Source: Eledone cirrhosa (Eukaryota). Taken from it: 64,000 nucleotides of DNA. Every line of letters begins with the position of its first letter. Positions within the stretch are counted from its first letter, which is position 1. A program made the position numbers and the translations under genes. The notes below the pieces were generated by a model. It ran no database searches and had not been told where the DNA came from. It saw nothing but the letters and a program-made list of their open reading frames with translations. The stretch lies in the NCBI GenBank assembly GCA_964016885.1, contig CAXHJY010000157.1:86629-150628 (forward strand). Direction: 5' to 3'. Below are positions 1 to 64,000 of this stretch, one piece after another.

Positions 1-841
1 GTGTGTGTGTGTATATATATATATATATTTATTTATATATATATATATATGTGTGTGTGTGTATGTACGTATGTATGCATGTATGTATGTTATACACACA
101 TGTATATGTGTGTGTGTGTGTAGACAGTGAAAGAGAGAGAGAGAGAGAGAAATAATTAGCACTTTTGAAAACAGCCTGCAGAGGAACAAATGGGTGTATA
201 CATAGAATTATTCTCGGAATTATTGCTAATGAAGACGTAATTACAAATAGACAAACACACACGTTGATTGTTCCTTCGCCCGTTTATACACACACATATG
301 TGTGTGTGTGTGTTTATACGTATGTATATATAGGTATGTATATGCGTATATATATAAATATATATATACATACGTGTTTGTGTGTGTGTTTGTATACACG
401 TTCGTATTTGTGTGTGTATGTGCGTGAACACCTATATGTGTTTGTGTGTGTGTGTGTGTGGAAGAGAGACGGGAATGATACAATAATGGATGCGCACTAA
501 TTTGAGAACAAAATAGAAGGCAACAACCCAGTAAGTGGGATTTGGTCAACGTCTGTCACTCTCTGGCTCTTAAATGTTCCAAGTCTGAATATGACAGTCT
601 GAAGAACTTGTAAGATAGAGTGAAAATCCAAATGCAAAAAGAAACCACCACGTTTGTTACACAGACAGGGCACATTCAGCAAGGGAGTGGGTTGTGAAGC
701 TACCTGGTCTTTCAAAAATATTTATAAAGATATGAACCTCAGATTACATCGGGATAACACTATATTTAATGCAGAATGGTGGGGATTTACGTCATCCATA
801 AATTCAGCTAAGGAATTGCCCTGGAAAAATGGTTATCTATT

Positions 842-1027
842 TATAATTGTTTCTACTATTGACACAAGTCCAGCAATTATCGCAGTGCATTACTGGTACT
901 TTATTTTATCGACCTCCTAAGGATGAAAGGCAAAGTTAACCACGGCGTGATTTGAACTCAGACCATAAAGGGGCGTAACTCGATGCTGGAAAGCATGGCG
1001 TCCGACCCTCTACCAATACTGCCAATC
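842..1027 (-). mobile_element. tRNA-derived SINE with Deu/Nin-like central domain (family A)
   Basis: Minus strand has A-box-like TGGCAGTATTGG, B-box GTTCAAATC, then GCCTTTCATCCTT..GGTCGATAAAATAAAGTACC, resembling the Deu/Nin domain; at least 7 similar copies in the window. Confidence 0.8.
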
Positions 1028-1043
1028 GATCGGAAAATAATAA

Positions 1044-1590
1044 CTGATTTGGATACCGGACCACACAGATATTAGAGGAAATAGGAAAGCAGACGAATTA
1101 ACAAAAGAGGGAGCACAAAGGGAAATAATAGATATAGACTACATCCCAAATCTTCCGCAGGTAAAATCATTTAGCAAACAAATAATTAAGCAAATGAGGG
1201 AAACCTTTTAGGAACAATCCAGAGATAAGTTCACAAATTATAATCCCCCACTTTCTCAACCAGATTTGATAACATTCAAAACTTATCTACCATTGAATAA
1301 TGCAAATAAAAAGACTATGCTGGCTTCGAACTGGACCTTTGAAGTACATTCTATCAAGAACACGTCGTAGAGATCCACCTCTATGTCCTTGGTGTGACTC
1401 TCGAGAAACTATTTGGCACCATTTGTTCCAATGAAGAAACTATCAGTCTGAGAGAGAGGCCATGCTGAAACCAATTTTTAAAAAACTACCAAGATTGGAA
1501 GTTCAATATAAGATTACAGGTCTACCAAATATAAACAGAATCTTTCAATACATGGAAGCTACGAAAAGATTTAACAGAGAAATGTCTAGC
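1044..1590 (+). pseudogene. Degenerate RNase H-containing LINE 3' fragment (I/Nimb/Ingi-like)
   Basis: Translates LIWIPDHTDIRGNRKADELTK (RNase H WIPGH..GNE.AD motif), then a decayed zinc knuckle CPWCDSRETIWHHLFQ*; contains stops. Confidence 0.65.
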
Positions 1591-1650
1591 AGTTTTACAG
1601 CTTCCCTTGTTTCCTTTTCTTTTCTTTTTCATAATCTGCCTCTCATTCGT

Positions 1651-1693
<43 letters not shown>

Positions 1694-1698
<5 letters not shown>

Positions 1699-2030
1699 GG
1701 AGGTGAGTTTTATTGTAGCACAATAAAGCAATGGAAATATCGGATAAGTAGCACTCTACAGTTTGTAGGACTGGAGTATAAATAATATAAGATCGAAAGA
1801 TGGTTAAAAGAGTTCCAAGTATTTTATTATACGCATTTCAAAAACAAATATCATCATGGGATGTTGATTTAAAACTTCACTGCTCACAAGTGTTTTTTAA
1901 GCTTCATATCATGTCTCCCTATTTTATCTGATGAGAAAGCAGATATCATCCCATGGTGATATTTGTTTTTGAAATGCGCATAATAAAATACTTGGAACTC
2001 TTTTAACCCTCTTTTGCTCTTATATTATAT
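1694..2030. mobile_element. Fold-back solo pLTR of the Naiad family at 49170-54108
   Basis: 1694-1862 is the reverse complement of the element end at about 53950-54108; 1862-2030 matches 53855-54021 directly; flanked by (TA)n. Confidence 0.85.
1920..1990 (+). ncRNA. Type I hammerhead ribozyme
   Basis: tattttat-CTGATGA-[gaaagcagatatcatc/ggtgatatttgttttt]-GAAA-tgcgca-TA-ataaaata; 8-bp stem I, long stem II, palindromic stem III. Confidence 0.85.
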
Positions 2031-2072
2031 ATATATTAAATATATATATATATAAAATATATATATATATAT

Positions 2073-2111
<39 letters not shown>

Positions 2112-2153
2112 TATATATATATATATTATATATATATTATATATATATATAAT

Positions 2154-2287
<134 letters not shown>

Positions 2288-2356
2288 AAAAAGAGATGAA
2301 ATCGAAAATGCAACTGAAGTCTTATTTTCTTTTTAAATATATATATTTATTTGGTT

Positions 2357-2394
2357 CCTTTACCGGTTTCGCAGTTCTTCTGCTTTTCAAAAGG
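2357..2394 (-). ncRNA. Minimal type I hammerhead ribozyme, U3:A8 core variant
   Basis: Minus strand: cctt-TTGAAAA-gcag aagaa ctgc-GAAA-ccgg-TA-aagg. Confidence 0.7.
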
Positions 2395-2889
2395 TGAGTT
2401 GAGATGGAGGGTCTGTGGTTTTTCTCACATCTGGTTGGTCTCTAAATGTTACTTGTTTTATATGGAAAAAGTGGCTCGAAAGCCAGGTTTTTCGAGAAGT
2501 AATTTGATTGGTTTGTCAATAATTATAATAAATTTCGCGCCAGTTTAATAGTTCTTCAAATAAGAGGGGGGGGTTGTCACAGGTTGTTTTTTCATATATG
2601 AGTGTTTGAATTTCTTTTTACTTGAAACAAGGAGGCTCACGAAGGCTTTTTTTTGGTTGGTTATAAATGAAATTTGGCTGTCACGTGAACAAGTTTTCAT
2701 TACATTTTTGCGCCCTTATTTGGAAAACTATTCTGTAGTCTTTATAGTGAATGTTATGACAATAGAGAGATAGTGGTCAAGGGATTGGGAGAAATGTTCT
2801 GGTTCAGTGAATATGGCCAGCTGTCAGAGTTCAGGTGTCAGAGTTCAGATTTTCTATTGAGACTGAAGATATGTGTTTATTTGTGTGCT

Positions 2890-2920
<31 letters not shown>

Positions 2921-3177
2921 ATGTGTGTATTGGAAGATGATTCTATTAGTAGAAATGGGGGAGGGAGTTGTGTGTGTGTGTATATGGGTGTTATGTGTGT
3001 GTGTGCGAGTATGTTAAGATGGAGAGAATATATATTTTGTGTGTGTGTATATATATATGTGTGTAGGAAAGTGGTTCTATTAGTAGAAATGGGGAGGGAG
3101 TTGTAGGTGTGGGGGTTGTTATGTGTGTGTATGGGTGTTATGTGTGTGGGAGTATGGTTAGCATGTTAAGATGAAGA

Positions 3178-3216
<39 letters not shown>

Positions 3217-3424
3217 GTGTGTGTATGTGTGTGTGTAGGAAAGTGATTCCTTTAGTAGGAATATTTTTGAATGAACATATTTTCCTGACTTTTTCGTGTT
3301 TGCTGTTGTATTGCCAGTGCAAACGTATGTTAAGGTTTATTTAGTTCGGGTTTTTATTTTCTAAAGTAGAAGGTGTTATGTGTGTGTGTGTGTATGTGAT
3401 ATTGTGGTGTTGACATAATGTATA

Positions 3425-5005
3425 TTAAACCTTATTTAATGTTGGTCTATATTTTTGAATAAACATATGTTCCTTATGTATTCGCATTTGTTCTGTTGTA
3501 TTGTTAGCGCAAAGGTAAAATGGGAAGACTTGGAATTTGGGTGTCTTATTACTTGCACAAATGTCTAGATATGCACTTAGTGGTATCTGTCTCGTGGTTG
3601 GATCTCGTAATTGTTGGCGATGAACTGTCATTCTGTTTCTGAGTGTGAGTTTAGTTTGTCCTATATAATCTTCATTGCATCCTTTACATTTAATGGCATA
3701 AATTAGATTTTTTGATGAGCAAGTGAAGTGATTTTTTACAGTAAAATTTTGTCCTGATTTAAATGTATACGTGTTGCCTTCAATGAGGTGAGTGCAGGTT
3801 CCACAATTAGAGCGACCACATTTTTTGATACTTGGTTGTGGGTTTGTGGTAGGTAATTTGGCATTGGTGAGTAATGTTTTCAGTGATTTTGGTTGTCTTT
3901 TGCTTTTGATTATTTTGTGTGTTTCAAGGGCTTTTTTCATTCTTGGGTTTTGTTTTAGTAGTGGGATGTTATTGTGAATAGTGTTGTAAGCTTCCGCATT
4001 TCTTGGGTTGTGTGTTGAGATATATGATAGAATATTGGACGTACCTTGAATTTGTTTCTGTTTCCGTAATTCATCAATGCCTATTGCTTTAGCCCTTTCT
4101 ATTCCATTATTTATTAGTAATAGTGGGTACTCTCTCTCAAGTAGAATTTCCTTTAATTCTTGAAGTCTTTTATTTCGCGTTTCATAATTGGAGACAATTG
4201 TGCAAATTCTTCTTGCTAGGTTAAAAGGAATGTTCGTCTTCGTGTGCTTTGGATGGTTGGAGGTGAATATCAGGTATTGTTTGGAATCTGTTGGTTTGTA
4301 GTGTATGTCAGTTTCGATATTTGTGTCTTTTTTTGTGATTAAGATGTCCAGAAATTGGAGTTGATCTTGGCTGTATTCCATTGTGAATTGGATGTGGTTA
4401 TTGATGCCGTTTATTAAGTTTTTGAAATCCTTCAGTTGGTCGAGTGTGTGGGACCAAAGAATGAGGCAATCATCCAAGTAGCGTTTCCAATTCTCTGATA
4501 AATATTTGTGGAAGTTCAATCCGTATTTTGATTTGGACTGTTCATATATCTGGACTTCTAAGTATGCCATGACTAAGTTGGCATAAGTTGGAGCGGCTTT
4601 TGTGCCCATCGGAGTCCCCGATATTTGCTTGTAAGTACTGCCATCGAAATCAAAAAAGTTGTTCTGTAGGATGAATTTTAATCCCTCGGTGATGAAGCTT
4701 TTTTCTATTCTGTCAGGTATCTCATTGGGATATTTCTCTAGCCAGAATCCTATTGCTTCTAGTCCGTATTGGTGTGGGATCGTTGTGTAGAGATTCACTA
4801 CATCGAAAGACACAATAATAGTGTCGTTGTTGACATGTTTGGGAAGGTGGTTTAAGAGGTCCAGATCGTCTGTTACAAGGCTTGGTATGTGTTTCAGTAT
4901 TGGTTTCAGTAGTATGTCTATAAAGTTGCTCAATCTGTGTGTTTCACATTGTGGGCCCGCTACAATTGGTCTTAATTTAAGGTCTGTGGGGTATTGTGTG
5001 TTCAC
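3425..5005 (-). CDS. PLE reverse transcriptase + GIY-YIG endonuclease (Neptune-like, N-terminally truncated)
   Basis: Motifs LRPIV, SFDVVNLYT, GTPMGT, WKRYLDD, FLDI, YKPT; Cys linker CGRSNCGTC; NLIYAIKC..YIGQT..R...H; 526 aa uninterrupted. Confidence 0.95.
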   Translation of the reverse strand: MNTQYPTDLKLRPIVAGPQCETHRLSNFIDILLKPILKHIPSLVTDDLDLLNHLPKHVNNDTIIVSFDVVNLYTTIPHQYGLEAIGFWLEKYPNEIPDRIEKSFITEGLKFILQNNFFDFDGSTYKQISGTPMGTKAAPTYANLVMAYLEVQIYEQSKSKYGLNFHKYLSENWKRYLDDCLILWSHTLDQLKDFKNLINGINNHIQFTMEYSQDQLQFLDILITKKDTNIETDIHYKPTDSKQYLIFTSNHPKHTKTNIPFNLARRICTIVSNYETRNKRLQELKEILLEREYPLLLINNGIERAKAIGIDELRKQKQIQGTSNILSYISTHNPRNAEAYNTIHNNIPLLKQNPRMKKALETHKIIKSKRQPKSLKTLLTNAKLPTTNPQPSIKKCGRSNCGTCTHLIEGNTYTFKSGQNFTVKNHFTCSSKNLIYAIKCKGCNEDYIGQTKLTLRNRMTVHRQQLRDPTTRQIPLSAYLDICASNKTPKFQVFPFYLCANNTTEQMRIHKEHMFIQKYRPTLNKV

Positions 5006-5064
5006 GCAGGCTGAGGTGGATTGTTTACAGGCATCGTTGATTATTTTACATTTGTGGATCTCAC

Positions 5065-5108
<44 letters not shown>

Positions 5109-5172
5109 CTAAAACGATGCTACACAAGTTTGAATGGCATCGAAACAGGAAGCATTAATCAGGAAGACTAAT

Positions 5173-5349
5173 AATTGTTTCTACTTTAGGCACAAGGCCA
5201 GTAATTATCTCAGTGCATTACTGGTACTTTATTTTATCGAACCCGTAAGAATGAAAGGCAAATTTAATCTCGGCGGATTTGAACTCAAAACATAAAGGGA
5301 CGTAACTATGCTGGAAACCATGGCGTCCGACCCTCTACCGATATTGCCT
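5173..5349 (-). mobile_element. SINE family A
   Basis: Same sequence as 842-1027 and 60903-61093. Confidence 0.8.
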
Positions 5350-5801
5350 AAAGAATAATAATGGTTTCTAAACCAGACACATGGACAGCCATTTGGAGAA
5401 AGGAAACGTCGATGAAATCGAACTCAGTATTTGATGGGTACTTTAATTTATCTGCCATGCAAGGAAAAGAGATATATTCGGTTAACGAGTTTTAAACCCA
5501 AAACTATAAACAAAGCAAGTTAATAAAACGAAAGTGGGAAAATAATTTTTTAAAAGTTGAAATCAGTTAGAGAGGAGAAAAATTTAGTAAAGTGAATTCT
5601 TATCTCAAGAAATTATATAATAATGACAATAAATTAATTTACAATTATAAAGAAAGTAGAAGAATCTACGTAAAATAGTTTTCTGACGTTATGGAATGCA
5701 CTAGATTGCTACTCAATTACTGTATTGGGGAAAAATTTAGAGAAACAAATTTTGTTGCAACATTTTAGGCGGAGACTATGACAGACAAATGACTTGCATG
5801 C

Positions 5802-6800
<999 letters not shown>

Positions 6801-7184
6801 ATAAAATATATACATGTGTGTGTGCGGCACGCGTGTGTGTATCTGTGTGCGCGTGTATATGTGCATGTATGCATGCAAAGTCCCATAACTCCTGAGGGAG
6901 TCGTAGGGGAGCCGTACTGACATACCTGTTTCTAAAGCACTTTTAAACCTGGCGGAGCCCAATCCTCTGTATGTCCGAATCTATATATAAATTGCGAGCG
7001 ATTTCCGTGAGTCACACAATGTGTGTATGTGTGTATCTGTGTGTGTGTGTGTGCGTGTATGTGTGTGTGTGTGTAAATGTAATGTGTGTGGGGGGGGGTG
7101 TAAATGTAATGTGTCTGTGTAAATGTAAATCTTGTTTGCAATTATGCAAACAGCCTCTTAAACTATGTGAGTAGAACAATATCA

Positions 7185-7440
7185 GAACATCGTCATTCTT
7201 GCTCTTGTGTTGGCATTTATGCAGAACGACAGACACAAATATTTCTGGGTCATTACCCATCATCAATACCATATACTGTTTACGTGCCAACTGTCAGAAC
7301 TAGAGAAAATATATGATATTTTCTGGAATATACACTGACTGATCGGCCTGATTTGCATATTAGCAAACTGCCTGATCAGTCAGATCTGCATATTAGCAGA
7401 CCCACTGATCAACAAGATTTGAATATCAGCAGGTAGGCCA
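7185..7440 (-). mobile_element. PLE pLTR fragment (family of 19020-19690) with degenerate hammerhead at about 7227-7270
   Basis: Reverse-complement match to 19335-19595; core reads TTGATGA-tgggt/accca-GAAA-tatttgtg-TC; three 33-bp repeats. Confidence 0.65.
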
Positions 7441-7519
7441 GTATAGTTTTGTGTATGAATTGGGGCCCAGAACCCAAAGAAAGAAACTTGAGTACCTGTT
7501 TATGACACTGTTGTAATTA

Positions 7520-7558
<39 letters not shown>

Positions 7559-7587
7559 CAGAGTATAACAGTTTTAATATAGATGAG

Positions 7588-7634
7588 ATTCTACAGGACT
7601 AGAACTGTTTCATTCATTAGAAATCATCAGGAAT
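7588..7634 (-). ncRNA. Type I hammerhead ribozyme
   Basis: attc-CTGATGA-tttctaatgaat-GAAA-cag ttctagtc ctg-TA-gaat; paralogs at 18884 and 25919. Confidence 0.7.
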
Positions 7635-7638
7635 ATAC

Positions 7639-7761
<123 letters not shown>

Positions 7762-8126
7762 TATGAGAAAGAGAGAGAAAGAAATAGATACATAACAATT
7801 TTCTATGGGGTATATAATCTACCCTTATATCTATGGTGCTGATGCATTTTAAAAATATAGGCCATTTAAAAATACACTCACGCACACACACGCATATGTA
7901 TATATATATATACATATATATATATGTGTGTATGTGTGTGTGTGTGCCTCTGTTTGTATTTGTGTATTTTTAAATTGCTTATATTTAAAAATGCATCAAC
8001 GCAGTGGGTTACATACCCCATGGAATAGGTAACAGAAGTTACGTAGTTATGTATATATGTACCGTATATATATACACACACACATATATATACATACACA
8101 CACACACACACATATATATATGTATA

Positions 8127-8246
<120 letters not shown>

Positions 8247-8354
8247 CATCTATATACATATATATATACATATATATATATATTTATATATATAAGTATA
8301 TATAATATATAGGTATATTTAAATACATATACCTATATATATATAAATACACGG

Positions 8355-8395
<41 letters not shown>

Positions 8396-8396
8396 C

Positions 8397-8439
<43 letters not shown>

Positions 8440-8482
8440 GACGAAACATAAGTCAATTGCATGAACTCATAATCCTTTATTT

Positions 8483-8538
8483 ACTGCTATATATATTTCG
8501 ATGATAGCCATTGAATGGCTATGACCTCATCAGGCAGT
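8483..8538 (-). ncRNA. Type I hammerhead ribozyme
   Basis: actgc-CTGATGA-[ggtcatagccat/atggctatcatc]-GAAA-tatata-TA-gcagt; its downstream flank recurs inverted at about 16916-16959. Confidence 0.85.
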
Positions 8539-8602
8539 TAGTCAGATCTTAGATATGCCAGCTCTGTGTGTATAGTGTTGATGGTATCAGAGCCTTGGGA
8601 CA

Positions 8603-8702
<100 letters not shown>

Positions 8703-8754
8703 TATATATATATACATGTATATATATGTATATATATATATATATACGTATATT

Positions 8755-8848
<94 letters not shown>

Positions 8849-9147
8849 TGATTCTTAATGCGATTTAATACCAATGATGGATGGAAAATCACTGACGAAG
8901 GACTATTTTTATCATATGTAACCCATGTGCAAACCACGCAGTATCCTTCTTTCTTCTCATGTTTTATATATATATATGTATATATATATATATACATATT
9001 TTGACTGCTGTTTCGTCTCATTCTGACGTCACCAGCCATGTTCTCCATGTGTATTTATTTTCATAATTCCGCACGAGGTGAACTAGCCTGCTTTTAAATT
9101 CCCTTTCTGGCATATTTTAGCAGTAGGTTTTGCTTATCGTGTTTTGA

Positions 9148-9227
9148 GCTCTACTGATGAAGACTCCAACCTTGACTAATTCCTCTGAAAAGTTTCGTGA
9201 AATAGTCTTTTTAAGACTATATAGAGC
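9148..9227 (+). ncRNA. Type I hammerhead-like motif with full stem III and poor stem II
   Basis: gctcta-CTGATGA-(38 nt)-GAAA-tagtctt ttt aagacta-TA-tagagc. Confidence 0.6.
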
Positions 9228-9459
9228 ATTTGTAGTTTTTCCAAATTGAAGGATGAGTATTTAAACTTTATTTTTTCCCTCGATTTCACAAAATCTGTGG
9301 ATAAAATTTCTCTCTTGATTATTTTTTTGATTGAGTTGGAATTATTTTCTCATATCTTACGTTAAATATTTTCCATTTTGACGTTATAGTCACCTATATA
9401 TTATAAAATATATTATGAAATACTGTTGGCTTCTTGCTCACATTAATTTCTCTATTTTC

Positions 9460-9527
<68 letters not shown>

Positions 9528-9690
9528 TCTATGTGTGTAAACATACGTACATGTAGTTATACATACATATATACTTATGTATGTATGTAATATATATGTT
9601 CACGAAAACTAATGCTTATTCTACAGCAGTCCATCATTTTCTTTATTAACACATTGTATTAGCGCATTTCAATTCTCTTAAATACACACA

Positions 9691-9748
<58 letters not shown>

Positions 9749-9754
9749 GAGAGA

Positions 9755-9850
<96 letters not shown>

Positions 9851-10012
9851 TGTGTATTTAAGAGAATTGAAATGCGCTAATAAAACGTGTTAACAAAGAA
9901 AATGATGGACTGCTGTAGAATAAGCATTAGTTTTCGTGAACATATATATTACTTACATACATAAATATATATGTATGTATAACTACATGTACGTATGTTT
10001 ACACACATAGCT
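9528..10012. repeat. Fold-back inverted repeat (~165-bp arms) around a (CT)n/(TA)n/(GA)n centre; probable pLTR remnant
   Basis: 9528-9695 is the reverse complement of 9845-10012; arm contains a hammerhead 3' half GAAA-tgcgc-TA-ataaaa. Confidence 0.75.
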
Positions 10013-10020
10013 CTATTTTA

Positions 10021-10109
<89 letters not shown>

Positions 10110-10112
<3 letters not shown>

Positions 10113-10360
10113 CATAAAACATGTCTATAGAATCGCCAGCTAAAATATATACCGTTTCCTCTCCCAATTAGTATAATTAACCATATAAAAATCAATTAGA
10201 CCAAGCTATAAGAATAAAGGCTCCTATGAAGAAATCTCCGACAAGTAACCGAAAGTATATATTTTATCTGGCGATTCTATAGACATGTTTTATGATATAT
10301 ATCTCTGATTATTTAATTTATTAATTCTTCATTGACCTACAAAGTGACCCGTTGCAAAAC
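10110..10360. mobile_element. Short fold-back element related to 24086-24780
   Basis: cataaaacatgtctatagaatcgccag inverted at about 10113-10139 / 10268-10294; shared tail attaattcttcattga...gttgcaa. Confidence 0.6.
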
Positions 10361-10409
10361 ACATATATATTTATGACTTCATATATATATATATATATAT
10401 GTAAACCTC

Positions 10410-10446
<37 letters not shown>

Positions 10447-10506
10447 ATATATATATATATATGTGTGTGTGATTGTGTGTGTGTGGGGGGGGGGATGTTT
10501 GTGTGA

Positions 10507-10549
<43 letters not shown>

Positions 10550-10550
<1 letters not shown>

Positions 10551-10722
10551 GCAAAAGTTCTATTTAAATTGTTGGGATACAACAAGCAAATATTTTTATA
10601 ACTGATATAAACCACTCAACAAGTATTTGGAGTAAACATACGATATTAACAAATGGAAACTATATTTATAAAACCATAAAATAAATATGGTTTTATAAAT
10701 ATAGTTTCCATTTGTTAATATC

Positions 10723-10725
<3 letters not shown>
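10550..10725. mobile_element. Fold-back pLTR end of the Naiad family at 54185-58373
   Basis: Matches 54185-54310; hairpin of about 40 bp centred near 10680. Confidence 0.75.
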
Positions 10726-10757
<32 letters not shown>

Positions 10758-10803
10758 CTTAATTCAAAATATTAACAAATATAGACATTCGTGTCATCAA
10801 GTG

Positions 10804-10870
10804 TATTTTATTATACATATTTCAAAGGTACTGAGCTGTCTTCAACAGTATGTCCTCATCAGATAAAATA
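10804..10870 (-). ncRNA. Type I hammerhead ribozyme in pLTR
   Basis: tattttat-CTGATGA-ggacatactg...cagtaccttt-GAAA-tatgta-TA-ataaaata. Confidence 0.8.
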
Positions 10871-11269
10871 AGATGATGCATGACATACCCTGACTAAATA
10901 GATGGTTAAAATTCAGTCATGGCAGTGAATAAGATATGACAAAACTCAATATTTATATACCTTAAGATTGAGACATGAGAAAATTACATATACTACAGAG
11001 GGTGCGTGTGAGAAAGCTTATAAAGATACATAATAATAAACAACTACTAATATAATATAAACCTACATAACTGTTAGAGATTCAAATAATTTAAATTATT
11101 GAAGAAAGAAGAAGTGAAGACAGAGAGAAAAACAGAAGAGGAAAAAAGAGAATGACTAGAAGTATAGAATTATCTTATGCACGAAAGCAAAAGAAAATTG
11201 ATTAAGGATAGAGAAAGGAGGAACAAATAAATGTTTATAGTATAAGTATAGGGTTAGGGTTTGATTGCT

Positions 11270-12810
11270 ACAGATGCTGGAGGAGCAAACCATATAACTG
11301 ATTTAGTTCTATTTTTCCCCGATTTATTCACGGTATTGGTATTTATATTTATATTTAAATAATTTTTAAAATCTAGTTTATTTGTGTTAGTCTTATTTTA
11401 TCTGGATTATAATTTAAATTAGTATTATCTATATATTCAATATTATTTTTATAACCTGCCTTATGTAGCGCGTCATTATAGTATCCTGCTTTTTCCTCAA
11501 ATATGGAATTGTTAGCGGATATTCTAGTTATGCGTTTCTGTACACTATGGACTATTGCATTTTTCACGGATTTAGGGTGATTAGAGTAATAGCTAACGTA
11601 ATTTAAGTTTTCATTGGACTTATGGAAAAGGTAATAAACTATTTTTGTACTACTTTCAACTTCTAATTTAAGGTCGTAAATTTTAAAGAATTCAATTATA
11701 GTTTTCTTAACCCTATTTAGTTCTGTATTGCTATGCTTGACAAATCTAAATAAAATATCGTCCCTATAAAAAACTACCGGTAATCTCCGGCAGTTTTCTA
11801 TTTACCATATTTAGGATAAAAATACAAAGAAGATCGGTAACCTGCACAGAGTCCGATGATCCCATGGTAATGTCAAAGTTTCTATTCCGATCTGAACGGG
11901 TCCAATACTCATTGTTAAAATTAATTAGAGTTCTTCTAGCAGTTAATATGATATTGATTTCATCTGCATTTAGATCTGTATGTTTGTAAGCATAAGACAA
12001 AGCCTTATTTAATAGGTTAGGTGTAATACAAGAATAATAACTTGCTATGTCCATTTGAATGAATTTGTGATTTTTCTTATATTCTATATTTTTAAACCAG
12101 TCAATTACTTCATTAGTGTCCTTCCATAAGCTCAATTTTGACTTCAATTTCAGAGTTAGTAAAATTCTGTCAATAATATTCTTACTGATTACTCCAATAT
12201 CCCATTTAGATGGAGCTATTAGTCTAACGGGCAGGTCTTACTCAAAGTTTCTCTTGTGATCCTTAAAATTTATCCTCGGCTGTCTAGGTATAAAAGGCTC
12301 TGTTCTTCCTTCAATTCCAAGTTTGGCTATTAATTTAAACGCGTCATTATTGATGTCTATAAGATCTTCGGCCGGGGCTTTTCTGTAATTTTTTCGCAGT
12401 TCTTTTAAAATTAAATCATTATATTCAGTTTTATCCATCCCATATAAGGTGTTGGTTTTGTCTGACTTAACCAATATTTTATTAACTTTTTTAAAATCCA
12501 AGATTTGTTCCTTCAGAGTTCTAAGGTATGGTGACCTTTCGATGGGGTTTTCTTGAATTTAATCTTCTTTAGTATATTAAGCATTTCGGTTTCAAAATCC
12601 TCCAGGAGTGTGTTGTATGGAGGATTTTTTCTAGATTTAAAGATGGTTTCGAAATAATTGTTGTTGCTTTTCCTTTTTGCTTCTTTGTTTTCGAAATGAA
12701 ATGCACGCCATCTCACTCTTCTTATAAAATATTTGTGTTGCTCAATGAGCTTCCTCGTGTATTCCTCATTCGATGGTATAGGTACATCCTTGAGAGATGT
12801 TGGGAACGTG
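11270..12810 (-). pseudogene. Naiad-type PLE RT ORF, frameshifted, endonuclease part deleted
   Basis: N-terminus SLKDVPIPS..Y..KLI..RRVRWRAFHF; KSDKT; FIQMDIASYY; FDITMGSSDS; YRDD (tatagggacgat near 11757-11768); SNHP; ends at WFAPP. Confidence 0.9.
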
Positions 12811-12860
12811 AAGAATTCAATTAATTATTAAATTTGTAATCTATTGTAGAGAAAGCGCTC

Positions 12861-14795
12861 AACCTGCTGGGAGCTAGGTATGTTTAAAGGTTAAACAAGG
12901 TTCAATGAATAAATCAATGAATAAAGTTTTACAATAGATTAGAAGCAATCCACAGAAATGGTTTTCCGGAGTTATTAATATTAGTTCAAAATATTAAGAA
13001 ATATAGACATTCGTGTGATCAAGTATATTTTATTGTATAACCCTAACGATAACTCTAACCCTAACACTAACACTAACCCTAAACTGCTGAGAGCTAGATA
13101 TATTTAAAGGTTAAACAAAGTTCAATGAATAAATCAATGAATAAAGTTTTACAATAGATTAGAAGCAATCCACAGTTATGGTTTTCCGGAGTTATAAATA
13201 TTAGTTCAAAATATTAACAAATATAGACATTCGTGTGATCAAGTATATTTTATTATATAACACTAACACCAACACTAACCCTAACCCTAAGCCTAACCCT
13301 AACCCTACACTAACCCTAACCCTAACCCTAATCCTAACCCGAAACCTAAAACCAACCCTAGCCCTAACTCTAACCCTAACCCTAACCCTAACCCTAATCC
13401 TAACCTGCTAGGAGCTAGATATATTTAAAGGTTATACAAGGTTCAATGAATAAATCAATGAATAAAGTTTTACAATAGATTAGAAGCAATCCACAGATAT
13501 GGTTTTGCGGAGTTATTAATATTAGTTCAAAATATTAACAAATATAGACATTCGTGTGATCAAGTATATTTTATTATATAAAACTAACACAAACCCTAAC
13601 CCGAACCCTAACACTAACACCAACACTAACCCTAACCCTAACCCTAAACCTAACCCTAACCATAAACCTAACCCTAACCCTAACCCTAACCCTATCCCTA
13701 ACCCTAACTCTAAGCCTAAGCCTAAACCTAACCATAACCATAACCATAACCCTAACCCTAACCCAAACCCTAACCTGCTGGAAGCTAGATATATTTAAAG
13801 GTTAAACAAGGTTCAATGAATAAATCAATGAATACAGTTTTACGATAGATTAGAAGCAATCCACAGATATGGTTTTCAGGAGTTATTAATATTAGTTCCA
13901 AATATTAACAAATATAGACATTCGTGTGATCAATTATATTTTATTATATAACCCTAACCCTAACCCTGACCCTAACCCTAACCCTAACTCTAACCCTAAA
14001 CCTAACCCTAACCTAACCTAACCCGCTGGGCGCTAGATATATTTAAAGGTTATACAAGGTTCAATGAATAAATCAATGAATAAAGTTTTACAATAGATTA
14101 GAAGCAATCCACAGTTATGGTTTTCCGGTGTTATTAATATTAGTTCCAAATATTAACAAATATAGACATTCGTGTTATCAAGTATATTTTATTATATAAC
14201 CCTAACCCTAACCCTAACCCTATCCCTAACCCTAACCTGCTGGGAGCTAGATATATTTAAAGGTTAAACAAGGTTCAATGAATAAATCAATGAATAAAGT
14301 TTTACAATAGATTAGAAGCAATCCACGGTGAATGGTTTTCCTGAGTTATTAATATTAGTTCAAAATATTAACAAATATAGACATTCGTGTTATCAAGTAT
14401 ATTTTATTATATAACCCTAACCCTAAACCTAACCATAACCATAACCCTAACCCTAACCCTAACCCTAACCTGCTGGGAGCTAGATATATTTAAAGTTTAT
14501 ACAAGGTTCAATGAATAAATCAATGAATAAAGTTTTACAATAGATTAGAAGCAATCCACAGTAAATGGTTTCCGGAGTTATTAATATTAGTTCAAAATAT
14601 TAATAAATATAGACATTCGTGTTATCAAGTATATTTTATTATATAACCCTAACCCTAACCCAACCCAACCGCAAACCTAACCCTAACCCCAAACCTAACC
14701 CTAAACTTAACCCAAACCCTAAACCCTAACCCTAAACCTTAACCCCAACCCAACCCTAACCCTAACCCTAACCTTAACGCTAACCCTAACCCTAA
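12861..14795. repeat. Array of seven ~177-bp pLTR units alternating with (TAACCC)n telomeric-type tracts
   Basis: Units start at about 12861, 13083, 13403, 13774, 14022, 14235 and 14469; tracts of roughly 40-190 bp follow each; the unit is the reverse complement of 16739-16899 plus tctagctcccagcaggtt. Confidence 0.95.
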
Positions 14796-14924
14796 TAATC
14801 TGTATTTATTTAAGATATGATTAATGTTGGATTAAGGGTTCTACATAAACATATAAACTGTTAACATGATCTTTTGATGATTATGTATATCATTTGATTG
14901 TTTAAATACATTTAATTTTTCGGG

Positions 14925-15965
14925 GTTTATTGTATTTTTAAATTATATAGCTTATATGTTTGACTATTATATGGAATCGTAAACCATTCATTTATTTATT
15001 TTGAATATGTTGTTTTAAGATTCAAGATGTTTGATTTATATATTTATGGTATATGTGTCGTACACGATCCTAGTCGACTAATTTTTCCACTTAACTTGAT
15101 GTAAAACTTTATTTATAACACTATTAACAGTAATTGTATTTATTATATGTATATAATTGACTAATATCGTCTTAAACTTTAAACAGTATACTCTGTATGT
15201 ATTTAGACAAATGTGTATATCTAGTTTAATAATATCCGTTTTAAGTACATTTATATGGCCTTTGGATACTTAGGGCATTCTAGTTTTATAATTGTTAATT
15301 ATTTTCTAAATTATATAATGATTATTTTTTAATAATCTTTTTATATAATTAAATTTGGATTACCTTTGGGTTGATGAAAATCTTAAGTCTTTTCTTTTTC
15401 ATGTTTGCAAACACATTAGATATGATATTATACTATAATAGAAATCCTTTAAAATTGTCTTGTATTTTTTTAATTATATAGCTTATATATTTGACACGTA
15501 TAGGATCGCAAACCATTCATTTATTTATTTTGAATCTGTGTTTTATGATTCATGAAGTTTGATTTGTATATTTATAGTATATATGTATTACATGATCCTA
15601 GTTGAATAATTTTTTTTTAATATAATACTTGACGTAAAACTTTATTTTTAACACTATTAACAGTAATTATATATATTATATATAACTGACTAATATCGTC
15701 TTAAACTTTAAACAATGTACTCTTTGTATAAACTTAGACAAATGAGTATATCTAGTTTAATAATATCCTTTTTAAGTACACTTATATGGCCTTTGGATAC
15801 TTAAGGGCATTCTAATTTTAATTTTAAATTTATAATTGTAATTATTTTCTAAATTATATAATGATTATTTTTTAATATAAAACTTCTTTAATATAAAAAA
15901 ATGTTTTTGTTATAATTTAATTTGGATTACCTTCGGGATGAAGAAAATCTTAAGTATACTATAAT
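14925..15965 (+). repeat. Diverged ~530-bp tandem duplication in the putative PLE 3' UTR
   Basis: 14930-15450 repeated at 15460-15965 (aaccattcatttatttattttgaat; ggcctttggatactta; tttggattacctt). Confidence 0.8.
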
Positions 15966-16692
15966 ATAAATACTTATACATTTTATAGTCAGAAATCTTA
16001 TGTCTTTAGATTAATTCACTATTTCTAACTAACATAAAGATTCGAAATTTAACGGTCATCCGGATGCGCTGGGATATATATATAATTGATTAATTGGCTA
16101 TTTCTTATTAACTTAAGGATTCGAAAATAAACCGTCATATAACTACACCCAGATATATATTTGATATTTGATTAATTGATTATTTCTAGATAATTTAACG
16201 ATTCGAAATTAATCATTCACAAAGCTATGCCCGAATATATATTTATATATATATATATTTGCATCATCTAATTATGCACTATTTATGAACGACAATACAA
16301 ATCTCCCTCCCTATGTGTTATACTATAAAAATTTATTTTTTCCTCCTTTCTCTATCCTTAATCAATTTTCTTTTGCTTTCGTGCATAAGCTAATTCTATA
16401 CTTCTAGTCATTCTCTTTTTTCCTCTTCTGTTTCTCTCTCTGTCTTTCACTTCTTCTGTCTTCAATAATTTAAATTATTTAAATCTCTAACAGTTATGTA
16501 GGTTTACATTATATTAGTAGTTGTTTATTATTATGTATCTTTATAAGCTTTCTCACACGCACCCTCTGTATTATATGTAATTTTCTCATGTCTCAAACTT
16601 AAGGTACATAAATATTGAGTGTTGTCCTATCTTATTCACTGCCATGACTTAATGTTAACCATCTACTTAGTCAAGGTATGTCATGCATCATC

Positions 16693-16751
16693 TTTTTTAT
16701 CTGATGAAGACGTACTGTTGAAGATAGCTCTGAAATATGTATAATAAAATA
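16693..16751 (+). ncRNA. Type I hammerhead ribozyme in pLTR (stem II has a small deletion relative to the 10804 copy)
   Basis: ttttttat-CTGATGA-agacgtactgttgaagatagctct-GAAA-tatgta-TA-ataaaata. Confidence 0.75.
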
Positions 16752-16956
16752 TACTTGATCACACGAATGTCTATATTTGTTAATATTTTGAATTAATATT
16801 AATAACTCCGGAAAACCATAACTTTGGAGTGCTTCTAATCTCTTGTAAAACTTTATTCATTGATTTATTCATTGAACCTTGTTTAACCTTTAAATATATA
16901 TATATATATTTATCTAAATAAAGGATTATGAGTTCATGCAATTGACTTATGTTTCG

Positions 16957-16997
<41 letters not shown>

Positions 16998-17088
16998 AAT
17001 GTAAGCTATCGCCGTATTTTGACTAAAGAAATTATTTAGCCTGATAGTGGGGTTAAGAACCCTCGTAGAAATGGAAAAAGATGAGTAT

Positions 17089-17161
17089 TGACGTACAAGG
17101 GAGTCGACCCCACATCTTTGGTTATCCGGACCACTGTGCTACCATTTACACCAACACATCA
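17089..17161 (-). other. tRNA-like sequence (pseudo-tRNA or SINE head) inside an inverted repeat
   Basis: tgatgtg..tggtgtaaatggtagcac..tggt ccggata acca..gtggggtcgactccc..tacgtca; acceptor, D, anticodon and T arms are imperfect. Confidence 0.5.
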
Positions 17162-17310
17162 CCTGTCTTTTTCCATTCCTAAATAATTTCTTTAATTTCT
17201 TTAGTCAAAATACGGCGAAAGCTTACATTTCTAATAATTTCAAACCCACTCGCTGTTTCGAAAATATTCTTACTTGATATATATATATGTATATATAAAA
17301 GAGCGAGAGA

Positions 17311-17384
<74 letters not shown>

Positions 17385-18799
17385 TACCTCTATACATACA
17401 TACTCAGGTATGTATATGGAATACATGGGCCCACATATATGGACACCATAATAGATGAGTGTAACCACATACATATTTCTATTTATTCAACACTCAACTA
17501 TATATATGACGTCTTACTTTTATGTTTTCTCTCAATGGAAATTCGCCATTCAACTCTGTATATACGGCGTCAAAGAAATCGTAATAATTTCTGTAGCCAA
17601 TATTTCCACTCCAATTGATTATCTAGAATTATATAATTGAAAAGTTGGCACCTTGTTTTTACTATGTTGTTATTTCTTAAACATTGCAATTTTCGACTCC
17701 TCCAAAATGTGTTCTCTTTCTTTTAATGTCTGTCTCTTTATTTTCTCCCTCTTCTTATTTCCCATTTGCTGAAACCTTAATAAATATGAATTCCAATGGT
17801 TTCTCAGAGACATTCCGTAATGTTATAATTATATAATTGAGTAATTGACTGTGGCATCACATCTGTAAATTTTCTCGTCAATGTATGCTGAGTATATTTT
17901 GTTAGTTAAACTATCACTCATTCAGGTTTGATAGAGCAATTCTCTCTGTATATATACATATACATATATATATATATATATATATTCATATATATATATA
18001 TATATTCATATATATATATATATATTATATATATACATATATATAGATATATTCATATATATATATTCATATATATATATATTCACTCACTCGTCTCTCT
18101 CTCTCTCTCTCCCTCTCTTTCCCTCTCTCTCTCTCTCTCTCTCTCTCTATTTATGATGATCTACTCAAATAATATATATACAGAAAGAGAGAGAGAGGGC
18201 GCGAGAGAGAGAGAGGGAGAGAGATCCACTGTAAATTATTCTTAGTCCAATATCAAACGGGTGACAAGATAAAAGCCAAATCAGACGATAGTTTCGACAA
18301 TCAAAAAATTAATGAAGTTTGACAACTTGTTCTGATTAATATCTGAAAAGATCTCAACCAAAATACATAATTACCCCTCATATGAAGATGATGCTAGATT
18401 CTCTCAATGTTATTCGTTTTTGCATTGAAAAAGATTAGAATTTACTTCAATTGAAACTTTCTTTTATTGTACAAACGAAGAATGTTGACAGAAAAATTGG
18501 TTTATAATTCGTCTGTAATGATTTGATAGCAAATATAAAGTGTTTTATTTCGTAAACTTTACTTCAGAGAATTTTTAGGCCAATGTTTAAACATAAGCCT
18601 TCTCTCTTAGTTAAATATGAACGTAATTATGCAAAAAAAAATAACATATTCAAAAATATTAGAAGCGAATGTAAATCAATTAACACAGAGCTTCCGTCGT
18701 TAAGAAATATTTTGTAGTCATATTTCCTAAAATGAAGGAAAACACATCAAACCCATAAACCGGTCCTCAGTTTAAAGAAGCCAGAAAAGAAATCTGTAA

Positions 18800-18841
<42 letters not shown>

Positions 18842-18883
18842 ATATATATATATATGTATACATATATATTTAATATAGAAATG

Positions 18884-18928
18884 GTCTACGGGACTAGAAC
18901 TGTTTCATTCGGGAGAAATCATCAGGGC
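18884..18928 (-). ncRNA. Type I hammerhead motif (paralog of 7588 and 25919), partly decayed
   Basis: gcc-CTGATGA-tttctcccgaat-GAAA-cagttctagtcccg-TA-gac. Confidence 0.55.
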
Positions 18929-18947
18929 TTGCTGATATATATATATA

Positions 18948-19013
<66 letters not shown>

Positions 19014-19019
19014 CATATA

Positions 19020-19687
19020 AAAAATAAAAAAGGAAATTTCGCTCTACATGGCTGAATACAATAAATGCAATCTGAGTTTTTCGAATATTAATAATAACAT
19101 TCGATTCAGTACAGCTCACTGTTCACCTGCCAAACTGTCAGGGCTATAAAATTGACATACTACTGACATGGCTATAAAATTGAGGCTTGTTTGCATAATT
19201 GCAAACGAATCGAATGTTATTATTAATGTTCGAACATCTCAGATTACATTTATTGTATTCAGCCATGTACAGCGAAATTTTCTTTTTTATTAGAATTTGG
19301 CAAAGCCGCCCATTTATCGCTTGTATACAAGAAACTGACTGGCCAGTCTGCTGATATGCAAATCTGGCTGATCAGTCGATCTGCTAATATACAAATCTAA
19401 CTGATCAGCGAGTCTGCTAATATGCAAATCAGGCCGATCAGTCACTGTGTATTTTTGAAAATAGCATATATTTTCACTAGCTCTGGCAGTTTGACAGGTG
19501 AACAGTGAGATGAGCTATACTGATGAAGGGTGATACCCAGAAACATTGGTGTCTGCAGTTCTTTTCGAATGCCAACATAAGACCAAGAATGAAGTGTTCA
19601 TTCTACTGACATGGCTATAAAATTGAGGTTTGTTTGCATAATTGCAAACGAATCGAATGTTATTATTAATGTTCGAAAAACTCAGAT

Positions 19688-19690
<3 letters not shown>
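19020..19690. mobile_element. PLE pLTR structure with inverted and tandem partial copies
   Basis: 19025-19108 inverted versus 19207-19290; 19160-19250 repeated at 19603-19691; hammerhead at 19513. Confidence 0.7.
19513..19560 (+). ncRNA. Type I hammerhead ribozyme (GUC site)
   Basis: agctata-CTGATGA-a gggt gat accc a-GAAA-ca ttgg tg-TC-tgcagtt. Confidence 0.7.
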
Positions 19691-19754
<64 letters not shown>

Positions 19755-19755
<1 letters not shown>

Positions 19756-20512
19756 CCCCCGCAACCTCCGCGACCTCCTGGTTCGCAGGTCCTTCTCGCC
19801 CTCTCCCACGACTCCACCCGGCTCTCATCCTTGTTCCCGTTCCCGCTGCAACACTTGTCCCATCATTTCCACCCTCACCACTATTACAGACCCTAACGGG
19901 TCTTTCCGTATCCGCCACCCTTTCACCTGCACATCCACCCAAGTTGTCTATGCCCTCCGGTGTTTCCTTTGCGGGTCTTTATACATCGGGAAAATGGGAC
20001 GCCGTATGGCGGGCCGTTTTCCTGAGCATTTGAGGGACATACGACTCGGTTTGGATACTCCTGTCACCCGTCATTTCTGTTCTCCTGGTCATTCTTCCTT
20101 ACATGTTTCAGTCCTGGGTGTCCTTTTACATCATGGATCACAGGCTTCGCGCACCAGGACTGAACAATGTCTGATTCACCGCCTTGGGTCATACGCTTGG
20201 ACTCAACTCGCCTCCCCAATTTCTCTAATACCCCGTCCATTATCATATGCGCTTGTACATTCACCCCTAGATTCCTATCGCTCTCTCTCTTGATCATTAA
20301 CATCTTCTCTTACAACTAATACACACCAACTATATATGTTCACTCCACTTTTCCCTTCACTGCTCTGTATACACACATACACACCCTAATATTAAGATAC
20401 TTTTGCTCATAGCTTCGTACATACATGCACACACACACACTATTTTACTCACATATACACAAACATTTCTTCTTAGCCCTTGTACGGACGTATAATAACA
20501 CACACACACACT

Positions 20513-20569
<57 letters not shown>

Positions 20570-20910
20570 TTACGCTCGTGCACAAGTATAGCTCTTTTTA
20601 CAAAACAGTTTTTTTTTCCATTTCAGGTAGACGCGCTTCATCATCCACCTTTCTAAAACATAAATCATACACAAAACGCCAGTACCAACAGTTTTGCAAG
20701 AGATGAATGGACCTCTCATTCTATTCTAAAGACATTTTTTTCAATTCCAACCCACCTGTCCCCTCAATCTATCTTGTTTCTCATTCTTTCTTCTGATACA
20801 GGACTAGCGTCCGAAACGTTAAGACCCTGTTCCTGCTATATCAAGCGTTAACCTAATATATCCCTTCCATATATTGTACTGAGATTGTGTTGTCATTTCT
20901 GTTTACCTTT
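19755..20910 (+). mobile_element. 5'-truncated Neptune-type PLE: GIY-YIG endonuclease fragment plus 3' UTR
   Basis: Translates PRNLRDLLVR..PCSRSRCNTCP..FTCTSTQVVYALRCFLCGSLYIG..R..EH..PVTRHF; 3' end homologous to 38708-38897. Confidence 0.85.
20789..20824 (+). ncRNA. Minimal hammerhead with mutated core
   Basis: tctt-CTGATACA-ggac tagc gtcc-GAAA-cg-TT-aaga; the paralog at 38771 retains CTGATGA. Confidence 0.55.
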
Positions 20911-20987
<77 letters not shown>

Positions 20988-21048
20988 ATATATATGTATG
21001 TATATATATATGTATGTATATATATATGTATGTATATATATATGTATG

Positions 21049-21237
<189 letters not shown>

Positions 21238-21244
21238 ATATATA

Positions 21245-21346
<102 letters not shown>

Positions 21347-21539
21347 CATATATACTATGGAAAACGAAGAATCAGTGATGCATCGGAACACAATTTATTA
21401 CGTATTACAATTGTTTCTCTGGCGAACAGCTCGAGGTGCGATCTGTTTGTGAATCGAACCTGACTCTGGATTCGCAAGTTCCTCAGATACGTCTGGTGAT
21501 TTCGAAGCATAATTCTCTTTCTAGAGTGATCAACTGGCA

Positions 21540-21613
21540 TACCGCCTATGGACGCATCCTAGCAACCATACTGCATTGTCCCACCCTTGCAAGCAGGGTA
21601 AAGCGGACGCAAA

Positions 21614-21648
<35 letters not shown>
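21540..21648 (+). mobile_element. Retroposon 3' end with (GAT)n tail
   Basis: cccacccttgcaagcagggtaaagcggacg followed by (TGA)n, typical of a LINE/SINE 3' terminus. Confidence 0.4.
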
Positions 21649-21879
21649 ATATAAACAAATAAATACGTCACCAAGTTCAACACTTAATACATTATTTATT
21701 TCATCTATACGTGTTTCATTCCTTTTGGATATTATTTACAATATCCTTATAAAGAAATCGTCAGTATCCCAACCGGATTTACCTCTGAAATATTTCTCGT
21801 TATTCAGGATATAATATAAACTATATTCGAGCTATAAATAAATATCTGAACACTTTACTGTTGTTTTATCAACTTATAA

Positions 21880-21927
<48 letters not shown>

Positions 21928-22009
21928 CTCGCTCTCGCTCTCTCTCTCTCTCTTTCTCTTTCTCTTTCTCTCTCTCTCCTTCTATCTATCTATCTCTTTC
22001 CTTATATAT

Positions 22010-22041
<32 letters not shown>

Positions 22042-22594
22042 ATATGTAGAAATAAACACAGTAAATTGTGTGTCTAAAATTACGAGGGTAGAAATACCAC
22101 ATTGGTTTGAAAGATTTAACCTGAAGCATACGTAAGATGTATAATAAATATATACAGACCGTATCAATAACTATTTCATCTCCCGGACTGATTAGAGATT
22201 TAATCTGATTCGCCCTGAAAATTGTGTTTGTAACAGATAACCCGTAGGCTTTCCTCGGCGAGAGATAAGATCAAATGGAACAAACACATGTAACTACAAT
22301 CCACACGAATGAATATTTCATCTCGTGCGTTGGACGTTAGAAGTGGTATGAGTGGATATGCTAGAAATTATAGCCTTTGTACACCCAACTTATAAGCTAA
22401 GCTAGTTAGGGCGCCAAAATTTACTGTGTTTATTTCTACATATATTATTATATAATGCTCAGTATTTATACTTTGAGCTTGTTAATTGCAGGGTATCTAT
22501 ATATATATATATAGTAATAAATTTGAAGACTAAAATCCAAAGAGGGCTCGATAAGAATAAATATATATCAAATATATAAGAACCGTAGAGCAAA

Positions 22595-24075
22595 TATTTA
22601 TTAAAATAACAGATTAAAGTTTAAGCAAAGAATCACTGCTTTCACCCTTAACGGGATCTTCTGAAACTAACAAAGTCAATCTGTAAACGCAGAAGTGGAT
22701 ATTTCAAAAAACGTTGCAACCGGAGGAAGACAGGAACACGATACTTTGGTTCGTGGAAACGTTCCCTGGCAAAGAACGGGGAAAAACGAATATAATACGT
22801 CATTAATAGGAGCTGTGAAAAACAATTTCGCGCAAAGACAGAACCACGTTTATGGTATAAAAGAGGTCGTAGACTAATGTTCTCTTAGGTGGTTCATAGA
22901 GACGTTCTCTGGTAATGAACGAAAAAAACGAAGATAATACGTCATATGTAGAGCGTGGGGAACAATTGCACGCAAAGACAAAACCACGTAAATGGTATAG
23001 CAGAAGTCGTAGACTAAAATTCTAACTAGGAGACCGAATGAATCTCCGCTTCAGAGTTAAGAATAAAGTAAATAAATACAATACAGAGGTGATAGAAATT
23101 AAATAAATACATACACGCATACAAATACGTACATACACAAGCATACGCGAAAACACTTACCATAGGTATACAAAACCACGCACATATAAATATGTGTGTG
23201 TGTGTGCGTGTATACAAATAAATAAATAATTAAATAAACGTATATAAATAAATAAATACTTATATAACAAGCGCACACACACACCTACATGTAAATACAC
23301 AAATGTTCGGAGACGAAAGTCAACCAAAACATGAAGTACACATATACACACACCCTACATACGTACGAACCTGGATACTCACACAGACGCAAAACTTCCG
23401 TATACACATAACCAAACCATATGTACCAGAATATATAAAATTATACGCCATAACATATACAATCAAATATACGTACGAGAAGGTATACGTACCTTCACAA
23501 AACATACAGGTAATATATATTTACCTATGCAAATAAGTAAAGGTATAAACAAAACATATACTTAGCTACCACATCAAGACGTAAAATATCCACGTATAGA
23601 TTGTACTATCCGTTATGGTATAACGTGGGGCTGTAATACAGGAAAGTTTTGTGCAATTTATGTTTACAAGCCGAAATTGCCTCAGATTTTTTGTTTAAGA
23701 TGTAGTCTGTGGCGTAGAGTATTTCCAGGGCTTCAGCGGCGCAGAGGTCACTTTTCGTTCATTGCCAGAGAACGTCTCTATGAACCACCTAAGAGAACAT
23801 TAGTCTACGACCTCTTTTATACCATAAACGTGGTTCTGTCTTTGCGCGAAATTGTTTTTCACATTTCACCGCTCCTATTAATGACGTATTATATTCGTTT
23901 TTTCCCGTTCTTTGCCAGGGAACGTTTCCACGAACCAAAGTATCGTCTTCCTGTCTTCCTCCGGTTGCAACGTTTTTTGAAATATCCACTTCTGCGTTTA
24001 CAGATTGACTTTGTTAGTTTCAGAAGGGTGAAATCAGCGATTCTTTGCTTAAACTTTAATCTGTTATTTTAATAA
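22595..24075. mobile_element. Element with ~320-bp inverted arms (fold-back or PLE-type inversion, family unknown)
   Basis: 22595-22925 is the reverse complement of 23750-24075; the terminus recurs at 48987-49045; ends at TA tracts. Confidence 0.7.
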
Positions 24076-24085
24076 ATATATATAT

Positions 24086-24780
24086 ATATCATAAATCATG
24101 TCTATAGAATCAATCAGATATTAAAATATATACTATTTCTTCTTCCAATCAGCATAATTAACCATATACAAAATCAAATCTAGCAAGCTTTAAGAATAAA
24201 TTTTCTTACGGGGAAATCTCTGACAAACAATTGATCGCAGCCTCTTCGCGGCAGCCCCGTTCCATTATTTATCAAACATTTCGGCAGCATGCAGAATCCG
24301 ATCAAATATACTATCAATCACACATAATTATTAGTAAAATTAACCTTAGAAGAAATGCGCACATACCGTAATTAATTGAGATATAATTACGGTAGGTGCG
24401 CATTTCTTCTAAGGTTAATTTTACTACTAATTATGTGTGATTGATAGTATATTTGATCGGATTCTGCATGCTGCCGAAATGTTTGATAAATAATGGAACG
24501 GGGCTGCCGCGAAGAGGCTGCGATCAATTGTTTGTCAGAGATTTCCCCGTAAGAAAATTTATTCTTAAAGCTTGCTAGATTTGATTTTGTATATGGTTAA
24601 TTATGCTGATTGGAAGAAGAAATAGTATATATTTTAATATCTGATTGATTCTATAGACATGATTTATGATATAATGCTCTGATTTTTTTATTTTTTTTTA
24701 TTTTAATTTATTAATTCTTCATTGAGCTTAAAAGTGAACAGTTGCAACAGTTGCAACAGTTGCAACAGTTGCAACATATT
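24086..24780. repeat. Near-perfect ~290-bp-arm palindrome plus one-sided tail ending in (AACAGTTGC)x4
   Basis: 24086-24373 versus 24383-24672, centred on ttaattgagatataa. Confidence 0.85.
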
Positions 24781-24894
24781 AAATCTTTAATTTAATTCTA
24801 TGTATATGATAACCTCTATATATATATATATATTATAATAATAATAATAATAAAATGTGGAGTGGAGGCACACGAGTTAGGATATATATATATA

Positions 24895-25484
24895 TATATG
24901 AAAACAGGGAGAAATAGACGATTATGAGGAAGAAAAATTTTTTTCTTCCTTTTTTTTTGTCCCCTCTCTCTCTTTTTTCTGGGTTAGAAAATGATTAAAA
25001 CGAAATGTTTTACTTTGTGTGAAGTGTTAAGGTATTAGTTGATTTATTTATTATTTAACAATGGCATTTATTTATCTATTTATATATTTAATTATTGTCT
25101 ATTACCGGTTTCAGCATTTATATGCATTATCAAATGATAGTGAAATGTATTAGTGTGGTGTCGCACATGTTAAACAGAAGGTGCAGAAAGAATAATGTTA
25201 TATACAAACAAGGTTTAAGAAGTGAAAAGAAAAAAGAAAAAGGAAAAAAAAACGTGCATAATATGGAACGTAAAAAGTCAATGTGGGAGAAAAGTTAATG
25301 TTATTTACAAGCACAGTCATTGAAGTTAAGCAGTTCAAAATGTGTTAATATCGCAAGAGTGCTTAGTTCACACAAAGTAAAACATTTCGTTTTAATCATT
25401 TTCTAACCCAGAAAAAAGAGAAAGAGGGACAAAAAAAGGAAAAAAATATTTTGTTCTTCCTCATAATCGTCTATTTCTCCCTGT

Positions 25485-25492
<8 letters not shown>
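24895..25492. mobile_element. Inverted-arm element containing a hammerhead-like motif (probable pLTR)
   Basis: 24895-25022 is the reverse complement of 25368-25492; minus strand 25099-25140 reads TTGATAA-t gcat ataa atgc t-GAAA-ccgg-TA-atag. Confidence 0.6.
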
Positions 25493-25575
<83 letters not shown>

Positions 25576-25918
25576 AATAAAAATAAGTTTGAAATACAGT
25601 TGAGAAAACGTTTATGGAAGATTAATCCTGGTTATTTTTATTCATTTTATATATGCTCTGTGATATTGTAAAACTAATGTGCTTGGGAATTTACGGATTG
25701 GATTAACCTGTGAACTGTCTTTTACGTATCTTGCTGTGGACTATAAAATTACATTTGAGCTTTGTACTAATCTTTGCCTTATATAATTGTGTTATCAACT
25801 CGCCTAAACTATTATATATACACAAATATATGCTTTCTATTGAGTACCTTACTTACTGTGGTTACCCCCGATTTAACCCGGGATAAACTTATGTTTCATT
25901 CTTTAGAAATCATCAGGA

Positions 25919-25965
25919 ATCCCTGATGATTTCTAAAGAATGAAACAGTTCTAGTCCTGTAGAAT
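25919..25965 (+). ncRNA. Type I hammerhead ribozyme at the centre of a hairpin inversion
   Basis: atcc-CTGATGA-t ttct aa agaa t-GAAA-cag ttctagtc ctg-TA-gaat; 25892-25917 is an inverted copy of its 5' half; family end ttgagtaccttacttactgtggttac also at 25838, 26000, 37865 and 48765. Confidence 0.7.
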
Positions 25966-26052
25966 CTCATCTATATTAAAACTGTTATACTCTGCTATGT
26001 ATTGAGTACCTTACTTACTGTGGTTACCTCCGATTCAACCCGGAATAACTTA

Positions 26053-26116
<64 letters not shown>

Positions 26117-26420
26117 TATATAAATGTGCATGTGTCTGTATGTGGTGTATGTATCATACATATAACTTATTATATTGGGGTATAATTACATATGTATGTG
26201 TTTGTATGTGTGTGTGGTTGGTTGATTCGTTTAAAATTAGGCTTCTTGAATCACGTGAATGATTTGCTTGCGAGGTCAGATATCAGGAAACCATGTTACA
26301 ATAATAAACTTTCGGTGAGATTAATGTATTTAATTTGGGAAACGATTCTGCCCAAGGAGTACACCAACACTGAATTCTTTACGAGAAATAGCAGTCAAGT
26401 CTATCTTCATTTTGTGACAA

Positions 26421-26620
26421 TACGAGGGTCGACTGAAAAGTTCATAGGCTCAATATGGAGGAGTGAAGCTAGAGTTGTGAAATCTTGCATGCATTAATTT
26501 CAATTCGTTTTATTAATAACTGCATTGTTTCTTTCCAGGGACTATGTTGAAAAATAAATCATCTATGGTCATTCCATGAGAGTATCTTGGTCAGCCTACG
26601 ACCCTTTCAACCAGTTCGCG
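26421..26620. mobile_element. Possible Tc1/mariner-type MITE
   Basis: Left end TACGAGGGTCGACTGAAAAGTTCATAGGCT resembles mariner TIRs; degenerate complement agcctacgaccctttcaacc near 26593. Confidence 0.35.
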
Positions 26621-27362
26621 AACTATATTTAAATGACCTACACCATGAATAACATAGTCCATTATAAACTATGTCTGAAAAAACAAACATGGTTTTTGTG
26701 TTTGGTATGGACTTGCTCGTTTTGATTGATGAGTGCTGAGCTGGGACTAAATAGCAACACCAACACCAACACCAAATCCAATAAGTACACAGAACAGCTT
26801 TAATGAAATTTCTTTCTTTCTTTTTTTTCATGTATTGAAATGTCACCTTTCTAAGGTCCGCCAACTTTAGTACAGCAGGCGTATAGCAAGATATAAAACG
26901 TTAAAAAAGCTCTCTTTAAAAACACTTTCTAACTATAAAGAATCCATGCCATTTCTAGTAGTGAACTGAGATTTTATATTTTATTACCCACTAATCACAG
27001 AACTAAGGGAAGCCATTTTTCTGATATGCGAGCGTTTTAGCTAATTACAAAGGTGGCGTTAAAGTAAAGAAATAAATAAGCAAAATGGATGAAAAATTAT
27101 TGAACTAAAAAAAAAATTGAATTAAATAAACAATCTGACGAACACCTATGTATAATAAGGCGAAGGAATGTAAAATGTAATTTAACAAATTGAAACTTTA
27201 ATTAAATTAAGATAAAATAAAAATAAAATATTTGTAAGAGAAAAATATCTTAGTGAAATCCTGCAGTGAAATTCCTTCAACGAGGGAAAATAAAATATTG
27301 TTTCATGATAAGAGGAAATCACTTTTCATTGTTCAATTATAAGTGTTGTGTGGATTAGGAAA

Positions 27363-27413
<51 letters not shown>

Positions 27414-27417
27414 TGTG

Positions 27418-27492
<75 letters not shown>

Positions 27493-27643
27493 TTGTCCCC
27501 CTTGCTTCTGCTGGACAACACCAGAGGGCGTTAGCCCCCCGGTGTTCTCATAGCTACGGCTTCCTAAAATCGTATTTCTTTCGAAATACGAAATTTCTAT
27601 ACATATTGTATAAAGCTATATATACATATATATATATATTATA

Positions 27644-27721
<78 letters not shown>

Positions 27722-27801
27722 ATAATATATATTATATATATATATAATATATATTATATATATATATAAAATATATATTATATACATATATATATATAAT
27801 A

Positions 27802-27866
<65 letters not shown>

Positions 27867-27931
27867 ATAATATATATTATATATATATATAAAATATATA
27901 TTATATACATATATATATATAATATATATTT

Positions 27932-27963
<32 letters not shown>

Positions 27964-27991
27964 ATATAATATATATTATATATATATATAA

Positions 27992-28043
<52 letters not shown>

Positions 28044-28093
28044 TTATATATATATATATATATAATATATATTTTATATATATATATATATAT

Positions 28094-28127
<34 letters not shown>

Positions 28128-28175
28128 ATAATATATATTATATATATATATAATATATATTATATATATATATAA

Positions 28176-28222
<47 letters not shown>

Positions 28223-28239
28223 TATATATATATATATAA

Positions 28240-28327
<88 letters not shown>

Positions 28328-28371
28328 GTAACAATATTAATAAATGGCAAATATCTTTATAATACCATATT

Positions 28372-28431
28372 TATTTCATTATACGTATTTCAAGGATACT
28401 AAATTTTAGTATGCTTTCATCAGGTAAAATA
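28372..28431 (-). ncRNA. Type I hammerhead ribozyme in a pLTR fragment
   Basis: tattttac-CTGATGA-aagcatacta/tagtatcctt-GAAA-tacgta-TA-atgaaata; related to the 54314/58266 family. Confidence 0.8.
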
Positions 28432-28500
28432 TACTATTTGGTGTTAAGATATTGACATACCTTAGCGTAAACTTAATAGTATAAGCCTGCTACCGGCATA

Positions 28501-28589
<89 letters not shown>

Positions 28590-29099
28590 CATACAAATAT
28601 AAGCAATTTAACCTAATAACAGATGTTTTGATAATCCAATGTTTAGCAAGCTTTCCTAAACATCAACTTTTGTACGTTATAAAGATTATTTACATATATA
28701 CCTCATGCGCTTTCCAAACCCTGTGTTTTTCCATCATTTCCCTTATATATTTATATATATCACTGGAATTATTGATATTAAAACCCGAAAAGTGCTAACC
28801 AGCATCGGAAATTTTCACATGTCTCTACTTAAAACATTAATTGGGAGGGAGAATCTCATCATCGACCCAAACAACTTTTGAAAGTCACATATACCCATTT
28901 GACGACATCTACAAGCCATACATAGGATAGCCACCCATAGAATAGGTCTTTCTAAATGAGGGAGATATCATCATAAGAGTTGCGAAGGGGCTTCTCAAGC
29001 AATACTCCCTCAATGATGACTATAAACTCACACCCAAAGAAATTTTACAGCAATACCAAAACAAGTCAGTAGATGAAATGTATGCTTAGCAAAAGGTTA

Positions 29100-29730
29100 T
29101 GCGCGCTATGTTGTCAGAAATCTTCAAAGTGAGAGTAATATAGATAAAGCAAAGTAGCCTTTCTTGGACCAACAACCAGTATATTAGATCTCATTTTGAA
29201 GGATATATTTTTGCGATCCAGGAAATAACGAAATATCTGATACACAAACAATGTAGACTCTGCAGAATAAACATTGAGGTTGTCACTCACATGATAAGCA
29301 ACAGCTCAGAAATATCCTCACACCACTATCTACTTATGAGATTGTAGAAAGGATAGCTCTGGCAATGAAAATATAAAAAGTTACAGCAATGTGAAGGGCA
29401 TATGCATACATAATATGAAATATTACTGGTGGAATGTTTCAGTCAAAGCCCCATTAAAATGTGAACATAACAGATCAGGCAAACTGAAAAGAATGCATGC
29501 CCAGCAGTGGAATTCAGCTGCCCAGCAGATGTTAACATAGTGTTAAAAATTGGCTAAAAGGAGAATATTGATACCGAACTAATGAGGAACCTGCTGATGC
29601 ACCACCTTTACTATACCTTTAGATTTGTACCTGTAATGAATTGGGCACACTGATCAACAATAATCACAGCTAATTAGGAAGATGCAAGTACAGTCTATCA
29701 ATGGACTGTAACATTAAGTAAAACATTTAA
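29100..29730 (+). pseudogene. Degenerate R4/Dong-like (RLE-type) non-LTR C-terminal fragment
   Basis: EGYIFAIQE followed by CRLCRINIEVVTHMIS (CCHC knuckle); many stops; homology may extend upstream to about 28600. Confidence 0.55.
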
Positions 29731-29751
29731 TCAATGTACCAATCTATCTAT

Positions 29752-30040
29752 CTAGGGCGGGTAAAATTCCCGAGATCCATGGACGAGTTCTCTCCAGCGG
29801 TCTCTGTCCCTCATCATCGCTGCCATGTCCTGCGTCTCCAAGAGACCTGTATCTGTCCGTGGGGCATCAACATATGTCAACCTCGGTCTCCCTCTTCTAA
29901 TGTCTCCGTGCATGGGCTCCCACGGGCGCACTGAGTGCAGTGTCAACTCTGAATGTCGGTAAGCATGTCCGGCTAACCTCAGTCTCCTCTGTGTTACTTT
30001 TGAGCTGAATTTTGGGAGGCTCCCGTACAGCTCTACACTA
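29752..30040 (-). pseudogene. RTE-superfamily LINE 3' fragment
   Basis: ELYGSLP...RRLRLAGHAYRH...WEP...RRGRPRLTYVD...DRDRWR, the typical RTE C-terminus. Confidence 0.8.
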
Positions 30041-31052
30041 TAATGTAATATCTGCATATATATACACGTATAGGTGCATATATACCTCAAACCCTACAGA
30101 CCTACGTATGCAATAACATCATTACTGGCACACTCACACAAATACATACCCACCTACATACATATTTATCTAGTTGATATTGTCTAAATTCCAATGAAAG
30201 AGACTGGTTTCTGAGTTAGATAACTGTTCTCTCTCCTTCTAATGGCAACATTTTATCACAAGATTTTGTGAATTGTTAATATTTCATTATTTAATTAATC
30301 GTTTTAATTTCTCTCAATTACGTTTAAAATCAATAACGAATGATTAATGACTATGAACAGAAACAATTTAAACAGTTTGATTAATTACCTAAATAAGTTA
30401 TAACTAACAAATATAAGTTATAAAATGACTTTCATAAATGTCAGTTCTATTACGCTGACACTGAAGCAAGTTACTTGCTGGTTCACCCCGATAGAAACTC
30501 GAAGCAAAATACGTAAAGAGAGAGGAGTAGTTTGACTACCTCATACTGCTCCTCTCTCTTTACGTCTGCTGCCTGTGTGAATGTATGTGTGTGTGTAAAG
30601 GGAATGAAGGAGATGTTGAAAAAACTACGCTGTGTGTGAGTGTATGTGTATGTGTGTGAGTGTAAATGTATGTGTGAGTGTAAATATATGTGTGTTTGTG
30701 TAAATGTATGTGTGTGTTTGTGTGAATGTGTACGTGTGAGTGTGTATTTGTGTGTGTCTGTGTTTGGGCGTTTATACTTATATGTATACACACACACAAA
30801 GGCGCGCGCGTATGGAGAAACATTCTAGTATACGAAAATTACACCCTTGTGCAAAAAGTAGAAACAATTATTATATCAACCCTGGGACTATGTGAAGCAA
30901 ATTTGAATGTCTTTGCTCTGGGGTTAGTTTCAATTATGTTTTCCACCTCCATTAATTTGGAATTCATTTTAAGCGATTTCGTGTGAACTTAACTGTGACG
31001 TTTAAGGCAGGACATTCCTCAATTAAATATTGCTCGTTCAATACAAATGGAA

Positions 31053-31395
31053 GCGCATGGCTTAGTGGTTAGAAGGTTGGGCTTACAATTCTGAGGTTGT
31101 GAGTTCGATTCTCGTACCGGGCTTTGCGTTGTGCTTTTGAGCAAGACACTTTATTTCAAGTTGCTCCAGTTCGTTCAGCAGTAGAAATGGGTTGCGACTT
31201 CACTGGTGCCTGGATGTATTGGCCATTGCCTTTCCCTTGGAAACATTGATGACATGGAGACGGGAGACTGGTATGAATGAGAGACTGCTGGTCTTCCACA
31301 AACAAAGTTGCCCGGAATTGCACCACGAAGGGGAACATTCTAGGTGCAAATCCCAATGTCATTCGTGATCGAATGATGTCTTTACTCTTTACCCT
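31053..31395 (+). mobile_element. tRNA-derived SINE (family B, CORE-like centre)
   Basis: A box TGGCTTAGTGG, B box GTTCGATTC, then gttgtg..ttgagcaagacactttatttc..gttgctccagt; pyrimidine-rich repeat tail. Confidence 0.8.
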
Positions 31396-33829
31396 TACCA
31401 TACAAATATATGTATTCTAACTACCAACGATACATAAAAAATAGACACATTTCAAGACTTCGATGTGATATCAATAATGTCTTAAATTTCCAGAATATCA
31501 AAATTTGTATGAGTTTCTCTATAATTTCCAATCTACAACAGACTAAGCTGCTATCTCTATGTAAACATATATCTATCTCCCATTTAATGCCATGTTAAAC
31601 TAGAGAATGGTACTGAAGCTGTACTTTATAAGATATCGATTTTGTAGCAGCAATAGTTTATGATATAAGATTTAGACTTTTGTTCTTTTTTTTCAGAATT
31701 ATCTTGTAGACGTCCTTTTAGTAATTCAGCTGATACGACTGAGAGCAATAGAAGTTGAAACACACTATAAAGGAGTTGACAGAGAGCCACTTTAAAAATA
31801 TACTTTCCTTTTCTAATTTGTATTGTTTATATTGTTATCCTTTTTGTCTTTATTTTTATTTCTAATTTTTTTTTTCTTTTTGTATCCTACGTTTAACAGT
31901 TTACCTATAACACGATACACGTAATGTAGATTTTTTTTTTTTTTTGTCATGTTGTTAATGTTTACAGTGATGAAATGTCTTTCCGAACTTCATGATCTGT
32001 TGTTAGTGTTTCCCGTGTTTTGAAACTAAAATTAATGTTTTTGTTTATACAATCGTGGTATCCATTGATGCTACTGGTATGATCTTTGTTTTGACTTTTT
32101 GTGGGGTTGCTGTATTTGAATGTTAAAGTTGTTTTTACAAACGACAAAGTAGCTACGTTTCTTGCTACATTTCTCACTGCTCTTGCAGCCATTAGCAATA
32201 TTGTGCTTTCTTCAAATTATTTCTTTAGTTAGTAATATATTTCTAATATATTCTTGTCATTTTTCTGTCGGTTGTGGTTGATGGTAGATCTTTTATTGTC
32301 TTACCATACTTTTTCTTGTCTCTGATTTCGTTATTTACAATTAGATTTTTTTCCTCCATTTGTATTCCAGCCTTCAAACATTTCACATTAATCTTATCTC
32401 TTCTTTAGGCAGAATAAAAAGAATTAAAACAATACTCCTCAGTGAAATACATTTGTATCTGATGGATCTGGCTTCTATTTCCTTCCTGAAAACTTTCTTT
32501 AGTCTGACTCCGATGTATTTGATCTTTATTTTATTTTGGTTTTAGTTTTGGTGAAGAAAACATTGTTTCAAAAATAATTGTATTTTCCTACTGTATCTAC
32601 AGCAGGTTTCAGTTTACATAATGATTTCTGGGGTGTTTAGTTTTCAGAATTTTTGTAATGATAGTAGCTTTAAAATGTTCAAACACAGTTAAAAACATAC
32701 ATTAACTGGTTTTAGATTGTTTTTTTGTTTCTAATACTAAAGATTTCAATTCAGAATGTTAAGAAGAATGTAGATATGCTATGGTATTTAATATAGCTAT
32801 AGCTGTCTTTTTACATTATAAGATGGATATATTTCAGAGTTTATTATCCATATAGATGTCTTGATTTCATATGAATGTATAAAACCTATCATATTCTATA
32901 ATACTTTGTCTATAATCTGGTGACTGTTTTCCAGATTATTTAGTTTACACTATGTCGTTCAAACTGAAACACTACTAATATCATCATACAGTCTATTCTC
33001 TCAACATAAGACTAGACACTGGACACTGAACACTAGAGACTAAAGTTTAGATATTAAACATTAGATAGTCAAACAGTAACATTGTAGTCCTACAAACAAT
33101 ACTATCAATACCATGTTAGACATATTCCAGCTGGTCGATCATTGGAAAAAGCCTTCTCATCAAATTAGCATGTAAGTGGGTGAAATTTTCGTAGACACGT
33201 ATCCTCTTAACGTAAGTGTCATGTAGATTCGGTGTGACACAGTACAGCATGTGGCAGGGTTGGCCCTTTGAATTTCAGATTCCAAACAGTTTCCGTCTAC
33301 CCAACTTCATTCAAACCGAGGCTATGTAATTGTGTGGCACTGAACCAGGGACCTAAGGATTGAGAACCTCTTAAACATTCGGCCATGCTGCTTCGACGCT
33401 AGACATTAGACGATGAACAAAATTCCGTGATTTATGGCTACTTGTTATTGTTATCTGTTTGGATATCTTCCAAACTGAACTGACCATTAGATGTTTACGT
33501 TACGGTGCAATGTTATCAACTTATTTGAACTCTACCAGAAGAAATATTATGCTCTAAGGAAACTTATGAAAACATATCATAATAATAGAAATGAGATGAT
33601 GTACTTCTAGTAGTTACAAACCGTTTGAACAGACAGTTCTTAAGAATGATATCACAGTGTTAAGGAAATCAGAAGGTATTAGGTGAAATAGATATTGTTA
33701 TCATGGATTGAAACCAATGAAGAAAGTGGATTGATCAATGAGTGCTGAATACCTATTACGTTGGGGACTACTCCCTATAGCATATATATATATTACGTAT
33801 ATATATATATATTATATATATATATATAA

Positions 33830-33921
<92 letters not shown>

Positions 33922-33927
33922 ACACAA

Positions 33928-33965
<38 letters not shown>

Positions 33966-34610
33966 GGATTCATTCCTTTATCTCAAATTAGAATTCACCA
34001 CCTAAGCGGGGGTTACCTCCCTTGGAGTAAACCACGTGTCTGTGGCGACATTTATAGCTACAACATACCCGCTCAGGCTAAGAACGAAAGACTTGCTGAA
34101 GAAGTAAATCCTATGTTCTGTCGTCAAAAAACATTATATTGCAGACTCCTGCAATAGGAATTTGTCGATCTTGTATTTGCAGGAACTTAACGCTGATGTT
34201 GGATGCTGTATGTGATGTATATTGTTGATATACGATGTAAGTTATATATTTTACACTCAGCCTCACCGCTATGTCCGGGTCAGTATAACATCTTTTCCTG
34301 GGTCCTGTATTTTCGTTGCTCTAGTGATGCGGCTGGACTGCCGACCGCTATATCTGATTTGCTAAGCTGTCTGAACGTATTGTTATTACTCTGGGGGTCT
34401 TTCCTCATCTGAGTGCTCAAGCTACAGACCGATTATGCATATACGCTAGCTTGGCCGTATTCTAAAGCTTCGTCAATGCTGAACTAATATATATATATAT
34501 ATATATATATATACATTATATACGTAATATATGTATAGTGTATAGATATACATATACGTAATGTATGTATAATTTATATATATATACATATCTACATATA
34601 CGTAATGTAT

Positions 34611-34673
<63 letters not shown>

Positions 34674-34828
34674 TATATACACATATATATTTATATATAT
34701 ATATATACAGTATATACACATATATATTTATGAACAAATATGGCAATGCCTATATCAATATATCAATTATAGATTATGATCACATGGTACAAGTTTACTC
34801 AACAGTAGGCATTCAAATATTAACAACT

Positions 34829-34829
34829 C

Positions 34830-34896
<67 letters not shown>

Positions 34897-34993
34897 GGTG
34901 GTGGTGGTGGTGGTGGTGGTGGTGGTGGTGGTGGTGGTGGTGGTGGTGGTGGTGGTAGTAGTGGTGGTGGTCGTGGTGGTGGTGGTGGTGGTG

Positions 34994-35046
<53 letters not shown>

Positions 35047-35095
35047 GGTGGTGGTGGTGGTGGTGGTGGTGGTGGTGGTGGTGGTGGTAGTAGTA
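34829..35095. repeat. Compound (GCA)n/(GTA)n/(GTG)n trinucleotide microsatellite
   Basis: Directly visible; explains the poly-Val ORF. Confidence 0.95.
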
Positions 35096-35565
35096 TATTC
35101 TTATTTTGAAAGATTATATCGCTGCACTATCTTAGTTACGCGAACATCTCAGATATTAGGTTAGGTAGTCACGTGATGTAACTCCAAGCAAGAAGAACAG
35201 ATGTTTTACTTAGGATTTGCTGAATACTGCCAATAACCAGATGTTGTCATTGTTGATGTTTAACCTCGTGTCAGCCTTGATAGGACCTATATATGATCAA
35301 TGGCTCCAACGCCATAACACGTCCATCTTGTTTTCGGCAACACCAATATTACGTCATCCAACGTATTATGTTTGAAAATGGGGGGGATTTTACAAGGATC
35401 TCTAGCATTTAACCAAGTCCACTATTTTGCAAGTATTCGGATTAGGTCTCCGGTTTCAGGAGAACTTCTATCCTTCAGGTATTCTCAGAGGCACTGAAAA
35501 GCGTCATAGGCATAACACGTCACTACATGGCAGTAAAACAAAACGTTCACTATTGTTATATTCAT

Positions 35566-35692
35566 CTTTATTATTCTGTCAAAGTTTTTCGTCACACCAA
35601 TCTGTGACCTCATTAATGACTATCGATTTTTTTGTGTGCCTCTTCAGGTCACAGATTGATGTGACGAAAGGGCTTTGACAGAAGAATAAAGA
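35566..35692. mobile_element. Hairpin-inverted pLTR fragment with degenerate hammerhead (family of 63741)
   Basis: Minus strand gtca-TTAATGA-ggtcaca..tgtgac-GAAA..tgac; inverted 3' half at 35647-35692. Confidence 0.5.
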
Positions 35693-36389
35693 TAAAGGGA
35701 AAATTATATGGTGCGTGTGTTCAATTGGTAACATGACATTATCCCCAAATATAACAATAATGTTTTCAACACACGATTGCAAATCAAAATTCTTGCTGAA
35801 CAAATACATAAACGTAAAACGTACAGTATTATATATTTTCCCTTTTAAAAATAACAGAGAGTAATTGAGGACACTTGGGTTGCTATTTCTAGCATACTGA
35901 GCGTGAATGCAAGGGTTTCCATCAATATTTCGAGGATTTTGAGAAATTAATAATTCATGTATCTTCCTATATCTTATCTGTGTATTGAAGTGAAGTGAAG
36001 TGAAATTAACGTTTCCAATCTCCAAGCAAATCTGTAAGGATGTGTCAATTTACAAGAGCTTGTCTTATTTTAATACAATGTTAACACATTTATTTATGAG
36101 CCTATTAAATCGGCAGATATGGCTGGGACAATGGCAGATTGAACTGAATAACTCACTATTTCTATATGAATAGTGTATTATACTGAGTTTGAAATTCCCC
36201 CGAGTTTCGTTTCGTTCTTCTGCAAATTCTCAGTTATGCCCTTATGCCGTCCAGGTATGATCAACGAGGTATAAAGAATTTATATATATATTTCAAAGCT
36301 TATATATTCCTCTCGATCGACAATCTACAAAGCACAATAGGAAATGGCTGCGTGGATATAGAATATACAACTATGGATGGGTAGGTACA

Positions 36390-36532
<143 letters not shown>

Positions 36533-37073
36533 TATATTTCAGAAATAACATCTACCTAACCTTATATAATGTATGGCTTCGGTCCTACTCCATTGAAATA
36601 AAGTTGAAAATGTTAGAAAGCTTCAATAATTTAGTCTCATTCACTGACATCAAAAGTAACATTGAATCAGGTTTATTTCATGGAAGATACAATAGTCAAG
36701 CTATATCAATTGGTTAAAAAAAGAAGGTTTGAATAATATGGAAGACAGAAATAACTGGGCTCACAAATATATTTCAAACAGTCTATCTTGGAAATATAGC
36801 TTGATTGCATTTATAGATAAGATATCGGATGTTATATCGTAATAGCGTACTAAAAATCTATAGTTTTTATACAATGGAAGAAGAGAGTTTTTTTTTTCTT
36901 TTGAGGGGTAAGAATGATGACCTCTGAAAAGTGATGAGTTCAACCATAAAATTGTAACCACGATAAACATAGTCATTCTCTCTCACTAGTTCTCCACCAC
37001 TACCATGTTCACAATCTCTCTCTCCCTCTCTTCACTCCACTGCAATAAATACGTAACTCGCGTACACAGATAT

Positions 37074-37150
<77 letters not shown>

Positions 37151-37193
37151 CATACATTCATATATCTATATATATATATATATACATATACAC

Positions 37194-37238
<45 letters not shown>

Positions 37239-37319
37239 CATACAATCATTCATATACATATATATATATATACATATACACATATATATACACATACATA
37301 CTTACATACATTCATATTC

Positions 37320-37443
<124 letters not shown>

Positions 37444-37651
37444 GCATATATACATACACACATACATATACATACATACATATATACATATATATGTATC
37501 GGTTTAAATTTGAGCTGATGATCCGTCTAAGGTGAAACAAATTGTTCTCGGAAATGGTGAATTAACTGTTGTGGAACTACTTCTACTTAACTCGTCCCAT
37601 GGACTGAGTGCTCTACTACTATAGATATAACCCTCCAGTGTTCTACTATAT

Positions 37652-37760
37652 ATAATTATTTCTACTTTAGGCACAAGGCCAGCAATTACCAGTGCATTAC
37701 TGGTACTTTATTTTATCGACCTCGTAAGGATGAAAGGCAAAGTCAACCTCGGCGGGATTT
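37652..37760 (-). mobile_element. SINE family A, 5'-truncated
   Basis: Matches the 3' two-thirds of family A. Confidence 0.75.
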
Positions 37761-37823
37761 TATATATATAATAAGAGGTTAACGGGACTAGCATAATGTT
37801 TCCCTGCTATACATACATATATT

Positions 37824-37860
<37 letters not shown>

Positions 37861-37919
37861 GTTTATCCCGGATTCAATCGGGGGTAACCACAGTAAGTAA
37901 GGTACTCAATACAGAGCTT

Positions 37920-38280
37920 CCGTAGTGGAGATTTAATCCCAATATTTCGGACTCACGCCCATCAACGGGGGAAAGTTCCAAAAGGGGGGGGGGGGGGGAA
38001 CAGGCTAAGCCGGAGAAAGTTGTATTGTCATTAAAACATAGGAATGCCGTTATGGGGAAAATTCAAACGAGAGAAAGAATGCGCGTGCGCGTGATAGGCT
38101 GTGGCAAAAGCTACTGACCAATTGGGTTAAATCAATAGGGTGCGCTAGCGTGTGAAAGCCGTAAAATATGTGTGTGTAAATATATATGTGTGTGTAACTG
38201 TGTGTGTATATGTGTATGTGTGTATGTATGTGAGTTGATGGGCGTGAGCCCGAAATATTGGGATTAAATCTCCACTACGG
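37920..38280. repeat. 47-bp inverted repeat pair adjoining a pLTR terminus
   Basis: ccgtagtggagatttaatcccaatatttcgg.ctcacgcccatcaac at 37920-37966 versus 38234-38280. Confidence 0.7.
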
Positions 38281-38446
38281 TAACCCTTCTACCTTTGTTT
38301 TGTTTTCCTTTTTCGTTTCTCTCAATTTTCACTTTTCTCCTATTTCTCACTCACTTCCTACCTCGAGATTTCCCCTCTGCATTGTTGTGGCTTTCTAAAC
38401 TACATATTTTACATATTTCACAATGCTTCAAGCAAACTTTAACACC

Positions 38447-38494
<48 letters not shown>

Positions 38495-38707
38495 AGTGGA
38501 AGGTTAGTAAAATCGACGTTATGGCAGTCGGCCAATATCCGGTTTTGCATGAAGCACTCAATAAGAATGTATCGATAAATCGATAGGTTACACCTTAGAG
38601 TAAGAAATATACGTTAAAAAACATGACAAATTGAAAACTGTGGTTAGGGGACATAGCCACAGAAGGCACCACAACAACGAAAATACAATTAAGTTAAATA
38701 TATATAT

Positions 38708-38897
38708 AAAGACATTTTTTCCAATTGCAACCTGCCCGTCCCCTCAATCTATCTTATTTCTCATCCTTTCTTCTGATGAAGGACTATTTCTGATGAAGGA
38801 CTATTTCTGATGAAGGACTATTTCTCATTCTATCTTCTGATTAAGCGTTAACCTAATATATTCCTTCCGATTGTGTTGTTATTTCTGTTTACCCTTT
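38708..38897 (+). mobile_element. Solo 3' end of the Neptune family at 19755-20910 with a triplicated hammerhead 5' half
   Basis: Homologous to 20728-20910; (ttctgatgaaggactat)x3 at 38771-38821. Confidence 0.8.
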
Positions 38898-38918
38898 ACA
38901 CACACACACACACGCACG

Positions 38919-39009
<91 letters not shown>

Positions 39010-39119
39010 ATATGTGGCTTGCGGACGATGGAAAAGAGTAGTACCCAATGCCGAATATCCAAATGATCCTGTGAGTGTGTAGATGAAACTCCAAAGTAAC
39101 AAGTCCCACGACTTAGCCA

Positions 39120-39165
<46 letters not shown>

Positions 39166-39170
39166 CTATA

Positions 39171-39239
<69 letters not shown>

Positions 39240-41069
39240 GAGTGTGTGTGGGTGGTTGGGTGTGTATATGTGTGTCTGTATTAATAAACGAAGAAGGGAT
39301 CTGCGTAGTCACTTATCATGCTAGACAAAGCAAGGAAAGGTCGCTTAAGTCACTTTTTAACATTTTACAAAGAACGAAAGATGAGATGATCACCGTTAGA
39401 ATGCGTTTTACTATAAATTTTCTGTTATCAACAAATTTCTCCTAAACGTTTAAAAATCTCGATCGACATTAGAAAATAGTTTCTGAAAGATGTGATCAAA
39501 GGTAACATGTTAAAAACTAGTAGTTACCTACTTATACAAATACCAACGGATATATATTTTTTCATTCTGTGTGCAAATTTACTGGATATGTGATAGTGAA
39601 TATGCGTGTGTGTATGTGTATGAGTACATGTGTGTGTGTATGTGTGTGTGTGTGCATGTATGTGTGTGTGTGTGTGTGTGAATATTTCTGCGTAAACGCA
39701 TTTGTATGTACGCTCTGGAAGCCATGGCTGTGTTTGTGCATTTATACGTGAATGTGTCTAGCTAAATTATATATCAGTGTGTGTGTTTTTGTGTGTGTGT
39801 ATGTTTGCTTGAGTGTGTAAGCGCTAGTATGTATGCACTAAAAGTCAAGCGTATGGTTGTGTATTTTTGTATGTGCTAATATATACATGTATATATCAGT
39901 CTGTGTATAGGTATGCTTACATATGAGTATGTGTCTATATATAAATATATATATATGTATCTGTATGTCAGTACATGTGTATATGTACGTGGGTACATTG
40001 TTCTGGGTATGTGCTGAGAGACAAGTGTGTGTATGCGCTGATATGTGTGTGCATGTATGAATATCTGTCTGATTGTAAGTATGTGGATGTGTGCATGTTT
40101 GTGTCAGTACATACGTTCTAGTATGTATGTGCTAAAAGTCATGTGTCTGTTTGTGTATGTTTATATGTGTCAATCTATGTATGCGTGCGTGAATGTAAGT
40201 CTCTCTGTATACGAGTATTAGATGTGTGTGTGTGTGTGTGTTTTTGTCTGCACATATGTGTGTTGTGTATACGTGCTAGTATATATGTGCTAAAAGCCAT
40301 GTGTCTGTCTGTGTGTCTGTATGTATGTGCCAGTCTATGTATGTGTGAATGTACGCCAGTATCTATGGGAGCATACGATATGTATGGATGTGTGAGTGTG
40401 TATATCTCTATATGTGAGTATACGTTCGTGATAGTACATAGCTGCTAAAAGCCACGATTCTTTCCCTATTTCCCTATTTCGATTTAAGATTGTAGATTGC
40501 TATTTGAGGTTAAAGTGTGCTGACATATGCAATGGCACCATTAAAAACGTGCTCCGTGCAATAAGATATTACTTTCTATCGAACAGCTCCTATCGATTAT
40601 AGTCATCGCTCTGTGTGTTTTATTTCTCCATGCCGCTCTAGGAGATTTCTCAGCCCAATAGATAAAAAAAAAAGAAAGTGGTTTTTTTTTTCCTTTTTCA
40701 AATTCGAGGTTGAAATGACTCAGCACAACCGTTATTGAAAATAAGAAAAGCAAAAAGCACAGCTAGTTTTAACAAGTATCTCTTTCTTAGAATAACTCAG
40801 ATGGAAAGCAGAATATTTCAGCTGTAAGGTAGATTCCTTGAAAGATGTAGTAAACATTGAGACATGTGCTACATGGCTGTGTGAAATGAATAACTAATTT
40901 TATCTTTTACTTTCACAACGTGACAGAATTTATCTGGAGATGGCTAAGATCTTTAGTTTGGGCTGATACGATATTTGAAGTTTGACTTAAACTTTCTTCT
41001 AAAAGGTGAGATATTGTGGTCTTTCTCCCTCTCTCTCTCACCCCCTCTCTCTCTCTCTCTATTTCGACA

Positions 41070-41180
41070 CGTGGGTCTATGGTAGAGGGTTAGTCTCACG
41101 ATAGTAAGGTCACAAGTTCGATTTCCGACGGCACGTTGATTCCTTAAACAAGACACTTTCTTTCACAAGGCTCCAGTCCA
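41070..41180 (+). mobile_element. SINE family B, degenerate 5' part
   Basis: gttcgatttcc B box, then tccttaaacaagacactttctttcac..gctccagt. Confidence 0.55.
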
Positions 41181-41237
41181 CACATCAGGCCAGTTTGACA
41201 AAGTTTCACGCCGAAATTCCCTGAGTAGTATATACAT

Positions 41238-41271
<34 letters not shown>

Positions 41272-41686
41272 CGCGTGCGAAATCCTTATATAGTAATTTC
41301 ACGTCAAAATATATATATATATATAAATTTATCGAAACTACAAATTGAATTTTTCATTATATAGCTTCCTTAAAATGTGTAAAATTTTTCATGAAAAATA
41401 TATTAAAACTTCCGCAAGTAAACATCATGGAAAACATATATATAGTGACGTCAATATGTATATAACTTCATGTACATATATATATAAATATATATGTGTG
41501 TATGTATGTGTGTATCAAACTGCAATTTTCTTTTCGTTTTTTACCAGAGATGAGTTTACAAGCAACTGTGATAATATAAAGCATTATCGTAAAATCTATT
41601 AGATTATAGTATTTTGTAGTGAAGAGAAATATAACATAATGTAATGTATACATAAATAACATACTGTAATATATACACACACACAG

Positions 41687-41766
<80 letters not shown>

Positions 41767-41839
41767 ATATATATATACATATATATATATACATATATAT
41801 ATATACATATATGCATATATACATATATGCATATATATA

Positions 41840-41883
<44 letters not shown>

Positions 41884-41898
41884 TATATACATATATAT

Positions 41899-41931
<33 letters not shown>

Positions 41932-41947
41932 TATATATATACATATA

Positions 41948-42004
<57 letters not shown>

Positions 42005-42027
42005 TCTTATATATACACACATACAAA

Positions 42028-42093
<66 letters not shown>

Positions 42094-42111
42094 CATATAT
42101 ATATACATATA

Positions 42112-42172
<61 letters not shown>

Positions 42173-42195
42173 TCTTATATATACACACATACAAA

Positions 42196-42290
<95 letters not shown>

Positions 42291-42724
42291 GTACTGTGGT
42301 ATAATGTTATGTTGTGTAAATTATTATCATAGGAATGTTTTCATCTGCAGTCTTTGACTCCAACTCCCCAAGTATTTCAATATCAGAACATTACTATTTA
42401 TGCAGATATTATTCTCCATGCAACGGGATTTTAATTTCATCTAGAGGAATTGTATATTTACATTAACAATACTAGAAAGCATATTTATATTTCCGACACG
42501 TATGCAGGATGTGAAAGGAATTTAAACGAGTCACTACAGCTGCGCCCCCTTTTCTATTACTCTTCAACAATGAACGTAGAAATATCTTACAATTATTTTA
42601 CCTTCTTTACACTTATTATGGTAGTTATCATGGTAACCTTCTTGTTTGCAGAATAATTTTATTTTATTTTTAATTCTTCGTTAAGAGCTCAAATCTCGCC
42701 GGCTTTAAGTTTAGGCTGGATAAT

Positions 42725-43045
42725 GCGCGTGGCTTTACGGTTAGGATATTCGGCTGACAATCGTAATGTTGTGAGTTCGTTTACCGGCGGCGCATTATGT
42801 TCTTGAGCAAAACACTTTGTTTAACGTTGCTCCAGTACACTCAGCGGACAAAAAATGAGTTGTACCTGTAATTCGAAGGCCAAACGTTGTCACATTCTGT
42901 ATCACGTTGAATCTCCCCGAGAACTACGTTAAGGGCACGCGTGTCTATGAAATGTTCAACAACTTGCACGTTAATTTCATGAGCATGCTGTTCCGTTGAT
43001 CGGATCAACTGGAATACTCGTCGTCACAACCGACGGATTGCCAAT
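42725..43045 (+). mobile_element. SINE family B-related (tRNA head, CORE-like centre, different tail)
   Basis: gcgcgtggctttacggttagg...gtgagttcg...ttcttgagcaaaacactt...gttgctccagt. Confidence 0.7.
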
Positions 43046-43539
43046 TTAAACAATAAATGTAGAAACATCTTCACTTCTTTTCACTTTTATTCTGAGAATA
43101 ATAATGGAAAACTTGTTGTTACAGAATCATTAATTTTTTATTATTAATCTTCGTTAAGAGTTCGAATATTGCTGGCTTTGACTTTAAGCTGTATAAGACA
43201 ATTACCAATCGTATACTGCCACTCATTTAAACCGCTAAACTTCCACACTTTCATATTGTGGTTCTCTGCCAATATGACAGCATTCTTGTGGTTGTTGCTA
43301 TTGTTGTTGTTGCATTACACTTATTTATGTTATAATCCCAACTAGAGAGACTGGAACATAGAACGTTAATTTGTGTTCCTCTAGCCAAAATTCAACTCAC
43401 TAAACAGTATAAAATGTGATTTCAAAGTGAACATTACGTAAATCCACGTTAATCTTAAATACTTAGACTGGTTTCAGTCATTAGATTGCAGCCATGCTTT
43501 GTGCCGACGCCTTCAAATGTCTCTCTTTCCCCCATCACT

Positions 43540-43613
<74 letters not shown>

Positions 43614-43756
43614 ATATATGAATGTATATATAGTATACTTGGCAATATTTTGTATGTTTAATTAAAAACATTTAGAAGACCATTTGCTATGAGTTTTAAA
43701 GTAGTGACTATATCACTTACTTAATCTCGGCAAAAGTAACAGATATATTGTATATA

Positions 43757-43826
<70 letters not shown>

Positions 43827-44048
43827 ACTCCCTTTGGAGTAACATGTGCTATCACACCGAGTTTTGGGTTAGAACGAAAGCCTGTTGAGAAAGTAAGTTC
43901 TCTGTTCGATCTTCCAGAAACCTAACTTGTATACACCACAAGCGGATTTTGTTGATTTCGGATTTACAGAAACCTCACTTAGATATTCAATAATATCGAA
44001 GGTACGGTCCAAGTATGTTATATATACAGATATGTGCATATACGTATG

Positions 44049-44085
<37 letters not shown>

Positions 44086-44293
44086 ACATATATGTTTGTG
44101 TATGTATGTGTGTGTGTGTATATTTTTTTCTCAGAAGTCAGTTCTTTCGTTGCTATTGATCACGAAGCTGAATTAGCGGTCGATATTTTCAATTTGCACA
44201 GCCTGAGCTCTATATCTTGACGAGTGCTTGGATGCACTGGTGAAGGCTTACGTTGGCTTAGCTGCTACTCGAATTTCGAATATGGTGTTATTT

Positions 44294-44375
<82 letters not shown>

Positions 44376-44830
44376 GGAAAAGAGTCAGGGCCCCGACGGC
44401 TGAGCTCCGGCCATTTCGACAGCTAGATCCGAACTGGTCCACCACACTTTCTTTGTTTTATATATAAATATATATACATAAACACATAAACGGAGAAAGC
44501 TATTAGCGATACTCCGACGAATTTCCAACTCACGCAACAAACATTAGGAAATACCGGAGTATATTCCCAATTAAAAGTTTGGGTTGCTAACTATATTGTA
44601 TTGTGTGGATAATTGGCTATATTATTTTATATGAGATATATTAAAGATCTCATATATATATATATAAATATAAAGATTCAGGACTCCGAATCTTTTCCCA
44701 TTACCCATTCTACTACCCTAAGTATCGAGTACTCTGGTGCATTATGGTCCTCTTGGTATCTTACCCCACTCTCTTTATATATATATATATCAATATTCAT
44801 TATCGAAGCCATAGACTCTCGTTATTCTAT

Positions 44831-44897
<67 letters not shown>

Positions 44898-44909
44898 TCT
44901 CTCTCTCTC

Positions 44910-44953
<44 letters not shown>

Positions 44954-45051
44954 GTGTGTTACCATTTCTACATATTGTATTATATATAGATATATATATG
45001 GAAAAGAATGAAACGAAATTTCATTTATCACTCTTAGTACGTATAAATACT

Positions 45052-45082
<31 letters not shown>

Positions 45083-45855
45083 ATATATTTATATTTATAC
45101 ATATATATATATAAAGAATGTGTGTGCGTGTATGGGGAATAGGTGTGATATAATACAACCATTGTCACCTTTGAATGTCACAGCAATGATGAACAATTTA
45201 AACCTGTAAGGTTAAAGTCATAGAATATCACTATACGTAGAGTATACATTAGATTCACTACAACATTGCATTTCATTGACTATTCCACTTACGTAATTAC
45301 TTCTATTCTGTACTGCAGTAGTTCACCTTAACACAACCCTGATATCATAGAAATCGATTGTCCAATACTGTACCGTAGTGTCCTTTCAAATGATCACGTA
45401 ATTAAAGTATGTATATTTATGTATGTGTGATTGAAAGCTCTCTGTTTGCGTGGGGATTTTTTTACAAATGTATTGATGATGGTTTTTATTTTAGGCACAT
45501 GACAGGCAATTTAAGTGAGGAGATGTGAATTAAATAGAATCCAGTGTTTCAGTTCAGCCCTAGTTTATGTTATAAGTATACCTCGACCACTTTCCTCACA
45601 AGGATAAAGCCGTTGGCCACTTGAATGATTGTCAATACGACGACTAAAGATTCCCCTCTACTGCAGTTTTGAAATCAGCGTGCTCCTTCTTTTAGATTCT
45701 AGACCACAGTTTCTCAAACCTGTGGGGCCACCGACCCAGTCACACGGCCACGTACTACTCTCAGCGCCCCAACCCCTATGTCCAGCCACCGAGACCTGAC
45801 TACACGCAAATTGTAAATAATATATAATAAATAAAATCGATAATTTATATATATA

Positions 45856-46149
45856 TATAACTGTTTCTACTTTTGGCACACGGCCAGCAATTACCCAGTG
45901 CATTACTTCTACTTTATGTTATCGACCTCGTAAGGATGAAAGGCAAAGTTAACCTCGGCGGGATTTGAACTCAGTCCGTAAAAGAACGTAACTCTATGCT
46001 GGAAAGCATGGTGTCCGACTCTCTACCGATACTGCCAATCCACTGCCTTAATAATAATTGTTTCTATTTTAGGCACAAGGCCAGCAATTAGCCAGTACAT
46101 TACTGGTACTTTATTTTATCGACCCCGTAAGGATGAAAGGCAAAGTCAA
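45856..46149 (-). mobile_element. Two tandem SINE family A copies (full 45856-46048, partial 46053-46149)
   Basis: Match the family A consensus. Confidence 0.8.
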
Positions 46150-46254
46150 TAATAATATATACTATGTATAATGAACTTTTTTTTATTTTACGATATTTAT
46201 ACATAATATGTATCATTTGATATTTAATATACTATTATATCATCTCTTAGTGTA

Positions 46255-46370
46255 GGAGTGTATCTGAGTGGTAAGAGAATTATATTTGCAATCGTGAGGT
46301 TGTGAGTTCGATTTCTGCACCGTGCTATGCGTTATGTCCTTGAGCAAGACACTTTATTTCCCGTTGCTCC
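46255..46370 (+). mobile_element. SINE family B, 5' part
   Basis: gtgagttcgatttc B box, then tgtccttgagcaagacactttatttcccgttgctcc. Confidence 0.65.
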
Positions 46371-46586
46371 TTCTACCTGGAGTTGCGACCGATAGATAGA
46401 ATTAGTAATAGGAAAGACCAACGGAAATATTGTTGCCTCGGTCCGATTTGACGAAAGTCGATCGAGTGTCGATATCATCTCTACCACCACCACCATCGCC
46501 ACCACCCCGTGGGCGCGGTATCGCCCACTTCGAGAACTTCTGTCCTAGACAGACAAAGCTAACGAGCTCTGTCTACTCGGTATTTA

Positions 46587-46779
46587 TATAATTGTTTCTA
46601 CTTTTGACACAAGGCCAGCAATCACCCCCAATGCATTACTGGTACTTTATTTTATCGACCCCGTAAGGATGAAAGGCAAAGTTAACCTCGGCGGGATTTG
46701 AACACAGAATAGCAAGAGCCGTAACTATATTCGTCAAAGCATGGCGTCCGACCTTTTACCGACACTGCCATCCACCGCC
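46587..46779 (-). mobile_element. SINE family A
   Basis: Matches the family A consensus. Confidence 0.8.
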
Positions 46780-47058
46780 TATCCACTCGGTGTATATATA
46801 TAATATTGTTATAGTAATTCTAATCTGCAGACAGAATCAAAAGTGTATCTGATGGCGCCTAATGAAGAGACAATAATATATGAAATACATCACGTTAATG
46901 TTGTTTTTCTGTCCACGACGGTTTACTTTAATGTGTCTGTGCATCACACTTCATTCTTTGCGCAGCAAAAGCAGCTAATTCAATAGTTTTATCTACCATA
47001 AGTTTTTATTAAAATCTTAAAATGTGCGTTGTCATATATATAATACATATAGATGATG

Positions 47059-47139
<81 letters not shown>

Positions 47140-47411
47140 GTTGTGTGCGTGTGTACATATTTATATTTATATACACATTCAAGCATATATATATGCTTAT
47201 ACATATATACATTCATGCATATATATATGCTTATACATATATACATACATATATATATATACTTATATATACATACATATATATATATACTTATATATAC
47301 ATACATATATATATATATATACTTATATATATTTACATATATATATATACATATATATATTTACATATATATAATATATACAATATATACTTATATATAC
47401 ATATATACATA

Positions 47412-47454
<43 letters not shown>

Positions 47455-47461
47455 ATATATA

Positions 47462-47493
<32 letters not shown>

Positions 47494-47509
47494 ATATACA
47501 TATACAGTC

Positions 47510-47641
<132 letters not shown>

Positions 47642-47679
47642 TATATATATATAAAATATATATATATATATATATATAC

Positions 47680-47720
<41 letters not shown>

Positions 47721-47781
47721 TATATATATATATATATAAAATATATATATATATATATAAAATATATATATATATATATAC

Positions 47782-47869
<88 letters not shown>

Positions 47870-48295
47870 GACTGTGTGTTTATGACTGTGTGTGTGTGAT
47901 TTCTTTAATCACCTCGTAAGCCCATACACGCAGCTGCAAGTGATAGACATCGACAGTGCCAGTTGAATTGAAGCAAAATTGGAAATTTTAACTAATTTCT
48001 AACCGAATAGAATTTTAGTCATTGAAGAAAGATCCCTGGGGAAGGTTGACATTTGTAAATAAAGAGTTTGTAAGACTTTAGATTAGCAAAGTTAATTACC
48101 AAAGTTGAACGTACATCAATAGTGTAAATCTTTACAAAACCTAATTCATTAGAAAGTAAAAAAGTGACATTGATATTCTTTTTCTGATGTGTTTCTGGTG
48201 AACCTAAATGTTATTTTGTGAAGGTTATTTTGCTAATACCTTGGTTTCCCTATTTAGTCATATATACATACATGCATGCATACATAGATGTATAG

Positions 48296-48345
<50 letters not shown>

Positions 48346-48439
48346 GAAGAAGTTCCGTCGGAAAAGTCCAGGAAAAAAGAGTGCTCTATGTAGGTAACAG
48401 AGCTTAATAGTTATGTAATAAACAACATAAGGCAATTAT

Positions 48440-48497
48440 TCCATTTACCAGTGGTTTCTTAAAAGCAAAAGATGTTGCTTTCAATCCTCAGAATGAA
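48440..48497 (-). ncRNA. Type I hammerhead ribozyme (inverted partner of 48565-48622)
   Basis: ttcatt-CTGAGGA-ttgaaagcaa..ttgcttttaa-GAAA-ccactgg-TA-aatgga. Confidence 0.8.
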
Positions 48498-48564
48498 AAA
48501 ATCCTGGTCTGTTCAGGCATTTTTGTTTTTTTAAATCCAAATTCAATAAACAGACCAGGATTTT

Positions 48565-48622
48565 TTCATTCTGAGGATTGAAAGCAAAATCTTTTGCTTT
48601 TAAGAAACCACTGGTAAATGGA
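48565..48622 (+). ncRNA. Type I hammerhead ribozyme
   Basis: ttcatt-CTGAGGA-[ttgaaagcaaa/tttgcttttaa]-GAAA-ccactgg-TA-aatgga. Confidence 0.85.
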
Positions 48623-48648
48623 ATAATTGCCTTATGTTGTTTATTACA

Positions 48649-48767
<119 letters not shown>

Positions 48768-48903
48768 CCGGGTTGAATCGGAGATAACCACAGTAAGTAA
48801 GGTACTCAATACATGGCAGAGTATAAAAGTTTTAATATAGAAGAGTTTCTACGAGTCTAGAACTGTTTCATGAATGTAACAGTTCTAGTCCTGTAGAAGC
48901 CCT

Positions 48904-48958
<55 letters not shown>

Positions 48959-48959
48959 T

Positions 48960-48990
<31 letters not shown>

Positions 48991-49051
48991 TAAAATAACA
49001 GATTAAAGTTTAAGCAAAGAATCGCTGCTTTCACCCTTAACGGGACACACA

Positions 49052-49178
<127 letters not shown>

Positions 49179-49208
49179 AGATCAAAAGATGGTTAAAGGA
49201 GTTCCATA

Positions 49209-49279
49209 TATTTTATTATGCGCATTTCAAAAACAAACATCATCAAGCAATAATATTTGTGTTTTCATCAGATAAAACA
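49209..49279 (-). ncRNA. Type I hammerhead ribozyme
   Basis: Reverse complement of 53914-53984. Confidence 0.85.
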
Positions 49280-50279
49280 GGAGAACATGATATGAAGGCT
49301 AAAAAAACACTTGTTGATAGTGCAGTTTTAAATCAACATATGAAAAGTGGTTTTAGATTGATGTGTGATATTGGGAAAAATATTTTATTTAGAGAGGGGG
49401 GGGAGAAGGATGAAAAGGGAAGGAGATGAGAGGGAGAGATGGGTGATAGAGAGAAAGAGATAGTTTTTATAACTGAGAGGAGATATATTTTTTACATAGA
49501 GGGGTTGAAAACCGTTGGAAGATACTGTATAAATTAAAAATTTTGAAAATGAACGAAGGGAGGATATGTGCGAGGAAAAAATATTTTATTTAGGGAGGGT
49601 GGGGTGGAAAGGATGAAAAAAAGGGGGGAGGAGATGAGAGTGAAGGTGGAGAGGGAGAGATGGGTGATAGAGAGAAAGAGATAGTTTTTATAACTGAGAA
49701 AAAGATATATTGTTTTAATATAGAGAGGTTGGGAACCGTTGGAAGATAATGTATAAATTAAAGGAATTTGAAAATTAACGAAGGGAAATTATGTATGAAG
49801 ATAGAGAGAAAAAAAAAAAATAATAATAATTGTGGGTGAATATTCTAACGTCAAAAGAAGAAATGTATGTATTGTGGCAATTTCAAAATTAGCGAAGAGA
49901 AAAATTGTTAAGGTAGAAGGATTTGAGAAGTGTAGAAGGATTTGAGAAAAATAATGTGAAGTTAAAGTTTGTATATTGAATTGATATGTATTAATAATGA
50001 GTTCGTTGATGGGGAGAAAAAAATAATAATAAATTAAGGATGAAATTGAGATTAAAAAGATTTATGATAGAGAGAAAAAATAATAATGATTGCGGATGAA
50101 TATTCAAAATGTCAAAAACAAATGTTATTATTTTACGAGAAGATAGAATGAGGGTAATGAGTAAACAAGTATTATAGAGTGTATAATGCCCTTTAAAGTA
50201 AGGTAGATGGGTATATTTTAAAGAGGTGTATGTATATGTGTCTTTGAGAAAAGATTCTAAATTGATAAAGAATTGAATA

Positions 50280-51342
50280 TTAACTGTATACTTTGTGAAA
50301 AGTTCTATGGAATTTATGCAGGCAGATAGAAAACAAATCTGAGCGTCTATTTATTATAGATTCTAGGTTAGAGATAATGGTAATTTTTTCATTTAGGCAG
50401 AGATTACAGATTTTAGATAGAGAGCTGTTCAAGTATGAGGATGCAGAAGAAATCTTTTTCCAAAAGATGTTATATTTAATGTTTTTGTCTTTTAAGGACC
50501 ATATGAGTTCTGAGAGAGCAGTGTTAGTTCTTTTAAGTTTGTATTTGAAAGATGAATGATGATTATAGAGACGAGCTTTAAAAGAGGTGGAAGTGGAGCC
50601 AAAATAGGTGAAGGAATTGGTGCTAGTTATAATTTTACATTCATAAATTAAGTTTTTATCGAGGCAATGGTTGTTGAGAGGACATTTATTTTTAATGCGG
50701 CAGTTGCAATTAGAGAGATTATTAATGAGTGATCTAGTGTTATCTATAGAAGGAATTGGATTGGAGAAGTTGTTTGCGATAGGAATAATAGGAATAATAG
50801 TTTCTTGATTTAGAGTTGGATTATGAACATTTAGCGAAGTTGTGTTTGACGTTGTATTTGGGTTTACAGAAGTTAGCCTAGGGTTTACAATGACGTCGGG
50901 AGTACTATTACTGTTATTATGAAATTCAATATTGGAAGGAAGAGATTTAGTATTTAATATTTTGTTGTTGTGTTTAGAGATGATGTTGGAAATATTGGAG
51001 GATGTAGAATACGAAAATTTGATGGTGTGTTTGTTAAATATTTTACTATAGATATGTGAGGGAGGGAAGCATTTATTTAAGGCACTAAAAAATAATTTAG
51101 GAATATTGTTATTAATAGAGATGGAGAAAGGAGCATTATACCAGATTATGTTTTTGTATCTAGGTCTTTTATTAAAATTATTGGAATGGTCAAGATTAAT
51201 TATTCTACTGTAAGTTTTTCTAGAATTTGTTTCTTTATTATATTTGATTTTATCTGGATAGCCGGCTTTAGAAAGTGCGTTATTATAGTAATTGGCGTTA
51301 GCATCAAAGATGTTTTTATTAGAAGATATGTTAGATATTCTA
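50280..51342 (-). pseudogene. Inverted duplicate of the Naiad ORF C-terminus (thumb, linker, GIY-YIG)
   Basis: Nearly identical to the last ~350 aa of 51186-52910; differs by a 4-aa indel and a few substitutions. Confidence 0.9.
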
Positions 51343-51405
51343 TCATCCTTCACATTCTATCATCCTTCACATCCTATCATCCTTCACATTCTATCATCCT
51401 TCACA

Positions 51406-52910
51406 TCATCCTCACCGCACGTAAAACCATCCTAGAGTTCAACAACGAATATTGGACCAGAGCCGATACCTCTAACAACTTCGACATCACAATGGGAGCA
51501 TCCGATTCATCCCAATTGACTGATTTAATTGGTATCTTCATTTTGAACTCTTTGAGTCGGAAAATTCCTCAACTTCGCGGTGGAATTTATCGTGACGATG
51601 GACTCTTTACTATCCTAAATTGCAATATAGTTAAACTTAATATTATTAAGAACAATATACGTAATCTCTTTAACCAACATAACCTAAAAATTGAATTTGA
51701 TAATAGTATCAAACTAGCTAATTTCTTGGATGTATCTCTTAATCTTGACACTGGCCTATATTACCCTTACCATAAAAACAATGAGAATCTTAATTATGTT
51801 AACTTTAAATCTAACCATCCTACCAATATCAAGAATGCTATAGTTAATAATATTGGAAATAGAATATCTAACATATCTTCTAATAAAAACATCTTTGATG
51901 CTAACGCCAATTACTATAATAACGCACTTTCTAAAGCCGGCTATCCAGATAAAATCAAATATAATAAAGAAACAAATTCTAGGAAAACTTACAGTAGAAT
52001 AATTAATCTTGACCATTCCAATAATTTTAATAAAAGACCTAGATACAAAAACATAATCTGGTATAATGCTCCTTTCTCCATCTCTATTAATAACAATATT
52101 CCTAAATTATGTTTTAGTGCCTTAAATAAATGCTTCCCTCCCTCACATATCTATAGTAAAATATTTAACAAACACACCATCAAATTTTCGTATTCTACAT
52201 CCTCCAATATTTCTAAACACAACAACAAAATATTAAATACTAAATCTCTTCCTTCCAATATTGAATTTCATAATAACAGTAATAGTACTCCCGACGTCAT
52301 TGTAAACCCTAGGCTAACTTCTGTAAACCCAAATACAACGTCAAACACAACTTCGCTAAATGCTCATAATCCAACTCTAAATCAAGAAACTATTATTCCT
52401 ATTATTCCTATCGCAAACAACTTCTCCAATCCAATTCCTTCTATAGATAACACTAGATCACTCATTAATAATCTCTCTAATTGCAACTGCCGCATTAAAA
52501 ATAAATGTCCTCTCAACAACCATTGCCTCGATAAAAACTTAATTTATGAATGTAAAATTATAACTAGCACCAATTCCTTCACCTATTTTGGCTCCACTTC
52601 CACCTCTTTTAAAGCTCGTCTCTATAATCATCATTCATCTTTCAAATACAAACTTAAAAGAACTAACACTGCTCTCTCAGAACTCATATGGTCCTTAAAA
52701 GACAAAAACATTAAATATAACATCTTTTGGAAAAAGATTTCTTCTGCATCCTCATACTTGAACAGCTCTCTATCTAAAATCTGTAATCTCTGCCTAAATG
52801 AAAAATTTACCATTATCTCTAACCTAGAATCTATAATAAATAGACGCTCAGATTTCTTTTCTATCTGCCTGCATAAATTCCATAGAACTTTTCACAAAGT
52901 ATACAGTTAA
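51406..52910 (+). CDS. Naiad-type PLE RT (5'-truncated) + GIY-YIG endonuclease
   Basis: FDITMGASDS, GGIYRDDGL, NFLDVSL, SNHP, WYNAPFS, CNCR...CPL...C, LIYEC..YFGST..FKAR..NH, C.LCLNEK, C.H; the ORF-track start at 51186 is artefactual read-through from the inverted arm. Confidence 0.93.
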
Positions 52911-53913
52911 TATTCAATTCTTTATCAATTTAGAATCTTTTCTCAAAGACACATATACATACACCTCTTTAAAATATACCTATCTACCTTACTTTAAAGG
53001 GCATTATACACTCTATAATACTTGTTTACTCATTACCCTCATTCTATCTTCTCGTAAAATAATAACATTTGTTTTTGACATTTTGAATATTCATCCGCAA
53101 TCATTATTATTTTTTCTCTCTATCATAAATCTTTTTAATCTCAATTTCATCCTTAATTTATTATTATTTTTTTCTCCCCATCAACGAACTCATTATTAAT
53201 ACATATCAATTCAATATACAAACTTTAACTTCACATTATTTTTCTCAAATCCTTCTACACTTCTCAAATCCTTCTACCTTAACAATTTTTCTCTTCGCTA
53301 ATTTTGAAATTGCCACAATACATACATTTCTTCTTTTGACGTTAGAATATTCACCCACAATTATTATTATTATTTTTTTTTTCTCTCTATCTTCATACAT
53401 AATTTCCCTTCGTTAATTTTCAAATTCCTTTAATTTATACATTATCTTCCAACGGTTCCCAACCTCTCTATATTAAAACAATATATCTTTTTCTCAGTTA
53501 TAAAAACTATCTCTTTCTCTCTATCACCCATCTCTCCCTCTCCACCTTCACTCTCATCTCCTCCCCCCTTTTTTTCATCCTTTCCACCCCACCCTCCCTA
53601 AATAAAATATTTTTTCCTCGCACATATCCTCCCTTCGTTCATTTTCAAAATTTTTAATTTATACAGTATCTTCCAACGGTTTTCAACCCCTCTATGTAAA
53701 AAATATATCTCCTCTCAGTTATAAAAACTATCTCTTTCTCTCTATCACCCATCTCTCCCTCTCATCTCCTTCCCTTTTCCTCCTTCTCCCCCCCCCCTCT
53801 CTAAATAAAATATTTTTCCCAATATCACACATCAATCTAAAACCACTTTTCATATGTTGATTTAAAACTGCACTATCAACAAGTGTTTTTTTAGCCTTCA
53901 TATCATGTTCTCC

Positions 53914-53984
53914 TGTTTTATCTGATGAAAACACAAATATTATTGCTTGATGATGTTTGTTTTTGAAATGCGCATAATAAAATA
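53914..53984 (+). ncRNA. Type I hammerhead ribozyme
   Basis: tgttttat-CTGATGA-[aaacacaaatattatt/gatgatgtttgttttt]-GAAA-tgcgca-TA-ataaaata. Confidence 0.85.
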
Positions 53985-54105
53985 TATGGAACTCCTTTAA
54001 CCATCTTTTGATCTTATATTATGCATACTCCAGTCCCACAAACTGTAGAGTGCTTCTTATCCGATATCTGCATTGCTTTATTGTGCTACAATAAAACTCA
54101 CCTCC

Positions 54106-54187
<82 letters not shown>

Positions 54188-54313
54188 AAGTTTTATTTAA
54201 ATTGTTGGGTTACAACGAGTAAATATTTATAACTGATATAAAAGCACTCAACAAGTATTTGGAGTATATTTACGATATTAAATAAATGGAAGCTATATTT
54301 ATAAAACCATATT

Positions 54314-54379
54314 TATTTCATTATATATATTTCAGGGATATCATATTAAAAATATGTTATGCCTTCTTCAGACAAAATA
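54314..54379 (-). ncRNA. Type I hammerhead ribozyme
   Basis: Reverse complement of 58266-58331. Confidence 0.75.
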
Positions 54380-54633
54380 CAATATAAACAGTCTTATAAA
54401 TAGATAGATTCGACATACCTTTCAACTTCGACTTCCATTTGAAAAGTTGATTTGGTAGTGAAAAATATTAGGGACAGTTATAAAAAGAAAGAAAGAAAAA
54501 CGAAGAAAAAGAAGAAATGCATGCAACTAAATAGAGAGAGATAGATATAGAGAGATAGATAGAGAGAAGAAATTCATGTAAAGAAACAGAGAGAGATATA
54601 TAGAGAGAGGAAAAAACACAGAGGGAGATAGAT

Positions 54634-54712
<79 letters not shown>

Positions 54713-54795
54713 TATAGAGAGATAGATATAGATAGAGATAGAGAGAAAGAAAATAGGTAGTTGGGCACCAGTTGAATGACGTATCAATGATATAT

Positions 54796-54826
<31 letters not shown>

Positions 54827-55744
54827 GCTCTAGTATTAATGTAGAGAGAGATATATGTGGTTAGGAGAGAAAACGCCGTTATATAGAGAGAAAAGAAAAA
54901 TATCCAGACATAAACGAGGCAGATTTAAAACACTATGTTTCATCAATGTAAAAATATCAATTCGTATAAATCAGGCATTATAATGTAAATATCAGTATTC
55001 ATGAATGAGACACGTATCAATAATGTGTGAAAAATAATGATCATATGTCTAGTTTAAAATTCCTAGGTTTATATCAGAGTTGAGGTAAAATAGAAGGTTA
55101 TCCCAGATTCGATACTATAGACATCCATGTGAATTTACGTGATCAGCTCTGCAAATTCCTATTTCACACGAAAACATTCTCATTGTGCTATAAAAATTCT
55201 AGTATACATATATGTGTACATACACACAAATATATATAGAGTCTACATTAATTTTAACAATACTATTCTTGTCTTTACTCTACATGATTATCGTTCAAGC
55301 ATAGATAGAGAACAGATATCAATATATCAATAAAAATATCAGAAACAAAAAAATAAATAAAAAAACAAAAAAATATTAAAAATAAAAATATTAAAAATAT
55401 TAAAAATAAAAATAAAACATAGTATGCCCCGCAAATCAACCACAGAGATTAATTGACAATATATTGCCAAGTTCGTTATAAGCATCAGAGTCAAAAGCAA
55501 ACAAAACCAAAAATTATTTACCAAATCCTGTCTAGCAGAAAACATTCCAAAAGTTTAGGATACCCATTTGATCTACAGATGGTCTTATATTTAATATAGA
55601 AGTTTATCTAGTGTAAAATTTATTCGATATATTTGGAGCATCAGCTTTTAGGGTAGTTTAATTATTCATGAAGAATGTTTAAAAAAAACATTTGAATATG
55701 ACCTGCGGGCCTATTTTTAATCAATTCGCTGCATAGGAAAAAAC

Positions 55745-56933
55745 CCGGTGCTACCGGAGGTTTATATAGAGATGACATGCTTTTACTTAATGAAAATAAT
55801 AACTCTGAACTAAATAGAAAAAGAAAACAAATTACACAATTTTTTAATTACTTTAATCTAAAAATAGAAATTGAGAATAACCATAGAATAGTCAATTTCC
55901 TCGATGTAACATTAAATCTCAACACATGTCTTCACTATCCATTTCACAAGTTGAATGAAAACTTAAACTATGTCAGCTTTAACTCTAACCACCCCAGATA
56001 TGTTAAAAATACTATAGTAAACTCTGTTCAAAAACGTATCTCTAGAATCTCATCTAATAAAAAGATTTTCGACGAAAAAGCCCAGTATTACAATGAAGCG
56101 TTAGCTAGAGCAGGATATAGTGATAAAATTATGTACATAGATAATAATAGACAAACTAACCAAAATAACAACAATTTTAATTACGGCAACAACTTTAACA
56201 ACTATAATAGAAAGCATTACAATAATTCCAAAAGCCAAAAAAGAAATAGAACTAGGAATATAATATGGTTTGCCCCCCCTTTCTCACTAAACATTAAAAC
56301 CCACATCGCTAAACTATTTTTAATGCTCTTGATAATCGCTTCCCTAGAACACATAGGTATCACTCAATTTTCAATAGACATACTATAAAATTAACCTACT
56401 CATCCACTAAAAATTTAGCACAAAATATTAATAGAATAAATAATAGGAATTTAAAACCTAGCCAAAATACCGATAATAGCATAAATAATATCCAAGTTAA
56501 CAAATGTAACTGTAGAGATAGATCTAAATGTCCGTTAAATAACAATTGCTTAGTTAAAAATATAATATACAACTGTAATGTTAAAACGGACTTAAATTCT
56601 TTTAACTATGTTGGTTCCACCTCGACAGAATTTAAACTTCGCTATAATAACCACAAGAATTCTTTCACAGATCCAAGCAAAAAATCTTCAACATCACTAT
56701 CAGGCTTACTATGGCAACTTAGGCATGATAACGTTGGATATTCGACGGCTTGGAATATAGTCTCAAGAGGGATTCCTTTTAATTCATCCTCTGAGACATG
56801 TGACCTCTGCGCGGAGGAGATATTCTTTATACTAAAATCTAAAAATTCCCTTAATTTACGGACAAATTTATTCAGTTGCTGCAGACATAGATTGAACTCA
56901 ACTTTTAAATATAAATATAAATTTAAAATGTAG
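55745..56933 (+). pseudogene. Naiad-type RT C-terminus + GIY-YIG, 5'-truncated, frameshift near 56320
   Basis: GGLYRDD, NFLDVTL, SNHP, WFAPPFS, then in another frame CNCRDRSKCPLNNNC..IIYNC..YVGSTSTEFKLRYNNH..CDLC..E..CRH. Confidence 0.9.
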
Positions 56934-56988
56934 TATATTAAATTTGATTTATAATTATTTATGAAACTCGCCGATAAATCTTTCGATT

Positions 56989-57023
<35 letters not shown>

Positions 57024-58265
57024 ATTCTTCATGAATAATTAAACTACCCTAAAAGCTGATGCTCCAAATATATCGAATAAATTTTACACTAGATAAACTT
57101 CTATATTAAATATAAGACCATCTGTAGATCAAATGGGTATCCTAAACTTTTGGAATGTTTTCTGCTAGACAGGATTTGGTAAATAATTTTTGGTTTTGTT
57201 TGCTTTTGACTCTGATGCTTATAACGAACTTGGCAATATATTGTCAATTAATCTCTGTGGTTGATTTGCGGGGCATACTATGTTTTATTTTTATTTTTAA
57301 TATTTTTAATATTTTTATTTTTAATATATTTTTTTTTTTATTTATTTTTTTGTTTCTGATATTTTTATTGATATATTGATATCTGTTCTCTATCTATGCT
57401 TGAACGATAATCATGTAGAGTAAAGACAAGAATAGTATTGTTAAAATTAATGTAGACTCTATATATATTTGTGTGTATGTACACATATATGTATACTAGA
57501 ATTTTTATAGCACAATGAGAATGTTTTCGTGTGAAATAGGAATTTGCAGAGCTGATCACGTAAATTCACATGGATGTCTATAGTATCGAATCTGGGATAA
57601 CCTTCTATTTTACCTCAACTCTGATATAAACCTAGGAATTTTAAACTAGACATATGATCATTATTTTTCACACATTATTGATACGTGTCTCATTCATGAA
57701 TACTGATATTTACATTATAATGCCTGATTTATACGAATTGATATTTTTACATTGATGAAACATAGTGTTTTAAATCTGCCTCGGTTATGTCTGGATATTT
57801 TTCTTTTCTCTCTATGTAACGGCTGTTTTCTCTTCTAACCACATATATCTCTCTCTACATTAATACTAGAGCTAAATAAATAAATAAATAAATAAATATA
57901 TCATTGATACGTCATTCAACTGGTGCCCAACTACCTATTTTCTTTCTCTCTATCTCTATCTATATCTATCTCTCTATATTTTCTCTCTCTCTCTCTCTTC
58001 TCTCTCTCTCTATCTATCTCCCTCTGTGTTTTTTCCTCTCTCTATATATCTCTCTCTGTTTCTTTACATGAATTTCTTCTCTCTATCTATCTCTCTATAT
58101 CTATCTCTCTCTATTTAGTTGCATGCATTTCTTCTTTTTCTTCGTTTTTCTTTCTTTCTTTTTATAACTGTCCCTAATATTTTTCACTACCAAATCAACT
58201 TTTCAAATGGAAGTCGAAGTTGAAAGGTATGTCGAATCTATCTATTTATAAGACTGTTTATATTG

Positions 58266-58331
58266 TATTTTGTCTGAAGAAGGCATAACATATTTTTAAT
58301 ATGATATCCCTGAAATATATATAATGAAATA
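58266..58331 (+). ncRNA. Type I hammerhead ribozyme
   Basis: tattttgt-CTGAAGA-agg..catat/atatg..cct-GAAA-tatata-TA-atgaaata. Confidence 0.75.
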
Positions 58332-59778
58332 AATATGGTTTTATAAATATAGCTTCCATTTATTTAATATCGTATATATATATATATATGTCTGTGTTTT
58401 TTATGCATACATACATACATACATTCATATATACATATATATATATATATATGTATATATATGGGTGTATGTGTGTGTGTGCGCGCGTGTGTGTGTGCGT
58501 GTTTGTGCGTGTGTGTGTGTGTGTGTGTATGTGCGCCTGTGAAGAGGGGTAAAAATGGCCGTTACAGTTTGAAAACATTTTATGTTACTGGCGAGACCTA
58601 TATTAGAATTTGTCAAGAAATAACTTATCAACAAATAGGTGAAAATAAGAAGTTGGGAGAGTGCAGCTGTAGTGAAAGATAGATATTATGGTGAATAGGA
58701 ATCGTGACATGGAACTAATGGAACTATTACATAATATATCAGAAAAATGACATTTATTTAATTATCTAACCCTTTTATAAATCTATTTCTGATGAAGTAT
58801 GGTATGGTGTGGACTCGTATCCCATGAGAAAGTCATATTGACATACGGCGTTTCTTATGACATTTTAAAACTTGGCGAACACCACCCCTCTCCGCAGGCC
58901 TGATTGTTGCAAATTTCTTTCAGAGAGGAATTGAGATTGAGAGAATAGAAGTGAGAAAGAGATATAGAGAAAGAATTTAAACCAGAATCGACTGGTATTT
59001 GAAGGAATTTCAAGTGAGAGTACAGAAAGCTGAAACGAATACCACAAAACACTCTAACCGAGGATGTAGCGACTCTACCAATTTGCCGTCTATGTATATT
59101 ATATTTCAAATACTGTATTTCTCGGCATCAAGGACGCTCTCACCTTGTGGATATATTCCCATTTGGACTTGCGAAATTGAAGGAAAAGCACTTTTAACAT
59201 AATGACTAACGCTACCTTCGGCCTATACGACCCAGGATGAGTTTTTTTTCGATTTAATTTGGATTAACGACAAATTTGGAAAGGTTTAATTAAATTGTTA
59301 GTTATATAATTATTAAGACGGTATTTGTAATATAACCTAAATAAAGATCCTTATGTAAAATTATTTCAGAGGATTTTAGTTTCAATAGAAATCCTCTAAA
59401 GTAGGTGGCTGTGTTTCATAGAAACATAGGCTGTTTTGGGTGGGTTGGTATCAAACGTGTTAGTATGTAGTTGTAAAAATGGGAGTCAGTGTGACGAAAT
59501 GGTTTGCGGGAGCAAACGAAAGCTATGAACGATGGTATTATTATGATGTAGTAAAATGAAAAGAATATTAAATTGAGAAATATTGAAGTTTAATGCTTAC
59601 GAAAATAAAACGGATAAACTGGGGAATGTTTTGAAATAGAAATATGAGTAAAAATTAGTCAGATATGAAAAAGAATGAAATGAAATGTTACATTTCTGTC
59701 TGTGGGAGGGGGTTATATGTGTGTGTCCGCGCAGCAGTGTGTGTATGTGCGTATGTGTGTGTGTGAGAGAGAGAGAGA

Positions 59779-59846
<68 letters not shown>

Positions 59847-60902
59847 CTGACAGACAGACAGACAGACAGTCAGACAGTCAGTCAGACAGACAGTCAGTCA
59901 GACAGACAAACAGAGCGATTAGGAAACGTATTTGAATGGAAATTTATTTATCGATCCTGGCGAGATGAAAGGAAATATTCACCTCAGGGGAATTTAAACT
60001 TAATACGCAATCAGCTAGAACAAAAATTATCCAAGAACCTGGAGTGAGTCGTATATTTGCATGAATCTATTATTTAGCTCATCTATGTGTGGCGGAGAAA
60101 ATTGAAGGCTTTGTTATAGAAAGCATAGATACTTCTTCATTGTAGTTGACGTATAAACCCCACAATGAACAACAGAAGGAGCATTGATTGTGCTTAACAA
60201 CAAAGGGCTATATCTTGTAATATCAGTGGAATATAAATTTCGAAGTTAATATATACTTTCTGGTTATCATTTCCTTACTCGCCACCATCGGCTCCGATTG
60301 GCTACCCGCATGTGTGAGCCTCGCGAGCTGGAATTGCCTTTCCAACGCGTCTCCCTCACCAGCCTCTGGGAAGACGCTTTCTCTATTCTGTCCACCGGTG
60401 CCCCGTCTCTCTCGCTCTCCCCATCTCTTACTATTATGAGCAATTGGGGGCCCACGCGTTGGCCGCCCCGCAGCTCCGGTGGACAGAATAGAGAAGGCCG
60501 GTTCACGGACGATGTTGAGGGAGATGTTCTGAGGTATTTTGTATAGTTAAATGTTAAGTGATAATACAACGGTTTTTTTTTCTTGATGAGAAAGCGGTGT
60601 AAAGAAAAGTTAGTCACATACGATGGAATCTGAACTCAAATCACAGGATGAAGAAAGAAGATAGCGTAGGACTTTTAGTCAGTTATGCTGCATCTTATGT
60701 CATTCAACCAAACCTAGTAATAATATATATTTTCTGATTATAATCTGTATTGCTTACGCGCAAGTACGTTAGTTCTCTACATGCAAAGTAGAAACGTCAG
60801 CATAGAGCTGGTTTCTTATAAATTTCATCAACAAACCGTCCGATATAAACATATATTATACATCTGCAGTGTATACTTCTGAATAACATTATACAATTAT
60901 AT

Positions 60903-61093
60903 AGGCCGGGGAATTGGCAGTATCGGTAGAGGGTCGGATGCCATGCTATCCAGCATAGTTACGTCCCTTTACGGTCTGAGTTCAAATCCCGTCGAAGTTA
61001 ACTTTGCCTTTCATCCTTACCGGGTCGATAAAATAAAGTACCAGTAATGAACTGGGTATTTGCTGGCCTTGTGCCAAAAGTAGAAACAATTAT
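60903..61093 (+). mobile_element. SINE family A, full length
   Basis: A box tggcagtatcgg, B box gttcaaatc, gcctttcatcctt..gggtcgataaaataaagtacc. Confidence 0.85.
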
Positions 61094-61599
61094 ACAATTA
61101 TTCGAGGATCTTGTGTGTTGGGGAATCTATTTAGTGAAAGGATTTATGTTGTTATTACACATTTCTTACACTTGCGAATATATAATTTGGAATGCGTTCT
61201 TGGTCGAGAAAACAAAAATATGCTATATAGAGTTGCAAATCCAAAGTATTGAAATTAAAATATAATGTAGCATTCAGCATGACGTTCTTTCCGGTTTCCT
61301 AAAATACCTGACAACAATTCTCAACGTAAATTTACATCTAAATCTAACAAATGACAACTAGACACATCATTTCATGATTCTCACCTGTAATAAAACATTG
61401 AAATTACTATAACAACTCGTCATAATATTACGTTAGGAATAAGGTGAAATATTGCAAATTCTTTAAAACATTGATAGATCGCAGGAATTTAATGTATTGC
61501 ATTAGGAAATTTGAAAAAAACCCATTACTGTAAAAGAAAAAATTATTTCAAACAACATGAAGAATTTAACATTGTATTTTATAAAAGAAAATATGTTTG

Positions 61600-61639
<40 letters not shown>

Positions 61640-61991
61640 TTATATATATATATGTATTTATATATATATATATATTGTTATATAGGCATACAATGCAACG
61701 GGAGGAAACATAATAGCACCACTGACGATGCTGCAGATGTTCAACGAAAGACTATATATATGTGTTTGTGTCTATATTGTATCGGTATTTTTTACCGTTG
61801 GTCAGTCAAAGGTAACATTGAGGACCGAATAAATTAAATTATCCGATATAAAAGACACCGAAGCGAAAACCAACCAAACAGTGAGTGTGTTCTGTTATTA
61901 ATTCTGGCAATATTATTACACAAATATGACCCTCCCCAAGTATAACAATATTTGTTTCGACACACGATTTCATATCAAAAACCTCGCAAGA

Positions 61992-62032
<41 letters not shown>

Positions 62033-62039
<7 letters not shown>

Positions 62040-62422
62040 CAAATGGAAACTATATTTATAAAACCATATTTATTTCATAATACATATTTCAAGGACACCA
62101 AGTTAAATTATGGTGTGCTTTCATGAGATAAAATATAATATAGAGCAGTTTTATAAATAAATATTGTCATACCCTTAAAGAATGCGACCATTTCTATTGG
62201 AAGCTCCCTGATAGTGGGGTTATAAATTTATTTATACTATTATGCAAATTAGTTTCGTAACTTGGTGTCCTTGATATATGTATAATGAAATAAATATGGT
62301 TTTATAAATATAGTTTCCATTTGTTAATATATCGTATTTTTACTCCAATAATTTGTTGAGTGCTTTATATCAGTTATAAAAATATTTGCTTGTTGTATCC
62401 CAACAATTTAAATAGAACTTCT
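62033..62422. mobile_element. Fold-back solo pLTR related to the 54185 family, with degenerate hammerhead (62071-62135, minus strand)
   Basis: 62033-62104 inverted versus 62259-62329; core reads CTCATGA...GAAA-tatgta-TT; tail matches 10553-10640 and 54187-54270. Confidence 0.75.
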
Positions 62423-62451
62423 ACATATATATATATATATATGTATGTATG

Positions 62452-62490
<39 letters not shown>

Positions 62491-62619
62491 ATATATATAG
62501 ATGCGCAATACTCAAACATATGTGTGTATATATATATATGTTTTTGTGTGTGTGTGTATGTATATATATATATATTTAACTATATATATGTATATATATA
62601 TATATATATGTGCGTGTGT

Positions 62620-62718
<99 letters not shown>

Positions 62719-63740
62719 CATGTATGTATGTATACATAGCTATATATACATATTAGGAGAGTGGCGTAAAAGTCTATTTTTTTTTAAATTACGAAATACT
62801 AAACAGAAAAGCAACAGGTAACAAACTATAGATAGATTTACATACTGTTGTGTGTTTTCTTTAGGAGTTTTAATTCGGAATGCTGAAGCAGCAATGAAAC
62901 TATTCCCATGTTACTGGTGTTGTACCTTGTTTCATTTTTGTTTTGTTTTTTTTGCTAAGCCATTGCATAAACTTGTTCCACTCAAATATATTTGAGAACT
63001 GCTTAAAGAAAAACAATTTTAAATTCAAAGAAAAAAAATATACGTAAAACTTAGAAATGAATTTGCACCTGTATTGACTAAACTAAAATTCAATATATCC
63101 ATTATTGTTTACAAAACTTAAAATGTTTCAATAATAGAGTTTTTCTGTATTTTAATCTCCCAAACTTCGAAAGAAATTTACAGATTTTGAAAAGTAGAAA
63201 TTGAAAATGAACACGCTTTGTTGAAAATTTCAGCATCTCCAAGAAATACATGTATCCATATACATACATACATACATATATACATATATACATGCATAAA
63301 GGCATGCATGCATACACGGCATCACATATCGTCCGATTGTTATAGGGGCTGTGCAATTTTTTCATAAATGAAACTGCCCCCTACAACGTTTACCATTAAT
63401 ACAAGTTTTGATCGGTAAAATAGTTTTCTTTGAATAAATGCTGAGAATCATCTTTTTCAAATTCAGACAAAAATAGATCAGTCCATAAACATGAGGATTA
63501 CTATCATCTTCACCAATCTAAGACAGGAATCCAGGATCGGCTTTCGGATGTCTCAGAACTATCGAGAGATATGTTATTGTGTGTAGTATGCTGGTGTATA
63601 GTATTAGAAATTGTTATACTTTGGGAGGGTCATGTTACCAATAAAAACACAAGCACCTGTTGATTTTCACTTCAATTTATTATAAACTTTCGGTTGGTTA
63701 GTTAGTTGGTTCGATAACCGGAAGGTTGTTTATATATATC

Positions 63741-63783
63741 GTCAAAGCTCTTTCGTCACATATTCTGTGACCTTGTCAGTGAC
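63741..63783 (-). ncRNA. Degenerate minimal hammerhead (CTGACAA core)
   Basis: gtca-CTGACAA-g gtcaca gaata tgtgac-GAAA-gagc-TT-tgac; same family as 35578-35620. Confidence 0.5.
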
Positions 63784-64000
63784 TAGGTTTTATTTTTTGT
63801 GTGTCTCGTTTGTTCTGTCCTACACCATCTTGCTTTTGTGTGTTGTGTATTAGAAATATTATATATCTGCATACTACACATATACAGATGCATACATACC
63901 TATATAGGAGTTTTTTGACTAGCCGATTATATTTGCATGCAGATTATGAAATGCAGTTTTCTCTTAACTTGTTCATTTTCACCCATAAATCCTACGGTTA

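Follow-up and report, generated by a model that had tools for sequence, protein, structure and literature searches.

Telomeric repeats in register with both cDNA ends of a Penelope-like element insertion, and an adjoining pLTR-telomere array, in Eledone cirrhosa

The stretch of Eledone cirrhosa DNA analysed here, hereafter the window, comprises 64,000 nucleotides of assembly GCA_964016885.1 (contig CAXHJY010000157.1, positions 86,629 to 150,628), and all coordinates below refer to it. It contains an insertion of a Penelope-like element (PLE) in which seven copies of the element's pLTR, each followed by a degenerate telomeric tract, lie between two oppositely oriented portions of the element. 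The window constitutes the end of its contig (C184, 150,628 bp), and a telomeric array was sought at the start of this contig and at the end of the window, where none was found. The insertion is composed of the following parts.

10724..10753, no strand: (TA)n run of the target, bounding the insertion on the left
10754..11253, minus strand: arm A', the 3' end of the element, 5'-truncated and bearing the short terminus; the plus strand is its cDNA strand and ends TAGGG
10804..10870, minus strand: type I hammerhead motif read from the sequence, with stem I TATTTTAT/ATAAAATA, CTGATGA, GAAA and a predicted cut after AUA
11254..11259, plus strand: one TTAGGG inserted where ~2.4 kb are deleted internally, in register over 5 nt on the left (TAGGG) and 2 nt on the right (TT)
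11260..12863, minus strand: piece C, the 5' part of a broken Hydra-type RT ORF (RWR, DKT, RT core, IWFAPP)
12864..13037, minus strand: unit 1, the 5' pLTR, which starts 4 nt upstream of the predicted hammerhead cut and extends to the 5' UTR
13038..13083, minus strand: telomeric tract 1, 46 bp, G-rich on the minus strand
13084..13257, minus strand: unit 2
13258..13404, minus strand: tract 2, 147 bp, with a three-variant string in common with tract 3
13405..13578, minus strand: unit 3
13579..13774, minus strand: tract 3, 196 bp, with strings in common with tracts 2, 5 and 6
13775..13948, minus strand: unit 4
13949..14022, minus strand: tract 4, 74 bp
14023..14196, minus strand: unit 5, identical to a short-read contig over 14077-14175
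14197..14236, minus strand: tract 5, 40 bp
14237..14411, minus strand: unit 6, 175 bp
14412..14469, minus strand: tract 6, 58 bp
14470..14643, minus strand: unit 7
14644..14795, minus strand: tract 7, ~152 bp, in register with the cDNA 3' end of arm B (TTAG, 4 nt)
14796..16902, plus strand: arm B, an inverted, 5'-truncated copy with 3' UTR and long terminus, which ends in (TA)n and has the minus strand as its cDNA strand
16693-16751: hammerhead motif of arm B

The seven units (12864-14643) are each 174 bp long, save unit 6, and every one of them is followed by a degenerate (TAACCC)n tract, the breakpoints being identical at all seven unit-to-tract joints and at all six tract-to-unit joints. 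Unit 1 runs on into the ORF, reading CAGGTTGAGCG in sense, while units 2-7 stop at the GGTT that is common to the unit and the telomeric repeat. The array sits between the minus-strand ORF piece and the inverted plus-strand copy, which begins immediately at the end of tract 7. In these respects the original prediction, made from the letters of the window, was borne out: the array of units and telomeric tracts, the continuity of unit 1 with the 5' region of the ORF, the position at the junction of the two copies, the shared GGTT, the variant string of tracts 2 and 3, the PLE-telomere junction and the nature of the unit as a 5' pLTR were all recovered. Any two units show 7-15 differences over 174 sites (mean 5.5%). 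Read support for the array is partial, the listed short-read pieces reaching no unit-tract joint since repeats were skipped. Unit 5 is matched over 99 nt with zero mismatches by a short-read contig of depth 17.7, from a sample that is possibly the assembled individual.

Judged by its motifs, the element that bears the array belongs to the Hydra clade of PLEs rather than to Naiad, as which it had been labelled at first. Hydra elements are distinguished by RWK and DKT motifs, a CxCX5C linker, a GIY-YIG endonuclease at the C-terminus, a hammerhead and (TA)n targets (Craig et al., PMC8557442). The ORF in the window contains RRVRWRAF, KSDKTN and IWFAPP, the first two of which correspond, in a comparison by eye rather than by tree, to RRMRWKAF and SDKTN in the N-terminus of Hydra-1_Obim (supplement to PMC8557442). 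The part with the CxCX5C linker and GIY-YIG is missing from the window copy, and a relative with an open frame (L055) carries CNCRNRSNC, LVY...YIG, CNLC and CLH, that is, a CxCX5C linker, a C-terminal GIY-YIG without CCHH, and near-terminal CxxC and CxH. Pfam did not recognise the Hydra ORF pieces. The core of a type I hammerhead occurs in 91 of 123 family copies, with 8 of 8 stem I pairs in 81, which together with the (TA)n targets agrees with Hydra; this ribozyme is predicted as a sequence motif and was recovered neither by Rfam nor by an MFE fold. Naiad, on the contrary, is expected to have an N-terminal GIY-YIG endonuclease, a DKA motif, a CxC linker before the RT and no canonical hammerhead. 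The relatives have their endonuclease at the C-terminus, the translation has DKT and no CxC before the RT, and there is no room for an N-terminal domain, because the ORF begins ~45 nt past the unit.

The unit belongs to an extensive repeat family (2150 candidates, of which 40 were scored), the elements of which measure ~4.7 kb and have a long 3' UTR. Since the predicted hammerhead cut lies 4 nt inside the 5' end of the unit, the units would be devoid of the ribozyme. At the family loci L014, L025-L028, L030 and L080 the 5' ends are concentrated at 14-19 nt upstream of the cut, with six at +19, and often take the form of stem II fold-backs. The window also holds another PLE, a 564-aa open frame with RVT_1 and with GIY-YIG at its C-terminus (3425-5119, minus strand), as well as a second, fragmented Hydra-like ORF (55700-56930, plus strand) that is 71% alike to 11420-11627.

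The two arms face one another, A' with the short and B with the long terminus. Piece C lacks the endonuclease part and has a decayed start codon, and between 11253 and 11260 some 2.4 kb of the element, endonuclease included, are missing; the natural flanks of this deletion were taken from relatives and its size from one of them, L047. The deletion is occupied by the single TTAGGG at 11254-11259, a second telomeric insert that was absent from the original prediction. The segment 14796-16317 was considered as captured subtelomeric (TERRA-like) DNA, which is ruled out, as it is the 3' UTR of the family. A', C and B fall into a single subfamily. In a set of 39 sequences A' and B, which differ by 4.9%, form a group of weak support (0.65), and the distances of C, B and A' to the same relative, L047, are 4.9%, 4.6% and 6.1%. 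By this grouping and these comparable distances, A', B and piece C are likely to derive from one insertion event. An opposite short-end arm is found, in the fetched stretch, at 19 of 32 long-end loci of the family, and purified PLE protein was reported to cut and extend both strands, giving two start sites (PMC11167929). Neither an empty site nor a haplotig or paralogue of the insertion was found, its flank being single-copy in the assembly, and hence we infer the timing of the telomere addition at insertion. Small hairpin inserts occupy the (TA)n flanks of the insertion at 10638-10726 and 16991-17236.

The relationships among units and tracts point to copying of the array at the DNA level. 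Two variants, one present in 0 and the other in 1 of 50 other copies, are common to all seven units and missing from arm B. Further variants, each in 0 of 50 other copies, define the unit sets {3,5,7}, {5,6,7} and {4,5}. Three-way sharing occurs at four sites, two of which also vary in the family, and is improbable under a star model (P<1/20000 with uniform rates, 0.005 with family rates), while two-way sharing, taken by itself, fails to reach significance with family rates (P=0.44). Among the tracts, 2 of 21 pairs possess a common run with three variant hexamers, which was matched in 0 of 3000 shuffles. Since variants and strings are shared among subsets, units and tracts were copied mutually as DNA, and the incompatible unit subsets call for exchange between units. 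Moreover, the array appears about as old as the insertion (units 5.5% versus arms 4.9%), and because the units are as divergent as the arms, most of the expansion would have taken place soon after insertion. The idea of an independent join for each unit is therefore largely given up, the locus being unique and its parts related by DNA-level copying. With regard to the origin of the first extra module, a DNA slip, further telomerase addition or an RT jump may each be compatible, and the first one or two modules may stem from alternation of the RT between templates. The tracts diverge from the perfect repeat by 8.5% (10-11% in tracts 1-3), mostly by G to T, with a variant spectrum resembling that of large interstitial blocks of the same genome; a donor search with an exact 31-nt tract variant string gave one match in the assembly, the window itself.

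The junctions of element and telomeric repeat, with family copies taken as the ancestral state, are characterized by a common register. In A' the cDNA strand carries the natural sequence up to TAGGG, followed by TTAGGG; in B the natural end of this strand is TTAG, followed by GGTTAGGG; and on the sense strand of the unit the end is GGTT, followed by AGGG. The three G-rich tract starts thus show in-register microhomology of 5, 4 and 4 nt, matches that have a background of 0.57%, 2.3% and 1.4% of positions (jointly ~2e-6), whereas the far ends of the tracts show 2 and 0 nt. Short interstitial telomeric sequences (ITS) made by telomerase are recognised in the literature by 3' ends that lie in register (PMC2246262, PMC7215372), and the three starts show this mark. 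Both inward cDNA 3' ends bear TTAGGG in register, which is the ordinary polarity of telomerase. A polarity opposite to that of known telomere-associated PLEs had been predicted; this holds relative to the ORF piece but not relative to arm B, the neighbour of the tract, where the G-rich strand extends the cDNA 3' end. Microhomology is, however, blind to the direction of synthesis, and C-rich synthesis with end joining at 4-5 nt would also fit.

With respect to recurrence, three unit-telomere junction patterns match the 3-Gb assembly in the window alone (5 of 5, 3 of 3 and 4 of 4 matches), so that a dedicated unit-telomere cassette family was rejected and the original notion of a cassette or recurrent system is not supported. 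No telomeric run of at least 10 nt was present at any of ~230 other 5' ends (110 other loci, 516 kb, with overlap in a few places). Two 10-nt telomere-like runs in family loci are separated from the nearest end by 669 and 65 nt, and the second of them falls in the Asn-rich linker of another Hydra family. Likewise, of 42 short-ITS loci none coincided with a junction of the array-bearing family, and in 23 stretches, many of them situated entirely within a block, no observed edge of a large block adjoined the family. On the other hand, (TA)n was found joined in register to telomeric repeats at 9 places, versus 0 for the control. One of 44 distinct short-ITS loci, L198 (G000:C12:7334980-7337999, 1171-1707), which came from the search for TA plus telomere, is a two-armed (TA)n insertion with GGGTTAGGGT at its palindrome centre; its arms contain a decayed hammerhead of a second Hydra-type family, found upstream of a Hydra-type ORF in L173. 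Because the repeats of L198 sit between TA runs, a later hairpin break is possible there.

Telomeric repeats occur in several other arrangements. Large degenerate TTAGGG blocks lie far from contig ends on C1 (208.56 and 217.83-217.97 Mb), C2 (9.07, 127.9, 149.05 and 242.1-243.1 Mb) and C3 (150.9, 184.6 and 310.9 Mb), the block at C1 217.83 Mb starting in register from a (TA)n run (L192). Two to five telomeric repeats, in register with TA, occur in or beside (TA)n microsatellites at L194-L197, L200, L239 and L109. A dispersed MITE-like hairpin with internal TTAGGG facing CCCTAA is present at L128, L129, L132, L133, L137, L142, L144, L148, L150, L154, L156 and L162, and at L134 (G000:C9:21538928-21541956) telomeric tracts are interleaved with a T-rich repeat of the TTTTTCGA type.

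The explanation that we consider probable, on balance, is that telomerase capped cDNA ends in the course of a single insertion and that tandem amplification followed. Of the three routes initially proposed, this corresponds to alternation with telomerase while a break was healed, which fits best. One old, two-armed Hydra insertion would have begun with the endonuclease cutting both strands of a (TA)n site, so that both ends could prime cDNA synthesis. The A' cDNA would have stalled after 500 nt, gained one TTAGGG and resumed ~2.4 kb further up the element, proceeding to near the hammerhead cut, while that of B would have stalled after 2.1 kb and gained a longer tract, whereupon the two cDNA ends would have been joined bluntly. 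A first tract-unit-tract module might then have arisen by a slip or by further telomerase addition at the GGTT of unit 1, with slippage or unequal exchange soon raising the module to seven copies and conversion acting later between neighbours. This course of events is favoured by the combined register of the three tract starts, by the in-register (TA)n-telomere joins and by L198, another two-armed insertion with repeats at its centre. Against it stand the end joining that would produce the same microhomology; the equal divergence of the units at an age like that of the arms, indicating a burst that alternation of the RT would also yield; the tracts, which are more degenerate than the age of the units predicts, as capture from a degenerate template would explain; and the lack of telomeric runs at the other 5' ends.

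A rather unlikely alternative places the telomeric repeats after the insertion: an ordinary long palindrome would have broken, possibly as a cruciform, and its ends would have been healed by telomerase or patched from a degenerate block, with no role of retrotransposition. Such blocks, with the variant spectrum of the tracts, exist in the genome; the tracts appear more degenerate than the units; and in L198, too, the repeats occupy the palindrome apex. Nevertheless, two breaks at least 1.8 kb apart would be needed, at positions typical of cDNA truncation, the single match of the 31-nt tract string identifies no donor block outside the window, and little time would remain between insertion and break, because the units are as old as the arms.

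It is likewise unlikely that the PLE RT itself, having reached the RNA 5' end cut by the ribozyme, switched to a telomeric template rich in G (TERRA or a G-overhang, perhaps the one newly made by telomerase on arm B), copied TAACCC, re-annealed through AACC/GGUU to the pLTR RNA and went through this cycle several times. The 5' end of the unit lies 4 nt from the predicted cut without microhomology, as in a template jump, and only 1 of 55 other 5' ends falls within 5 nt of the cut; a single RNA template would furthermore account for the two variants common to all units and for their equal age. However, 10 of 55 ends fall within 20 nt, so that ending near the cut is common, which counts against this cycle, and Poseidon_Ac dispensed with ribozyme cleavage for insertion in vitro (PMC11167929). 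Moreover, variants common to unit subsets and tracts require copying at the DNA level, the tracts are without the common start that a single template end would impose, the insert at 11254, with its G-rich strand in the cDNA, would need a C-rich template, and no second locus emerged from the junction searches of the assembly.

It is very doubtful that the Hydra RT, a relative of the telomerase RT, copied telomerase RNA or another C-rich template into its own cDNA: the TTAGGG at 11254 does lie between two cDNA segments of the same strand and direction, as if the enzyme had stayed on, but long tracts require repeated translocation, a property of telomerase. Least credible is an assembly artefact, as the small size of the contig and the unit-tract joints bridged by none of the listed short-read pieces are opposed by the 7-15 substitutions between units with structured sharing and by unit-5-specific sequence in short-read contigs at a low depth like that of a single locus, in a sample possibly identical to the assembled one.

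On the explanation held probable, the insertion locus is a scar of repair that serves no function in its own right, and owing to its rarity among the other ends and the lack of evident function it is to be regarded as a mechanistic trace, not as a new system. Telomere insertion at repaired breaks is already known; new are the substrate, which consists of the two cDNA ends of a single PLE insertion, and the pLTR-telomere array that arose later. Capping by telomerase would mean that the locus records two cDNA ends capped at once as well as one repeat between cDNA segments, and is thus richer than a plain break scar, and it illustrates how a small telomeric seed can become a mixed satellite. Should telomerase have access to the intermediates of retrotransposition, then the insertion of retroelements gives rise to interstitial telomeric sequence, and the ends of cDNA would compete with telomere healing in the germline. 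In a wider and tentative proposal, which we hold to be possible though less than probable, telomerase and the RT of endonuclease-bearing PLEs exchange DNA 3' ends during retrotransposition, telomerase capping stalled cDNA and the RT either resuming on its RNA behind the added repeat or jumping from the RNA end cut by the ribozyme to the new G-overhang; joints of this kind would be found repeatedly in animals and supply the germline with interstitial telomeric arrays capable of later expansion.

Several known systems resemble the locus in part. Metazoan non-LTR retrozymes also form tandem arrays from PLE pLTRs, with a hammerhead in each unit (bioRxiv 10.64898/2026.07.22.740005), whereas the units of the array start 4 nt before the predicted cut and contain no CTGATGA/GAAA core, which speaks against a retrozyme; starting at the cut without the core, they would be incapable of self-cleavage. 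The Hydra clade (PMC8557442) agrees with the element in the RWK-like and DKT motifs, CxCX5C, the C-terminal GIY-YIG, the hammerhead, (TA)n, the inverted arm and the terminal tail; its members are generally shorter than 3 kb, in distinction to the family described here, and the available sections of that paper describe no telomeric repeats for Hydra. In the literature covered, mostly open-access, no description of telomeric repeats at junctions of endonuclease-bearing PLEs was found.

Athena, Coprina and Terminon elements bear telomeric repeats at their truncated 5' ends, with element pieces interspersed with short tracts, and A' and B show the same capping polarity (PMC6431247, PMC3846280). 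These elements are devoid of an endonuclease and are attached to chromosome ends as a rule, by way of reverse-complement repeats beside the hammerhead (PMC6431247, PMC3846280). The array-bearing family, unlike them, possesses an endonuclease, uses (TA)n as its target, is devoid of such repeats and displays the feature once; membership in this group was rejected on account of the endonuclease and of 3' ends that join (TA)n, the listed copies lying interstitially. A close parallel in terms of the joints is given by short ITS at repaired double-strand breaks, where a 3' end likewise receives TTAGGG in register, with a microhomology of 1-6 nt, and the ends are rejoined, often with deletions or complex rearrangement (PMC2246262, PMC7215372). 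Here, by comparison, the ends are those of retroelement cDNA on both sides of one insertion, and a module of pLTR plus tract has been amplified sevenfold.
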